This document shows, one piece after another, positions 1 to 64,000 of a stretch of 64,000 nucleotides of DNA (within the stretch, counting starts at the first letter, position 1; each line of letters starts with the position of its first letter). The notes beneath the pieces are model-generated. The model saw nothing but the letters and a program-made list of their open reading frames with translations. It ran no database searches and had not been told where the DNA came from. This stretch comes from Pseudomonadota bacterium (GTDB lineage: Bacteria > Pseudomonadota > Gammaproteobacteria > Burkholderiales > JBFMAC01), in the NCBI GenBank assembly GCA_040756015.1, contig JBFMAC010000007.1:42685-106684 (forward strand). The letters are read 5' to 3'. Both the position numbers and the translations under genes were made by a program.

Positions 1-401
1 AGCAGGTAATCCCGGCCGCGATAGGTCGTCGCGGTGTCGCCGCGTTTGACGACGACGTCCCTGTCTTCGCTGCCGTCGATCTGCCCGGGCTTGAAGGTTT
101 CCAGGAAGGCGATGGTTTTCTTCACCCGTTCCATCAGCTCGGCAAAGGTTTTTTCCGTGTTCCCGAAGTCGGGCGCTTCCATTCCCGCCAGGCGTGCCAC
201 GCTGTTCTTGGCGTGGTCGGCGGCGATCTGCACCTGCTTGGAGAAGGGGTACATGTCCGGGTAGAGCCGGTAGTTGATCAACACTGTCGGGTCGATCTTT
301 TTCGACTCGCAATGGGCAGCGGCTTTCTCCAGGATGGCGGCGAGATTGGTCAGCATGCGGATATAGACCGGCACGGTAATCTGGTACATCGAGATAGGCA
401 T
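1..401 (-). CDS. DUF1993-family protein, partial (runs off the left edge)
   Basis: Not in the ORF track. Manual translation from ATG 401 (GGAG RBS upstream) gives MPISMYQITVPVYIRMLTNLAAILEKAAAHC...RLYPDMYPFSKQVQIAADHAK..., matching my recollection of DUF1993 proteins. Confidence 0.8.
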   Translation of the reverse strand, partial: MPISMYQITVPVYIRMLTNLAAILEKAAAHCESKKIDPTVLINYRLYPDMYPFSKQVQIAADHAKNSVARLAGMEAPDFGNTEKTFAELMERVKKTIAFLETFKPGQIDGSEDRDVVVKRGDTATTYRGRDYL

Positions 402-553
402 GGGCAGGCTCCGGAAAATGGGAAATGACAGGTACGGCTCCTATGAAATCATAGCCGACCTGGCTTCATTTCACAGAATTTCATGAGATCGTGCCGCTTT
501 CCTTGTTCAGAGGTGCCGGTAGCCGCTAAAATCCGCATCTTTACCGGGCAAGC

Positions 554-1567
554 ATGCGGATTTATCGAAACATACCCGAGCGCGCGGACAGGCCGGTGGC
601 GCTGACCATCGGCAATTTCGACGGCGTGCATCTCGGTCACCAGGCCATGCTGGCGCGGCTGGTGCAGGCGGCGCGCACGCGGGGTTTGCCGGCTTGTGTG
701 ATGACGTTCGAACCGCACCCGCGCGAGTTTTTCGCGCCGGATCAGGCGCCGACGCGCATTACCAGCCTGCGCGAAAAGCTGGAATTGCTGGCCGGCTGCG
801 GGGTCGATCGCGTGTATGTGTGCCGTTTCGATTATGCCTTCGCGCAGATCACGGCCGAAGCGTTCATCGACGACATCCTGCGGCGCGGATTGGATACGTG
901 CTATTTGCTGGTGGGTGATGATTTCCGCTTCGGCGCACGCCGTGCCGGCGACTTCGCCATGCTGCAAACGGTGCTGGGTAATAGGTCAGCGCAGAGAGGT
1001 GTGGGCGTGGCTGCGGCGAGCCCTCTCCCCAACCCCTCCCCCCAAGGGGGAGGGACATGCATGGTGGAAGCGATGGAGAGCATCGAAGTGAATGGCGTGC
1101 GCGTGTCCAGCACGGCGATCCGCGAGGCGCTGGTGGCGGGGAATCTGGATGGCGCCAGGATGTTGCTGGGCAGGCCGTACAGCATCAGCGGACGCGTGGT
1201 GGGCGGCGACAAGCTGGGCAAGCAGATCGGCTTCCCTACCGCCAACGTGCAGATGAAGCACAACCGCCCGCCGCTGTCTGGCATTTTCGTGGTCGAGGTG
1301 CACGGGCTGGGGGAGGTGCCGTTGCCGGGCGCGGCCAGCCTGGGTGTGCGTCCGACGGTGCATGAAAAGGGCAAGGCGGTGCTGGAAGTGCACCTGCTCG
1401 ATTTCGACCGCCGCATATACGGCAAGCACCTGCGTGTGGATTTCCTGAAGAAGCTGCGCGACGAAGAGAAATACCCGGATTTGCCCACGCTCACCGCGCA
1501 GATTATGCGCGACGTGGAAAACACCAGAAACTATTTTGTTAACCGCAAGGAACGCCAAGGACGCTAA
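554..1567 (+). CDS. ribF: Bifunctional riboflavin kinase/FAD synthetase
   Basis: IGNFDGVHLGH, TFEPHP, VSSTAIR and GFPTAN motifs; directly upstream of ileS-lspA. Confidence 0.97.
   Translation: MRIYRNIPERADRPVALTIGNFDGVHLGHQAMLARLVQAARTRGLPACVMTFEPHPREFFAPDQAPTRITSLREKLELLAGCGVDRVYVCRFDYAFAQITAEAFIDDILRRGLDTCYLLVGDDFRFGARRAGDFAMLQTVLGNRSAQRGVGVAAASPLPNPSPQGGGTCMVEAMESIEVNGVRVSSTAIREALVAGNLDGARMLLGRPYSISGRVVGGDKLGKQIGFPTANVQMKHNRPPLSGIFVVEVHGLGEVPLPGAASLGVRPTVHEKGKAVLEVHLLDFDRRIYGKHLRVDFLKKLRDEEKYPDLPTLTAQIMRDVENTRNYFVNRKERQGR
1021..1056. repeat. CCCTCTCCC-type hairpin repeat inside ribF (in frame)
   Basis: ccctctccccaacccctccccccaagggggaggg; 9-bp stem, 1034-1042 pairing with 1046-1054; related to the element at 2949-3008. 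Confidence 0.75.
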
Positions 1568-1620
1568 GGTGAAATGCAGGGTGAGTTTTACTTTGCGTCC
1601 CTCGCGTCCTTCGCGGTGAA
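1541..1620. repeat. Nonamer (aaggacgcN) inverted-repeat element, copy 1
   Basis: Left arm aaccgcaaggaacgccaaggacgctaag; right arm ctttgcgtccctcgcgtccttcgcggtgaa; overlaps the ribF stop. Confidence 0.75.
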
Positions 1621-1631
1621 AGATTGTTGAA

Positions 1632-4511
1632 ATGGCTGACTACAAAGATACGCTGAATTTACCTGACACGCCTTTCCCGATGCGTGGCGATCTTGCCAAG
1701 CGTGAGCCGGGCATGGTGCAGGCCTGGCAGGAGAAAAAGCTCTACCAGAAAATGCGCGCGGCGGCACAGGGCCGCCCCAAGTTTATCCTGCACGACGGCC
1801 CGCCCTACGCCAACGGCGACATCCACATCGGCCATGCGGTGAACAAAATCCTCAAGGACATCATCGTCAAGAGCAAGGCGCTCGCCGGTTTCGACGCGCC
1901 CTACGTGCCGGGTTGGGATTGCCACGGCCTGCCGATCGAGCACCAGGTGGAAAAGATCCACGGCAAGAATTTGCCGCCGGCGAAATTCCGCGAACTGTGC
2001 CGTGCCTACGCGGCCGAGCAGGTCGAACGTCAGAAGAAGGATTTCGTCCGTCTCGGCGTGCTCGGCGACTGGGAGCATCCCTATCTCACCATGAATTTCC
2101 AGACCGAGGCCGACATCATCCGCGCACTCGGCAAGATTCACCAGAACGGCTATCTCTACCGGGGCGCCAAGCCGGTGAACTGGTGCATCGACTGCGGCTC
2201 GGCGCTGGCGGAAGCGGAGGTGGAGTACGAGGACAAGACCTCGCCGGCGATCGACGTGGCGTTTGAGTTTAAGAATGTAGCAGGCAATGCTTACAATGCA
2301 TTGGATAAGTTTGATTTCGTCAGTACGCAGGCGAAAAACGAGGTTCTCGGAAAAAGTGTCAGTATTGTCATCTGGACAACAACCCCATGGACACTACCCG
2401 CTAATGAGGCAGTGGCTTTACATCCCGATTTGACCTATGCATTAGTCAAGTGTTCGCAGGGTGACAAGCAACAGTATTTGGTGCTCGCTGAGCCGATGGT
2501 GGTTTCCTCCATGGCTCGTTACGGGATTGTCTCATTCGAAGTGGTGGCAACGTGTCTTGGAAGTAAGTTGGAACTTTTGAAGGTTCAACATCCTTTCTAT
2601 GAGAATCGCAAAGTAGAGATTATTTTAGGGGGGCACGTTACTACCGAGGCTGGAACTGGAGCGGTACACACCGCGCCGGCGCACGGCCTCGACGATTACC
2701 TCGTCGGCCAGAAATACGGCCTGCCGGTGGACAACCCCGTGAATGGCGACGGCAAGTTCAAGGAAGGCACACCGCTGGTGGGCGGACTCAACGTGTGGAA
2801 GGCGAACGACGTGGTCATCGCCGAGCTGGAGAAAAACGGCCGCCTGCTCAACGCGGAAAAGATTAGGCACAGCTATCCGCATTGCTGGCGCCACAAGACG
2901 CCTATCATTTTTCGCGCCACGCCGCAGTGGTTCATCGGCATGGATCGTCCCTCTCCCGGCCTTCGGCCACCCTCTCCCGCAAGCGGGAGAGGGGCTGGGG
3001 GAGAGGGTTTGCGTGATCTGGCGATGAGCGCGGTGGATGCCACGCAATTTTTCCCGTCGTGGGGGCGCGCGCGTCTGGAGGCGATGATCAGGAACCGCCC
3101 CGACTGGTGCGTGTCGCGCCAGCGCAACTGGGGCGTGCCGATGCCGTTCTTCGTACATAAGGATAGCGGCGAACTGCATCCGCGCACGCCGGAGCTGCTG
3201 GAAAAAATCGCGCAGCGCGTCGAGCAGGCCGGCATCGAAGCCTGGTTCGCGCTCGACGCGCAGGAACTGCTCGGCGCCGAAGCCGGGCATTACCGCAAGA
3301 TGAGCGATACGCTCGACGTGTGGTTCGATTCCGGCACCACCCACGCTTCGGTGCTGGCGCGGCGCGAAGAATTGCAGAAGCCCGCCGACTTATATCTGGA
3401 AGGCTCTGACCAGCATCGCGGCTGGTTCCAATCTTCGCTGCTCACCGGTTGCGCCATGGACGGGCGCGCGCCTTACGATGCGCTGCTTACTCACGGTTTC
3501 GTGGTGGACGGCAGCGGCCATAAGATGAGCAAGTCCAAAGGTAACGTGATCGCGCCGCAGAAGGTGATGGACACCTTGGGCGCCGACATCCTGCGCCTGT
3601 GGGTGGCCGCCACCGACTATTCGGGCGAGCTGACCATTTCCGACGAAATTTTGAAGCGCGTGGTGGAGAGCTATCGCCGCATCCGCAACACGCTGCGCTT
3701 TTTGCTCGCCAACCTCGCTGATTTCGACGTGCACAAAGACGCGCTGCCGCTCGAGCAGTGGCTGGAAATCGACCGCTACGCACTGGCGCTGACGCGGCGT
3801 TTGCAGGAAGAAATCACCACCCAGCACTACCAGCGCTACGAGTTCCATCTCGCGGTGCAGGCGTTGCAGACTTTCTGCTCGGAAGAGCTGGGTGGCTTCT
3901 ACCTAGATATCCTCAAGGACCGCCTCTACACCGCAGGCAAGGATTCCGCCGCGCGCCGCTCCGCGCAGAGCGCGCTGTATCACATCGCGCACAGCGTGGT
4001 GCGGCTGATGGCGCCGATGTTGTCGTTCACCGCCGAAGAGGCGTGGCAGCACCTGACCGGTAGCGCCGGCTTTGCCGACGACAGCGTGTTTCTGCATACC
4101 TGGCACAAACTACCGGTGCAGGCGGATGAAAACGAATTGATTTCGCGCTGGGGAAAGCTGCGCAGCTTCCGCGCCGACGTGCTCAAGCAGCTGGAGGAGC
4201 AGCGTGCGCTTGGCAAGATCGGTTCATCTCTCGCTGCCGAAGTGGAGATTTATGCCAGCGGCGACAGCCATCGTCTGCTGCGTGCACTGGGTGACGATTT
4301 GCGCTTTGTTCTGATCGTGTCGCGTGCCGTGTTGCATGAAGTGGCGGTGCCCACCGAGGAAAAAGTCATGGTGCTGCCGAGCGCGCATGCCAAGTGCGAG
4401 CGCTGCTGGCATTACCGCGCCGATGTCGGCAGCGATGCGCAACACCCCGCGTTGTGCGGGCGCTGCGTCAGCAATTTGTACGGTGCCGGCGAGCCGCGCC
4501 GCCATGCGTAG
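1632..4511 (+). CDS. ileS: Isoleucyl-tRNA synthetase (type 1)
   Basis: [21 protein letters not shown] and KMSKS motifs plus the C-terminal CERCW/CGRC zinc motif. Confidence 0.99.
2949..3008. repeat. Branched-hairpin repeat inserted in frame in ileS
   Basis: ccctctcccggccttcggccaccctctcccgcaagcgggagaggggctgggggagagggt; inner stem ccctctcccgc/gcgggagaggg and outer ccctctccc/gggagaggg pairing. Confidence 0.85.
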
Positions 4512-4974
4512 CTGGTGGGCGTGGCTGCTGGTGAGCGCAGTGGTGATCGTGCTCGACCAGACCACCAAGTACGCCATCACCCAGTCGTTCCACTTCGGCG
4601 AGTACCTGCCGGTCACCTCGTTCTTCAACCTGGTGCTGACCTACAACACCGGCGCGGCGTTCAGTCTGCTAGCCGACGCTGGCGGCTGGCAGCATATTTT
4701 CTTCGTTGCCGTCGCGGTGGTGGCCTCGGTGGTGATCGTTTATCTGTTGCGCAAGCACCGCGACGACCGGCTGTTCAGTTTTTCGTTGGCGCTGATCCTG
4801 GGCGGCGCGCTCGGCAACCTGATCGACCGCATTGCCATCGGCAAGGTGGTGGATTTCCTCGATTTCTACGTCGGCACCTATCATTGGCCGGCGTTCAACA
4901 TCGCCGATTCGGCGATCACCGTGGGCGCGCTGCTGCTGGTGTGGGACAGCTTCAAAAAACCGAAGTCTGCATAA
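4504..4974 (+). CDS. lspA: Lipoprotein signal peptidase II
   Basis: [27 protein letters not shown] and FNIADSAI motifs; ATG 4504 overlaps the ileS stop. Confidence 0.97.
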
Positions 4975-5002
4975 GACTGCCAGCATAAGGCTACGTTTCC
5001 CG

Positions 5003-5042
5003 CAGGCCGGAGGATATCGGCTAGCCGGTATCCTCCGGCCTG
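5003..5042. terminator. 40-bp near-perfect palindrome centred on the mscS-family stop, between convergent genes
   Basis: caggccggaggatatcggct|agccggtatcctccggcctg with one mismatch; no poly-U tail, so the terminator role is inferred. Confidence 0.45.
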
Positions 5043-5911
5043 GCCAGGCGGAACGCAGGCGCATGGCCCTGCTTGTCCTGACCTGCGTAAACTGTCAGGT
5101 GCGGATAGGGGATTTCGATGCCGTGCGCATCGAACGCTTCCTTCAGGCGCCGCAGAAATTCCCGGCGCACATTCCATTGTTCCAGCGCGACGGTCTTGAT
5201 GCGACAGCGCAGGATGATCGCCGAGTCCGCCCAGTTTTCCACGCCGGCGATCTCGATGTCATCGAGAATCTTGGCGCCGAATGCTTCCGATGCGCGCATT
5301 CGTCCGGCCACTTCGCGCATGACTTCGCAGACCTCGTCGATGTTTTCGCGGTAAGCGATGCTCACGTCGATCACCGCATGTGCATAACCGCGGGATTTGT
5401 TGGTGACCGTGGTGATCAGTCCGTTCGGGATGTAATGGACGCTTCCTTCGTAGTCACGCAGGCAGACGTAACGCAGCGTGATATCCTCCACCAAGCCGGT
5501 TTTGCCACACACTTCGATCACGTCGCCCTGACGGATCTGGTTTTCCAGCAACAGGAAAAAACCGTTGAAATAATCCCTGATCAGGCTTTGCGCGCCGAAA
5601 CCGACCGCGAGACCCACCACGCCGGCGGCGCCGAGGATGGGGGCGATGGAAATGCCCAGTTCGCTCAACACCAGCATGCCGGCTACCAGCGAGATCACCA
5701 CCGTGTCGATGTAACGGAACACGCGCGCCAGCGTTTCGATGCGGCGGGTTTCCTCGGCGGAGTCTGCCCGCGCGCTCATATAATCGTGAAACACACGGAT
5801 CAGCCTGCGGCTCAGGGTCATCAGCATCCAGGCCAGGATCAGGATGATGATGACGTGCAACATTTCTTTCGGGATCTGCGGGTAGTCGGATATGCCGGAG
5901 ATATCTTTCAT
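5021..5911 (-). CDS. Small-conductance mechanosensitive channel (MscS/YbiO-like)
   Basis: GAAGVVGLAVGFGAQSLIRD, QIRQGDVIEV, G.VEDITLR and IPNG motifs. Confidence 0.92.
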   Translation of the reverse strand: MKDISGISDYPQIPKEMLHVIIILILAWMLMTLSRRLIRVFHDYMSARADSAEETRRIETLARVFRYIDTVVISLVAGMLVLSELGISIAPILGAAGVVGLAVGFGAQSLIRDYFNGFFLLLENQIRQGDVIEVCGKTGLVEDITLRYVCLRDYEGSVHYIPNGLITTVTNKSRGYAHAVIDVSIAYRENIDEVCEVMREVAGRMRASEAFGAKILDDIEIAGVENWADSAIILRCRIKTVALEQWNVRREFLRRLKEAFDAHGIEIPYPHLTVYAGQDKQGHAPAFRLARPEDTG

Positions 5912-5940
5912 GGTGTCGGGGTCGCGTTCGGTAGCAGGTG

Positions 5941-6723
5941 TCAGGAGGCACCGGAGATGGCATCGTCGGGGAGCATTTGCAGTTCAGCGCGCATCAGTTG
6001 CATCAACAGTTCCTCGAAAGTGTAGAACCCCCTGTCGCAGGCGGCGAGGTGGCTCAATGCGAATGCTGCACCGGTGCCGAAGGCCTCGCGCCGGATCGAA
6101 TCGTGGATCAGGCGTACGGTCTGGTGCGGGAAGCCGAAAATAACCTCATGGTGGCCGACGATCCCGCCGAAGCGCAAGGAAGTGATCTGGTCCGCTTTCA
6201 CTTCCAGCATTTCCGCCATCTTGCGCGCCGTGCCCGATACCTCCGGCTTGTCCCGGAAGTGCTGCTCGACGATCTGCACATCCGCGAACGGCGCCGCCTT
6301 GCGCAGCAGCTTGGCCGCCACGATCAGGAAATTGATGCCGAGCGTGATGTTGGGGGAACACATCACGCGCGTCTCCCGGCCGAGCTCGCGCGCATAGGCG
6401 AGGTCGTCTTCCGAGTAAGCCGAGATCGCACTGAGCAGTATGATGCCACGGCGGCGCACTTCATCGCCATAGGCGCGCAGGCTTGCACGTGAAGAGAAAT
6501 CCACCAGCGCATCCACCGGCATTTCATCGAACAGCGTCGCAAACGGGTGCTGCTCCAGCGAGAGGATAGGCACCTCCGTTCCCGGATGAACCGGCCCTCC
6601 TTCGACTGGCGTGCGCCGCACGATCCAGCACAGTTCGAAGCGCGGGTCGCTTCCCAGTATGTTCGCCACGGCCTGGCCCGCCTTGCCGTAGCCGACCAGC
6701 CCGACGCGTAACCTGTTTTCCAT
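5941..6723 (-). CDS. DapB (dihydrodipicolinate reductase)-family paralogue
   Basis: GLVGYGKAG Rossmann motif, VDFS, SPNITLG, SGTA and GGIVGHHEVIFG; the active-site loop is atypical. Start could be 6735. Confidence 0.8.
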   Translation of the reverse strand: MENRLRVGLVGYGKAGQAVANILGSDPRFELCWIVRRTPVEGGPVHPGTEVPILSLEQHPFATLFDEMPVDALVDFSSRASLRAYGDEVRRRGIILLSAISAYSEDDLAYARELGRETRVMCSPNITLGINFLIVAAKLLRKAAPFADVQIVEQHFRDKPEVSGTARKMAEMLEVKADQITSLRFGGIVGHHEVIFGFPHQTVRLIHDSIRREAFGTGAAFALSHLAACDRGFYTFEELLMQLMRAELQMLPDDAISGAS

Positions 6724-6856
6724 GATGGGGTTCATCCCGTGTATGCCTCAAGGAGCGTCCGATTGTAACACCATCGAAAACCACGACGGCATCCGCGGGA
6801 CGGGCCTGATAAATGGCATGTATAATCGGGCGCCATGTCGAACATGGGGAAACAAA

Positions 6857-8101
6857 ATGTCCACGACGATCCTGGTCATCGGCTTGATGGTGTTCCTGGC
6901 GCATTTCCTGTCGCTGCAGTTCCGCGCGACCAATGTACCCGACGTGCTGGTGCTGATGATGATCGGCATCGTGATCGGTCCGTTGCTGGGTATCGCCACG
7001 CCGGAAGATTTCGGCAAGATTGGTTCGCTTATCGCCACCATCGCACTGGTGGTGATCCTGTTTGAGAGCGGCACTTCGCTTGATCTTGGCGTGCTGGGGA
7101 AATCGCTGGCCACGACCGGCGTGCTCACCTTGTGGTGCTTCGCGCTGACCGTTGCCATCGTCGCAGGCGTCGGCATGTTTGCGCTGGAGCTATCCTGGCT
7201 GCCTGCTACCATGCTGGGCGTGACGCTGGGCGGTACCTCATCTGCCGTGGTCATCCCGATGGTGAATGCCCTGCGGCTGTCCGGGAAGCCCGCCACCGTG
7301 CTGGTGCTGGAATCGGCGCTCACCGATGTGCTGTGCATCGTTGGCGTGTTTGCGCTGTTGCAGGTGGTTACCCAGGGTGAAGTTGCGGCGGGCAGGCTGG
7401 TGGGCAGCGTGGTGGCGGCGCTGATTTTCGCTGCCGTGCTCGGCGTGCTGGGCGGCATAGGCTGGCTGCTGGTACTCGGCAAGGTGCGGGATTTCCCCAA
7501 CACCATTTCCTCCACCCTGGCCTATGTATTCATCGTCTACGGCTTTACCGAACTGCTGGGTTTTTCCGGCGCGATCGCGGCGCTGGCGCTGGGTGTTTCT
7601 CTGACCAATTACGAGAAATTCGGTCTGCACCGCATGCAGCATCTGGATCGCAAGATCGAGCCGCTGAACGAAATGGACTTGACCTTCTACCGCGAAGCCG
7701 TTTTCCTGCTGAAAACCTATTTCTTCATCTATCTCGGCATCTCCATCCGCTTCGGCACGGTGCATCTCGCCCTGGCCGCGGTTGCCATGGTGCTGCTGGT
7801 GTTTTCGATGCGCACGTTGCTGGTCCGCATCGTGTTCCGTTCCCCGGAGTACGGTCTGCGCGATACCGCCATCACTTCGATGATGGCGCCGAAAGGGTTG
7901 GCTGCTGCGGTGCTCGCCGGTCTACCGCTGCAATACGGCGTGACGGAGGGCGAGGTCATCCGCGACGTAACCTATATGGCGGTGCTGGCCAGCATTGCCT
8001 TGTGCGCCCTGCTCGTGGCGCTGTATCCGCTGCCCGCCGTACAAAAGCTTTATTCGCACATGCTCGGCAAGACGCTGGCGCCGAACCCCGCGGAGCGCTG
8101 A
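6857..8101 (+). CDS. Cation:proton antiporter (CPA1/NhaP-like)
   Basis: Multi-TM protein with ILFESG, LESALTD and MAPKGLAAAVLA; start moved to MSTTILVIG. Confidence 0.85.
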   Translation: MSTTILVIGLMVFLAHFLSLQFRATNVPDVLVLMMIGIVIGPLLGIATPEDFGKIGSLIATIALVVILFESGTSLDLGVLGKSLATTGVLTLWCFALTVAIVAGVGMFALELSWLPATMLGVTLGGTSSAVVIPMVNALRLSGKPATVLVLESALTDVLCIVGVFALLQVVTQGEVAAGRLVGSVVAALIFAAVLGVLGGIGWLLVLGKVRDFPNTISSTLAYVFIVYGFTELLGFSGAIAALALGVSLTNYEKFGLHRMQHLDRKIEPLNEMDLTFYREAVFLLKTYFFIYLGISIRFGTVHLALAAVAMVLLVFSMRTLLVRIVFRSPEYGLRDTAITSMMAPKGLAAAVLAGLPLQYGVTEGEVIRDVTYMAVLASIALCALLVALYPLPAVQKLYSHMLGKTLAPNPAER

Positions 8102-8102
8102 C

Positions 8103-9305
8103 ATGCCGCTGCATCAATTCTTTCTCTTCCTCGCCATCATCCTGATCTCGGCACGCCTGTTGTCCGAGGTCGTCGCGCGTTTCGGCGTGCCGGCGGTGAT
8201 CGGCGAACTGCTGGCGGGACTGATCATCGGCCCGTCGCTGCTCGGCTGGGTTGCACCTGACGCCACCATGAAGTTGCTTGCCGAGATCGGCATCATCCTG
8301 CTGCTGTTCGAGGTGGGCATGGATACCAACCTGGGCCGCCTGGCGCGCTCCGGCATCAAGCCTTACGTCGTCGCCGTGGCCGGCTTCACGTTACCTTTCG
8401 TGCTGGGTTACGCGGTGAGTGCATGGCTGTTCGATTTGTCCGCACTGACTTCCCTGTTCATCGCCGGCACGCTTACCGCCACCAGTATCGGCATCACCGT
8501 GCGCGTGCTCGACGACCTCGGCAAGCGCCATTCCGACGAGGCGCAGATCGTGATCGGCGCGGCAGTGCTGGATGACATCCTCGGCGTGCTGGCGCTTGCC
8601 TTCCTGTATCAGTTCGCCGTGGAAAAGCAGGTCTCGGTGAAGGCACTGGGCGAGGTAAGCCTGTATATCGTGCTGTTCATGGTGCTGGCGCCCCTCGTTG
8701 CCAAGCTCGCCGCAGAGACCATCGACCGCCTCGACCGGCGCGCTGCCACACCGGGGTTGCTGCTGACCATGGCGCTGTCGCTGATCCTGCTGTTCTCCTG
8801 GCTGGCGCATGCGGTGGGGGCGCCGGAAATCATGGGCGGCTTCGCGGCGGGACTGGCGTTCAGCCAGCACTTTGGCTTCAGGCTGCCTATGGGAAAAGCT
8901 TCCGGCCTGGAGTTCAGCCCCAGCCCGCAATTGGCGCATCGCCTGGAAGAGCAGGTGCGCCCGCTGATCCATACTTTTTCTCCACTGTTCTTCGTGATGG
9001 TGGGCGTGTCGCTCGACCTCAACGCGGTGGACTGGGGATCGGCCCTGGTCTGGATGCTGGCGGGCGCGCTGCTGCTGGTCGCTTTCATCGGCAAATTCGC
9101 GGCAGGGTTTTTCATCCGCGAGCCGCGCCGGAATCAAGTAGCCATCGGCCTCGCCATGATTCCGCGCGGGGAAGTCGGGCTGATTTTCGCGCAGCTCGGC
9201 TACAGCCAGAGCATCCTCGACGGCGAGCTGTATGCGGCCTTGCTGCTCGTCATCGCGCTGACCACCCTGTCGCCGCCGTTCCTGCTGAAGTGGTTTTACG
9301 GATGA
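8103..9305 (+). CDS. Cation:proton antiporter (CPA2/NapA-like)
   Basis: GELLAGLIIGP, LLFEVG, ATSIGIT, AVLDDILG and MIPRGEVG motifs. Confidence 0.9.
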   Translation: MPLHQFFLFLAIILISARLLSEVVARFGVPAVIGELLAGLIIGPSLLGWVAPDATMKLLAEIGIILLLFEVGMDTNLGRLARSGIKPYVVAVAGFTLPFVLGYAVSAWLFDLSALTSLFIAGTLTATSIGITVRVLDDLGKRHSDEAQIVIGAAVLDDILGVLALAFLYQFAVEKQVSVKALGEVSLYIVLFMVLAPLVAKLAAETIDRLDRRAATPGLLLTMALSLILLFSWLAHAVGAPEIMGGFAAGLAFSQHFGFRLPMGKASGLEFSPSPQLAHRLEEQVRPLIHTFSPLFFVMVGVSLDLNAVDWGSALVWMLAGALLLVAFIGKFAAGFFIREPRRNQVAIGLAMIPRGEVGLIFAQLGYSQSILDGELYAALLLVIALTTLSPPFLLKWFYG

Positions 9306-9336
9306 AATCTTTGACGAAGGATCGGTTGCCCGAGAG

Positions 9337-11058
9337 TCACTTACTGGCTGCTTTCACGGCAGTTTCCAGCATTTCAGCATATCGCCGCAACACGTGACTC
9401 AACATGCCCCTGGCCAGCTCTTCCTCGCCAAAGAACACGGTGCCGATCGCATCCTTGCGCATGAGCAAGGATTCGTCCTCGTCGTGCGTACGTACCACGA
9501 TTTCGATGGCCGGGTTGAGCGTGCGCGCTATCTTCACCATTTGACGCACCCCGATGTAATCGGGTGTGGCGATGACCAGCATGGCCGCGTTGGCGATGTG
9601 CGCCTGGATGAGCACGGCCGGCTCGGTTGCATCGCCAGAAACCGCCGCCATGCCTTGCTTTCGGAGATTCTCGACCAGCTTCCGGTGCTGTTCGGCGACG
9701 ACGAACGGGATGCCATGCTCCTTGAGGGCATCCGCAATCCTGCGGCCGACGCGTCCGTAGCCGACTAGGACGATCTGCCCCTCCAGATACTTGCGCTCCG
9801 TGCTTGCCGGCAATTCCGCGTAGGGGCCAACCCGGCGCTCAAGGCGGCGTGCCAACTCAGAGCGCTGCAACACCCAATTGCGCAGGGGCGCGATAGCGGC
9901 AAATACGAATGGATTGAGCGTGATGGAGATAAACGCACCGGCGAGAATCAGGCTCATCCCTTCTGTCGGCAGGATGCCGAGCGATACCCCGAGGCCGGCG
10001 AGAATGAAGGAAAACTCGCCGATCTGGGCCAGGCTGGCCGCAACCGTCAGCGCGGTATTGAGCGGATAACGGAATGCCAGCACGAGTCCCATCGCGGCGG
10101 CAGACTTGCCCAGGATAATGATCGCTACCACGCCGATGACATGGCCGGGTTGCGCCATCGCCACGCCAGGGTCGAACAGCATGCCAACGGCCACGAAGAA
10201 CAGCACCGCGAATGCGTCGCGCAAAGGCAGCGATTCTTCGGCGGCGCGGTGGCTGAACTCGGACTCCCGCATCACCATCCCGGCGAAAAACGCGCCCAGC
10301 GCAAAGGATACGCTGAACAATTGCGCTGACCCATAGGCAATGCCGATCGCGATCGTGATCACGGCCAGCGTGAACAACTCTCTGGAGCCGGTGCGCGCGA
10401 TCTGCATCAGCATCCACGGCAACAGGCGGCGCCCTACGATGAGCATCAGCGCGATAAAGGCAGAAACCTCAAGCAGCGTAAATCCGACAGAACGCCATAA
10501 CGGCGTATCATTGGCCGCGGGCGCTGCGCCGCCCAATATCCTGGCCAGCGGTGGTAGCAAAACGAGCACCAGCACCGTGGCGAGATCTTCCACCACCAGC
10601 CAACCCACCGCGATGCGGCCATTCATGCTGTCCAGCAGGTCGCGCGCTTCGAGCGCCTTGAGGAGCACTACGGTGCTGGCGCAGGACAGGGACAGGCCGA
10701 AGACCAATGCGGCCCCTGGATTCCAGCCCCACCACAAAGCCATCCCCATGCTCAGCAGGGTGGCCAGTCCCATCTGCACCACGGCCCCCGGCAGCGCGAT
10801 GCGCCTGACCGAGAGCAGGTCGTCCAGCGAGAAATGCAGGCCGACGCCGAACATCAGCAGCATGACGCCGATTTCAGAGAGTTGGGACGCGGTTGACACA
10901 TCTGCCACGAAACCCGGCGTAGCCGGGCCGAGAATGATGCCGGCGAGCAGGTATCCGACCAATGCTGGAATTTTGAGCCGCTCGGCCACAAAGCCAAGGA
11001 TCAGCGCGCAACCGAAGGCTGCAACAAGCGTGGTGATCAGAGTGATGTTATGTTCCAT
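9337..11058 (-). CDS. CPA2 antiporter with C-terminal TrkA-N/KTN domain (YbaL/Kef-like)
   Basis: GVMLLMFGVGLHFS, LVVEDL, RDAFAVLFF, QIGEFSF and GYGRVG motifs; start moved to MEHNITL. Confidence 0.92.
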   Translation of the reverse strand: MEHNITLITTLVAAFGCALILGFVAERLKIPALVGYLLAGIILGPATPGFVADVSTASQLSEIGVMLLMFGVGLHFSLDDLLSVRRIALPGAVVQMGLATLLSMGMALWWGWNPGAALVFGLSLSCASTVVLLKALEARDLLDSMNGRIAVGWLVVEDLATVLVLVLLPPLARILGGAAPAANDTPLWRSVGFTLLEVSAFIALMLIVGRRLLPWMLMQIARTGSRELFTLAVITIAIGIAYGSAQLFSVSFALGAFFAGMVMRESEFSHRAAEESLPLRDAFAVLFFVAVGMLFDPGVAMAQPGHVIGVVAIIILGKSAAAMGLVLAFRYPLNTALTVAASLAQIGEFSFILAGLGVSLGILPTEGMSLILAGAFISITLNPFVFAAIAPLRNWVLQRSELARRLERRVGPYAELPASTERKYLEGQIVLVGYGRVGRRIADALKEHGIPFVVAEQHRKLVENLRKQGMAAVSGDATEPAVLIQAHIANAAMLVIATPDYIGVRQMVKIARTLNPAIEIVVRTHDEDESLLMRKDAIGTVFFGEEELARGMLSHVLRRYAEMLETAVKAASK

Positions 11059-11206
11059 TGGGTCGTGCCTGGCTCGGACACTCAACAGTACGTTGCAAGC
11101 GGTGAGGCAATGATGGCTTGCGGCATGGGCATGGCGGACTTCGGTTTTTGCGTGAAGGAATGGAGGAGCAGGGCGCCAGTAATCGGAATGTCTGAGAAAT
11201 TTTTCT

Positions 11207-12415
11207 TTACTTGGCGTCCATCTCCACCGCAGTTTTCAGCATTTCGAAAATGTCCGGGATGGCGGCCTTGACGCGGCTCCAGTTGGGGATGAGCGGACTA
11301 CCCATGGGATTCTCCATATAAGCCTGGGCCGCCATGGCGATGGCTTTGGTAAATGCCTCCACTGCCCTGGCCTCCTCATGGCGGTCGAACTCCAGGCCGT
11401 TGATGGTCGCATCGGCCTCATACTTCATCAGCGTGTCCTCGGCCTGCCTCAGGTAGCCCACGATCAGCGACTTGAACAGGCCGTCCGAAAACACCACGCC
11501 GTCGGACGCCAGCGTCCGGAACACGGATTTGCAGATATCCACCGTCATTTTCATCAGCCCCTTGCCCGCATCGTCAGCAGAAAGCACTTGGTGCTTGTGA
11601 TCGTAGGTCGCGGCGATGTCCACTTGGCATATCCGGTGCGGCGAGTAGTTGCGGTATACCTCGGCCAGCGAACCGACCTCCAGCCCCCAGTCGCTGGGGA
11701 TGCGGTTCACCCGCGCGAGGTCGGTGGTCATGCAAAATTCTCCGGCCAGCGGATAACGGAAGCTGTCGAGAAACACCAGGAAGCCGTGCTGGCCCACGAG
11801 TTGCTGCAGCGAGCGCACCAGCGGCGTCACCAGCAGCCGCGTGACGCGGCCGTTCATCTTGTTCGACACGCGGCTGTAATAACCCTTGCAGAACACGTAA
11901 TCCAGCGCGGGGCTGGCCACGGGATAGCACAGTCGCGCGAGCAGCTCGCGGCTGTAGGTGACGATGTCGCAGTCGTGCAGCGCGATCACGTCCGATTGCG
12001 CGCGCGCCAGCACGTAGCCGTAGGATAGCCAAGCCGAGCGTCCCTTGCCCTGCGGTCCCGGGTCCAGCCCGTTCCGCTTCAGCATTTCATAGATTTCGCC
12101 GATGCGCCTGCCGTTGTTGTGGATGATCCTGACTTCGGTGGGGATCGGCGACATGAATTCGCGCACCCGCTTCAGTTCCTGCTCCGACGCCCGGTCGAGG
12201 GCCAGCACGATCTCGTTCAGGTATTTCACCTTGGCCAGTTCCCGGACGATGCCGGGCATGGCCGGCCCCTCGAACTCCGAATAGAGCGCCGGCAGCACCA
12301 GCGCAATCGGCCTGGTTTTCGAGAAGGCGAACAACTCCGCCTCCAGCCGCTCCAGAGAGGGTTGGCCGAGCTGGTGCAGCGTGGTGATGATGCCGGACTG
12401 GTAGAAGTCAGACAT
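11207..12415 (-). CDS. gpgS: Glucosyl-3-phosphoglycerate synthase
   Basis: MSDFYQSGIITTLH N-terminus, GKGRSAW, LHDCD, KGYYSR, YPLAGEF, WGLEVG and YDHKHQ. Confidence 0.8.
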   Translation of the reverse strand: MSDFYQSGIITTLHQLGQPSLERLEAELFAFSKTRPIALVLPALYSEFEGPAMPGIVRELAKVKYLNEIVLALDRASEQELKRVREFMSPIPTEVRIIHNNGRRIGEIYEMLKRNGLDPGPQGKGRSAWLSYGYVLARAQSDVIALHDCDIVTYSRELLARLCYPVASPALDYVFCKGYYSRVSNKMNGRVTRLLVTPLVRSLQQLVGQHGFLVFLDSFRYPLAGEFCMTTDLARVNRIPSDWGLEVGSLAEVYRNYSPHRICQVDIAATYDHKHQVLSADDAGKGLMKMTVDICKSVFRTLASDGVVFSDGLFKSLIVGYLRQAEDTLMKYEADATINGLEFDRHEEARAVEAFTKAIAMAAQAYMENPMGSPLIPNWSRVKAAIPDIFEMLKTAVEMDAK

Positions 12416-12459
12416 GGGGCCTCCTGAATTTATCCAAGGGACACACTAAATGAGTTGTT

Positions 12460-12483
12460 ATTCCCGCTTTCGCGGGAACGACA
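12460..12483. repeat. Solitary ATTCCC-N8-GGGAA(T/C) REP/dRS3-like hairpin
   Basis: attcccgctttcgcgggaacgac in the intergenic gap. Confidence 0.55.
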
Positions 12484-12504
12484 AAACCACATTTGTTCGG
12501 CATT

Positions 12505-13209
12505 TCAGATGTGCTCGATCTCGTCTTTCGGTTGCTCGGCACGCTTCTCGGCCGACTCGCGCTCGATCACCCGTTTGGCCGCATCAATGCCGCCCACGCC
12601 GAAGGCGATGGCGAGCGCGATCACGATGCCGCCGAAGACGATGGAGAAGGCGGCGAGCACGATGCTGGGCGCGATCTGGAGCTGCTCCATGACCATGGCC
12701 AGGATCAGCACCGACAGCAGGGTGCGGACAGTTTCGGCGAGCAGCCTGGCGTAATGGAAGCCGCTGTTCGCTGCGGCGATCAGCACCGTGCGGCTGACGA
12801 ACCCGGACAGGGCATAACCGACCACCAGAATGACGACGGCGGAAAAAACACGCGGTATATAGCCGAAGAACTGTCCCACCATTTTGTCGATCGCGGCGAC
12901 CTTGAGCGCGCTCATGGCAACCATCAGCGTGACGATGGCCAGCAGCCAGAACATCATCGTGCCAATGATGGCGGATGGCCTGGCCCAGAGGTCGCCCTTG
13001 CGCATGAGGGTGGTGAAGCCCATGCGGTCGGACCAGCCGTCGAACTTGATCGTGGTGAGAAATTTGACCAGTATCACCTCGAACACTTTGGCCAGCAGGA
13101 TACCCATAACCAAAATGACCAGCATGGCCAGCAGCCCGGGCAGAAACGCCTTGAACGTGAGGAACAATTCCTGCATGGGCTCAAAAATCAGGTTCATAAA
13201 GTCTTCCAT
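12505..13209 (-). CDS. CmpX/MscS TM-helix-repeat membrane protein
   Basis: Hydrophobic protein with C-terminal FSIVFGGIVIALAIAFGVGG; start at MEDF with GGAGG RBS. Confidence 0.7.
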   Translation of the reverse strand: MEDFMNLIFEPMQELFLTFKAFLPGLLAMLVILVMGILLAKVFEVILVKFLTTIKFDGWSDRMGFTTLMRKGDLWARPSAIIGTMMFWLLAIVTLMVAMSALKVAAIDKMVGQFFGYIPRVFSAVVILVVGYALSGFVSRTVLIAAANSGFHYARLLAETVRTLLSVLILAMVMEQLQIAPSIVLAAFSIVFGGIVIALAIAFGVGGIDAAKRVIERESAEKRAEQPKDEIEHI

Positions 13210-13220
13210 GGGGCACCTCC

Positions 13221-14486
13221 TTAGCGTTGTTTCCAACCGGTTGTCAGGTAATCCTTCTTGCGCTCGAACTCCATACACAGCTTCTCAATTTCGGCTTCCG
13301 CCTCGGCCTGTTCCATGTTCCCGGCCTCCAGAACGAAGGCAGCGGTCTTGCCAACGTATAGCGGCGTGAGCGATTTGATCAAATGTTCTGCAGGCAGCTT
13401 TTTAAAATGAAAGGCGAGGGCGTAGTCATAGACGATTCGCGTCCACAGGCCGGGCGGGAAGCGGAATGCCGCGTCTTCCTGCGTCCCCAGCCGTTCCACC
13501 TCGCGCAGGTCGCCGGCGCCAAGGATGTCCAGCCAGACCTCATGTAAATTCCTGAGCCCTTCGCGGAAGATGCGCAGCATTCTCGTGGTGTTCACGTTGA
13601 CGTGCTCCAGCCCCACGGTATATTCGAAGCCGAAGGCGGGCACCGGCTCCGAGCCGCGGATCGGCATCCATACCCCGGCATAGTTCTCCATCAGCTCGAA
13701 GGTGGAGCTGACCACCTGGTACAGCATGTCGGAAAGGTCCGCGCCCGGGTCCTTGGCGTCGTGGATTTTTGCGCCGAGAAACGACTGCGCGACTTTGAAA
13801 CCGTTTGCCAGCGCCGTGGTGGTCATCCAGATGTCGATGCCAAAGCGCGCTACATCCGATTCCCACACGTCCTTGCCCAGGTAGAACTGCGCCAGCTTGC
13901 CGGAGAAGCCGAAGTCCCCACCGATCGGCTGGCGCACGCGCTTGCCGTAGAGCGCGCGGGTGAGCGGGTAGACGATGCTGTTGGTGATGGTGCCGTCGAA
14001 CTTGTGGCGATGATAGAGCGGCGCGACGTAGTCGAAGCCGCCTTCGAGCACCGGCTTCACCAGCAGCTCGATCCACTCCGGCGTGATGCTCCTGAGATCC
14101 GAATCAACCACCGCGCAGGACTGCACCTTCAGCGCCTGGGCGATCTCGAACACGCTGCGGAAGGCGCTGCCCTTGCCGGGAATTCCCGAATAGGGAAAGG
14201 CCAGCTTGGCAACGGGTGCGACGCGGTGGTGCAGGAGAATGGCATCGAAATCTTCGACGGAGGTGTTTCGCACCACATCCAGGGTGCCGTCGCTGGAACC
14301 GCCGTCCGAGTTGACGATCACGGCCTTGTACGCCGGGAAGTACTTGGCCAGCCCGGCCTGCACTGCCAAAACTACATGGCCGATGGTACGTGCGCTGTTG
14401 TAGCTCGGGATGCCGACGACGATGTCGGCCCGCCCTATCTGTTCGAGTTGTTCATGCACGTCATCCCTGAAAGTAACGGCATCCAT
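13221..14486 (-). CDS. GT2 glycosyltransferase, glucosylglycerate synthase (Ggs)/mannosylglycerate synthase-like
   Basis: IVVGIPSYN, SDGGSSDGT, GKGSA, VDSDL, RQPIGGDFG and FGIDIWMT motifs. Confidence 0.75.
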   Translation of the reverse strand: MDAVTFRDDVHEQLEQIGRADIVVGIPSYNSARTIGHVVLAVQAGLAKYFPAYKAVIVNSDGGSSDGTLDVVRNTSVEDFDAILLHHRVAPVAKLAFPYSGIPGKGSAFRSVFEIAQALKVQSCAVVDSDLRSITPEWIELLVKPVLEGGFDYVAPLYHRHKFDGTITNSIVYPLTRALYGKRVRQPIGGDFGFSGKLAQFYLGKDVWESDVARFGIDIWMTTTALANGFKVAQSFLGAKIHDAKDPGADLSDMLYQVVSSTFELMENYAGVWMPIRGSEPVPAFGFEYTVGLEHVNVNTTRMLRIFREGLRNLHEVWLDILGAGDLREVERLGTQEDAAFRFPPGLWTRIVYDYALAFHFKKLPAEHLIKSLTPLYVGKTAAFVLEAGNMEQAEAEAEIEKLCMEFERKKDYLTTGWKQR

Positions 14487-14498
14487 CGTTCATGCCCT

Positions 14499-16667
14499 TT
14501 ACGCTTGGATTCTGGTGCAAAGTACGAGTTGGATATCCATGACATTCGTTCCAGTCGGCCCGGTCTTGAAATGGCTATGCCCACCGGAGCGTTCATCGAA
14601 GTGCTGAAAGAATGAATATGAATCGTTGTTTTCAAGATACCGGGCCGGTTCCATCCCGAGCTGGCGTGCCTGTATGACGGTTTCCCCGTCCACCATTGCG
14701 CCCGCAGCATCGGTCGGGCCGTCGCTTCCATCGGTGCCGGCGGAAAGCATCGTTATGCCTGCCATCCTTTCGATTGCCAGGGCGAAGGCCAGCGCCAACT
14801 CCTGGTTCCTGCCGCCTTTGCCTGTTCCCCTGACGGTGACCGTGGTTTCGCCGCCATACAGCAGGCAAAGCCATTCGCCTTCCCGCAAACCGGCCTGTTT
14901 CGCGCGCGCGTTTTGCGCCAACATCTGTGCGGCAGTGCGCGCCTCCCCATGCAGTTCCACGCTGACGACCTCGGTCGCGCAGCCAAGCTGTCGCGCCTTT
15001 TCTTCCGCTGCCGCCAAGGCCAGGCGTATCCCGCCGACGATGGCGTGGCGCGTTGTCCTGAAACAGGGGTCTATGCCTTTTGCCGTTTCGGCCTCCTGCC
15101 CGGCCATCCCACGCCGCAAGTAATCCTCGACGAGCGCTGGCATTTTTTCGTGGAGGCCGTATTTCGCGAATACCGACCAGGCATCGGCGAAGGTCGATGC
15201 GTCCGGTGCGGTTGGCCCGGAGGCGATCACGTCGAGCCGATCGCCAATCACATCGGAAAGCAGCAGGGTCACTACTTGCGCCGGCCAGGCTGCCTGCGCC
15301 AGCCGCCCTCCCTTGACCGCAGAAAGATGCTTGCGCACGGCATTCAGTTCGGCTATGGACGCCCCCGCATTCAGCAGCAAAGCGGTCACCTGTTGCTTGT
15401 CCTGCAGTGTCACGCCGTCAGCGGGCGCGACGAGCAGGGCGGAAGCGCCGCCCGAGAAGAGGCAAACCACCAGCGTCCTGACATCGGCGGCGCGCACTAT
15501 TTCCAGCAAGCGTTGCGTCCCTGCCATCCCGGCCGCATCGGGAACGGGGTGGGCAGCCTCGGTTTGCTCGATGCAGCGGAGTGATGCCGTGTGACCTTGT
15601 TTTACGATCACCAGGCCGCCGGAAATGCGTGCGCCGAGCAGGTCCTCGATCGCCAGTGCCATGCGCGCCGTGGCTTTGCCGGCACCGACTACGATGATGC
15701 GGTCATACGCTGCGAGGTTGTATGCCGCTCCGCCTACCAGCAGATATCCATCCTCAAGCTTTGCGGCATTGAGCACCGCACGATATGGATCGGCGGCTGC
15801 AAGCGCGGCATCGAAGATTCCGGTCAGGCAGGCAGGTGCCGTAAGGTGAGCGGTTGTTTCGTGCGCTGCTTTGGGCGCCAGTAGTTGCAGTACGGCTTCG
15901 TTCCAGCCGAGCGGCCCGGCGTGTTGCGTTTTCAGCAGACCGGGAATGTCGATGCGCGAATCGAAGCTGCCGTCCGCATGCCGCACCAGCACCGGGCGAT
16001 CAACCGCCTGGAGCAGGGGCAAGTCATTCAGGCTGTTGCCCAGGCCGATGCTCGTGATCGCCCCGTACTCACGCTGGTAGAACGATTGGAGCAGGCCCAC
16101 GGCGCGGCCCTTGTCGTGGTTGCCCATGATGTGGAAGAACCGTCCTTGGGTCCAGCGCAGGCCGGACGCTTCGATGGCCTGCAGAAACTGCTCGTCGGGC
16201 GCTTCGTCGAACACGAAAGGCTCGTCGAAATCGCGTTGCTTGGCCAGGGCGGCCTCGTCGCGGGGAAGACCGGTCAAGGCGGCGATCTCATCGATTGTCA
16301 TATCAGTGAACCCGCGCACCTTGACCCCAAGCCGTTCACGCAGCAGGACGAACCGGTTCCTGACCTCTGCATGGGGCGTGCCGAGCACGATAAGCTGGTA
16401 GCCGGCGGATTCCACGGAGCCGATTGGGGTGGAAAAGTACCCTTGCGGAATGAATGCGCCTCCGCCATTCTCGGTGATGAAAGGGTGGCTGTTGCCGAGA
16501 CGTCGGCGATAGACCTCCATCTCCGTGCGCGTCTTGCTGGAGCAAAGGACCAGCGGCACACCTTGTTCCCACAGTACCTCCAATGCCGGCAGGGCTGCGG
16601 CAAAAGAGTAATCTGACGGATCGAGCAGCGTTCCATCCAGGTCGCTAACGATGATCGTTTTCGGCAT
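14499..16667 (-). CDS. Fusion of HAD-IIB glucosyl/mannosyl-3-phosphoglycerate phosphatase and glycerate kinase (MOFRL/GckA type)
   Basis: N-half SDLDGTLL, CSSKT, ENGG, QGRFFH, DKG; C-half GAGKA, HPVPD, SGGASAL, SDVIGD, GGRNQE, GTDGSDGPT, TGPTGTNVMD; one uninterrupted frame. Confidence 0.9.
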   Translation of the reverse strand: MPKTIIVSDLDGTLLDPSDYSFAAALPALEVLWEQGVPLVLCSSKTRTEMEVYRRRLGNSHPFITENGGGAFIPQGYFSTPIGSVESAGYQLIVLGTPHAEVRNRFVLLRERLGVKVRGFTDMTIDEIAALTGLPRDEAALAKQRDFDEPFVFDEAPDEQFLQAIEASGLRWTQGRFFHIMGNHDKGRAVGLLQSFYQREYGAITSIGLGNSLNDLPLLQAVDRPVLVRHADGSFDSRIDIPGLLKTQHAGPLGWNEAVLQLLAPKAAHETTAHLTAPACLTGIFDAALAAADPYRAVLNAAKLEDGYLLVGGAAYNLAAYDRIIVVGAGKATARMALAIEDLLGARISGGLVIVKQGHTASLRCIEQTEAAHPVPDAAGMAGTQRLLEIVRAADVRTLVVCLFSGGASALLVAPADGVTLQDKQQVTALLLNAGASIAELNAVRKHLSAVKGGRLAQAAWPAQVVTLLLSDVIGDRLDVIASGPTAPDASTFADAWSVFAKYGLHEKMPALVEDYLRRGMAGQEAETAKGIDPCFRTTRHAIVGGIRLALAAAEEKARQLGCATEVVSVELHGEARTAAQMLAQNARAKQAGLREGEWLCLLYGGETTVTVRGTGKGGRNQELALAFALAIERMAGITMLSAGTDGSDGPTDAAGAMVDGETVIQARQLGMEPARYLENNDSYSFFQHFDERSGGHSHFKTGPTGTNVMDIQLVLCTRIQA

Positions 16668-16843
16668 ACGGCCTTTCTGTCATTGATGGTTGCCATTGTT
16701 TGCCGGCAGGCGGGTTCCGCGCCCCGCAGTTTGCTTGCAGAATGCAGTGCAAGGCGGGCCATCCTCCAGGCAAGCCGAAATTGACGCACGCCGCAATGCA
16801 CCTTGTGCAAAGAATCAAGTATAGATGGTCGGGCGAGTTATCT

Positions 16844-19528
16844 TTACCCTGTTGCCGGCATGCGTGTTCTCAGTTGTTTCTCCACGCCGACCGCGGCCAT
16901 GCAGAATGCGGCGAAGGCCGCGATCGCCAGCCAGTCGATGAACCCTATCGGCGCGGTGCCGAAGATGTGGTTGAGCACCGGCAGGTAGGTGAAGGCCAGT
17001 TGCAGTGCGACCATGGATACGGCGCCGTACCAGGCCCACCGGTTGGAGAACAGTCCAATGGACCAGAACGAGCGCGTGAGCGAGCGGCAGTTGAACAGGT
17101 AGAAGGTTTCCACCAGTACGAACACGTTGGTGGCGATGGTGCGCGCTTCGGCCAGGGAGTGGCCGCGTTGCAGCGACAGGTTGAACAGGCCGAATGCGCC
17201 GACCAGCAGGAGCGCGCTGACGAGCAGGATGCGCTGCACCAGCACGCGATCGAGGATAGGCGCGGACGGCGGTCGGGGCGGACGCTGCATGATGCCGTGC
17301 TCGGCGGGCTCGAAGGCGAGCATCAGGCCGAGCAGAATGGCGGTGGTCATGTTGATCCAGAGGATTTGCAATGGCGTGACCGGCAACGTGGTGCCGGCGA
17401 AGATGGCGGCGAGGATGACCAGTCCCTCGCCGGCGTTGGTGGGGATGGTCCAAGTGATGAACTTGACCAGGTTGTCGTAGATGCCGCGCCCTTCCTCGAC
17501 GGCGGCTTCGATGGTGGCGAAATTGTCGTCGGTCAGCACCATCGCCGCCGCTTCCTTGGCCACTTCGGTGCCGCCCATGCCCATGGCCACGCCGATGTCG
17601 GCCGCTTTCAGCGCAGGCGCGTCGTTGACGCCGTCGCCGGTCATCGCCACCACCGCGCCGTTGGCTTGCAACGCCTGCACCAGGCGCAGTTTTTGTTCCG
17701 GTTCGACGCGGGCGAACACGTCGACATCGTTGACCGCCTGGCGCAATTTCTCGTCGTCGCAATTCGCCAGCTCCTTGCCGGTTATCACTGCATCGTCGCT
17801 GCCAATACCGAGCTGGCGTGCGATGGCGGCGGCGGTGGCGGGATGGTCGCCGGTGATCATCTTCACGCGGATGCCGGCGGTGTGGCAGGCGCGCACCGCC
17901 GCGATGGCGCGCGGGCGCGGCGGGTCTATCATGCCGGCCAGCCCAAGGAATACCAGGCCGCTTCCCATGCCAACGTGGGTCAGTTGCGCGCCGGCGGCAA
18001 GCCCGGAGCGAGCGAGGGCGAGCACGCGCATGCCTCCCCGCGCCATGCGCGTTGCCGCGGTTTCGATGGCGTTTGGTTCGAGCGCGATTTCCCGCCCTTG
18101 CGGGTCAAGCATGGCGGCGCATGCCGGCAGCAATTTTTCCAGCGCTCCCTTTACGTAAACGATGCGTTCGCCTTCGATCTCATGCAGCGTCGCCATGTAC
18201 TGGCGTGCCGAATCGAAAGGCAGTTCGTCCAGGCGCGGGAACACCGTCACCAAGGTCGCGGCGTCGAGGCCGCCTTTATGTGCCGCCGTCAGCAAGGCGC
18301 CTTCGGTGGGGTCGCCGACGACGCTCCAATGGTGGCCTTGATGGGAGAGGCGGGCGTCGTTGCACAGCAGGCCGGCGAGCAGGGTTTCGCGTAGCGCAGC
18401 GGTGACGGCCACCGCTTCGCCATTTTGTTCTATGGTGCCGCCCGGCCCGTAACCGTGCCCGGTGACCGAGAACATCTCGCCGCCGCTCCAGATTTCGCGC
18501 ACCGTCATTGCGTTTTCCGTCAGCGTGCCGGTTTTGTCGGAACAGATCACGGTGGTGCTGCCCAGCGTTTCCACTGCCGGCAGCTTGCGGATGATGGCAC
18601 GGCGCCTGGCCATGCGCGCCACGCCGATGGCCAGCGTGATGGTCATTGCCGCCGGTAGCCCTTCCGGGATCGCGCCCACCGCCAGTGCGACCGCCGCCAT
18701 GAACATGTCGATGGTCGGCTCGCCGCGCCACACGCCGACGCCGAAAGTGAACGCGGCCAGCACCAGGATTGCCACCAGCAGGCGCTGGGCAAATGCGGCC
18801 ATTTTGCGCGTCAGCGGCGTGGCCAGCTCCGGCGTTTCCGCGATCAGACTGGAAATGCGGCCGGTTTCGGTGGCATCGCCCGTGGCGACCACCATGCCGC
18901 TGCCCTGGCCGCTCACCACCAGGGTGCCGGCATAGGCCATGTTGCGGCGGTCGGCGAGCGGCGTGTCTGCCGGCAATGGTCCGGTATGCTTGTCCACCGG
19001 CAGCGATTCGCCGGTCAGCGCCGCTTCCGCAGTACGCAATTCCTTGCCGGAAAAGAGGCGCAAATCGGCGGGGACCTTGTCCCCCGCGGCCAGGATCACG
19101 ACATCGCCGGGCACCAGTTCTGCAGCGTCCAGACGCAGGCGCGAGCCGCCGCGCAGGACGGTGGCCTCGGCGGCGATGGCGCGTGCCAAGGCTGCCAGCG
19201 CGGCTTCTGCCTTGCCCTCCTGGATGAAGCCGATCACGGCATTGATCAGCACCACGCCCAGGATGACGCCGGCATCGACCCATTCGCCGAGAAAGGCGGT
19301 GACGAGGCCGGCGCCGATGAGCACCGCTACCAGCGGCTGGATCAATTGCGCGGCGAAGCGCGCAAGCGGGTTGTGCCCAGTCTTGGCGCTCGGGCGGTTG
19401 GCGCCGTAGCGGGCCAGGCGTGCGCTGGCTTCGGCAGCACTCAAGCCGTGCGTCGGATGGGTGGCGAGTTGCTGGGCGCTTGCGGCCGCGTCCAGCGAGT
19501 GCCACTGCGGGGGAGGTTGCGTCGCCAT
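16844..19528 (-). CDS. P2A-type cation-transporting P-type ATPase
   Basis: TGES, IPEGLP, DKTGTLT, KGA, GDGVND and QILWINM motifs. Confidence 0.95.
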   Translation of the reverse strand: MATQPPPQWHSLDAAASAQQLATHPTHGLSAAEASARLARYGANRPSAKTGHNPLARFAAQLIQPLVAVLIGAGLVTAFLGEWVDAGVILGVVLINAVIGFIQEGKAEAALAALARAIAAEATVLRGGSRLRLDAAELVPGDVVILAAGDKVPADLRLFSGKELRTAEAALTGESLPVDKHTGPLPADTPLADRRNMAYAGTLVVSGQGSGMVVATGDATETGRISSLIAETPELATPLTRKMAAFAQRLLVAILVLAAFTFGVGVWRGEPTIDMFMAAVALAVGAIPEGLPAAMTITLAIGVARMARRRAIIRKLPAVETLGSTTVICSDKTGTLTENAMTVREIWSGGEMFSVTGHGYGPGGTIEQNGEAVAVTAALRETLLAGLLCNDARLSHQGHHWSVVGDPTEGALLTAAHKGGLDAATLVTVFPRLDELPFDSARQYMATLHEIEGERIVYVKGALEKLLPACAAMLDPQGREIALEPNAIETAATRMARGGMRVLALARSGLAAGAQLTHVGMGSGLVFLGLAGMIDPPRPRAIAAVRACHTAGIRVKMITGDHPATAAAIARQLGIGSDDAVITGKELANCDDEKLRQAVNDVDVFARVEPEQKLRLVQALQANGAVVAMTGDGVNDAPALKAADIGVAMGMGGTEVAKEAAAMVLTDDNFATIEAAVEEGRGIYDNLVKFITWTIPTNAGEGLVILAAIFAGTTLPVTPLQILWINMTTAILLGLMLAFEPAEHGIMQRPPRPPSAPILDRVLVQRILLVSALLLVGAFGLFNLSLQRGHSLAEARTIATNVFVLVETFYLFNCRSLTRSFWSIGLFSNRWAWYGAVSMVALQLAFTYLPVLNHIFGTAPIGFIDWLAIAAFAAFCMAAVGVEKQLRTRMPATG

Positions 19529-19612
19529 GGTCTGGAGAAGGAGTGGCGTGGTTGTTTAGTTTGTGCCAAACGCCTAGACTGGTCAATCCGAGTGAGCAGG
19601 ATTGCGAGCGCG

Positions 19613-20245
19613 ATGCCCGACTGGAAAAAACTGATCGCAGCCAAAACGAAGCAGGCGCGGCGCAGAGACAAGCCGCCGCGCTGGCAGGAGGGTGCGCGCG
19701 TGCCGCCGGGGCAGCACCTGGTCGAAAATTTTCCGGTGCTCGATCTGGGCGTGCGCCCAAAAATTGCCATCACTGATTGGCGGCTGCGCTTGTTCGGCTT
19801 GGTCGAGCAGGAAGTGACGCTAGACTGGGCGGCATTGCAGACGCTGCCGCAATCCGACATCATGTGCGATTTTCATTGCGTTACCACCTGGTCGCAGCTC
19901 GATATGCCGTGGCGCGGCGTGCATGCGCGTGAAGTGATTGAGCTGGCGCGGCCATTGCCGGATGCGCATTTTGTTACGTTACACAGTTACGACGATTACA
20001 CTACCAATTTACCGCTGGAGGCGTTGCTGGAAGACGACGTGTTGATTGCGCACAGCGTGTACGGCCAGCCTTTGTCGGCCGAGCACGGCGGCCCGGTGCG
20101 CCTGCTGGTGCCGAGCCGCTATGGCTGGAAAAGCGCGAAGTGGCTCAAGGCGATCGAATTCCACCAGCACGATCGCCCCGGCTTCTGGGAAGAGCGCGGC
20201 TATCATGACAATGCCGATCCGTGGCGGGAACAACGTTATCGTTAA
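19613..20245 (+). CDS. Sulfite-oxidase-like molybdopterin-dependent oxidoreductase (catalytic domain only)
   Basis: PPGQH, DFHCVTTWS, HGGPVRL, YGWKSAKW and GFWEERGYH; the ORF-track 5' extension is antisense to the ATPase and was discarded. Confidence 0.88.
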   Translation: MPDWKKLIAAKTKQARRRDKPPRWQEGARVPPGQHLVENFPVLDLGVRPKIAITDWRLRLFGLVEQEVTLDWAALQTLPQSDIMCDFHCVTTWSQLDMPWRGVHAREVIELARPLPDAHFVTLHSYDDYTTNLPLEALLEDDVLIAHSVYGQPLSAEHGGPVRLLVPSRYGWKSAKWLKAIEFHQHDRPGFWEERGYHDNADPWREQRYR

Positions 20246-20260
20246 CAATGGAATTTGTTC

Positions 20261-20383
20261 CATCGCGAAGGGCGCAAGGGACACGAGGGTTATCCAGCAG
20301 CTTATGCCTACGAATCTCGCGCAGGCATGAATTTTTGCGGTTAGAATTTGAATTTCTTGGCGCCCTTCGCGTCCTTGGCGGTT
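20261..20383. repeat. Nonamer inverted-repeat element, copy 2
   Basis: catcgcgaagggcgcaagggacacgaggg ... cttggcgcccttcgcgtccttggcggtt. Confidence 0.7.
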
Positions 20384-20402
20384 CGTCAATTTAGGATTTT
20401 CT

Positions 20403-21332
20403 ATGCAAGTTTTACTCGCCAATCCCAGAGGTTTCTGTGCCGGAGTGGATCGCGCCATCGCCATCGTTGAGCAGGCGTTGGCCAAGTATGGTGCGCCGAT
20501 ATACGTGCGCCATGAGGTGGTGCATAACAAATTCGTGGTCGATGACCTCAAGGCCAAGGGCGCCATTTTCATCGAGGATTTGAACGAGGTGCCGGACGGA
20601 GCTACCTTGATTTTCAGTGCGCATGGCGTGCCGCAATCGGTGCGCCAGCAGGCGGCAGCGCGCGGCTTGCTGGTGTTCGACGCGACCTGTCCGCTGGTGA
20701 CCAAGGTGCACGTCGAAGTGGCAAAGATGCGCGACCAGGGTTACGAGGTGGTGATGATAGGCCATGCCGGCCATCCCGAAGTGGAGGGCACCATGGGGCA
20801 GTCGCGCGGCGGTATGTATCTGGTGGAAACGCCGCAGGACGTCGAAAAACTCAAAGTGGAAAACGAGCAGCGGCTGGCCTATGTGACGCAGACTACGCTG
20901 TCGATGGATGACGCCGCGCTGGTGGTGGAGGTGTTGCGCGAGCGTTTTCCGGGCATCGTCGGTCCGAAAAAGGACGATATCTGTTATGCCACGCAGAACC
21001 GTCAGGATGCGGTGAAGGTGCTGGCGCGCCAGTGCGACGTGGTGGTGGTGGTGGGATCGCCCAATAGTTCCAACTCCAACCGTTTGCGCGAGGTGGCGCA
21101 GAAGGCTGGCGTGCCTGCTTACATGGTGGATCGCGCCGACCAGCTCGAAGCGAAGTGGTTCGTCGGCAGGGAGGTGGTAGGTGTGACTGCCGGCGCCTCC
21201 GCGCCGGACGTGCTGGTGCGCGAAGTAGTGGAACGTTTGCGGCATTTGGGGGCGGCGCGGATACGCGAGCTGACCGGCATCGTCGAGAAAGTGATGTTCA
21301 ACCTGCCCAGGGAATTATCCAGCCAGGAATGA
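20403..21332 (+). CDS. ispH: 4-hydroxy-3-methylbut-2-enyl diphosphate reductase
   Basis: [38 protein letters not shown] and TAGASAP. Confidence 0.98.
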
Positions 21333-22546
21333 AAAAGGAAACGCCGGTGGTGGGAAGCGCAAAAGCATTCGACTTGCAGTCGCTCAATCCGCAGCAGCTC
21401 GAGCAGGCGTTCTCCTTGTTCAACGAGGCGTCCGCCCAACTGGCCGGCGCCTACCAGGAATTGCAGCAGAAGGTCGAGCAGCTTGCCAGCGAACTGGCGA
21501 TTGCCAACGGCGAACTGCGCCGGCAGTTTCTCGAAAAACAAGCTTTGTCGCAACGCTTGTCTTCGCTGCTGGATGCCTTGCCCGGCGGCGTGGTGGTGCT
21601 CGATGCAGAAGGTAGGGTGGTCGAGGCGAACCCGGTGGCGCGGCGCATGTTGGGTGAGGACATGCAGGGACGAGCGTGGCATGAGATTGCCGCGCACAGC
21701 CTGGGCGCGACGCCTACTCCGCATGAATGGATATTGCAGCGCGACGGCGAGACGCGCTGGGTCAACCTGGTGGAGAGCGCACTGTACCAGGAGCAGGGGC
21801 GCATCCTGCTGATCAGCGACATCACAGAAGCCAACCTGATGCAACAGCAGCTCGAGCGCCACCAGCGCCTTTCCGCGATGGGCGAAATGGCGGCGGGGCT
21901 GGCGCACCAGTTGCGCACGCCGCTGGCGACGGCGCTGCTCTACACCGCCAACCTCGCCAAGCCGCAGCTTGCCGAAGACGACCGCACCCGCTTTGCGGAA
22001 AAAGCACTGGCGCGCCTGCATCATCTGGAGCGCATGATCCGCGACATGCTGCTGTTCGTAAAAGGTGAGAGTGCTGAACAGGAGGACATTCCGGTGGCGG
22101 CGCTGGTGCACGAACTGGTACAGGTTATGGAACCGCAGATGGCGCAGCATGGTGTCGCTTTCTCGGTAGAGGGTGAGGTTGATGGCGTGGTGCAGGGCAG
22201 CCGCAAGGCGCTGGTCGGCGCGCTGCTCAACCTGCTGGAAAATGCCATGCAGGCTTGCGGCGGCGCGGGCGAGGTGCGCCTCCTGGCCGCCCGGGCGGGC
22301 AGCGGTGCGGTGACGCTTACGGTGAGCGACACCGGCTGCGGTATCGACGCTGCGACCAAGGAACGCCTGTTCCAGCCTTTTTTCACCACGCGTTCGGAGG
22401 GTACCGGGTTGGGGCTGGCCATCGTGCGCAGCGTGATACAGACGCACGGTGGCGAAATCGCGGTGCATTCGCAGCTGGGCGCGGGCAGCCAGTTCGTGGT
22501 GAGGTTGCCGTGCACGGGATGTCGAGATGAGGTCATGAATTCATGA
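21329..22546 (+). CDS. fleS: PAS-domain sensor histidine kinase, FleS/FlrB-like
   Basis: [10 protein letters not shown]-box, NLLENA, DTGCG, FFTT and GTGLGL; upstream of a sigma54 response regulator and fli genes. Confidence 0.85.
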
Positions 22547-23883
22547 ATATGTTGCCGGTGTTGATTGTCGAAGACGACCCCGATTTGCGCGAGGCGCTGT
22601 CCGACACTTTGCGCCTTTCCGGTTATGAAGTGCGCGTGGCGCGCGACGGCGAGGATGCATTGCGCGTTCTGGGCAAGGAGAAGATCGGGCTGGTGGTGAG
22701 CGACGTGCAGATGAAGCCCATGGACGGCCACACCCTGCTCCGGGAAATCAAGCAGCGCTACCCGTATCTGCCGGTGCTGCTGATGACCGCTTATGGCGTG
22801 ATAGAGAAAGCGGTGGAGGCGATGCGCATGGGTGCGTGCAATTACATTCCCAAGCCGTTCGAGCCGGATGCGCTGCTGGCCGAAGTGGCGCGCTTCATGC
22901 TGCCGGCCTATGCCGATGCCGACGAGGCGGTGATTGCGCAGGACCCGCACATGGAGGCGCTGCTGGATTTGGCCAGACGCGTGGCAACGTCTGACACCAC
23001 CGTGCTGATCACCGGCGAATCCGGCACCGGCAAGGAAGTGCTGGCGCGCTATATCCACCGCTATTCGGCGCGCGCCGGCAAGCCCTTCGTCGCCATCAAT
23101 TGCGCGGCGATCCCGGAGAACCTGCTCGAATCGACCCTGTTTGGTCACGAAAAAGGCGCATTTACCGGCGCCACCCAGGCGCAGGCCGGCAAGTTCGAGC
23201 AGGCCCAGGGCGGCACCATCCTGCTCGACGAGATTTCCGAGATGTCGCTGGCGTTGCAGGCCAAGCTGCTGCGCGTGTTGCAGGAACGCGAGGTAGAACG
23301 TGTCGGCAGCGGCAAGCCGATCCCGCTCGACATCCGCGTGCTTGCCGCATCCAACCGCGACATGGCGGAATTCGTTGCCGAAGGCGGGTTCCGCGAGGAT
23401 TTGTACTACCGTCTTAACGTTTTCCCGTTGCACCTGCCGGCGCTGCGTGAACGGCCGCGCGACATCGTGCCGCTGGCCCAGCACGTGATGCGGCGCAGCG
23501 CGCGGAATCGAGCATTTACGCTATCCGCGGCGGCGCAGGCTCAATTGACGCAATACCATTGGAAGGGTAACATCAGGGAACTCGAGAACGTCATGCAGCG
23601 TGCGATGATACTGGCGCCGGGCGACGTGATCGAGCCGGAGCATCTGCATTTGCCCAAGCCGGTGCGGCAGTCGGTGGCAACGGCGCCGGCGGGCACTACC
23701 GACATGAAATCACTGGAGCGTGCCCACATCCTGGAAACGCTCGAGGCGGTCGGCGGGTCGCGCAAGCTGGCGGCGCAGCGCCTGGGCATCGGCGAGCGCA
23801 CTTTGCGCTATAAGCTGCAAATGTACCGTGAGGAAGGCAGCCTCAAGGAAGGCGAGGCTCAAGCCGATAAAGGTGGGGGGTAG
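22543..23883 (+). CDS. fleR: Sigma54-dependent response regulator, FleR/FlrC-like
   Basis: Receiver domain (VEDD, SDVQM), GESGTGKE, GAFTGA, FREDLYYRL, GNIREL and C-terminal Fis HTH. Confidence 0.9.
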   Translation: MNMLPVLIVEDDPDLREALSDTLRLSGYEVRVARDGEDALRVLGKEKIGLVVSDVQMKPMDGHTLLREIKQRYPYLPVLLMTAYGVIEKAVEAMRMGACNYIPKPFEPDALLAEVARFMLPAYADADEAVIAQDPHMEALLDLARRVATSDTTVLITGESGTGKEVLARYIHRYSARAGKPFVAINCAAIPENLLESTLFGHEKGAFTGATQAQAGKFEQAQGGTILLDEISEMSLALQAKLLRVLQEREVERVGSGKPIPLDIRVLAASNRDMAEFVAEGGFREDLYYRLNVFPLHLPALRERPRDIVPLAQHVMRRSARNRAFTLSAAAQAQLTQYHWKGNIRELENVMQRAMILAPGDVIEPEHLHLPKPVRQSVATAPAGTTDMKSLERAHILETLEAVGGSRKLAAQRLGIGERTLRYKLQMYREEGSLKEGEAQADKGGG

Positions 23884-23889
23884 AAATTC

Positions 23890-23905
23890 TGGCATGCCAT
23901 TTGCT
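23890..23905 (+). promoter_or_regulatory. Sigma54 -24/-12 promoter upstream of fliE
   Basis: TGGCATGCCATTTGCT matches TGGCACG-N4-TTGCW with exact spacing. Confidence 0.8.
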
Positions 23906-23939
23906 GTGTTGGGTGTGTCGGTTTTTTCTGATGAGGGCG

Positions 23940-24281
23940 ATGAAGGCGGTGAGTACGGTGAATACGCAAGGTATTGATCAACTGTTGAGCCAGCTCAATG
24001 CCACTTCGGCGGCAGCGGCGGGCGCGGCAGGGGCGGAACCCCAGTCGGCAGAGGGGGTGGCAAATTTTGCCGCCTTGCTGCAGGCTTCGCTCGATCAGGT
24101 CAACAGTGCGCAACTGGATGCAGACGCCCTGCAAAAGCAGTTCGACCTCAACAACCCCAATGTCAATCTGCAAGAGGTGATGGTGTCTTTGCAGAAAGCC
24201 AACATTTCCTTCCAAACCATGGTGCAGGTGCGCAATAAACTGGTATCGGCTTACCAGGAAATCATGAACATGCAGGTCTGA
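23940..24281 (+). CDS. fliE: Flagellar hook-basal body protein FliE
   Basis: C-terminal VMVSLQKANISFQTMVQVRNKLVSAYQEIMNMQV; start may be GTG 23958. Confidence 0.95.
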   Translation: MKAVSTVNTQGIDQLLSQLNATSAAAAGAAGAEPQSAEGVANFAALLQASLDQVNSAQLDADALQKQFDLNNPNVNLQEVMVSLQKANISFQTMVQVRNKLVSAYQEIMNMQV

Positions 24282-24293
24282 TAAGCCTTAGCT

Positions 24294-25910
24294 ATGGCAC
24301 AAGCTCCCGGCCAAGGCATTGCCGCCCTGTTGCAGGGTTTTCTCCAGCTTAACAATTCCCAAAAAATCGGCTTCATCTTCGGTCTTGCCGCACTCATCGC
24401 GGTGGTTTCCGGGCTGTGGATGTGGTCGCAGGCGCCGACTTACCGGGTGCTGTTCGCCAATGTGTCCGATCGTGATGGCGGTGCCATTATCGCCTCGCTG
24501 CAACAGATGAACATCCCCTACCAGATGGCAGAAGGCGGCGGCGCCATCCTGGTGCCGTCGACCCAGGTTTACGAGGCCAGGCTCAAGCTCGCTTCCCAGG
24601 GGCTGCCACGCGGCGGTGCGATCGGCTTCGAGTTGATGGAAAACCAGAAGCTCGGCATCAGCCAGTTTGCGGAGCAGGTCAACTACCAGCGTGCCCTGGA
24701 AGGGGAGCTGTCGCGCACCATCCAGTCTCTGGCTGCGGTGCAGGGTGCGCGCGTGCACCTGGCCATCCCACGTCCCACCGTGTTCATCCGTGATGCCCAG
24801 AAACCCAGCGCCTCGGTGCTGGTCAGCGTCTATCCGGGGCGGGTGCTGGACCAGGCACAGGTGAACGGCATCACCCACCTGGTTTCCAGCAGCGTGCCGG
24901 ATTTGCCCGTGAAAAACGTCACCGTGGTCGATCAGGCCGGCAATCTGTTGAGCAATGCGGACGACAGCATGGCGGCGAACGGGCTTGATCCTGGTCAGCT
25001 GAGTTATCTGCGTCAGGTCGAGGAAAGCTACGCCAAGCGCATCGAGGACATCCTGCTGCCGATCGCGGGTCCGGACAACGTGCGTGCGCAAGTTGCCGCC
25101 AGCCTGGATTTCACCCTGGTCGAGCAGACCTCGGAAACCTTCAAGCCGAATGCGTCCGCGGCGGAATCGGCGATCCGCAGCCAGCAGAGCAGCGAAACCG
25201 TTGGCACCAGCACAGGGCCTGGCGGTATTCCGGGCGCACTATCCAACCAGCCGCCAGGTACGGCGAGCGCGCCGCTCACTGCGGGCGCCGCACCGGCGGC
25301 ACAAGCCAGGACCGCCACCGTTCCGGAGAACCAGCACAAGGAATCGACGATCAATTACGAGGTGGACAAGACCATACGCCACGTGAAGAACCCCGCCGGC
25401 TCGGTGAAGAAACTATCGGTGGCGGTGGTGGTGAATTACCGCAAAACCACCGATGCCAAGGGCAAGGTCAGCACCAAGCCGCTTACCGACCAGGAAATGG
25501 GACAAATTACCAATCTGGTCAAGGAGGCGGTCGGCTTCAATGCCGAGCGCGGCGACACCGTGAACGTGGTCAACGCCTCCTTCAACGCCGGCGAGCGCGA
25601 AGACATCCCGCCGACGCCGTTCTGGAAGGATCCGGGCAACATCGCCACCGCCAAGGAGGTGGGACGCAACGCGCTGATCGCGGGCATATTCCTGTACCTG
25701 GTGCTGGGGGTGTTGCGTCCCATGCTGCGTGAACTGGCGCGCGCCGGACAAAAGGCGGCGGAAGTGCGGGCGCAAGTGGCTGCCCAACCCACCTCGGTCG
25801 GCACGCGGCATCCCAACTATGAGGCGGATTTGCAGGCGGCCAAGGACATGGCGCGCCAGGATCCGCGGCTGGTCGCCAATGTGGTGAAGGACTGGGTGGG
25901 AAATGAGTGA
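24294..25910 (+). CDS. fliF: Flagellar MS-ring protein
   Basis: GFELMENQ, NYQRALEGELSRTI, ARVHLAIP, SASV and NYEVDK. Confidence 0.97.
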   Translation: MAQAPGQGIAALLQGFLQLNNSQKIGFIFGLAALIAVVSGLWMWSQAPTYRVLFANVSDRDGGAIIASLQQMNIPYQMAEGGGAILVPSTQVYEARLKLASQGLPRGGAIGFELMENQKLGISQFAEQVNYQRALEGELSRTIQSLAAVQGARVHLAIPRPTVFIRDAQKPSASVLVSVYPGRVLDQAQVNGITHLVSSSVPDLPVKNVTVVDQAGNLLSNADDSMAANGLDPGQLSYLRQVEESYAKRIEDILLPIAGPDNVRAQVAASLDFTLVEQTSETFKPNASAAESAIRSQQSSETVGTSTGPGGIPGALSNQPPGTASAPLTAGAAPAAQARTATVPENQHKESTINYEVDKTIRHVKNPAGSVKKLSVAVVVNYRKTTDAKGKVSTKPLTDQEMGQITNLVKEAVGFNAERGDTVNVVNASFNAGEREDIPPTPFWKDPGNIATAKEVGRNALIAGIFLYLVLGVLRPMLRELARAGQKAAEVRAQVAAQPTSVGTRHPNYEADLQAAKDMARQDPRLVANVVKDWVGNE

Positions 25911-26904
25911 TGAGGGCATTGAAAAAAGCGCCATCCTGCTCATGAGCCTGGGCGAAGCAGAGGCTGCGGAGGTATTCAAGTTCCTTGGCCCTAAGGAAGT
26001 GCAAAAGCTGGGTGCGGCGATGGCTAAGCTGAGCGGGGTGTCGCGCGAGAAAATGAGCCAGGTGCTGTACGATTTCCGTTACCAGGCCGAGGAAAAGACC
26101 GCGATCGGCATGGATTCCGATGCCTATCTGCGCACCGTGCTGACCAAGGCGCTGGGCAACGACCGCGCCGCCGGCCTGATCGAGCGTATCCTGCAGGGCA
26201 ACGACAACAACGGCATCGAGAGCCTGAAATGGATGGATGCCGAGTCGGTGTCCGAACTGATCAAGAATGAGCACCCGCAGATTATCGCCACCATCCTGGT
26301 GCATCTCGATCACGATCAGGCCAGCGAAATACTGAAATGTTTCACTGAGCGGCTGCGCAACGACGTGATGTTGCGCATTGCCACGCTGGAAGGGGTGCAG
26401 CCTTCCGCGTTGCGCGAGCTAAATGAAGTGCTCACCCAGCTGCTGACCGGCAGCGACAAGCTCAAGACCGGCGTGCGCGGTGGCGTGCGCACCGCCGCGG
26501 AAATCCTCAACTTCATGGGCGGCGCGCTGGAGGCGAGCGTGCTTGCCAGCATGAAAGAGTTCGATGCGGAACTGGCGCAGAACGTGCAGGACGAGATGTT
26601 CGTGTTCGAGAACCTGCTCGATCTCGATGACCGCGCCATCCAGCTGCTGCTGCGCGAAGTGCAGTCCGAATCGCTGATCGTGGCATTGAAGGGTACCTCC
26701 AACGAACTGCGCGAGAAAATTTTCAAGAACATGTCGCAGCGCGCCGCCGAAATGCTGCGCGACGACCTCGAGGCCAAGGGTCCCGTGCGGCTCGCCGAAG
26801 TGGAGGCAGAGCAGAAGGAAATCCTCAAGGTGGTGCGCCGCCTGGCCGACGAGGGTCAGATCGTGATCGGCGGTGCCGGCGAGGAGGGTGGTCTTGTCGA
26901 ATAA
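25903..26904 (+). CDS. fliG: Flagellar motor switch protein FliG
   Basis: AILLMSLGE, EHPQIIA, MFVFENL, NMSQRAA and EAEQKEI. Confidence 0.97.
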   Translation: MSDEGIEKSAILLMSLGEAEAAEVFKFLGPKEVQKLGAAMAKLSGVSREKMSQVLYDFRYQAEEKTAIGMDSDAYLRTVLTKALGNDRAAGLIERILQGNDNNGIESLKWMDAESVSELIKNEHPQIIATILVHLDHDQASEILKCFTERLRNDVMLRIATLEGVQPSALRELNEVLTQLLTGSDKLKTGVRGGVRTAAEILNFMGGALEASVLASMKEFDAELAQNVQDEMFVFENLLDLDDRAIQLLLREVQSESLIVALKGTSNELREKIFKNMSQRAAEMLRDDLEAKGPVRLAEVEAEQKEILKVVRRLADEGQIVIGGAGEEGGLVE

Positions 26905-27559
26905 GATCATTCCCAAGGAGCAACTGTCTGCCTACCAGCGCTGGGAGATGGAGGCGCTTGGCCAGGCGGTGCGCCGAAGCGGCAAGCAGGCACGCCCAGG
27001 CGAGTCGGCGCTGCCTACCGCGCAGGAACTTGAACAATTGCATGGCCGTGCCCACCAGGAGGGCTACAACACCGGCTTGCAGCAGGGGCGCATGCAGGCG
27101 CAAGCGGAGGCTGCGGAATTGCGCAAGTTGCTGGCGATGCTGGGTGAGACCCTGCAAGGATTCGAGGAGAAAATGGCCAGGGACGTGCTCGGCCTGGCGT
27201 TGGCGATTTCCCGCCAGATCGTGCGCCGCACGCTGGACGTGCGTCCAGAACTGGTGTTGCCGCTGGTGGAGGATTTGCTCGATGCGCTGCCGCAGACAGG
27301 TCATCCGCCCAGGCTGGTCGTGCATCCGGCCGACGCCGCGTTGCTGCACGCTTATCTGGAAACACACAAAATCCCGCCGCCGGGCTGGAAGATCGTCGAG
27401 AACCCGCATGTCGAGCGCGGCGGCTGCCTGATCGAAACAGCGACCAGCGAAATCGACGCTACGCTGGAAGGGCGCTGGAAACGGGTGATTGCCTCGCTCG
27501 GGCGTGATGATGCCTGGCTGGTGCCGGGCGATTCGCCGCTGGAGCCGCCCAAATCATAG
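26894..27559 (+). CDS. fliH: Flagellar assembly protein FliH
   Basis: AxxxGxxxG repeat, (L)VHPAD and GGCLIET; TTG start with GAGGAGG RBS. Confidence 0.9.
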
Positions 27560-27567
27560 CAGCGGCA

Positions 27568-28956
27568 ATGAGCGCCTGGCCCAAGTACCTGACGGATTGT
27601 TGTACGGCGGTGGGCATGACCCCGCCTTGGGTGGTGAGCGGGCGCCTCACGCGTGTTGCCGGCCTGGTGATGGAGGCGGTGGGCTTGAAGCTGTCGGTGG
27701 GCAGCGGTTGTTACATCTACACGCCCACCGGGCAGCGCGTCGATGCCGAGGTGGTGGGATTTTCCGGAGAACGGTTGTTTCTGATGCCGTCTTCCGACAT
27801 TTACGGGCTTGAACCCGGTGCCTGGGTGACGCCCGCCGATTCCACGGTGACGCGGGTGCCCAGGCTGGGCCAGGATTTCTTCCCGCGTCGCCGTGCTGCG
27901 GATCGTACGCGCCAAGTGGTGGTGGGTGCCAATTTGCTGGGGCGCATTCTGGATGGTGCCGGACGTCCGCTTGACAACCTCGGCCCGCTGCACGCGGAAA
28001 AATACGTGCCGCTGTACAGCCGTCCGGTCAATCCGCTGGAGCGCACGCCGATTCGCGATGTGCTCGATGTCGGCGTGCGCTCCATCAACGCCCTGCTTAC
28101 CGTAGGACGCGGCCAGCGTCTGGGACTGTTCGCCGGCAGCGGCGTGGGCAAGAGCGTGCTGCTCGGCATGATGGCGCGCTATACCAGCGCCGACGTGGTG
28201 GTGGTCGGACTGATCGGCGAACGCGGGCGCGAGGTCAAGGAATTCATCGAGAACATCCTCGGTGCCGAAGGGCTGGCGCGCTCGGTGGTGGTGGCGGCAC
28301 CGGCCGACACACCGCCGCTGCTGCGCCTGCACGGCGCGGCGTATGCCACCGCCATCGCGGAATATTTCCGCGACCAGGGGTTGAACGTGCTGCTCATCAT
28401 GGATTCGCTGACGCGCTTTGCCATGGCGCAGCGCGAAATCGCGCTGGCCATCGGCGAGCCGCCGGCGACCAAGGGCTATCCGCCCTCTGTGTTCGCGAAA
28501 TTGCCGCAGTTAGTCGAGCGCGCCGGCAACGGGCGCAGCGGCGCCGGTTCGATCACCGCGTTTTACACCGTGCTGACCGAGGGGGACGACCAGCAGGATC
28601 CCATCGCCGATAACGCGCGCGCGATCCTCGACGGCCATATCGTGTTGTCGCGCGCTTTGTCCGACCAGGGGCATTATCCGGCGATAGACGTGGAGGCCTC
28701 GATCAGCCGTGCGCTGACCGAACTGGTGCAGCCGCGCGAACTCGACAGCATCCGCCGCTTCAAGTTTTACTATTCGCGCTACCAGCGCAGCCGCGACCTC
28801 ATCAACGTCGGCGCCTATGTGCGCGGCAGCGACCCGGTGCTCGATGAGGCGATCGCCAAGCGCGATGAGATGGAGGCGTTCCTCCAGCAGAACATGTACG
28901 AGCGCGCCGAATACGCCGATTCCCGCCAGCGGCTGGATGCGCTGTTTGCGGCGTGA
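27568..28956 (+). CDS. fliI: Flagellar export ATPase
   Basis: [25 protein letters not shown] and GHYPAID. Confidence 0.97.
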
Positions 28957-28962
28957 TGAGCG

Positions 28963-29412
28963 ATGGCCAAGAAATTCCCTCTGCAATCCCTGCTTGATCT
29001 GTCGCAGAACCGCACCGATGCGGCGGCGAAGAAGCTGTCCTCGCTCAAGGTAAGGTGGCAGGAGGCGGAAGACAAGCTCAACCAGCTCGAGCAATATCGC
29101 GCCGAATACCAGGAACGCTTGCGGCTGGCGTTACAGCGCGGCATCGGTGCCGCGGAATGGCGCGATTTCCAGGCCTTCCTCAGCAAGCTCGAACTCGCCA
29201 TCCGTCAGCAGGCCGAGGAAAGCCAGCGTTGCAAGCGCGCCTGGGAGAACGGGCAGAAAGACTGGCTCAGCGAGAGCGGCAAATTCAAGGCTTTCGATAC
29301 GCTGGCGCAACGCCACCATGAGGTGGAATCCAAGCGCGAGGCGCAGATCGAGCAGCGTGAGCATGACGATCTGGTCACGCGCAGCCACGGCAAACCCAGA
29401 GAGGAAAGTTAG
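28963..29412 (+). CDS. fliJ: Flagellar export chaperone FliJ
   Basis: Coiled-coil protein directly after fliI; LEQYRAEY and EQREHDD. Confidence 0.9.
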   Translation: MAKKFPLQSLLDLSQNRTDAAAKKLSSLKVRWQEAEDKLNQLEQYRAEYQERLRLALQRGIGAAEWRDFQAFLSKLELAIRQQAEESQRCKRAWENGQKDWLSESGKFKAFDTLAQRHHEVESKREAQIEQREHDDLVTRSHGKPREES

Positions 29413-29423
29413 CTTTTCTGCGC

Positions 29424-29439
29424 TGGCATGGCCCTTGCT
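29424..29439 (+). promoter_or_regulatory. Sigma54 -24/-12 promoter upstream of fliK
   Basis: TGGCATGGCCCTTGCT with exact spacing. Confidence 0.8.
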
Positions 29440-29480
29440 GATGATCACGGCGTGTGATCATGAGATGAAAGGGTTGTGCT

Positions 29481-30518
29481 GTGTCTGAACCTGTTATTTC
29501 CAACGTATTGGCGCAATTCACGCTTATGCCGGAGAGGCTGCCTGCCGCCGCATCGGCTGAAGAAATGGCCAGGGGCCTGGATTTCAGCGAGATTTTCGGG
29601 GTGTTGCTGGGTGCATTGCCGCCAGATGGTACGCTGTTGCCGGGAGCGGTGGATGCGCTGGAAGCCAGTCCTGACGCGGATGTGGACGTTCAGCAACAGG
29701 CAGGCGCGGCGCGGTTTGCCGCCGATGCCGCCACCTTGCTGCCCGGCCAGGTATTGCCCCCAGCCCAGGTCATGCCGGCTGGCCAAGTGGATATGGAACA
29801 GGGCGTGTCGGCACCCATGGTTGACCTGGGCGCGATGTTGCCGGTCACCGTTCAGGCGGGGGTGCAGGCAACCGGGCACGACGGCGATGAGGCGGCAAAT
29901 TTTGCCTCCCCTGGAGCTTTTTTGCCGGTTTCCGACGATGACCTGCCGGTACGGCAGGGGTTTGCTGATCCCGGGATGATCCAGAACACGGCCGTTGATG
30001 GCCAGGCGGCGGTACCCATGGCGTCAGGCCAAGTCGTGCACCAAGCCGCCGCCACAGCCGAGGCGCGCCCGGCCACGAGCGTGGCCACGCATGTCGCACC
30101 GCACATCAGCCATGCCGAGTGGAATGATGCCTTCAGCCAGAAGGTGGTGTGGATGGCTGGGCAGCAGCACCAGCAGGCCGACATCCAGATCAATCCGCCT
30201 AACTTGGGGCCGGTCGAAGTGCGCCTGTCGCTCAACCAGGATCAGGCCAGCCTGATGTTCATTTCGCCGCATGCGGCGGTGCGCGATGCGATCCAATCGG
30301 CATTGCCGCGCTTGCAGGACATGATGGCAAGCAGTGGCTTGACGCTGGGCAATGTCTTCGTCGGCTCGGAAGCGGCGCAGCAGCAGGCTTACGGCGAGCG
30401 CCAAGCCAGACATGGCGGTGCGGGGGGTGAGCTTGCCGGCGAGGTGGTCGGCATGGGCGGCGTGAGCGGAGAGCTGTACTTGCCGCGGCACCATGGCATG
30501 GTGGATTTGTTCGCATAG
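29481..30518 (+). CDS. fliK: Flagellar hook-length control protein
   Basis: C-terminal W..AFSQKV...QINPPNLGPVEV...RDAIQSALPRLQDM. Confidence 0.9.
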   Translation: MSEPVISNVLAQFTLMPERLPAAASAEEMARGLDFSEIFGVLLGALPPDGTLLPGAVDALEASPDADVDVQQQAGAARFAADAATLLPGQVLPPAQVMPAGQVDMEQGVSAPMVDLGAMLPVTVQAGVQATGHDGDEAANFASPGAFLPVSDDDLPVRQGFADPGMIQNTAVDGQAAVPMASGQVVHQAAATAEARPATSVATHVAPHISHAEWNDAFSQKVVWMAGQQHQQADIQINPPNLGPVEVRLSLNQDQASLMFISPHAAVRDAIQSALPRLQDMMASSGLTLGNVFVGSEAAQQQAYGERQARHGGAGGELAGEVVGMGGVSGELYLPRHHGMVDLFA

Positions 30519-30553
30519 CCATACTTCATCCTTTTCCTTTTGTCAGATAGTTG

Positions 30554-30580
30554 CGGCAGCCCAGGCTGCCGTTTCTTTTT
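30554..30580 (+). terminator. Rho-independent terminator after fliK
   Basis: cggcagc-ccag-gctgccg followed by tttctttttt. Confidence 0.75.
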
Positions 30581-30696
30581 TGCAGATTTTGCTTGATTTT
30601 TTTTGGGTTTGATATTACAAAGCACGTAAAGTTATCCGTCAAACCATTTGTTTTTACTGGTTTGTTTATTGTTGACAACTTGTGGTGAGCGAGGAA

Positions 30697-31341
30697 ATGG
30701 CAAAAGAGGCAGCCAAGGCCGACAAGGCATCAAAGGATAAAACAAAGGATAATCAAGAAGCTGTGGGTGAGGGCGAGGAGGGCGCACAGCCCAAGAAAAA
30801 GAATCGCCTGAAGTTTTTGCTGCTGATCTTGGTGGTATTGTTGGCCGGGGGGGGCGGGGCGGCCTGGTATTTCATGCAGCCCAAGGGCGATGCCGGAGCG
30901 GTCGACGAGCCCCAAGCCGAGGCAAAGCCGGCCAAACCGGAAGCGCCGCCCATTTTCGTCACGCTTGAACCGTTTACCGTCAACTTGTTGAGCGACGGCG
31001 GCGATCACTATCTGCAAGTTGGCATAGATTTGAAAGTGGCGGATGAGAAGGTGCCGGAGCAGGTCAAGTTGCACATGCCGGAAATTCGCAACAGCGTGCT
31101 GCTGTTATTGTCGAGCAAGCACGTGTCGGATCTCGTCACGGTCGAGGGCAAAAACAAATTGCGCGCCGAAATCCGTCGCCAAGTGAACGAGCATTTGGGC
31201 ATAGCGCCGCCTGAGCCAGCGGCGCCGGCAGCGGATGCAGCATCCGCGCCTGCCCCGGCGGAAACCCCACCGGAAGTCGCCGCCGAAGAGCCGCAAGAAG
31301 GGGTGCTGAGCGTATTGTTAACTTCGTTCGTGATCCAGTAA
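30697..31341 (+). CDS. fliL: Flagellar basal body protein FliL
   Basis: Single TM followed by LEPFTVNL, PEIRNSV and C-terminal TSFVIQ; start may be GTG 30682. Confidence 0.93.
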   Translation: MAKEAAKADKASKDKTKDNQEAVGEGEEGAQPKKKNRLKFLLLILVVLLAGGGGAAWYFMQPKGDAGAVDEPQAEAKPAKPEAPPIFVTLEPFTVNLLSDGGDHYLQVGIDLKVADEKVPEQVKLHMPEIRNSVLLLLSSKHVSDLVTVEGKNKLRAEIRRQVNEHLGIAPPEPAAPAADAASAPAPAETPPEVAAEEPQEGVLSVLLTSFVIQ

Positions 31342-31345
31342 AGGC

Positions 31346-32347
31346 ATGGCCGACGACATACTTTCCCAGGAAGAGGTTGATGCGCTGCTGCGCGGAGTGA
31401 GTGGCGAGGTCGAGGAGGCCAAGCCGGAAAGCGCGGAAGAAGGTATACGTCCCTACGACATCGGCCGCCAGGAACGCATCGTGCGCGGGCGCATGCCCAC
31501 GCTCGAACTCATCAACGAACGTTTTGCCCGGTTGTTCCGCATCGGCCTGTTCAACTTCATGCGCCGCAACGCGGAGATATCGGTCGGTCCGGTGCGGGTG
31601 GTGAAGTACAGCGAGTTCGTGCGCAACCTGGTGGTGCCGACCAACCTCAACCTGGTGCAGATCAAGCCGTTGCGTGGCACCGCGCTGTTCATCTTCGACC
31701 CCAACCTGGTATTCCATGTGGTCGACAGCCTGTTCGGTGGCGAGGGGCGCTTCCACATGCGTGTCGAAGGTCGCGACTTCACTCCCACCGAGCAGCGCAT
31801 CATCCGCCAACTGCTCGACTTGGTGTTTCAGGAGTACAAGAAATCCTGGGAGCCGATTTTCAAGATCGATTTCGAGTATGTACGCTCCGAGGTCAACACC
31901 CAGTTCGCCAACATCGTGACCCCCAGCGAAGTGGTGGTGACCACCAGCTTCAGTATCGAATTGGGGGCGGGCAGCGGCGAGTTTCACGTCTGCATCCCCT
32001 ATGCTATGATCGAACCAATCCGCGACGTGATTTACAGCGGCATGCAGGCCGACCGCATGGAAGCGGACGAGCGCTGGCAAAACCAGTTGCGCGTGCAGGT
32101 GCAGAACGCCGTAGTGAATCTGGTGGCCACGCTGGGGCATGCGCCGGTGACCCTGCGGCAGGTCATGGATCTCAAGGAGGGTGACGTGATCTCCTTGGAA
32201 ATTCCCGAGGCGATCATTGCCGAGGTCGACGGCATTCCGGTGCTGGAATGTGGTTATGGCGTGTTGAACGGGCAATATGCGTTGAAGGTAAACAAATTCA
32301 TCACGGGCGACGATTTCTGGGCAGTTTGCGGAGGGGGAGATGGCTGA
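31346..32347 (+). CDS. fliM: Flagellar motor switch protein FliM
   Basis: ILSQEEVDALL, GRMPTLELINERFAR and GRDFTPTE. Confidence 0.97.
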   Translation: MADDILSQEEVDALLRGVSGEVEEAKPESAEEGIRPYDIGRQERIVRGRMPTLELINERFARLFRIGLFNFMRRNAEISVGPVRVVKYSEFVRNLVVPTNLNLVQIKPLRGTALFIFDPNLVFHVVDSLFGGEGRFHMRVEGRDFTPTEQRIIRQLLDLVFQEYKKSWEPIFKIDFEYVRSEVNTQFANIVTPSEVVVTTSFSIELGAGSGEFHVCIPYAMIEPIRDVIYSGMQADRMEADERWQNQLRVQVQNAVVNLVATLGHAPVTLRQVMDLKEGDVISLEIPEAIIAEVDGIPVLECGYGVLNGQYALKVNKFITGDDFWAVCGGGDG

Positions 32348-32735
32348 CGATGATGCCATAAGCGCTGACGACTGGGCTGCCGCCATGGCGGAGCAGGCGC
32401 CCGCGCAGGCCACGCCGCAGCCCACGCCGGCGGCGTTCCAGGAACTCAGCCCCGGCCTGGCGGCGGGCGCCCAGCACAACCTGGACATGATCCTGGACAT
32501 TCCGGTGCAGATCACCGTGGAACTGGGGCGCACCAGGATCGCCATCCGCAATTTGCTGCAACTTGCGCAAGGCTCGGTGGTAGAGTTGGACGGCTTGGCC
32601 GGCGAACCGATGAGCGTGCTGGTCAATGGTTTTCTGATTGCCCAAGGCGAAGTGGTGGTGGTCAACGACAAGTTTGGCATACGCCTGACCGACATCATCA
32701 CGCCGGACGAACGGCTGCGTCGCCTGAAACGATGA
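32340..32735 (+). CDS. fliN: Flagellar motor switch protein FliN
   Basis: ILDIPVQITVELGRT and GEVVVVNDKFGIR. Confidence 0.97.
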   Translation: MADDDAISADDWAAAMAEQAPAQATPQPTPAAFQELSPGLAAGAQHNLDMILDIPVQITVELGRTRIAIRNLLQLAQGSVVELDGLAGEPMSVLVNGFLIAQGEVVVVNDKFGIRLTDIITPDERLRRLKR

Positions 32736-33172
32736 ATCGCGCCATGCTCAGCGTGGCCTTGCTGCTGGGGCATGGTGGCGCTTGGGCTGCGCAGTCCGCC
32801 GATGTACTTCCTCCCGCTTTGAATAACGTTTCTCCGCTGGCCGGCATGTTGCAAGTCATGCTGGGGCTGGTATTGGTATTGGCCGCGTTGGCCGCGACGG
32901 TGTGGCTGCTGCGGCGTTTCGCCCCGGGTGCGGCGGGCGCGGGCGGGGCGGTCAGAATTATCGGTGGCGTGATGGTCGGGCCCAAGGAAAAGGTGATCCT
33001 GGTGGAAGTCGGCGATACCTGGCTACTGCTGGGAGTGGGAGGTGGACAGGTCAATGCGCTGCATAGCATGCCCAAGCCGGAGAATGCCGAAGCCTTGACG
33101 GTGGCCGGCGTGCCGCCCACCGGTTTTGCGGAATGGATCAGGGATGCCATGCAGCGTCGCAAAAATGGGTAA
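32732..33172 (+). CDS. fliO: Flagellar biogenesis protein FliO
   Basis: TM segment followed by [13 protein letters not shown] and LLGV; lies between fliN and fliP. Confidence 0.9.
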
Positions 33173-33899
33173 GTCGCGCTTTTTTCTGTTACTGACGTTG
33201 CTGCTGCCGTCTTTCGCGCTGGCGCAGATACCGGCAGTCACCGCCGTGCCGGCGCCGGGTGGCGGCCAGACCTACACGCTCAGCATCCAGACGCTGCTGT
33301 TCATTACCGCGCTGACCTTCCTGCCGGCATTGCTGTTGATGATGACATCGTTCACGCGCATCGTCATCGTGCTGTCGCTGTTGCGGCAGGCGCTCGGCAC
33401 CATTCAGACGCCGCCTAACCAGGTGTTGATCGGGTTGTCGCTGTTCCTGACTTTTTTCGTGATGGCGCCAGTGTTCGACAAGATTTATGTCGATGCCTAC
33501 AAGCCGTTCAGCGAGAACCGGCTGACCTTCGAGCAGGCACTGGATAAGGGCGAGAAGCCGCTCAAGGAATTCATGCTGCGGCAGACTCGGCAGTCCGATC
33601 TGGCGTTGTTCGCCAAGATGGCGAATACGCCGCCGATGCAGGGGCCGGAGCAGGTGCCGATGCGCATCCTGGTGCCGGCCTATGTGATCAGTGAATTGAA
33701 GACTGCGTTCCAGATCGGCTTCGTGGTGTTCATCCCCTTCCTCATCATCGACATGGTGGTGGCCAGCGTGCTGATGTCGATGGGCATGATGATGCTTTCG
33801 CCGGTGGTGATTTCGCTGCCGTTCAAGCTCATGCTGTTCGTCCTGGTGGACGGCTGGAATTTGCTGATCGGTTCTCTGGTGCAAAGCTTCTACACATGA
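33165..33899 (+). CDS. fliP: Flagellar export protein FliP
   Basis: [24 protein letters not shown] and [15 protein letters not shown]. Confidence 0.97.
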
Positions 33900-34165
33900 A
33901 CGCGGATGCCGTCATCACCCTGGCGCAGCAGGCGCTGCAAATCACCGTGCTGGTGGCGGCGCCGCTGCTGCTGGCTGCGCTGATTACTGGCCTGATCGTT
34001 AGCATTTTCCAAGCGGCCACGCAGATCAACGAAATGACGCTGTCGTTCATTCCCAAGCTCCTGGTGATGTTCTTGGTGGCCGCGCTTGCCGGCCCGTGGA
34101 TGCTCAACCTGCTCATCGATTACACGCAGCGGCTGTTCGCGAGCATCCCGACGTTGGCGGGATAA
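33896..34165 (+). CDS. fliQ: Flagellar export protein FliQ
   Basis: [16 protein letters not shown]. Confidence 0.97.
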
Positions 34166-34168
34166 GCC

Positions 34169-34960
34169 ATGATCAGCTTCAGCGACGCCCAGCTCAATGC
34201 CTGGATCGCTGCTTTCATGTGGCCATTCTTTCGCGTCCTCGGCCTGGTCGCCAGCGAACCGGTGCTGGGCAATCGCAGCGTGCCGGTGAGCGTGAAAATC
34301 GGCGTGGCCCTGCTCATTACCTTCCTGCTCACGCCGCTGCTTGCCCCGTTCCCCAGGGTGGAGCCGGCTTCGGCCATGGGGCTGCTGATCGCCGCACAGC
34401 AGGTGCTGATCGGCGTCGCCATGGGATTTACCATGCGCATCATTTTTATCGCGGTGGAAATGGCTGGCCACTTGGCGGGACTGCAAATGGGGCTGGGCTT
34501 TGCCGTGCTCTTCGACCCGCAAAATTCGGCGCAGACTGCGATCGTGGCGCAATTTGCCGGGCTGGTTGTGATCCTACTGTTTCTAGCCCTCAACGGGCAT
34601 TATTGGGTGTTGAGCACGCTCGCGGACAGCTTCCGTGCCTTGCCAATTTCCGCGGAACCGCTGGCGGCGGCGGGGTGGCTGACGCTGGTACAGTGGGGCG
34701 GGCAGATATTCAGCGCTGGCGTGCTGTTGTCCCTACCGGTGGTGGCGGCGCTGCTGATCACCAACATCGGCATCGGCATCATGTCGCGCGCCGCGCCGCA
34801 ACTCAATATTTTTGCGGTGGGTTTTCCCCTCACACTGGCGGTGGGTTTCTTCGCACTTTATTTTTCCATGCCTTATTTCCTGCCGGCGTTGGAACGCCTG
34901 TTCCAGGGCGGCATGGAAGCCATCCTGCATATCCTGCGCGGTTTCGTTTATCCGGCATAA
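34169..34960 (+). CDS. fliR: Flagellar export protein FliR
   Basis: QMGLGFA and RAAPQLNIFAVGFP. Confidence 0.96.
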   Translation: MISFSDAQLNAWIAAFMWPFFRVLGLVASEPVLGNRSVPVSVKIGVALLITFLLTPLLAPFPRVEPASAMGLLIAAQQVLIGVAMGFTMRIIFIAVEMAGHLAGLQMGLGFAVLFDPQNSAQTAIVAQFAGLVVILLFLALNGHYWVLSTLADSFRALPISAEPLAAAGWLTLVQWGGQIFSAGVLLSLPVVAALLITNIGIGIMSRAAPQLNIFAVGFPLTLAVGFFALYFSMPYFLPALERLFQGGMEAILHILRGFVYPA

Positions 34961-35147
34961 GAATTGCTGCTGATACGGGTGAGTAGCACGGCATTCTGTG
35001 GCCGATATCCCAGGAAATTCTGCTTTTACATGTTTTTCATGGGGTTGTAAAAAGCAGGGGGCAAGTGCCACTCAATTTTTTACTGTCTCGCCCGTTATAG
35101 AAATTACCAGCCGTGAGAACGGCAGGTCATCACAAACGGAGGTTATC

Positions 35148-35363
35148 ATGCGTATGGTGATGGATATGGAAACAGGAATGTTTGCAGCGGAAAGCAGCGA
35201 TGACCCGCAAACCTACGGCACGGAAGTGCTGTGCGCCAACTGGAATCCGTTGGTGACCATGGTGGCTGAGGTTATGCCGCATCATGACCAGCAACCCGCG
35301 TTGCCGCTGGACCTGGTGGGTGAAGATGCGGACGCGTTCATCAGCCGCATGAGCGTTTGCTGA
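35148..35363 (+). CDS. Small acidic hypothetical protein (71 aa)
   Basis: ATG preceded by a GGAGG RBS; MRMVMDMETGMF...FISRMSVC; no recognised motif. Confidence 0.6.
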   Translation: MRMVMDMETGMFAAESSDDPQTYGTEVLCANWNPLVTMVAEVMPHHDQQPALPLDLVGEDADAFISRMSVC

Positions 35364-35620
35364 GTTGAATTTTGAATTGCAGTACCCGCACTGACTGCCG
35401 TGCATAAGGGCATGGCTTGGGACTGAGTTGCTGAGTCGTTGTCCTGGCCCGTGCCTGTCGGTCGATGCAACGCGGCAGCTGGAATTTTGTTTTTCGTTTT
35501 TTCCATCTCCGTTTTTCCCTTCGTTTCTCAGGGCCTGTATTTTGCCTTCCCGTGCCGATTGCGGCCCACTGCCCGTCCTGATTTCGGGTACACTACGCTT
35601 TTTTTTGGGTTCTGGAATAC

Positions 35621-36499
35621 ATGCTCAAGGGCAGCCTAGTTGCCATCGTCACCCCCATGCAGGAGGACGGCGGCCTTGATTTGGAGCGCTTTCAGCGGCT
35701 GATCGATTTTCACGTGCAGCAGGGCAGCGATGGAGTGGTTGTGGTCGGCACCACTGGCGAGTCGCCCACTGTCGATTTCGACGAACACCACACGCTGATC
35801 AAGGTCGCGGTCGAGCATTCCGCCGGCCGCATCCCGGTAATTGCCGGTACCGGCGCCAATTCCACTGCCGAGGCGATCGAGCTGGCGGCGTACGCCAAGC
35901 AGGTGGGCGCCGACATGAGTCTGAGCGTGGTGCCGTATTACAATAAGCCGACCCAGGAAGGGCTGTACCGCCACTTCAAGGCGATTGCCGAGGCAGTGGA
36001 TATGCCGCACATCCTCTATAATGTGCCCGGCCGTACCGCCTGCGACCTAGGCAATGACACTGTGCTGCGGCTAGCGCAGCTTCCCAATATCGTCGGCATC
36101 AAGGACGCCACCGGTAACATCGAGCGTGGCAGCGACCTGCTGCGCCGCGTACCAGCCGGTTTTGCGGTATACAGCGGCGACGATGCCAGCGCGTTGGCGC
36201 TGATGCTGCTCGGCGGCCATGGTGTCATTTCGGTGACCGCCAATATCGCGCCGCGCCTGATGCATGAAATGTGCGATGCCGCATTCAAGCTCGATGTGCC
36301 GCGCGCGCGCGAAATCAACAACCGGCTGCTCGGTCTGCACCGGCACCTGTTCGTCGAAGCCAATCCGATACCGGTGAAGTGGGCGGCACAGGAGATGGGG
36401 CTGGTTGCAGGGGGCATCCGTTTGCCTTTGACGCCGCTGTCGGCGGCTCATCACGACTTGGTGCGCGCAGCCATGCGCGAAGCGGGGGTGGCGGTCTGA
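35621..36499 (+). CDS. dapA: 4-hydroxy-tetrahydrodipicolinate synthase
   Basis: GTTGES, GTGANST, PYYNKP, YNVPGRT and GIKDATG. Confidence 0.98.
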
Positions 36500-37638
36500 T
36501 GGCTGGAATGAACATGAAGCATAGGGCGATGGCGGCAATGTTGGCGGGCGCAGTGCTTGCCGGATGCTCGCAGTTGGCCGAGAACAAAAAACTGGATTAC
36601 CGCACTTCGGTGACGCTACCGCCGCTGGACGTACCGCCCGACCTGACCCAGCCGGGCAGCGATGAGCGCTATGTCGTTCCCGATGTGGCTCCGCAGGGCA
36701 GTGCCACCTACTCCGCTTATGCCAAGGAACGCAATGGCCAGGCACAACCCGTTGTGGCGGCGGCCAGCGCGTTGCTGCCGGCGTCGGACAAGGTGCGGGT
36801 GGAGCGCGCCGGTGCGCAACGCTGGCTGGTGGTGCGCGAAACTCCGGAAACACTGTGGCCGCAGATCAAGCAGTTTTTGCAGGATGCCGGTTTTGCCATT
36901 GCCGTGGAGAAGCCGGAGGCGGGCATCCTGGAAACCGAGTGGGCCGAGAACCGCGCCAAGATTCCGCAAAGCGGGTTGCGCAACATCATCGGCAAGGTGC
37001 TGGAGAACATGTATTCGAGTTCGGAGCGCGACAAGTTCCGGGTGCGCCTGGAGCGCGGTGCGGAGCCCGGCATCTCCGAGGTGTACATCAGTCATCGCGG
37101 CATGGAGGAAGTGTTCGTCAGCGAAGGGCATGACCAGACCAGGTGGCAGCCGCGCCCGTCCGATCCGGAAATGGAAGCGGAAATGCTGCGCCGCCTGATG
37201 GTGCGCTTCGGTGCCGAAGAGGCGCGTGCCGACGCACAGATTGTCGCGACGCAGGTACAACAGGCGCAATTGCAGCAGGCGGCGGGTGGCGGCATGAACC
37301 TGCTGCTCAACGACGGTTTCGAGCGTGCCTGGCGACGCGTCGGTCTGGCGCTGGAACGCATCGGTTTCACCGTCGAGGATCGCGACCGCTCACAGGGTAT
37401 TTATTTCGTGCGTTATGCCGATGCCGAGGAGGGGGGGCGCAAGAAATCCAAGGGGCTGTTCGCCAGGCTGAAGTTCTGGGAAAGCGAGCAGGCGACGGCA
37501 AAACCGACGCAATTCCGCATCAACGTCAGCGCTGCCGGCGGCGGCAGTGTGGTGCGCGTGCTGGGGCAGGAGGGGGGCAAGGACGATCCCGAGACCGCCG
37601 CGCACATCCTCAACATGCTGCTGGAACAACTCAAGTAA
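36499..37638 (+). CDS. bamC: Outer membrane assembly lipoprotein BamC (NlpB/DapX)
   Basis: LAGC lipobox, LDVPPDL, ETEWAENR, RDKFRVRLE and DRDRSQG; directly after dapA. Confidence 0.9.
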   Translation: MAGMNMKHRAMAAMLAGAVLAGCSQLAENKKLDYRTSVTLPPLDVPPDLTQPGSDERYVVPDVAPQGSATYSAYAKERNGQAQPVVAAASALLPASDKVRVERAGAQRWLVVRETPETLWPQIKQFLQDAGFAIAVEKPEAGILETEWAENRAKIPQSGLRNIIGKVLENMYSSSERDKFRVRLERGAEPGISEVYISHRGMEEVFVSEGHDQTRWQPRPSDPEMEAEMLRRLMVRFGAEEARADAQIVATQVQQAQLQQAAGGGMNLLLNDGFERAWRRVGLALERIGFTVEDRDRSQGIYFVRYADAEEGGRKKSKGLFARLKFWESEQATAKPTQFRINVSAAGGGSVVRVLGQEGGKDDPETAAHILNMLLEQLK

Positions 37639-37644
37639 CAGTCC

Positions 37645-38409
37645 GTGCGTTTCGCGTCGTTGGGGAGCGGGAGCGAAGGTAATGCGCTGCTGGTGCAGGC
37701 GGGCGCAACCTGCATCATGCTCGATTGCGGTTTCGGTATTGCTGAAACCGTCTTGCGTCTGGCGCGGCTCGGCTTGTCACCCGAGGATGTGGACGCCATC
37801 CTGATTACCCACGAACACGAAGACCACAGCGGCGGCGTGGCGCGCTTCTCCGGCAAATTCGGCATACCGGTGTGGATGAGTTGTGGCTCCTGGCGTATGC
37901 TGGGCGATGAATTTGGCGCGGTTACGGTAAACCGGATCGAAGGCCAGCAGCGCTTCCACATCGGCGATATCGATCTGACACCTTATACCGTGCCGCATGA
38001 TGCGCGCGAACCACTCCAGTTCGTGTTTGGCGATGGGGCGCGGCGCCTGGGTGTGCTGACCGATGCCGGTTCGATCACCTCGCGTATCCGCTCCGTGCTG
38101 GATGGCTGCGATGCACTGGTGCTGGAGTGCAATCACGATTTGGAAATGTTGCGCAATGGGCGGTACCCGCCCAGCCTCAAGCAGCGCATCTCCAGCCGTC
38201 TTGGCCATCTTGCCAATGACGAGGCTGCGGGCTTGTTGTCGGACATCGAATGCGGCCGGTTGCAGCACATTGTTGCTGCACACCTGAGCCGGCAAAACAA
38301 CACACCGGACCTGGCGCGTGCCGCGCTGGCGGGGGCGCTGAACTGCGCACTGGAATGGATAGGGGTGGCCGACCAGGATGGCGGCCTTGACTGGCGCGAG
38401 ATTGGCTGA
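37645..38409 (+). CDS. MBL-fold metallo-hydrolase (YycJ/PhnP-like)
   Basis: LGSGSEGN, THEHEDH, PHDA, ECNHD and HLS. Confidence 0.9.
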   Translation: MRFASLGSGSEGNALLVQAGATCIMLDCGFGIAETVLRLARLGLSPEDVDAILITHEHEDHSGGVARFSGKFGIPVWMSCGSWRMLGDEFGAVTVNRIEGQQRFHIGDIDLTPYTVPHDAREPLQFVFGDGARRLGVLTDAGSITSRIRSVLDGCDALVLECNHDLEMLRNGRYPPSLKQRISSRLGHLANDEAAGLLSDIECGRLQHIVAAHLSRQNNTPDLARAALAGALNCALEWIGVADQDGGLDWREIG

Positions 38410-38412
38410 AAC

Positions 38413-38440
38413 AAAAAAGCCGGCGCGAGGCCGGCTTTTC
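38413..38440. terminator. Bidirectional Rho-independent terminator
   Basis: aaaaaagccggc-gcgag-gccggcttttc between convergent genes. Confidence 0.8.
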
Positions 38441-38459
38441 AGGGAAGGCTGTTGTTGCT

Positions 38460-38645
38460 TTAGTGGGCAGCTTCCGCCGGGGCGGCGGCAGGTGCCGATT
38501 CCGCCGGGGCGGCGGCAGGTGCTTCAGCCGGAGCAGGAGCGGGAGCGGCGGCAGGTGCTTCAGCGGGTGCAGCGGTTTCTTCTTTTTTGCCACAGGCGGT
38601 CAAGGAGAGCGCCAGCACTGCGGCGGCGAGCAGAGAGTACTTCAT
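38460..38645 (-). CDS. Small Ala/Pro-rich lipoprotein
   Basis: MKYSLLAAAVLALSLTAC lipobox, AAGG RBS and repeated AAPAE units. Confidence 0.8.
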   Translation of the reverse strand: MKYSLLAAAVLALSLTACGKKEETAAPAEAPAAAPAPAPAEAPAAAPAESAPAAAPAEAAH

Positions 38646-38824
38646 GTCATTCCCTTAATAAGTTAATTGTCGAATAAATGTCTCGTTGGCCGAGAAGGCT
38701 GAACGCAAGCCAGCCAAGGGGCGCATTCTAACAGTTCCGCCAAATAATGCTAGGGGCGGTGAAAAACTCCCTCCTGTGGCGAAGGTTATCGTAAAATAGC
38801 GCCCTTCCTGAAAGTTATCTCAAG

Positions 38825-40216
38825 ATGGTTCGTACACGTTTTGCTCCAAGCCCCACCGGCTATCTGCACATAGGCGGGGCGCGCACCGCGCTGTTTTCCT
38901 GGGCTTATGCGCGCAAGCACCACGGCACATTCATCCTGCGCATTGAGGACACCGACCTTGAGCGCTCCACGCCCGAATCGGTAAAAGCGATCCTGGATGG
39001 CATGCAATGGCTGGGACTCGATTACGACGAGGGGCCGTTCTACCAGATGCAGCGTATGGACCGCTATCGTGAAGTGGTGCGGCAGCTGCTCGACGAGGGC
39101 AAGGCCTATTACTGCTACGCCAGCAAGGAAGAGCTGGAACGGTTGCGCGAAGCGCAGCGTGCGCGCGGCGAAAAGCCGCGTTACGACGGACGCTGGCGCG
39201 ACAGCAAGGCGACACCGCCGACGGGCGTGCAACCGGTGGTGCGCTTCAAGAATCCGCTGCACGGCGTGGTGGCGTTCGATGACATGGTCAAGGGCCGCAT
39301 CGAAGTGCGCAACGACGAGCTCGACGATCTGGTGATCATGCGCGCCGATGGCACGCCGACCTACAACTTCGGCGTGGTGGTGGACGACTGGGACATGAAC
39401 ATTACCCACGTCATCCGCGGCGACGACCACGTCAACAACACGCCTCGCCAGATCAACATCCTCCAGGCACTGGGCGCGCCGTTGCCGCAGTATGCGCATG
39501 TGCCGATGATCCTCGGCGAGGATGGCGAGCGCCTGTCCAAGCGCCATGGTGCCGTGAGCGTGATGCAATACCACGAGGATGGCTACCTGCCGGAGGCGCT
39601 GCTCAACTACCTGGCGCGCCTGGGCTGGTCGCATGGCGACGAAGAGGTGTTCAGCATGGCGCAGTTCGTCGAGTGGTTCAACCTCGATTCGATCAGCAAA
39701 TCGCCCGCCAAATTCAATCCCGAGAAGCTGTTGTGGATCGATCAGCAGTACCTCAAGGGTGCCGATGGCAAGCGCTTGGCGGCATTGGCCGAACCGTTCC
39801 TGCGCAGTGACGGCTGCGATCCCGCGCACGGGCCGGACTTGGCCAAAGTCGCTGATTTGCTCAAGGAGCGGGTCAGCACGGTGGAAGAACTGGCCGATGC
39901 GGCCGTCTATTTTTACCGCGCGCTGGATCCGGGCGACGAACTGAAAGCGCTGCATTACAGTGCCGAGGCCAGGCCAGTGCTGACCGAGTTGGCCGAGAAG
40001 TTTTCCGCAATTGCCTGGGAGCGCAGTGCGATCCACGATACCCTCAAGGCAGTGACTGCCGCGCATGGCCTGAAAATGGGCAAAGTGGCCATGCCGCTGC
40101 GCGTCATGGTTACCGGCGAAGCGCAGACACCGTCGATCGATGCAGTGCTGGAACTGCTCGGCCGTGACGAAGTTATCGCGCGCATGCATCAACAACTCGC
40201 ATTCTTCCCGGCCTAG
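38825..40216 (+). CDS. gltX: Glutamyl-tRNA synthetase
   Basis: [26 protein letters not shown] and LSKRH. Confidence 0.98.
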
Positions 40217-40226
40217 TGCAGATTGC

Positions 40227-40255
40227 TTTACAAGGTAGGGGGGCTTCCGTATAAT
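40227..40255 (+). promoter_or_regulatory. Sigma70 stable-RNA promoter
   Basis: TTTACA-17 bp-TATAAT followed by the GC-rich discriminator gcgccgc. Confidence 0.8.
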
Positions 40256-40267
40256 GCGCCGCTTTAC

Positions 40268-40343
<76 letters not shown>

Positions 40344-40372
40344 CCGTAGTGTAAAGTTAGTAAGTTTTTCTA

Positions 40373-40448
40373 GTCCCCATCGTCTAGAGGCCTAGGACAT
40401 CGCCCTTTCACGGCGGTAACCGGGGTTCGAATCCCCGTGGGGACGCCA
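40373..40448 (+). tRNA. tRNA-Glu(TTC)
   Basis: GTCCCCATCGTCTAGAGG...CTTTCAC anticodon loop...GGTTCGAATCCC...CGCCA, 76 nt. Confidence 0.98.
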
Positions 40449-40453
40449 ATTCG

Positions 40454-40480
40454 AGGCGCATCGCAAGATGCGCCTTTTTC
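40454..40480 (+). terminator. Rho-independent terminator after the tRNA pair
   Basis: aggcgcatc-gcaa-gatgcgcct followed by ttttc. Confidence 0.85.
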
Positions 40481-40535
40481 TTCCCACTTGTTGGCCGTGG
40501 CGCTATGATTGCGCAGTCATTCGAGTGGTGCGCCC

Positions 40536-41948
40536 ATGCCCGTAGTCTTGTGGACCGATGCCTTGATTTACCTGCTGCTGGCAGCGGTGATCGTATTTGT
40601 CGTTGTGGTGCGCCGACGCGAGCATCTGTTGGCGCCGTGGCAGCGTGTGGCGCACAGCAGGAGCGGCATGGCCGCCGCCACGGTGCTGGTATTTTTTCTC
40701 GCGGCCGGCCTGCTCGATTCGGTGCACTACCGTCCCGCGCTGGCAGACAATGGTGGCGAGCGGAATTATTCGGTCGAGGTGCTGAGCCTGTTCGACCTGC
40801 TCGCCACGCAGCTGCGCACTCACACCGAGAAAACCTATTCCGCGCCCCTGGCGGCGCATTTGTTCGCCAAGGAGAATATCTCTCTGGCGGACGGCCGGCA
40901 GGTGCGCGATTTCCCGCGTCTCGTCCATGGCGGCGCACATTTGCCCGATCCTGCGAATGAACTGGCCCATGATGTTCTGTGGCGCAGCGGCCTCGCGTTG
41001 CTGCTGGCGCTGGTCATCTGGCTGGCCCTGGCAGCGGGGCTTGTGGCGTGGCTGGCACGTCGGCGCGGCATCGCCTGGCGCGACATGGCGCGCCAGGTGT
41101 GGTACGGGAAAACCGAAATTCCCTGGCATGTGGTGTTGTTGACGTTGGCCGCGATGCTGGTGGTGGTCGTACCGATGTGGGTGCTGAGCGCGAACTATCA
41201 CGTGTTCGGTACCGACAAGGTGGGGCAGGATGTGCTCTACCTGGCACTGAAGAGCATACGTACCGGCCTGGTGATCGGCACGCTCACCACGCTGGTGATG
41301 CTGCCGTTCGCCCTGCTGCTCGGCATCGCTGCCGGTTACTTCAAGGGCTGGGCCGACGACGTGATCCAGTATGTGTACACCACGTTGAACTCCATCCCAT
41401 CGGTGCTGCTGATCGCGGCGGCGGTGCTGATGACCCAGATCTACATGGACCTGCATCCCGAGCTGTTCGAGACGGTGGCGGCGCGTGCCGACCTGCGCCT
41501 GCTGTTTTTGTGCGTGATCCTCGGCATTACCAGCTGGACCGGGCTGTGCCGCCTGCTGCGCGGCGAAACGCTGAAGCTGCGCGAAATGGAGTACATCCAG
41601 GCGGCACAGGCGTTCGGCGTGTCGCAGTGGCGCATCCTTACCCGCCACATCCTGCCCAATGTCATGCACATCGTGTTGATCTCGCTGGTGATGGAATTTT
41701 CCGCCCTGGTGCTGGCCGAGGCAGTGTTGTCCTACGTCGGCGTCGGCGTCGATCCGTCGATGATCAGCTTCGGCACCATGATCAACAGCGCACGTCTGGA
41801 GATGGCGCGCGAGCCGATGGTATGGTGGGCGCTGTTGGCCGCGTTCAGCTTTATGTTCGTACTGGTGCTGGCAGCCAACCTGTTCGCCGACGCGGTGCGC
41901 GATGCCTTCGATCCGCGCGTGCAGACCCTGAAGGTGAAGACGGCATGA
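40536..41948 (+). CDS. Peptide/nickel ABC transporter permease (DppC/OppC-like)
   Basis: FGTDKVGQD, EYIQAAQAFG (EAA loop), HILPN and EAVLSYVGVG. Confidence 0.9.
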   Translation: MPVVLWTDALIYLLLAAVIVFVVVVRRREHLLAPWQRVAHSRSGMAAATVLVFFLAAGLLDSVHYRPALADNGGERNYSVEVLSLFDLLATQLRTHTEKTYSAPLAAHLFAKENISLADGRQVRDFPRLVHGGAHLPDPANELAHDVLWRSGLALLLALVIWLALAAGLVAWLARRRGIAWRDMARQVWYGKTEIPWHVVLLTLAAMLVVVVPMWVLSANYHVFGTDKVGQDVLYLALKSIRTGLVIGTLTTLVMLPFALLLGIAAGYFKGWADDVIQYVYTTLNSIPSVLLIAAAVLMTQIYMDLHPELFETVAARADLRLLFLCVILGITSWTGLCRLLRGETLKLREMEYIQAAQAFGVSQWRILTRHILPNVMHIVLISLVMEFSALVLAEAVLSYVGVGVDPSMISFGTMINSARLEMAREPMVWWALLAAFSFMFVLVLAANLFADAVRDAFDPRVQTLKVKTA

Positions 41949-43978
41949 GCTTGCTGCATGTCGAAAATCTGCAAACCGTGCTCGACACGGGCGGCAGCGT
42001 GCGGCCGGTAGACGGCGTGACGTTCGATATTGCGCGCGGCGAGACCTTCGCGCTGCTTGGCGAATCGGGCTGTGGCAAGTCGTTGACTGCGCTTTCCATC
42101 ATGCGCCTGTTGCCCGAGGTCGGGCGCATCGCCGGCGGCTTGGTGCGTCTGCAAGACGGCGATGCGCTGGATTTGCTGGCCCTGCCGGAAACCGCCATGC
42201 GCAATCTGCGCGGCAAGCGTATGGCGATGATCTTCCAGGAGCCGGCCGCCAGCCTCAACCCGGTGATGACGGTGGGCGAGCAGATTGCCGAAGTGCTGGA
42301 GCGCCATGCCGGCCTGCGCGGCGAAGCACAACAGCAGCGCGTCCTGGAACTGCTCGATGCGGTGGGTATCTCCGATGCGGTGCGGCGCGCACGCGACTAT
42401 CCGTTCCAGATGTCGGGCGGCATGAAGCAGCGTGTGATGATCGCCATCGCGCTGGCGTGTGCGCCGGACCTGCTGATTGCAGACGAACCCACCACCGCGC
42501 TTGACGTTACCATCCAGGCGCAGGTGCTGGAATTGCTGCGCGAATTGCAGCACAAGAACGGTATGGCGTTGCTGTTGATCACCCACGACCTCGGCGTGGT
42601 GGCAGAGATGGCGCATCGCGTGGCGGTGATGTATGCCGGAGAAATCGTCGAGATCGCTTCGCGCGAGCAGTTTTTCAGCAGGCCGTTGCATCCCTATACG
42701 CAGAAGCTATTCGCCGCCCTGCCGCAGAAAGGCAAGGCCCGGCTGGCGACGATTCCGGGGACGGTGCCGATGTTGAACCGGGAGTTTCCCTGCTGCCGTT
42801 TCGCCGATCGCTGCGAGCATGCCTGGGCGCTGTGCCGCGAGCAGGCGCCGGCATGGACGCTGCTGGAAGGCGGGCGCGGGGTGAGGTGCCATCTTTATGA
42901 AGAACATGTAGCGGGTAGCGCGTGGTCAGTAGCAAAAAGCGAAGAACCGGAGGGCACGCGGATGAGCCATCCGCCACCCGTCACCCGCTACCCACTCTTA
43001 CAAGTTGAAAGCCTGCGGGTTCATTTCCCTATCCGCAAAGGCGTGCTGCAAAGGGTGTCGGGCTACGTCAAGGCGGTGGACGGAGTGTCGTTCGACATCG
43101 CGGCGGGGCGCACGCTGGCTCTCGTGGGCGAATCCGGCTGCGGCAAGACCACGGTGGGCAAATCCATCCTGCGCCTGATCGAGCCGAGCGCGGGCACGGT
43201 GCGCTTCGGCGGGGAAAATATCGGTGCGTTGCGACGAGATCGCATGCGCATGCTGCGCAGCCAGTTGCAGATCATTTTCCAGGATCCCTATGCTTCGCTC
43301 AACCCGCGCATGCGCGTGGCGGAAAGCATTGAGGAGGGGATGGCTGCATTGGAAACGGTGGCTGACGCTGCGGCGCGCATGCGGCGCGTCGACGAATTGC
43401 TGGCCCAGGTAGGATTGAGCGCGGCGATGAAGTACCGCTATCCGCACGAGTTTTCCGGCGGGCAGCGCCAGCGCATCGCCATCGCGCGCGCCCTGGCGGT
43501 GCGGCCGAGACTGATCGTGTGCGACGAGCCGACCAGCGCGCTCGATGTGTCTGTGCAGGCGCAGATACTCAACTTGCTGAAGCAGTTGCAGGATGAACTG
43601 GGATTGGCCTATCTGTTCATCACCCACAACATCGCCGTGGTGGAATTTCTGGCGCATGAGGTGGCGGTGATGTACCTGGGGCGCATCGTCGAGTGCGGCA
43701 GCGCCGAAGAGATATTGAATACGCCCAGGCATCCCTACACGCAGGCACTGTTGTCTGCTGCGCCCAGGCTGGAAAGTGCGGGGGAAAGGCGCGTCATCAA
43801 GCTGAGCGGTGAATTGCCGTCGCCGATCAACCCGCCGCCCGGTTGCCACTTTCATCCGCGCTGCCCGCATGCGATGCCGCAATGCCGTGGCGAGTATCCG
43901 CAGGCGTCGCGCTTCAGCGCGACACACCACGCGCATTGCTATTTATACCCGTCAAATCCACTTAACGACGGCGCTTGA
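41945..43978 (+). CDS. Fused double-domain dipeptide ABC ATPase (DppD+DppF)
   Basis: Two GESGCGK Walker A motifs, MSGGMKQR and FSGGQRQR, and two HPYT zinc-binding tails. Confidence 0.93.
42908..42990. repeat. Heptamer-based inverted repeat in the ATPase linker (in frame)
   Basis: gtagcgg gtagcgc gtggtca gtagcaa ... ccacccgtcacccgctac; arms match at 15 of 18 positions. Confidence 0.6.
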
Positions 43979-45386
43979 CCACGGAGTTCTGTGCCAGTGC
44001 ACCCGGCCGTAGGTGCAGGCGCTGGCCGGGGTGTATGCGGTCGCCGCGCAGGCGGTTCCAGGATTTCAGCTGCGCCACGCTGAGGCGATGGCGCTGCGCG
44101 ATGCCGGCGAGGGTGTCGCCCTTCCTTACTACATAGCTGGCCACGGCGCGGCGCTTCGGAACGGTGTATTCGATGTTGCTGATGGCGGGGAAGTCGGCGG
44201 TTGCCAAGGTCTTACGTGTTGGCACCAGCAGGGGCTGGCCGGGGAAGGCGACACGGTTGCGTTGCGGAATACCGTTGATCTGTTTCAGGTAGCCCGCACT
44301 TAGGCCGTGGCGCGCGGCGATGCGGTCGAATTTTTCGCCGCGCTTGGCACGGTAAACCTGCCAGCTCAGCAACGGCGCCTCATGATTTTCCAGGTTCTCG
44401 TTAAATACTTCCGCCTTGTCCACCGGCAACAGCAGCGTCTGCGTGCCGTTTTGGGTGATGACCGGGCGGCTGAAGCCGGGGTTGAGTGAAATGAATTCTT
44501 CCAGCGGCACTTCGGCAAATTTGGCGGCGAGTTTTACGTCCATCGCCTGCGATGCGGTGATGGCGGTGAAATAGGGACGGTTGGGGATGGGGGCGAGTTC
44601 CAGGCCGAAACGCTCCGGATCGGCGATGATGTTTTTTACCGCCTGCAGCTTGGGCACGTAATAGCGCGTTTCACGCGGCATTTTCAGGCTGAGGTAATCG
44701 GTGGGCAATCCCTGTGCGTCGTTGCGCGCCATGGCACGTGTCACAGACCCTTCGCCCCAGTTGTAGGCGGCCAGTGCCAGATCCCAGCTGCCGAACAGCT
44801 CATAGAGCTTTTCCAGGTAGTCGAGCGCCGCATCGGTGGCCGCCATCACGTCGCGGCGGCCGTCGTACCACCAGTTCTGCTCCAGTCCATAGGTTTTTCC
44901 GGTGGAAGGGATAAACTGCCAGATGCCGGCTGCGTGGCTGCGCGAATAGGCGCCCGGGTTGTAGGCGCTCTCTATCATCGGCAGCAGCGCGATTTCGGTG
45001 GGCATGCCGCGCTTTTCCAGTTCCTCGACGATGTAGTACAGGTAGCGCCGGCTGCGTTCCACCATGCGCGTGACATAATCCGGGCGGCTGGCATACCAGT
45101 CCTCCTGTTCGCGCACCAAGTCGTTGTCGATGTCGGGGAGGGCGAAGCCGTTGCGGATGCGTTCCCATACATCGTCGATCGGCACGGTGAGGTCGTAGCT
45201 GATCTCCGTGCCGTAATTGCCGATCGATTCCTGTTCCAGAGGCGTGGCATCGGCCAGCGATGGGGCGACAGTGGGGGCGTCGGCCGGTTCGGCGAGGACA
45301 ACGAGATTGGCTATTTCCCCGGCGTGAAGCGGGGCGGGCAACAGCAAGGCAAGGAGTATATGTAGGACAGGTCTGGTATGGCGCAT
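43962..45386 (-). CDS. mltD: Membrane-bound lytic murein transglycosylase D with LysM domains
   Basis: LPMIESAYN, AAGIWQF, AAYNWGEG, ETRYYVPK and two LysM repeats. Confidence 0.93.
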   Translation of the reverse strand: MRHTRPVLHILLALLLPAPLHAGEIANLVVLAEPADAPTVAPSLADATPLEQESIGNYGTEISYDLTVPIDDVWERIRNGFALPDIDNDLVREQEDWYASRPDYVTRMVERSRRYLYYIVEELEKRGMPTEIALLPMIESAYNPGAYSRSHAAGIWQFIPSTGKTYGLEQNWWYDGRRDVMAATDAALDYLEKLYELFGSWDLALAAYNWGEGSVTRAMARNDAQGLPTDYLSLKMPRETRYYVPKLQAVKNIIADPERFGLELAPIPNRPYFTAITASQAMDVKLAAKFAEVPLEEFISLNPGFSRPVITQNGTQTLLLPVDKAEVFNENLENHEAPLLSWQVYRAKRGEKFDRIAARHGLSAGYLKQINGIPQRNRVAFPGQPLLVPTRKTLATADFPAISNIEYTVPKRRAVASYVVRKGDTLAGIAQRHRLSVAQLKSWNRLRGDRIHPGQRLHLRPGALAQNSVVKRRR

Positions 45387-45454
45387 GCAGGAGCTACCCG
45401 TTTGACGTCCCGAATGGTAATAGGCTGAGCGGGTAGCGTCAAGGAAAGCGGCAC

Positions 45455-46219
45455 CTAAAAAATGTCGCGCCAACGGCGCAGCGCTGCAAAGGTCGCCTGC
45501 GGGGAGGTTGGCGCGGTGCCATCGTACCTCGTCACGGCAGCGACAATCGCGCTGTCGTGGCAACGCAGGAAAGGGTTGGTCCGCTTTTCCAGGGCAATGG
45601 TCGAGGGTAGCGTGGGCAGGCCGAGTTCACGCTGGTGCTGTGCTTCGGCAAGGCGCCGATGCAGCGCGGCATTGTCCGGTTCAATGCTCAGCGCGAAACG
45701 CAAATTAACGAGGGTATATTCGTGCGCGCAACACACCCGCGTGTCGTCGGGTAAGGCGGCCAGCTTTTGCAGCGAGGCGTACATTTGCTGTGGTGTGCCT
45801 TCGAACAGGCGCCCGCAACCACCGCCGAACAGGGTGTCGCCACAAAACAAATGCTTTACGCCATAATACGCAACATGCCCCAGCGTGTGGGCGGGGACGT
45901 CGAGTACCGCGAACTCGATGCCGAGCGTGGCGAGTTTGATGGTGTCGCCTTCGCTGACCGGATGGGTGACGCCGGCGATGTTTTCCCGGAGCGGACCGTA
46001 CACCGGTACGTCATGGTGATCGAGGATGGCGGTGATGCCGTCGACGTGATCGGCGTGGTGGTGGGTGATGAGGATGGCGGTTGGTTCGAGCCGCGCTCGC
46101 TCAAGATGGGAGAGCACCGGTGCGGCGTCGCCGGGGTCGATGATGACTGCGTGTCGTCCACGGTGCAGGCACCAGATGTAATTGTCCGCGAATGCGCGCA
46201 GGGGAATGGTTTCCAACAT
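45455..46219 (-). CDS. gloB: Hydroxyacylglutathione hydrolase
   Basis: DNYIW, THHHADH, HTLGH, GDTLF, AHEYT and TNPFLR. Confidence 0.95.
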   Translation of the reverse strand: MLETIPLRAFADNYIWCLHRGRHAVIIDPGDAAPVLSHLERARLEPTAILITHHHADHVDGITAILDHHDVPVYGPLRENIAGVTHPVSEGDTIKLATLGIEFAVLDVPAHTLGHVAYYGVKHLFCGDTLFGGGCGRLFEGTPQQMYASLQKLAALPDDTRVCCAHEYTLVNLRFALSIEPDNAALHRRLAEAQHQRELGLPTLPSTIALEKRTNPFLRCHDSAIVAAVTRYDGTAPTSPQATFAALRRWRDIF

Positions 46220-46241
46220 ATGCCTATGTTTGGGTGTAAGC

Positions 46242-46994
46242 ATGCCGATGTCAACCGATAACGAAAACCTGGCCGCCTGGTTCCAGACGCCGCTGGGCGG
46301 TTATCTGCTCGACCGCGAGCAGCATTACTGCGACCGCATGGTTGCCGACGTGTTCGGTTTCAATGCCTTCCAGTTCGGCCTGCCCGAATACGATTTCCTG
46401 CGCGCCAGCCGCATCGCACTGCGGTGCGTGGTTGGCCGGGATGGCAAGGCGGGCTTGCGCGCGGATTTTCGCGATTTGCCCATTGCCAGCAACAGCGCGG
46501 ACCTGGTGCTGCTGCCGCACGTGCTGGAGTTCCATGTCGACCCGCACCAGATACTGCGCGAAGTGCAGCGTATCATGATGCCTGAGGGACAGATGATTAT
46601 TACCGGCTTCAACCCCTGGAGCCTGTGGGGAATACCGCGCCTGCGCAAGTCTGCGCGTCGGCATTATCCCTGGTGCGGGCAGTTCATAAATTTGTCGCGG
46701 CTGAAGGACTGGCTGGCATTGCTCGGCTTCGAGATCGTCGCCGGGCGCATGTGCTGCTATGCGCCGCCGTTCAAGCAGGAAAAATGGCTGCGCCGTTTCG
46801 CTTTCATGGAAAAGGCGGGTGATCGCTGGTGGCCGGTGGGCGGCGGCGTGTATTTTTTTCAGGCGGTGAAACGCGTACGCGGCATGCGTGTCATCACCCC
46901 GCAATGGCACGAGCGTTTCGCCGCCAAGAAAAACCTGTCTGCAATTCCGCAGAAAGCGGCGCAGAAAGAACCGATCACCATGAAGCGCCCATGA
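46242..46994 (+). CDS. Class I SAM-dependent methyltransferase (YafS-like)
   Basis: WFQTPLG, LPHVLEF and [10 protein letters not shown]; conserved position between gloB and rnhA. Confidence 0.88.
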
Positions 46995-47437
46995 AAGATA
47001 TGGTGGAAATTTTTACCGACGGCGCATGCAAGGGTAATCCCGGCGCGGGCGGCTGGGGTGCGCTGCTACGCTACGATGGTAAGGAGAAGGAACTGTTCGG
47101 CGGCGAGGCGCACACCACCAACAACCGCATGGAGCTGATGGCGGCGATCCGCGCGCTGGAAGCATTGAAGCGGCCGTGCCGGGTACGCTTGCACACCGAT
47201 TCGCAGTATGTGCAGCAGGGCATCAGCAGCTGGATCGTGAATTGGAAAAAGCGCGGCTGGCGTACTGCCGATAAGCAGCCGGTGAAGAACGCCGATTTGT
47301 GGCAGGAACTCGACCGCCTGGCTACGCAGCATGAAGTCGAATGGATCTGGGTGCGCGGTCACAGCGGCCATGATGAAAACGAAAGGGCCGACACGCTGGC
47401 CAATCGCGGCGTGGAGTTGGCATTGACGGAGAAATGA
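46991..47437 (+). CDS. rnhA: Ribonuclease HI
   Basis: [35 protein letters not shown] and GHSG. Confidence 0.98.
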
Positions 47438-48138
47438 TGCGGCAGATTTTGCTCGACACCGAAACAACGGGCCTTGATCCCAAGCTGGGTCACCGCGTTA
47501 TCGAGTTGGCCGCAGTGGAAATGGTCAATCGTCGCTTCAGCGGCCGCCGTTTTCACCGTTACCTCAATCCGGAACGCGCCAGCGACGTGGGCGCCTTGCA
47601 GGTGCACGGTCTCACCGATGAGTTCCTCCGGGACAAGCCTAAGTTTCGCGAAGTGGCAGCGGAGTTCCTGGAATTCGTCGGTGGCGCTGAATTGGTGATC
47701 CACAACGCGCCCTTCGACGTGGCTTTCCTCAATCATGAGTTCGCCCTGATCGATCTGCAGCCGATAGCGCATTACTGCCCGCACATCACCGATACGCTCA
47801 AGCTTGCCAAGGAACTGCACCCAGGCAAGCGCAACAACCTCGATTCCCTGTGCGAGCGCTACCAGATCGATAACTCCAAGCGTACCTTGCATGGTGCGCT
47901 GCTCGACGCTGAGTTGCTGGGCGAAGTCTACCTTGCCATGACGCGCGGCCAGGAAAGCCTGCTGATGGAGGTGGCGGCCGCGCCCCGCCAGGACGAGGTT
48001 GTTGCGGTATTGCCCGAAGTGCAAGGCGAGTTGCGGGTGATCGCTGCCGACGAAGCGGAACTGGCGGCGCATGCCACGGTGCTGGAGGAAATCGACAAGG
48101 CCAGCAAGGGGCGCTGCCTGTGGAAGGCACGGTCATGA
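47434..48138 (+). CDS. dnaQ: DNA polymerase III epsilon subunit
   Basis: LDTETTG, HNAPFD and HGALLDA. Confidence 0.97.
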
Positions 48139-48292
48139 AGTGACAAATTGCGTCACTTTGCGCCCATATTCGGAGGGTGTGCAGGTGTTGTTGTTATGGG
48201 ACGGAAAACCCGCCTAAATAAATAACATTAAAAACCAAGCAATTAAAATGTCACATGGACGGGCGAAAGTACGTCAAGCAAGCCGCCCAAAC

Positions 48293-48308
48293 TGGCACAT
48301 GGCTTGCG
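48293..48308 (+). promoter_or_regulatory. Sigma54 promoter of the pilin gene
   Basis: TGGCACATGGCTTGCG with exact -24/-12 spacing, about 50 bp upstream of the pilin ATG. Confidence 0.85.
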
Positions 48309-48356
48309 TCAATGCTTGGTGAACACATTGTGTGTTTCGGCCAACAAGGAGCAAAC

Positions 48357-48794
48357 ATGAAACGAGTCCAACAAGGTTTTACCCTGATTGAATTGATGAT
48401 CGTGGTGGCGATTATCGGCATTCTGGCCGCGATCGCGATCCCGGCTTATAACGACTACACTAAAAAGGCGCGCTTTAGCGAGGTAGTACAGGCTTCGCAG
48501 GCGCTTAAGACCGCGGTTGAAGTGTGTGCCAGCGATTTGAATACCCTGACTGGTTGTTCTGATGGTTCGAATGGTATTCCTGCTGCCGCTGTGAACCCGA
48601 GCACTTATGTTGCTAGGGCTTCTGTAACCGATGGTGTCATTACCATTACCCCCAATGCAACGGGTGGTTTGGCGGCTACTGATACCTATATCCTCACACC
48701 TACCTTGGGAGCCAATGGTGTATCTTGGACCAATGCGGCGGCTGGTGCAGTTAGCGGTTGTATTGCAACCAACCTCTGTAAACAAGTACCGTAA
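48357..48794 (+). CDS. pilA: Type IVa major pilin
   Basis: [31 protein letters not shown] prepilin motif, GGAG RBS and four Cys. Confidence 0.95.
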
Positions 48795-48812
48795 GCTTGT
48801 AATCAGTTGATC

Positions 48813-56902: not shown

Positions 56903-57814
56903 TTAGATGATTCCCTTTTCATGCAGCAAGTCGAGCGAGTCACTGACGTTTTCATGTATACCGAGCTTGCGTGCCGATAGGCCCAGCGCCAATCCCAGCA
57001 ACTGGGTGAAGTACACTATCTTTACCTTGGTCTTGATGCCGAATTCGGTCTCGGCGCGCACTTGGTGCATTTCCAGCCCGGAATGACAGGTGGGGCATTC
57101 GGTGGCGATGATTTCCGCACCACTATCTTCCGCCGCTTGCAGTAGGTTGAGTACGAGTTGGGTCGATGTGTCGGAATCGGACAGGGTGTGCGCGCCGCCG
57201 CAACAAGCGGTCTTCAGCGGGAAGTCGACGTTCTCGGCGCCTGCCGCGGCGAGCAGGTCGTCCATGAAGTGCGGCTTGTAGGAGGATTCCGAGCCGGGAC
57301 CCTGGTCTTTTTCCGGGAAAATCTGGCGCGGGCGGGTGTACATACAGCCGTAGTAGTTGGCGATTTTCACGCCGTTGAGGCTTTTGCTGATGCATTGCTT
57401 GATGCCGTCCGGGCCGACTTCCTCCATCAGCCATTCAAGCAGGTGCACGGTGCGTACGTTGCCACGGTATACCGGATCGCCTGCTTTCTTCGCCAGCCCC
57501 TGCACGGTTTGCAATGCTTCCTCGGAGGTGGCGAGTTCATACTCCGCCTTTTTCAGGTTGTGGTAGCAGCCGTTGCACGGCGCCATCACCGTGTCGTAGC
57601 CCATGGTTTCCGCAGCGATGGCGAGGTTGCGCGCCGACATATAGGTTTGCAGCATGGGATGGACGTTTTTTACTTCCATTGCACCGCAGCAATTCCAGTC
57701 CTGCAGGTTGTCCATCTCCAGGCCGAGCTTGTCGACGATGGCGCGCGTGGAGTGATCATAAGGCCCGCCCGAGCCTTCCAGCGCACAGCCGGGGTAATAT
57801 GCAACTTTAGCCAT
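56903..57814 (-). CDS. shdrB2: sHdr subunit B2
   Basis: YYPGC, WNCCG, APCNGC, YYGC, ACCGG and CPTC (CCG domains). Confidence 0.93.
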   Translation of the reverse strand: MAKVAYYPGCALEGSGGPYDHSTRAIVDKLGLEMDNLQDWNCCGAMEVKNVHPMLQTYMSARNLAIAAETMGYDTVMAPCNGCYHNLKKAEYELATSEEALQTVQGLAKKAGDPVYRGNVRTVHLLEWLMEEVGPDGIKQCISKSLNGVKIANYYGCMYTRPRQIFPEKDQGPGSESSYKPHFMDDLLAAAGAENVDFPLKTACCGGAHTLSDSDTSTQLVLNLLQAAEDSGAEIIATECPTCHSGLEMHQVRAETEFGIKTKVKIVYFTQLLGLALGLSARKLGIHENVSDSLDLLHEKGII

Positions 57815-57838
57815 CAGTGTCTCCTAATCTCTGCCCTG

Positions 57839-58606
57839 TCAGTGCACCAGACGTTTCTGTTCCTCGACATACTGCTTCAGCACCTCGCCGGTGCGCCCCC
57901 ACGACCTGGTACGGGGCTTGAAGAAGATCGCCAGCCCCATGTGCAGCGGCTGTTTGATCGGCACGCGTGCAAGGAACCTGCCTATATGGCCTTGTTTGAG
58001 TTCGTTCCACTTGTTCATGCGTGCGATGAATATGCCCAGCCAGCCTTTTCTGGCAAGGGCGACAATGTCTTGTTTGGTTTTCTTGAAGAAGTTGGTCATC
58101 ACCTCGGTGTCCTCGATGCGTCCACGGTGCAGGCACTGGCGGGTAAATTCCTCGTCGAACAGCGTCGAATTCGATTTCGCCACATGACCCTGGTCTTCCA
58201 TCCAGTGTTGCAGGGCTTTCATCACGCCTTCCGGGCGCACATCCTTGGGGCAGATGTTGGTGCACTTGTTGCACGACACGCATTGCCAGATGATGTCCTT
58301 GTCCTTGAGCAGCTCGTTCTTGAGGCCGAGGTTGGTGAGGTAGATCCAGTAGCGCGGATTGAAATCGGTGTTTTGCGCGTACATGGTGCAGGAGTTGGTG
58401 CATGAACCGCATTGCCAGCAGCGGTGCACGTTCTCTCCGCCACCGTATTGGCGGATGGTTTTGCTGAAGCTGGCGTCGTAATCGGTCAGCGTGCGCGGCA
58501 GGATCATGGTGTTCCAGTGCCCGGACACATCGACGCCGTCTACCACCAGCTTGTCGCTGCTGACGAGGTGATCCGGTGCGATCAGCGTTTTTTCATGTAT
58601 CGGCAT
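57839..58606 (-). CDS. shdrC2: sHdr subunit C2
   Basis: CWQCGSCTNSC and CVSCNKCTNICP [4Fe-4S] motifs. Confidence 0.93.
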   Translation of the reverse strand: MPIHEKTLIAPDHLVSSDKLVVDGVDVSGHWNTMILPRTLTDYDASFSKTIRQYGGGENVHRCWQCGSCTNSCTMYAQNTDFNPRYWIYLTNLGLKNELLKDKDIIWQCVSCNKCTNICPKDVRPEGVMKALQHWMEDQGHVAKSNSTLFDEEFTRQCLHRGRIEDTEVMTNFFKKTKQDIVALARKGWLGIFIARMNKWNELKQGHIGRFLARVPIKQPLHMGLAIFFKPRTRSWGRTGEVLKQYVEEQKRLVH

Positions 58607-58615
58607 TCTTTCTCC

Positions 58616-59464
58616 TCAATGCGTGGCGATGGACGCCTCTTTCTTCACGCGCGAGCGCCCATCCTTGCGTAGGGCGTCTATTCCCAGCAGTTTCTTCAAT
58701 TGGTCGGCTTGGCTGATGCCGCGTCCAAAGTCGACACCCAGGTTGCCTTCCGCCACGGCGCGGAAATAGCCGAGGTAAGCCTGCGCCAGTACCAGATCGA
58801 TCCAGAAGTGGATGTCGCGGTAAATGCCCTGATCAGCGATACGCTTGCCCAGCCAGCGGCGCGCCGCTTCAAAGATTTCCACACGGTTGTCGAACGGGAT
58901 TTCGCTCATGTGGTCATTGCCGCGTATGAATTCGCGCAGCGCACCGCTCATGGTGGCTTTGTCCCACACCCAGCGTGCCATCAGCGGATATCGCACGGGG
59001 TCATGGAAATGCAGCAGCTCCGCCGCGAAATCCCAGGCCGCGCGCCTGACTTTGTTGGCGGCTTTTATGTCGTTGCGGTTTTCTCCCGGCGCGATGGGCA
59101 TTGCGGTGACGAAGCCATGCATTCTTTGCGTTACCGCTTCGTTGCCACGCAGCAATTGCGCCAGCGCCTGTCCGGTTTGCGCTTCTCCAAAGGCGGCGAG
59201 CACCGGGAACAGCTTGCGCCGCGCGGTAAAAACCTGTTCCAGCAGCAGTTCGATTTCCTCCAGTCGCAATGACTGTGGGTCTTTCAGCGCTGCGGCATAG
59301 AGCGACTGCTTGGCGTTCAGGATGGCAAGGCAGTCCTCCACGCCGGCACCCGTCATCTCTTTGGTAAGCTGGAGAAAATGGTGCTGGAACAGTTCATCGT
59401 CCAGCGTCAGCGGCAATTCGGCTGCCGCGATGTTGCGCTCAGGCTGCCTTTTGACCCAGAGCAT
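58616..59464 (-). CDS. shdrH: Conserved sHdr hypothetical subunit (sHdrH)
   Basis: Lies between shdrA and shdrC2; start uncertain (ATG 59464 with GGAG, or TTG 59416). Confidence 0.75.
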   Translation of the reverse strand: MLWVKRQPERNIAAAELPLTLDDELFQHHFLQLTKEMTGAGVEDCLAILNAKQSLYAAALKDPQSLRLEEIELLLEQVFTARRKLFPVLAAFGEAQTGQALAQLLRGNEAVTQRMHGFVTAMPIAPGENRNDIKAANKVRRAAWDFAAELLHFHDPVRYPLMARWVWDKATMSGALREFIRGNDHMSEIPFDNRVEIFEAARRWLGKRIADQGIYRDIHFWIDLVLAQAYLGYFRAVAEGNLGVDFGRGISQADQLKKLLGIDALRKDGRSRVKKEASIATH

Positions 59465-60488
59465 TGAGGTCTCCGACCGCGCGCATTGCCATCGCCAGCC
59501 CATGCGACACACTGGTGTCGATGTCTTCCGGGCCCAGCGCCGAGCCGCCCACGTAAATGCCGGGGCGGGTACTGGAGAAGCTGCTGGTGTAATGTTCGCC
59601 ACGATCCAGGAACCCATGTTTTTCCAGGCCGACGCCAAACACTTTGGCGATTTCCGGATTGTCCTGGTTGGGGTCCATGCCGATGGCATGCACTACGAGG
59701 TCAAATGGGATCACGATGGGGCGTTTCACCAACGTATCCTCGCCCTTGACCAGCAGGCGCCCGTCCGGGGATTGGGTGACTTCGGCGATGCGCGCCTTGA
59801 CGAACTTGGTTTTGAATTCTTCCTGCGACTTCCAGTAGAACTTGTCCTCGTACAGCCCGAAGGTGCGGATGTCCATGTAGTAGATGTATACGTCGGTCTT
59901 GGGGGAGAGTTCCTTGATTTCCATTGCCAGGTTGGTGGACACGGTGCAGCAGATTTTCGAGCACCATTCGCGCCCGATCTGGCGGTCACGCGAACCGACG
60001 CACAGCAGGATGGCGATGCGCTCCGGCACGCGGCCATCGGACGGGCAGACGATCTTGCCGTTGGCAACCATCTGTTCCATTTGTGTGGTGGTGAGCACGT
60101 CTTCATACGTGCCGAAGCCCCATTCCGGCTTGTTGATCGAGTCGAAGTGGGTGAAGCCGGTACCGAGGATCACCGCGCCGGCCCGCACCGTTTCGCCGTT
60201 CGACAGTGTGGCGCCGAAGTTTCCGGCGACACCGTCTAGCTTGCTGACTTTGACGCCGCGTTTGACGGTGATCAGCGGGTTTCCCTCGACGCGCTTGATC
60301 ATGCGCCCGATCGCATCCTTGGCCCATTCTCCGGAAGGCACCAGCTTGGCATAGCCAGACAGAATGGGCGCGCCGCCGAGCACACTCTCCTTTTCCACCA
60401 ACACCACTTTCTTGCCGGCAGAGGCGACGCCTGCCGCTGCCGACAGGCCGGTCGGGCCGGCGCCCACCACCAGAACGGTATCTTGCAT
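59439..60488 (-). CDS. shdrA: sHdr flavoprotein subunit A
   Basis: GAGPTG, LCVGSRD, WCSKICC, YMDIRTFG and GP.DIDTSV; short form without ferredoxin inserts. Confidence 0.95.
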   Translation of the reverse strand: MQDTVLVVGAGPTGLSAAAGVASAGKKVVLVEKESVLGGAPILSGYAKLVPSGEWAKDAIGRMIKRVEGNPLITVKRGVKVSKLDGVAGNFGATLSNGETVRAGAVILGTGFTHFDSINKPEWGFGTYEDVLTTTQMEQMVANGKIVCPSDGRVPERIAILLCVGSRDRQIGREWCSKICCTVSTNLAMEIKELSPKTDVYIYYMDIRTFGLYEDKFYWKSQEEFKTKFVKARIAEVTQSPDGRLLVKGEDTLVKRPIVIPFDLVVHAIGMDPNQDNPEIAKVFGVGLEKHGFLDRGEHYTSSFSSTRPGIYVGGSALGPEDIDTSVSHGLAMAMRAVGDLNALGQKAA

Positions 60489-60498
60489 TGTTTAACTC

Positions 60499-61845
60499 CT
60501 AGCGGCTGATTGCCAATTTGGGGTTATACAGGTATTCGATGTTGCCTTTCTCGACTTCCTTGAGGTAGGCCTCGAAGTTCTTTTTCGCCTCGTTCCAGGA
60601 AATACCCATTTTTTCCACCACTTCCTCGCACGGGCTGGCGTGCCACTGCAACTGCACGATCTTGAAAGGATCGGCGCCGCAGGCCAGCGCGGCGAACTGG
60701 ATGTCGGCCATGATAGGCATGCTGTAGTTTTGCTGGTGCGCTCTGCCTATCCACTGGTTCTTGTCCATGGTAGTGATGCAGCCGGTGTCTATACCCAGCA
60801 TCACGTCGGCATTGGCTTCCTGGCGCGCCACCTTGATCTTGCGATCCATGGTGAAGGAACGGGTGAACTCGCGCTCGGAAATGATGTGGCGGAAGCCGAA
60901 GCCGCAGCAGTCATACCAGGTCGAATAGTCGATCACCTGTGCACCCAGCGCCTGCGCCACCGACGTGCCGGGGGCGGTGCGGTTGCCGTCGAGCACGGTC
61001 GGGTCGTAAATGGCATCTTCGTGCACCATTTTGTAGTAGTGGCAGGCGGCATGCACGGTGACGCGCATGTTGGAAACGTCGATTTTCTGCAATTCAGACG
61101 CGATGCGGTTGCGCATCACGTGCACCCATTCCGAGTAGTGCACGACCTCTTCCGGGATCACCAGCTTGCCATCCACCAGCCGTCCCAACTTGCCTAGTAT
61201 CTTTTTCACCTTTTCGCGCAATTCTGGCGATTCGACCAGGTATTTGCGGATTTCCTTGTAGTTGCCGAACGAAGTGCCGCAGTGCACCAGCGGATAGAAG
61301 TGGCCGGGCTGGTGGCCGTGCTGCTTGCCGGAGACGTAAGCCTGGTGGAAATTGCGCAGGAACACTGCGGCGAGCGACTCGACGTTGCCGATGCCGGAGC
61401 CGTGGTAGTTCCAGGCAGTGCAGGAGGTCTGGTCGGTTTCATCGAGGTAGTCGCGGCCCGGTACGTAGCCGAACTGATTCATGGTCCACAGCAACGAAGT
61501 CGGATAGCCGGGAATGTTGCCGCACTGGCCGCAGGACTTGTGGTGCCACAACTGCATGGTGGGAATTTTCTTGCTCCAACCGAACAGCGTTTTCACCTCG
61601 ATGGGCTGGTGTGCATCGGTGATGCGGTGGACGATGATCTCGCCTTCCTTCTCCAGTTCCCACATGTGCTCGCGCACGTCGTCCATGCGCTCGCCCAGGT
61701 CGATGCTGCGCTTGTCGACGTGCTTCTGTACCCAGGCGGTGGCTTTTTCGGCATCGGCCGCGGACAGGTTGGTGGGCTGGAAAAAGGAGCCGTGGCCAGC
61801 GATGCCTTTTCCGTCGCTCGGCATGGAAAATTCGTTGGTGCTCAT
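60499..61845 (-). CDS. shdrB1: sHdr subunit B1
   Basis: HKSCGQC, QTSCTAW, HCGTS, WYDCCGFG and DTGC. Confidence 0.95.
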   Translation of the reverse strand: MSTNEFSMPSDGKGIAGHGSFFQPTNLSAADAEKATAWVQKHVDKRSIDLGERMDDVREHMWELEKEGEIIVHRITDAHQPIEVKTLFGWSKKIPTMQLWHHKSCGQCGNIPGYPTSLLWTMNQFGYVPGRDYLDETDQTSCTAWNYHGSGIGNVESLAAVFLRNFHQAYVSGKQHGHQPGHFYPLVHCGTSFGNYKEIRKYLVESPELREKVKKILGKLGRLVDGKLVIPEEVVHYSEWVHVMRNRIASELQKIDVSNMRVTVHAACHYYKMVHEDAIYDPTVLDGNRTAPGTSVAQALGAQVIDYSTWYDCCGFGFRHIISEREFTRSFTMDRKIKVARQEANADVMLGIDTGCITTMDKNQWIGRAHQQNYSMPIMADIQFAALACGADPFKIVQLQWHASPCEEVVEKMGISWNEAKKNFEAYLKEVEKGNIEYLYNPKLAISR

Positions 61846-61971
61846 GGTTGCCTCCAGGGCTGACGTGTCAGCCGGTTAACTGCCTATTCCTTGATGAGGT
61901 TTCGATTACGCCGAAGGGATTTTGGCTGCGGCCGCACCATGCCCGCGTTAATCGGAACCGAACCTGTTCGA

Positions 61972-62652
61972 TTATTCATCTTGTTCTTCAAGCCAATCCT
62001 CATACTCTTCTCTTTTTTCATCGATGAAGTCTTCAATCACGTCGAACAAGTTTTCATCCATGGTGGCAAGGGAATCGAGTACGCCGGTCATTTCCCAGAT
62101 GGTGTACATCTCGACCGAGGTCTTGAGCGAGACTTCCCAAGCGGTGTCGGTGGTCTGCAAGGTTTTCATCGGGATCGCCTTGCGCAACGTCTTCAGGTTA
62201 CCCTCGACCTTCTGGATGTTGGGGCCCCAGTCCGGGAAATGGTCGGGCTGGATCATGTCGGGGGAGAGTTGATTGCCAGTGGTGATCAACTTCAGCATCA
62301 CGCGTCCGAACGGGCGCAGCACGTCCTTGGCCGATTGCATGCCGTGCTTGATCGCGACTTCGCGCATGATCATCACCAGCCCGCCGGGCGAATTCTTGAA
62401 TGGGCAGCGCGCGGCGCAGGTCATGCACTGGGCGCAGGCCCAGATTTTTTCCTGCATGGCATCGTAAATTTGTTCGACGTTCTCGGTCCAGAGCAGCTGG
62501 ACGATTTCACGTGGGCTGTAGTCGTAGAATTGTGCGGAGGGGCAGGTGGCGGTGCAGATACCGCAGTTGAGGCATCCGTTCAGCTCATGGTCGTAGCGGA
62601 AATCGCTCTTGATGTCCTCGAAGATTTCGCGCATTTCAGCATAACTTGCCAT
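61972..62652 (-). CDS. shdrC1: sHdr subunit C1
   Basis: CLNCGICTATCP and CAQCMTCAARCP. Confidence 0.95.
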   Translation of the reverse strand: MASYAEMREIFEDIKSDFRYDHELNGCLNCGICTATCPSAQFYDYSPREIVQLLWTENVEQIYDAMQEKIWACAQCMTCAARCPFKNSPGGLVMIMREVAIKHGMQSAKDVLRPFGRVMLKLITTGNQLSPDMIQPDHFPDWGPNIQKVEGNLKTLRKAIPMKTLQTTDTAWEVSLKTSVEMYTIWEMTGVLDSLATMDENLFDVIEDFIDEKREEYEDWLEEQDE

Positions 62653-62761
62653 GGCTGCTTCCTTTCCTATCGCACATCAGGCAATAGATTAGAATTTCAT
62701 AATATGAAAATTTATATAAAGTCGTCGAAGAACGCAAGCCTTTTTTAGTTTTATTAAATAT

Positions 62762-63274
62762 TTAAATAAACAAGCAGATATCGGATTTTCCGGCAAATTC
62801 GAAGAAAGTGGCGGCGCCACCGTATTCGATGCCGTCGATGAAATCATCGTGGCTGAAGCCGAACAGATCCACCGTCATCTGGCAACCGATGAACTTGACC
62901 TCGGCTTCGCGGCACAGGTCGCGCAGTTCGGCAATGCTGGCGACACCGTTGTTCTTGATGGTCTGCTTCATCAGCGAGGTGGCCAGCGATTCGAACCCGG
63001 GCACGATGGCCTGCACCGCATTGGGTATGTTCCAGTTGATGTCGCGGAACCACTGCGGCCCGAACGGCATTTTCATGGGCATGCCGGGATTGCCGAGCGG
63101 GCTGATTTTGAGGCCGCTGATGTCTTTGCGTAGCAACTGCAAGCCGTAGAAAGTGAAAAATATCTGGACCTCATAGCCCAGCGCTGCGGCGGTCGAGGCT
63201 AGGATCATGGGCGGATAGGCCCAGTCCAGCGTGCCTTTGGTGGCGATGATGGCCAGTTTCTTTTGGTCGTCCAT
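62762..63274 (-). CDS. dsrE2: DsrE2-type sulfurtransferase
   Basis: ATKGTLDWAYPP, FFTFYGL, GCQMT and GAATF; follows rhd-tusA. Confidence 0.88.
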   Translation of the reverse strand: MDDQKKLAIIATKGTLDWAYPPMILASTAAALGYEVQIFFTFYGLQLLRKDISGLKISPLGNPGMPMKMPFGPQWFRDINWNIPNAVQAIVPGFESLATSLMKQTIKNNGVASIAELRDLCREAEVKFIGCQMTVDLFGFSHDDFIDGIEYGGAATFFEFAGKSDICLFI

Positions 63275-63307
63275 GGGGTTTCCCAGTTAAAATGGTGTGT
63301 GACTCGG

Positions 63308-63535
63308 TTACTTCTTTTTCAGCAGGAAAGAATACTCGCCGCCTGCTTCTGTGGAAGAGAGCAGTTCGTTGCCCGTTTGCTTGGCAAAGGCCTGGAAGTC
63401 CTTCACCGCGCCCGGGTCGGTGGCGGTGACTTTCAGTACCTGTCCGGAGGCCAGTTCGCCGAGTGCTTTTTTGGTGCGCAAGATCGGCAGTGGGCAATTC
63501 AAACCGCGTGCGTCGAGTTCCTTGTCGAAATTCAT
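63308..63535 (-). CDS. tusA: Sulfur carrier TusA
   Basis: LDARGLNCPLP, ATDPGA and GGAGG RBS. Confidence 0.95.
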   Translation of the reverse strand: MNFDKELDARGLNCPLPILRTKKALGELASGQVLKVTATDPGAVKDFQAFAKQTGNELLSSTEAGGEYSFLLKKK

Positions 63536-63632
63536 GTGACCCTCCTGGAAAAATCAGTCGATAGCGAAATACTAATAAGTGCTAATTTATTGAACAGCGC
63601 GAATATGCGCAACCCCCCATTGGCATGCCGCT

Positions 63633-63959
63633 TCACCCGGGGCGGGAGTCCAAGGGAAAACCGTAACTTAGCCACGCGAGGATGCCTCCCTGTAAATTAT
63701 AGACTTCGCGGAATCCTTTTCCCGCCAGGAACAAGCAGCCTTGTGCCGAGCGCCCGCCGGCATGGCAATACAACACGAGGGGGCGTGTATTGTCGAGTTG
63801 TGCGACCCGTGTCGGCAGTGCATGCAGTGGCACGTGCAGTGCCCCGGCAATGATGCCGCGGGCAACTTCCGCTTCGCTGCGGACATCAACCAATGTGACA
63901 TCGCCGTTCAGGTGCAGTTCATGCAGCTTTTCGGCGGTGATGTTCTGGAACATTGGCAA
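63633..63959 (-). CDS. rhd: Single-domain rhodanese
   Basis: LVDVRSEAE, GIIAGA, YCHAGGRS and NLQGGILAW. Confidence 0.92.
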   Translation of the reverse strand: MPMFQNITAEKLHELHLNGDVTLVDVRSEAEVARGIIAGALHVPLHALPTRVAQLDNTRPLVLYCHAGGRSAQGCLFLAGKGFREVYNLQGGILAWLSYGFPLDSRPG

Positions 63960-64000
63960 TCATGCATCATTGAAGTATATTAGCGGATGCTAAATTAACT

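What the first reader, a model, noticed from the sequence alone, without database searches (positions are those of the whole stretch)
2270..2660. AT-rich patch covering most of the IleRS CP1 editing domain
Seen: GC drops abruptly inside ileS. Hand counts give 26/60 at 2281-2340 and 24/60 at 2581-2640, against 44/60 at 2161-2220 and 37/60 at 2701-2760. The patch starts just after SPAIDVAF and ends at GTGAVH. Even the invariant [11 protein letters not shown] is written in A/T-ending codons (ACA ACC CCA TGG ACA CTA CCC GCT AAT). The frame is intact. Established: this region is the CP1 editing domain that clears mischarged Val-tRNA(Ile). Inference: the segment was replaced by recombination with a low-GC donor, with crossovers in the conserved flanks, which may alter proofreading or inhibitor sensitivity.
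Basis: partly seen in the sequence, partly recalled or inferred. Interest (0 to 1): 0.72.

Follow-up and report, generated by a model that had tools for sequence, protein, structure and literature searches.

The report
Swapped low-GC segment inside ileS
A 405-base stretch of the essential isoleucyl-tRNA synthetase gene, coding for the front part of its proofreading domain, is a rare alternative version that distantly related bacteria have exchanged by recombination, and in GC-rich genes it is AT-rich for reasons not yet settled.

Summary
Codons 211-345 of ileS (window 2262-2666) have GC3 0.47 against 0.80 in the rest of the gene. This is the strongest internal dip among 1,087 long ORFs of the genome.

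The segment is recombinant, but it is not a recent import private to this genome. It is one member of a rare, deeply diverged allele family of the N-terminal part of the CP1 editing domain. Five other betaproteobacterial lineages carry it closely, and three more loci carry it distantly.

By their flanks the carriers are not a clade (AU p down to 1e-80). By the patch they are. A carrier and its close non-carrier sister are 88-94 % identical in the flanks and 37-58 % in the patch. Only 2 of 225 and 1 of 151 species carry the allele in two surveyed families.

The segment is under purifying selection, keeps the editing motifs and folds confidently. No donor was identified, and a gammaproteobacterial origin is not supported. 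Why the segment stays AT-rich in GC-rich genes is unresolved; the tests gave mixed results. metG of the same genome has an analogous segment. The closest known concept is aaRS "homeoalleles", here at sub-gene scale.

The parts
1632..4511 (+). ileS, bacterial type-1 isoleucyl-tRNA synthetase, 959 aa. It is the only ileS in the genome.
   Evidence: ORF. TIGR00392 scores 923.5 bits against a cut-off of 621.4. A single copy exceeds the cut-off in the genome. AF2 model: pLDDT 90.6, TM 0.88-0.92 to Priestia megaterium IleRS1 8c9e/8c9f.
2262..2666 (+). Low-GC3 recombinant segment (codons 211-345). It encodes the N-terminal ~60 % of the CP1 editing domain and belongs to a rare 'Q-type' allele family.
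   Evidence: Change-point scan. Unbiased four-fold sites. Patch tree and AU tests. Shared with L112-L116.
2199..2261 (+). Conserved 5' block (S190-A210, [21 protein letters not shown]) in which all carriers switch allele. This is the inferred 5' crossover zone.
   Evidence: Codon alignment of carriers and non-carriers. 5' boundary support 2253-2277.
2667..2696 (+). Conserved 3' block ([10 protein letters not shown]), the inferred 3' crossover zone for the window's copy and L112-L115. L116 switches back about 20 codons earlier.
   Evidence: Codon alignment. 3' boundary support 2657-2675.
2277..2357 (+). Allele-specific N-terminal stretch (V216-S242, [27 protein letters not shown]). It makes the Q-type segment 10-17 residues longer than ordinary betaproteobacterial alleles and about 19 residues longer than solved IleRS1 at this point.
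   Evidence: Alignments. It is modelled as a loop plus two short helices, 223-226 and 232-238, with pLDDT 66-89.
2373..2405 (+). Thr-rich editing-site motif [11 protein letters not shown]. It is retained but written mostly in A/T-ending codons.
   Evidence: Sequence. Invariant in all carriers and in 50 IleRS sequences.

Best explanation
Window 2262-2666 is one copy of a rare, old, alternative allele (a sub-genic 'homeoallele') of the N-terminal part of the IleRS CP1 editing domain. It entered this lineage's otherwise ordinary betaproteobacterial ileS by homologous recombination, with crossovers in the two strongly conserved blocks that bracket it.

Shown: the same allele family sits in the same position in phylogenetically scattered lineages. 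These are several Gallionella-like species, one species of a neighbouring family, and this genome's own single-species family. The allele has been gained or lost repeatedly, including between close sister species and with differing 3' breakpoints. It encodes a working segment: it is under purifying selection, the editing motifs are intact, and the fold is confident.

Inferred: its low GC is a property carried by the allele, with the composition of a ~45-50 % GC genome at all three codon positions. It shows up as a dip only where the host gene is GC-rich. The timing of entry into this genome and the ultimate source are unknown. Whether the low GC is slowly ameliorating or is held low is unresolved.
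For: (1) Composition. GC3 is 0.47 against 0.80 with sharp borders. Four-fold sites are A .26, C .26, G .21, T .27 in the patch and .04/.43/.44/.09 in the flanks. GC1 and amino-acid use are also AT-shifted.

(2) Specificity. 28 same-order relatives have no comparable dip. Among 104 ileS genes, the six carriers are the six strongest outliers.

(3) A shared allele. L112-L116 are 61-72 % identical to the window in the patch, with the same insertion and the same 5' border.

(4) Incongruence. The patch tree unites the carriers (99*; 95/92* and 84/88). The flanks reject a carrier clade: p-AU 2e-48, and 1.5e-80 and 7e-62. The patch data reject keeping Gallionella-like carriers with their non-carrier kin (p 6e-4) and L228/L229 with L023 (p 1e-4).

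(5) Direct mosaic signature. L115 against its sister L087 shows nt identity 0.88-0.94 in the flanks and 0.37-0.58 in the patch. Flank dN is 0.03 and patch dN is 0.49.

(6) Different 3' breakpoints (L116 against the others). L114-L115 patch dS is 0.52 against flank dS 1.1-1.3. Both indicate several events.

(7) Rarity. 2 of 225 species in one family and 1 of 151 in another carry the allele.

(8) Function kept. dN/dS is 0.05-0.16, motifs are invariant, and pLDDT is 85-97 over most of the patch.

(9) Not a mobile-element insertion. No flanking repeats, no plasmid or phage carrier, and a single ileS in the genome.

(10) Related Q-type alleles in ~52 % GC hosts (L228, L229) show no dip. Different alleles of the same segment also dip in GC-rich hosts (L075, L209).
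Against: No donor or compositionally 'native' close carrier was found, so the direction and date of the event in this genome are not shown. The window's patch differs by at least 28 % in amino acids and by saturated synonymous sites from every other copy.

The organismal tree was approximated by the ileS flanks, not by ribosomal markers.

For the marine L227 locus the patch data do not reject vertical descent (p 0.43).

A purely 'imported and ameliorating' account fits poorly in three respects. All closely related carriers keep GC3 at 0.37-0.48 regardless of host GC3 (rho -0.08 across the nine Q-type loci). Synonymous changes among L112/L114/L115 are balanced (18 W->S against 13 S->W, where 37:10 is expected under the flank regime; p 0.0135). 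The nearest relatives of the analogous metG segment have no dip.

Read-level confirmation of the junctions was impossible.
Confidence: 0.75

Rival explanations
1. One reading: a recent replacement, private to this lineage, by DNA from a low-GC donor in which the segment is native. Under this reading the low GC is simply unameliorated donor composition.
For: Sharp compositional borders. AT shift at all codon positions. On the window's own branch the few polarisable synonymous changes lean W->S (7 against 2), compatible with ongoing amelioration. Related alleles sit without a dip in ~52 % GC hosts (L228, L229), so lower-GC carriers do exist.
Against: No sequence more than 73 % identical to the patch exists in the 5.8-billion-protein collection. 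Synonymous sites are saturated against all known copies. Every close carrier found is itself a GC-richer host with a dip. Patch GC3 does not track host GC3. The trio test argues against amelioration.
Confidence: 0.3
2. The low GC is actively held. The swapped segment has its own substitution equilibrium inside a GC-rich gene. Possible causes include selection for slowly translated or weakly structured codons while the CP1 insertion domain folds, or the segment escaping the GC-raising force (for example recombination-linked biased gene conversion) because it is too diverged to recombine with the common allele.
For: W->S and S->W changes are balanced in the patch of L112/L114/L115. The implied equilibrium GC3 is 0.46, against 0.70 in the flanks of the same genes (p 0.0135). 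Patch GC3 is 0.32-0.57 irrespective of host GC3 0.54-0.82. Outliers are one-sided: 11 of 187 genes fall at or below -0.16 and none rises above +0.14. The metG segment is low-GC here while its nearest relatives are not. Unverified earlier scan notes describe AT-rich swapped segments in several aaRS genes of unrelated GC-rich genomes.
Against: Counts are small and parsimony-based at near-saturation. The window's own branch looks like normal amelioration. L228 and L229 carry related alleles at GC3 0.50-0.57, so the allele family is not intrinsically AT-rich. Four-fold sites show no position-specific conservation: identity is 0.24-0.37 against 0.25-0.28 expected. No mechanism was demonstrated.
Confidence: 0.3
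3. In-situ fast evolution: the region simply evolves quickly and drifts to AT in these lineages, with no transfer.
For: This part of CP1 is the most variable part of IleRS. Across non-query pairs, patch identity is about 0.86 x flank identity - 0.06. The allele family sits on a long stem.
Against: It would need convergent evolution of the same insertion and 61-72 % identical sequence in lineages that the flanks place apart. It would also need a 16-fold dN acceleration between the sisters L115 and L087. dN/dS in the patch is as low as in the flanks.
Confidence: 0.03
4. Assembly artefact: a chimeric contig joining two organisms within a conserved gene.
For: Many of the related sequences are MAGs or metagenome contigs, and reads could not be examined.
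Against: The same architecture is recovered in independent NCBI, ENA and JGI assemblies. The frame is intact. Purifying selection acts among the copies. The GC-rich flank and the AT-rich patch share no long identical words at the junction that could mislead an assembler. The genome scores 99.99 % complete and 0 % contaminated.
Confidence: 0.02
5. An embedded nucleic-acid element (antisense gene, internal promoter or structured RNA) forces AT-richness.
For: One promoter-like match at 2269-2297.
Against: That match is at chance level: 1 found against 0.8 expected. No Rfam hit falls in the patch. There is no antisense ORF of at least 100 aa within it. Synonymous sites show no excess conservation among carriers.
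Confidence: 0.03

Closest known systems
aaRS homeoalleles (Andam, Fournier & Gogarten 2011, Biol Direct 6:47, PMC3191353; LeuRS in Halobacteriales, PMC3436685)
   Same: There are a common and a rare, deeply diverged form with the same function. Both coexist within a higher taxon, each genome holds only one, and the distribution is patchy and conflicts with ancestry. Replacement occurs by homologous recombination in conserved flanks while synteny is kept.
   Different: Here the exchanged unit is a 135-codon piece of one domain inside the gene, not the whole gene. The rare form also carries a compositional signature (low GC3) that is not part of the homeoallele description.
Mosaic chromosomal genes made by interspecies homologous recombination (e.g. 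penA of Neisseria and pbp2x of Streptococcus, from my own knowledge; detection methods in PMC3241670, title and abstract only)
   Same: Blocks of foreign ancestry lie inside an essential gene, with breakpoints in conserved sequence and an intact frame.
   Different: Those mosaics are recent, have identifiable donor species and follow a known selective agent (beta-lactams). Here the allele family is old, the donor is unknown and no selective agent is known.
Horizontally acquired whole IleRS genes: type-2 IleRS and MupA/MupB mupirocin-resistance enzymes
   Same: They involve horizontal movement of IleRS-coding DNA.
   Different: The window's enzyme is type 1. MupA and MupB models score 287 and 274 bits against cut-offs of 1900. 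TM is 0.88-0.92 to IleRS1 and about 0.7 to IleRS2. The swapped part is in the editing domain, not the synthetic site that mupirocin binds.
Hypervariable, low-GC allele cassettes at type IV pilin loci (from my own knowledge; one sits in this window at 48255-50491)
   Same: Divergent alleles are exchanged through conserved flanks, and their GC is lower than that of the genome.
   Different: Pilins are surface proteins under diversifying selection. The ileS segment is cytoplasmic and under purifying selection.

Membership tests
Bacterial type-1 IleRS (ileS, TIGR00392) | Whole-protein score above the curated cut-off | tested here: met
   923.5 bits against 621.4.
Bacterial type-1 IleRS (ileS, TIGR00392) | HIGH and KMSKS motifs, CP1 editing motifs (WTTTPWT, GTGxVHxAPxHG..D), C-terminal Cys4 zinc motif | tested here: met
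   HIGH (DIHIGHAV), [31 protein letters not shown] and CERCWHY...CGRC can all be read in the translation. They are invariant in the 50-sequence alignment.
Bacterial type-1 IleRS (ileS, TIGR00392) | Fold closest to solved IleRS1 rather than IleRS2 | tested here: met
   TM 0.88-0.92 to 8c9e/8c9f (IleRS1), against about 0.7 to 8c8u-8c8w (IleRS2).
Mosaic gene by homologous recombination | The segment and its flanks have significantly different phylogenies | tested here: met
   AU tests in both directions.
Mosaic gene by homologous recombination | Breakpoints lie in conserved sequence, the frame is kept, and no element ends or target duplications are present | tested here: met
Mosaic gene by homologous recombination | An identifiable donor lineage | tested here: not met
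   The best non-self patch identity is 73 %. No compositionally native close carrier was found.
aaRS homeoallele (sensu Andam & Gogarten) | Two divergent forms coexist within a higher taxon, with one form per genome | tested here: met
   Q-type and ordinary alleles both occur in the Gallionella-like family and in a neighbouring family. The genome holds a single ileS and a single copy of the patch.
aaRS homeoallele (sensu Andam & Gogarten) | Patchy distribution that conflicts with a reference phylogeny | tested here: inconclusive
   There is strong conflict with the ileS-flank tree and with GTDB family and genus assignments. No ribosomal reference tree was built.
aaRS homeoallele (sensu Andam & Gogarten) | Same syntenic context for both forms | tested here: met
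   ribF-ileS-lspA is the context in the window and in L112-L116 and L227-L229.
aaRS homeoallele (sensu Andam & Gogarten) | Identical function of the two forms | not testable with these tools
   Only indirect evidence is available: motifs are kept, dN/dS is 0.05-0.16 and the fold is confident.
aaRS homeoallele (sensu Andam & Gogarten) | The exchanged unit is the whole gene | tested here: not met
   Only codons 211-345 switch; the flanks follow the host group.
Mupirocin-resistant IleRS (MupA/MupB) | Score above the curated cut-off of NF000257 or NF000258 | tested here: not met
   287 and 274 bits against 1900.

The most novel reading that the evidence does not exclude
Swappable sub-domain segments of aminoacyl-tRNA synthetase genes form long-lived allele pools shared across families, and occasionally across classes. 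Their AT-rich codon make-up is not a leftover of a low-GC donor. It is a maintained state: a separate substitution equilibrium inside a few hundred bases of an otherwise GC-rich essential gene. ileS CP1 and the metG anticodon-binding domain of this genome would be two instances of a general rule.
Probability: 0.3. Interest if true: 0.8.

Novelty: new variant of a known kind. Interest (0 to 1): 0.55.

Why it matters
Core translation genes are usually treated as vertically inherited markers. Here one structural piece of an essential proofreading domain behaves as an exchangeable allele that is rare (about 1 % of species), old, and shared among families. Single-gene ileS phylogenies and recombination-free assumptions therefore fail at sub-gene scale.

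The allele gives a natural experiment on CP1. Two very different versions of the segment carrying the Thr-rich editing peptide work in near-identical enzyme bodies (L115 and L087).

If the low GC proves to be maintained rather than inherited, it would bear on an open question: what keeps bacterial GC content high, and why that force can fail locally within a gene.

Tried and rejected
(1) Gammaproteobacterial donor. The first tree and the hit lists suggested it. AU tests did not reject a betaproteobacterial affinity (p 0.55-0.79), and a careful tree made the allele family sister to the ordinary betaproteobacterial allele. Dropped.

(2) More carriers or a native source.
- Family surveys found only the known carriers.
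- G019's family is not a reservoir: 1 of 151 species carries the allele.

(3) Mobile-element vector. The best plasmid and phage hits were at most 51 % identical and were ordinary ileS genes.

(4) Element ends. No repeats bracket the patch.

(5) Embedded RNA, promoter or antisense gene. Nothing above chance.

(6) A genome-wide property linking ileS and metG dips. The association was weak (Fisher p 0.026). It weakened further once non-carriers G441 and G443 were found to have metG dips too. The dips are allele-specific, not genome-specific.

(7) Rank 2 of the genome-wide dip scan (C17). It overlaps the untranslated upstream part of a stop-to-stop ORF of another class I synthetase gene, so it is probably not a true internal dip.

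(8) Read-level check of the junctions.

(9) DNA for the Methylomagnum ishizawai MetRS. It was not on record.
Full report
THE OBSERVATION

The window's 959-aa ORF 1632-4511 is ileS. TIGR00392 scores 923.5 bits against a cut-off of 621.4, and it is the only ileS in the genome.

- GC falls from about 0.63 to 0.43-0.50 between roughly 2220 and 2660 and then returns to 0.65.
- The fall is concentrated at third codon positions: GC3 is 0.40-0.67 inside against 0.77-0.97 next to it.
- A two-breakpoint likelihood scan places the segment at codons 211-345, which is window 2262-2666. GC3 is 0.47 inside and 0.80 outside. 2dLnL is 58.8 against at most 23.7 in 60 permutations.
- Among 1,087 ORFs of at least 350 aa in the 2.35-Mb, 61.5 % GC genome, this is the strongest two-sided internal GC3 dip.
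- At four-fold sites the patch is essentially unbiased (A .26, C .26, G .21, T .27), while the flanks are .04/.43/.44/.09. First positions and amino-acid usage are AT-shifted too.

IS IT PECULIAR TO THIS GENE?

Yes. The collection holds no other member of the window's family, so the relatives came one per family from the same order. In 28 such relatives the homologous codons have GC3 within 0.15 of their flanks, mostly within 0.06.

The patch is also 10-17 residues longer and more diverged than the region's general variability predicts. The mean residual is -0.11, about 1.6 SD, although two other genes are similar outliers.

THE UNEXPECTED PART: OTHER CARRIERS

A protein search restricted to residues 208-346 found six clusters at 63-73 % identity. 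Beyond them identity fell to about 53 %. DNA for five of them (L112-L116) shows the following.

- They have the same long N-terminal stretch and the same 5' border.
- They have the same dip: patch GC3 is 0.37-0.47 against flanks of 0.52-0.84.
- Their flanks are only 68-84 % identical in protein to the window's.
- Four-fold sites in the patch are at chance identity between the window and the others: 0.24-0.37 against 0.25-0.28 expected. dS is at least 1.3 or not computable.

So this is not a recent event private to this genome. Among 104 full-length ileS genes, the six carriers are the six strongest outliers. Their patch-minus-flank GC3 is -0.17 to -0.37; all others lie between -0.15 and +0.07.

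RECOMBINATION

The patch tree unites the six carriers (99*). The flank tree does not.

- L112-L115 lie inside a Gallionella-like group, interleaved with non-carriers L007, L101, L102 and L087.
- L116 lies next to Methylophilaceae.
- The window's gene lies elsewhere again.

AU tests agree in both directions.

- The flanks reject a carrier clade (p 2e-48; 1.5e-80 and 7e-62).
- The patch rejects keeping the Gallionella-like carriers with their non-carrier kin (p 6e-4).

The clearest single picture is L115 against its close sister L087. Nucleotide identity is 0.88-0.94 throughout the flanks and 0.37-0.58 in the patch. Flank dN is 0.03 and patch dN is 0.49.

All carriers change allele inside the invariant [17 protein letters not shown] block. 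At the 3' end, L116 reverts to the ordinary type about 20 codons before the others. L114 and L115 have patch dS 0.52 against flank dS 1.1-1.3. Both facts indicate several separate events.

Other checks are consistent with homologous crossovers. No repeats bracket the patch. No plasmid or phage carries it. The genome has no second copy.

DISTRIBUTION AND ORIGIN

In the Gallionella-like family, 2 of the 225 species with a match carry the allele. They belong to different genera and score 287-301 bits against at most 151 for all the rest. These two are the species of L115 and L113. In a neighbouring family, 1 of 151 species carries it.

More distant members of the allele family exist.

- L228 and L229 have flanks sister to L023 (100*), and their patch rejects that position (p 1e-4). 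Their hosts are ~52 % GC and show no dip.
- L227 has Porticoccaceae (gammaproteobacterial) flanks and a dip of -0.31. It shares a clearly similar insertion motif. However, the patch data do not reject vertical descent for it (p 0.43), so its membership is tentative.

The first impression of a gammaproteobacterial donor did not hold. AU does not reject a betaproteobacterial affinity (p 0.55-0.79). With a better alignment, the allele family is the deep sister of the ordinary betaproteobacterial allele clade (91/95). No donor is identified.

FUNCTION

dN/dS in the patch is 0.05-0.16, like the flanks. [14 protein letters not shown] and [12 protein letters not shown] are invariant among carriers.

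An AlphaFold model built on 50 sequences is confident (pLDDT 90.6, pTM 0.87).

- The patch scores 85-97 except for the 211-220 loop, which scores 66.
- The allele-specific stretch forms a loop and two short helices just before the strand that enters the Thr-rich peptide.
- The model matches IleRS1 structures at TM 0.88-0.92.

The segment corresponds to about residues 207-335 of solved bacterial IleRS. Nothing links it to MupA/MupB-type resistance. Any change in proofreading is untested.

WHY IS IT AT-RICH?

This is the unresolved part, and the evidence is mixed.

For a plain "imported from a lower-GC genome and not yet ameliorated" reading:
- All codon positions are shifted.
- Related alleles sit without a dip in ~52 % GC hosts.
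- On the window's own branch, synonymous changes lean W->S, 7 against 2.

Against it, or for a maintained low-GC state:
- All closely related carriers sit at GC3 0.37-0.48 whatever the host.
- Across the nine Q-type loci there is no correlation with host GC3 (rho -0.08).
- Among the three closest carriers, patch changes are balanced: 18 W->S against 13 S->W, where the flank regime predicts 37:10 (p 0.0135). The implied equilibrium GC3 is 0.46 in the patch and 0.70 in the flanks.
- Across 187 ileS genes the outliers are one-sided: 11 fall at or below -0.16 and none rises above +0.14.
- Other, unrelated alleles of the same segment also dip in GC-rich Gallionella-like hosts. L075 carries an L021-like allele, and L209 carries a third variant.

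There is no sign of an embedded nucleotide-level element.

A SECOND LOCUS

The genome's next true internal dip is in metG, outside the window on contig C2 at about 129570-130020. It covers the anticodon-binding helical domain. GC3 is 0.44 against 0.84 and 0.83 in the flanks.

- The same segment dips in G053, G199 and G323, and also in the ileS non-carriers G441 and G443.
- It does not dip in G029, G442, G128 and others.
- The metG alleles are mutually very diverged even between sisters. G053 and G441 have flanks 82-84 % identical in nucleotides and a segment 49 % identical in amino acids.
- The nearest relatives of the window's metG segment are Methylomagnum ishizawai (68-69 %), L243 (64 %) and L244 (59 %). 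L243 and L244 show no dip; DNA for M. ishizawai was not on record.

So swap-prone sub-domain segments with frequently AT-rich alleles are not unique to ileS here. Unverified earlier notes from this scan report similar segments in alaS, metG, glyS, aspS, hisS and ileS of unrelated genomes. I treat these as leads only.

COMPARISON WITH WHAT IS KNOWN

The closest concept is the aaRS homeoallele: a common and a rare divergent form coexisting in a taxon, one per genome, replaced by recombination in conserved flanks (PMC3191353).

This case meets those criteria, with three qualifications.
- The unit is a 135-codon part of a domain rather than the whole gene.
- Functional equivalence is only inferred.
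- The reference phylogeny used was the gene's own flanks.

It also resembles classic mosaic genes such as penA and pbp2x, but it lacks an identifiable donor and a known selective agent. I therefore class it as a new variant of a known kind.

LIMITS

An assembly chimera is nevertheless very unlikely, given independent assemblies, an intact frame and purifying selection.
- Several AU groups were defined from one partition and tested on the other, which is legitimate. The trees are 'quick' searches for the flanks.
- The polarised counts are small and parsimony-based.

Noticed in passing
G000 contig C2, about 129570-130020 (outside the window): metG (MetRS) has an equally sharp low-GC3 segment of about 150 codons (0.44 against 0.84/0.83) covering the anticodon-binding helical domain. 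The homologous segment is hypervariable among close Gallionella-like relatives. It is low-GC in some (G053, G441, G443, G199, G323) and not in others (G029, G442, G128). Its nearest relatives are Methylomagnum ishizawai (68-69 %), L243 and L244; L243 and L244 have no dip.
   Followed up: partly
window 2949-3008: A GC-rich palindromic repeat (CCCTCTCCC...GGGAGAGGG family) is inserted in frame in ileS and adds about 20 residues ([21 protein letters not shown]). Residues 446-456 are predicted disordered (pLDDT <50). Copies of the repeat occur at many sites in related genomes.
   Followed up: partly
window 979-1056: A related repeat is inserted in frame in ribF. It pairs as an inverted repeat with the ileS copy (arms 1016-1043 and 2985-3012, 75 % complementary). 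RibF still matches its equivalog model over its full length.
   Followed up: partly
window 48255-50491: The largest other low-GC stretch of the window encodes a type IV pilin (N_methyl + Pilin) and a 542-aa TPR / PMT_2-like membrane protein. This is a typical hypervariable, exchange-prone locus.
   Followed up: partly
L075 (Gallionella sp. MAG, JBDTPU010000036.1), ileS patch: An independent case at the same site. The flanks are Gallionella-type (75-91 % aa), but the patch is an L021-like allele (57 %) with GC3 0.37 against 0.60-0.69. L209 (G128) has a third variant with a -0.26 dip.
   Followed up: partly
L227 (TARA marine contig), ileS: The flanks are Porticoccaceae-type (71-81 % aa). The CP1 segment carries a Q-type-like insertion (NEAGHSHEAAERFAYISEEAKKEVLGNK) with GC3 0.32 against 0.58-0.68. 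Cross-class sharing of the allele family is suggested but not proven (AU p 0.43).
   Followed up: partly
L113 / G199, ileS flanks: On this lineage's branch the flank synonymous changes are overwhelmingly S->W (103 against 6). The host gene appears to be in rapid GC decline (flank GC3 about 0.55).
   Followed up: no
window 30381-30531, 34791-34841, 62371-62691: Further short stretches have GC of 0.50 or less in 390-nt windows. They were not examined.
   Followed up: no

Follow-up and report, generated by a model that had tools for sequence, protein, structure and literature searches.

A BoxC-family repeat carried in frame in the isoleucyl-tRNA synthetase gene: a probable fast-turnover passenger of a variable loop

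Introduction

How does a 60-nt nested palindrome come to lie inside the reading frame of an essential aminoacyl-tRNA synthetase gene, and is it a working part of the enzyme or a repeat that the enzyme tolerates? The question is raised by ileS in the stretch of DNA analysed here (the window: 64,000 nt, positions 42,685-106,684 of contig JBFMAC010000007.1, assembly GCA_040756015.1, forward strand). Potential intrastrand triplex (PIT) elements were reportedly described by Hoyne and Maher in 2000. BoxC has long been known as a bacterial repeat to which no function is assigned, and E. coli copies have been reported only between genes (PMC4666352); that paper cites earlier BoxC/PIT descriptions by Bergler (1992) and Bachellier (1990s). 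For E. coli MG1655 it gives the motif as "always located intergenically" (Holder et al. 2015, NAR 43:10126, PMC4666352), and no promoter, terminator or polymerase effect of such motifs was found in E. coli in vivo (PMC4666352).

Results

An in-frame palindrome in ileS and the repeat family that it matches

The host gene and the parts of the element are laid out as follows.

1632..4511, plus strand: ileS, isoleucyl-tRNA synthetase, 959 aa, intact, single-copy, host of the element (ORF, translation, precomputed Pfam PF00133, PF08264, PF06827)
2949..3008, plus strand: 60-nt branched BoxC/TM element, in frame in ileS, giving a 20-residue peptide (IleRS residues 440-459)
2949..2957, plus strand: outer C-arm CCCTCTCCC, pairing with the outer G-arm; third (G) arm of the motif when the minus strand is read
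2958..2968, plus strand: small hairpin GGCCTTCGGCC (GGCC-TTC-GGCC), spacer between the two C-arms, also in other copies
2970..2993, plus strand: core hairpin CCCTCTCCC-GCAAGC-GGGAGAGGG (loop GCAAGC at 2979-2984)
2994..2998, plus strand: spacer GCTGG, 5 nt
2999..3007, plus strand: outer G-arm GGGAGAGGG, third arm of the class II C-G-G triplex motif

The first base of the element coincides with a codon boundary of the ileS ORF, and its 20 encoded residues lie between ...QWFIGMDR and LRDLA; base 2969, between the small hairpin and the second C-arm, is an A. The original prediction of a nested palindrome in frame in ileS held for the sequence, the fold and the codon boundary, while the peptide that it gave was shifted by one residue. 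The ileS gene has one match genome-wide in a genome of 99.99% completeness, and several independent assemblies carry the same element at the same ileS site. As RNA, the element folds into a nested (branched) hairpin of -46.9 kcal/mol (z = -3.4); among 200 shuffled sequences there was no fold as good. The 9-mer arm occurs five times in the window against 0.42 expected, and all six frames across the element are without stop codons. The core hairpin with its GCAAGC loop is also found as an exact variant in ygiQ of the same genome and in many genomes of the order.

A triplex motif was defined as a pyrimidine arm, a purine arm and a second purine arm on one strand, each of ~9 nt, with loops of 1-6 nt. 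The plus strand of the ileS element satisfies the class II C-G-G layout (CCCTCTCCC at 2970-2978, a loop of 6, GGGAGAGGG at 2985-2993, a spacer of 5 and GGGAGAGGG at 2999-3007), and on the minus strand a second C-G-G reading runs via 2949-2957, its spacer lengthened by the small hairpin. The branched form is, on this reading, two overlapping putative triplex motifs on opposite strands that share one central hairpin. The base composition permits the G.G-C and A.A-T triads of such a putative triplex; the fold given above was computed with Watson-Crick pairs.

The simple form, CCCTCTCCC-loop-GGGAGAGGG-GCTGG-GGTGAGGG, agrees with the E. coli TMECO sequences (compared with Table 1 of PMC4666352), and the published TMECO pattern CCCTCTCCC..GGGAGAGGG..GGGTGAGGG is matched by the ileS element; TMECO no. 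21 likewise has GGGAGAGGG as its third arm (PMC4666352), and the E. coli nrdA-nrdB spacer gives a 25-nt match at 96% with all three arms present. Comparison of the element with Rfam returned only sub-threshold chance matches to microRNA and snoRNA models. Judged by its sequence, the ileS 60-mer is an in-frame copy of the pan-bacterial BoxC / PIT / TMECO "intrastrand triplex motif"; the earlier supposition of a family private to the lineage of the source genome had to be given up in view of this match.

Related copies in genes elsewhere

An nhmmer search with a single 65-nt element query gave 7 weak matches and is too insensitive for short degenerate repeats, so a scan for arm clusters was used instead. 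The scan found ~41 clusters in the genome against 7-9 in locally shuffled genomes, and ~37 credible copies were left after checks, which bears out the proposal of a dispersed repeat family without a gene of its own. False positives at C22:9868 (acetyl-CoA synthetase), C3:48969 (HTH protein) and C3:81721 were dropped, two copies with poor hairpins at C17:28757 (PrmC) and C11:85210 (Mu portal) were counted as doubtful, and a repeat at window positions 56649-56955 was rejected as a member of a different, AT-richer hairpin family. Of 201 genomes of the order, 83 contain perfect core hairpins; the number per genome ranges from 0 to 245, and the count for a reversed-pattern control stayed close to zero.

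At least 11 copies, the ileS copy included and amounting to about a third of those in the genome, lie in frame inside Pfam-verified genes. Pfam domains flank the in-frame copies in MutS, AlaRS, CysRS, RibF, YgiQ, HsdR (two copies), an MmeI-type methyltransferase and AddA-like and AddB-like proteins, and another in-frame copy sits in an Lpd linker. Copies thus exist elsewhere in the genome, both in frame and otherwise, as the original prediction had expected. The C-arm is read as Pro-Ser-Pro in 11 of 13 genic copies (MutS codons included; binomial p ~2e-4), and in a Gallionella MAG at least 5 of 20 sampled hairpins keep the frame of the gene around them (MutL, TilS, a DsbD-type protein, a methyltransferase and Mfd).

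An AlphaFold2 model of the IleRS places residues 437-459 in a coil, with pLDDT < 50 at 444-456, after a strand (424-436) and before a helix (460-470), and the solved IleRS structure 8wnf has a 12-residue loop at the same place. The ileS insert is accordingly modelled as a low-confidence coil in a variable loop. With the Pfam flanks, the frame bias and this coil model, the earlier idea that such copies are tolerated in frame at loops of essential enzymes, in the manner of Rickettsia palindromic elements (RPE), is upheld. BoxC copies here lie in frame in genes that include essential ones, although the motif has been described in E. coli as intergenic, and no report of translated BoxC copies was found in the literature searched.

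A second copy within the window lies in the gene ribF, in the opposite orientation.

554..1567, plus strand: ribF (FAD synthetase / riboflavin kinase), 337 aa against 308-311 aa in relatives; Pfam FAD_syn and Flavokinase flank the insert
1004..1060, plus strand: extra ~57 nt of ribF (GVAAASPLPNPSPQGGGTC), absent by protein alignment from the ribF of relatives L031, L033 and L034
1021..1054, minus strand: second BoxC/TM copy, made up of a C-arm, CAA and the hairpin CCCCTCCCCC-CAA-GGGGGAGGG, in frame in ribF as SPLPNPSPQGGG

The AlaRS site is likewise empty in relatives 82-87% identical, and there the native loop was replaced by the element, not simply extended. With both sites unoccupied in relatives, the RibF and AlaRS copies are gains. 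The orthologue alignments thereby delivered the filled and empty sites that had been foreseen, but no target duplication: no convincing target-site duplication was seen at the ileS, ribF or alaS junctions, and no clean insertion junction at the compared sites.

No enzyme that could move the family came to light in the genome. The search for a RAYT gene found none; three PF01797 (Y1) matches proved to be IS200-type TnpA (one intact, two fragments), none flanked by family arms, and a RAYT partner was rejected on both grounds. A six-frame search likewise found no DUF559 (PF04480) gene. DUF559 is present in 4 of 12 relatives' genomes, each with at least 5 TM hairpins; of the seven DUF559 genes in relatives, one lies between a TM and an inverted TM (L198/L178), another has partial flanks, and the remaining ones are flanked by other hairpins or by none. 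DUF559 as a partner is therefore absent from the genome and partly supported in relatives. As no mobilising enzyme was found, the label "mobile" is drawn solely from the comparison of filled with empty sites.

Gain, loss and replacement at the IleRS loop

In most relatives the same IleRS loop has 4-16 residues, and the element is carried there by 1 of 78 species representatives, the other 77 being without it; the protein-database sample of IleRS loops, by comparison, is biased towards sequences that share the insert. The loop was not found conserved in protein without the DNA palindrome, in that other lineages with the same peptide carry the palindrome too. Between divergent lineages with saturated synonymous sites the element DNA is 84-93% identical, and codon identity among identical residues is 82-100% within the element but 46-63% in the flanking sequence. 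For the window ileS against that of L031, all 16 of 16 codons are identical in the element (~8e-6 at the flank rate of 0.48), and the rare codons TCT and AGA in the element are conserved across genera. Orthologous ileS copies have invariant arms with variable loops and spacers, and the small hairpin stem shows one compensatory pair (GGCC..GGCC / GGCC..AGCC / GGCT..AGCC).

Both this compensatory pair and the GCAAGC loop that the copies share could point to a constraint on structure.

On a gene tree of 83 tips, at least 25 changes of element state are needed and the states are scattered; an AU test rejects monophyly of branched-form IleRS (delta lnL 720, p = 2e-10), and well-supported sister ileS genes differ in element state. 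Four ileS genes that are 92-94% identical differ by whole-element deletions, and turnover in such close series is mostly deletion. Copies decay within clades (P0004/P0005; P0016/P0066/P0063), G-arm-only remnants persist at the loop in P0106 and L077, other lineages have long non-palindromic loops (for example ...LVQEKRSHSGKPEK...), and unrelated hairpin families also occupy the same loops. At the IleRS, MutS and CysRS loops, elements have been gained more than once, partly deleted and replaced, a history unlike that of a single simple insertion.

No other copy in the genome has the subtype of the branched ileS copy (GGCCTTCGGCC hairpin with CCCTCTCCC as outer arms), and the ileS copy is closer to the ileS copies of other genomes than to the branched copies of its own. 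Given that likeness across genomes, shared descent fits better than fresh local insertion.

Discussion

The ileS element is probably a tolerated, fast-turnover passenger of the BoxC family that landed in frame in an IleRS loop, and not a functional module of the enzyme. The element, in the order C-arm, small hairpin, C-arm, loop, G-arm, spacer, G-arm, would have landed in the solvent-exposed, length-variable loop just behind the QWFxGM strand leading back out of the CP1 editing domain. On this reading it survives in the gene through pyrimidine-only and purine-only arms that cannot encode stop codons, a length that is a multiple of three, and an almost invariable frame (CCC TCT CCC = Pro-Ser-Pro, then Gly-Arg/Glu-Gly) that would give a disordered peptide rich in Pro, Ser and Gly. 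The peptide would be translated and neutral, and intact copies would be young, not selected. The family presumably spreads by copying, while deletion erodes the copies; through copying and deletion, permissive loops such as those of IleRS, MutS, CysRS, AlaRS and RibF would repeatedly gain, lose and swap elements.

We consider it unlikely that the element instead entered the IleRS loop once, long ago, in an ancestor of Gallionellaceae-like betaproteobacteria, was lost secondarily in many lineages and was kept elsewhere by nucleotide-level purifying selection on a DNA or mRNA structure (for instance a pause between CP1 and the catalytic core, a protein-binding site or a recombination signal). 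Such a history would agree with the occupation of one site in many lineages, with the 84-93% identity of the element DNA despite saturated synonymous sites, with the invariant arms, varying loops and spacers and one compensatory pair in the small hairpin, with branched ileS copies that resemble one another between genomes more than other copies in their own, and with the dominance of deletion in close series. It is at odds, however, with the AU test against one clade (p = 2e-10) and with well-supported sisters that differ in state; because copies decay within clades, as in P0004/P0005 and P0016/P0066/P0063, constraint is not general. Clear lineage-specific gains of the same family in other genes, the acceptance of unrelated hairpin families by the same loops and the want of any promoter, terminator or polymerase effect in vivo in E. 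coli (PMC4666352) weigh against it as well.

Less probable still is that the element has been long-lived at the loop and its sequence overwritten from other copies, by gene conversion or template switching between dispersed copies. The 9-nt arms are much shorter than homologous recombination usually requires, the genome holds no donor copy of the ileS branched subtype, and no conversion tract was observed directly; these points outweigh, in our estimate, the GCAAGC core hairpin identical in ileS, ygiQ and many copies elsewhere, the far stronger conservation of element DNA than of its flanks, and the G-arm-only remnants (P0106, L077) that could seed re-acquisition. Hardly any credence is left for a native, conserved Pro/Gly-rich IleRS loop that is palindromic by chance, or for an assembly artefact, since a naturally variable loop length and the long non-palindromic loops (...LVQEKRSHSGKPEK...) elsewhere stand against a fold with z = -3.4 that 0 of 200 shuffles equal, ~37 related copies against 7-9 in shuffles, a sequence match to a described repeat family, TCT and AGA codons conserved across genera, 77 of 78 species representatives without the element, and the same element in independent assemblies.

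With a tolerated BoxC passenger as the preferred reading, the coding copies bear on a family described since the 1990s, to which neither a function nor a mode of spread has been assigned, and they do so through clear pairs of filled and empty sites and through quick turnover at a few loops. Their alignable coding flanks make insertion and deletion junctions reconstructable. Recurrent PSP..GRG..GEG-type peptides in predicted metagenome proteins would find an explanation, and for annotation and phylogenetics such loops of aminoacyl-tRNA synthetases and repair proteins would be repeat-derived and should be masked.

We tentatively put forward a broader proposal, about which our doubts are somewhat stronger than our confidence: BoxC repeats may be actively colonising the coding sequence of Gallionellaceae-like betaproteobacteria, with a few loops (IleRS after CP1, MutS, CysRS, AlaRS, RibF, MutL, Mfd and TilS) as recurrent landing pads at which hairpin repeats of several families arrive, are partly deleted and give way to others on short time scales, and a DUF559 nuclease acting in trans, since lost from the genome, might move the elements. 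If true, these loops would offer the first usable material on BoxC movement and would keep supplying essential proteins with variation in loop length.

Comparison with known systems

Intragenic MITEs (ERIC, Coxiella QMITE and cyanobacterial; PMC10969869, PMC5896051) are, like the ileS family, small, non-autonomous and frame-keeping in ORFs, whereas the ileS family is without IS terminal inverted repeats, target-site duplication or a parent IS and is much shorter. REP/BIME/REPIN sequences, which RAYT (Y1) transposases mobilise (Nunvar et al. 2010, PMC2817692), share with it short, G/C-rich, multi-copy, non-autonomous palindromes, often in inverted pairs; in contrast to them, the ileS family has neither RAYT nor a GTAG/CGTC head, and REPs are extragenic by definition.

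RPEs are palindromic repeats without a gene of their own that lie in frame in many housekeeping genes (Ogata et al. 2000 Science 290:347; PMC10969869), and the resemblance to the ileS family, namely in-frame insertion in many unrelated genes, with peptide segments added at sites that fold and function allow, is one of behaviour only. RPEs measure ~100-150 bp, are known from Rickettsia and have their own conserved peptide in each family, whereas the ileS family is 24-60 nt long, G/C-rich, triplex-type, pan-bacterial and in rapid turnover; membership among the RPEs is very unlikely from the 60-nt length and the BoxC identity, and the family is set apart from RPE families by description.

The closest likeness is to BoxC/PIT/TMECO, which has the same three 9-nt blocks (CCCTCTCCC / GGGAGAGGG / GGG[T/A]GAGGG) with short loops and a near-identical sequence, and which is also multi-copy and dispersed, with inverted pairs, no transposase and unstable, deletion-prone loci. 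Compared with E. coli BoxC, the ileS copy differs in lying in frame in a gene and in being a symmetric double motif whose spacer holds an additional small hairpin.

A nested palindrome read in frame within ileS

The 60-nt nested palindrome that the original prediction placed in the IleRS gene was borne out by its sequence, its codon boundary and its fold against shuffles. The element, at 2949-3008, reads CCCTCTCCC-GGCCTTCGGCC-A-CCCTCTCCC-GCAAGC-GGGAGAGGG-GCTGG-GGGAGAGGG-T, with exact internal inverted and direct repeats; it begins at a codon boundary, is open in all six reading frames, and its encoded peptide is directly followed by LRDLAMSAV. As RNA it folds into a nested structure of -46.9 kcal/mol (z = -3.4), equalled by 0 of 200 dinucleotide shuffles, and the window has five occurrences of its 9-mer arm, where 0.42 would be expected. 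The layout, C-[small hairpin]-C-loop-G-spacer-G, in which C-arms are pyrimidine and G-arms purine blocks, is that of two C-G-G motifs, one on each strand, which overlap and share a central hairpin. The gene is single-copy in a genome with a completeness score of 99.99%.

Genes in the window that host copies
554-1567: ribF, with a copy at 1021-1054 in inverted orientation relative to that of ileS
1632-4511: ileS, isoleucyl-tRNA synthetase ORF, 959 aa

Modelling of the loop, as had been proposed, returned the insert as low-pLDDT coil. In the AlphaFold2 model of IleRS (40-sequence alignment; mean pLDDT 78, pTM 0.74), residues 437-459 form a coil, with pLDDT <50 at 444-456, between a strand (424-436) and a helix (460-470). 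In 8wnf, the nearest bacterial IleRS of solved structure, the loop here is 12 residues long. This is in keeping with an exposed, disordered loop where the chain has just come back from the CP1 editing domain.

The element is the BoxC/PIT/TM motif

A full-text literature search on the arms pointed to Holder et al. 2015 (PMC4666352), which describes 23 E. coli "TMECO" sequences, such as CCCTCTCCCTGTGGGAGAGGGCCGGGGTGAGGGC, earlier named BoxC and PIT (potential intrastrand triplex). The ileS repeat family is the same element. This link was independently confirmed by the E. coli nrdA-nrdB spacer, CCCTCACCC-TAA-CCCTCTCCC-GCAA-GGGGAGAGGG, which matches the ileS core hairpin at 96% over 25 nt. As single-stranded DNA the motif (TM) forms a stable class II triplex in vitro; it shows no in vivo footprint, no promoter or terminator activity and no link to known mobile elements, and is contained in >260 genomes (PMC4666352). 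The proposal of a lineage-specific repeat family was thus not upheld, the motif being present in E. coli and, as perfect core hairpins, in 83 of 201 genomes of this GTDB order (0-245 per genome; reversed-pattern control ~0).

Copies in this genome and candidate mobilising enzymes

Clusters, defined as a C-arm (CCYTYNYCC) and a G-arm at most 45 nt apart, numbered 41 in the whole genome (2.35 Mb, 61.5% G+C, 27 contigs) against 7-9 in locally shuffled genomes, and ~37 credible copies were left once non-hairpin matches were taken out. The commonest form is a hairpin with a short spacer and third arm (CCCTCTCCC-loop-GGGAGAGGG-GCTGG-GGTGAGGG). The branched layout of the ileS copy recurs in full in several intergenic copies: outer arm CCCTCATCC, small hairpin GGCGC-TTC-GYGCC, A, core hairpin, spacer and outer arm GGGTGAGGG. 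The palindromic repeats at 56649-56955 are a different, AT-richer hairpin family with no arms in common with BoxC/TM.

The three Y1-transposase matches in the genome are IS200-type tnpA and none is flanked by family arms, so a RAYT partner in this genome was rejected.

Y1-transposase matches (contigs of this genome)
C16:876-1286, C1:114939-115160 and C14:8837-8977: IS200-type tnpA, one intact and two fragmentary

Six-frame search of this genome found no gene for a DUF559 nuclease, a candidate partner. Among 12 relatives, the four with DUF559 have TM counts of 6, 27, 13 and 5, and the eight without have 25 (an incomplete MAG), 0, 0, 2, 0, 7, 1 and 0 (Fisher's exact p ~0.03, hand calculation). 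Of the seven DUF559 genes in relatives, one lies between a TM and an inverted TM, another is flanked in part, and the remaining five sit beside other hairpins or have none. The TM copies in this genome are orphans.

Bracketed DUF559 gene
G044:C42:~30630-31030 (Gallionella MAG, L198/L178): TM (C-G-G) upstream, inverted TM (C-C-G) at the 3' end

The downstream TM of this gene is itself in frame, as the protein segment ...TPSPQPLSHEGRG...

In-frame copies and their empty sites

Many copies lie in frame within genes, flanked on both sides by Pfam domains. The tolerance of such inserts in essential enzymes, as originally predicted, is supported by these hosts; two further candidates, PrmC and a Mu portal protein, are in doubt.

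Pfam-verified hosts of in-frame TM copies
MutS
AlaRS
CysRS
RibF
YgiQ-type radical-SAM protein
Type I HsdR, two copies
MmeI-type methyltransferase
AddA-like and AddB-like helicase-nuclease subunits, copies in both
Dihydrolipoamide dehydrogenase, in the lipoyl linker

The C-arm is read as Pro-Ser-Pro in 11 of 13 genic copies, against an expectation of one third (binomial p ~2e-4). This frame bias argues that the inserts would be translated, with selection on the peptide acting as a filter. An AddA/UvrD-like ORF (contig C1:237645-241079 of this genome) carries, beside its scored copy PSPFAGEG, two further TM-like peptides, LASPASGGGGEGAAEP and SPTSSPAGAGGVRESAGEGEVE, which may be degraded copies overlooked by the arm scan. 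The Gallionella MAG with the bracketed DUF559 gene has in-frame copies too: of 20 perfect hairpins sampled there, at least 5 are read in frame, in MutL, Mfd, TilS, a class-28 methyltransferase and a DsbD-type protein.

The ~57-nt RibF insert (GVAAASPLPNPSPQGGGTC, 1004-1060) is missing from three relatives' RibF, and the protein is 337 aa here against 308-311 aa elsewhere; a four-residue insertion, GNRS (~977-988), lies just upstream. AlaRS has PSPSGRGAEGVA here, coded by CCCCTCGCCC-TCC-GGGAGAGGG-GCT-GAGGGC, versus a six-residue loop (DKAGVK, AKQNSK) in relatives 82-87% identical. Both copies are gains in this lineage. At the MutS site a TM is present in two relatives, and three have an empty site. 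At the CysRS site, five relatives (L179, L181-L184, from G041-G044 and G047) carry peptides that belong to other families of hairpin repeats (VRPEPVEGE, VGLKSDLL and SHHPLPITHH), and the stretches coding for the first two fold as hairpins. That the same few loops take different repeat families suggests filtering for permissive sites rather than TM-specific targeting.

Turnover at the IleRS loop

The proposed alignment of IleRS orthologues showed both filled and empty sites across lineages. Among 30 genomes of the order, the GM-to-LR loop usually has 5-10 residues, with unrelated expansions in three other genera. A protein-database search, biased because the insert was part of its search words, yielded dozens of IleRS ~70% identical, from entries annotated Gallionellaceae, Nitrosomonadales, Thiobacillus and Ferriphaselus, whose loops at this site are of the insert type and branched, simple or double in form; among 78 species representatives picked irrespective of the insert, only the closest relative, a Gallionellaceae MAG, carries it. 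Different palindrome-derived peptides occupy the same loop in P0029, P0033, P0060, P0096, L059 and others, including KSPPAPLLQSGE...PLYQRGARGDL and SSFI(P/L)HPSS. Short loops in L077, P0106, P0058 and P0081 (such as DVKGEGGRVKGET) consist of G-arm-like runs (GGGTGAAGGG...) only, without a C-arm, and may be remnants after loss of the hairpin half. Gallionella species have a non-palindromic 32-aa loop, which may be a decayed composite, since its middle, LVQEKRSH, resembles LIQAVRH, the spacer of inverted TM pairs.

On an IleRS tree of 83 sequences with the loop masked, element states require at least 25 changes, and strongly supported sisters ~0.1 substitutions per site apart have unlike states. 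A single clade of branched-form genes was rejected by the AU test (delta lnL 720, p = 2e-10), though within-gene recombination may affect inference from this gene tree. The IleRS of this genome reaches no more than 72-74% identity with its relatives, and its branch is long and poorly placed; the AlaRS and CysRS of the genome are 84-87% identical to Gallionellaceae MAGs. Four ileS genes 92-94% identical form a series of states.

Element states in the close ileS series
State 1: TM, spacer and inverted TM with small hairpin (composite)
State 2: second element alone
State 3: first element and right end of the second
State 4: G-arms only

Elements at this loop are thus repeatedly gained, cut down by partial deletion and replaced.

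Four orthologous ileS copies have a nearly unchanged palindrome in DNA: identical residues use identical codons at 82-100% within the element versus 46-63% in the flanks, the rare codons TCT and AGA are kept, and what differs is loop and spacer sequence, plus one compensatory pair in the small hairpin. Decay of copies is visible elsewhere (P0004/P0005; P0016/P0066), and constraint is therefore not general. Intact copies are most simply young. Against this reading, no other copy of the branched ileS subtype exists in this genome, and it is the ileS copies of other genomes that this copy resembles; some vertical persistence with structural maintenance may therefore have occurred.

Comparison with known systems

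The likening to Rickettsia palindromic elements describes the behaviour well by analogy; membership in that family is very unlikely, the sequence being that of BoxC/PIT/TM. In E. coli, TM loci show unusually frequent deletion or mutation between strains (PMC4666352), and the close ileS series behaves in the same deletion-prone way. The MG1655 copies, however, are "always located intergenically" (PMC4666352), whereas many here lie in frame within genes; intragenic copies are not mentioned in that paper and none were found in a further literature search. Relative to the literature searched, colonisation of coding sequence in frame by BoxC/TM, essential genes included, with hot loops and fast turnover, appears to be new.
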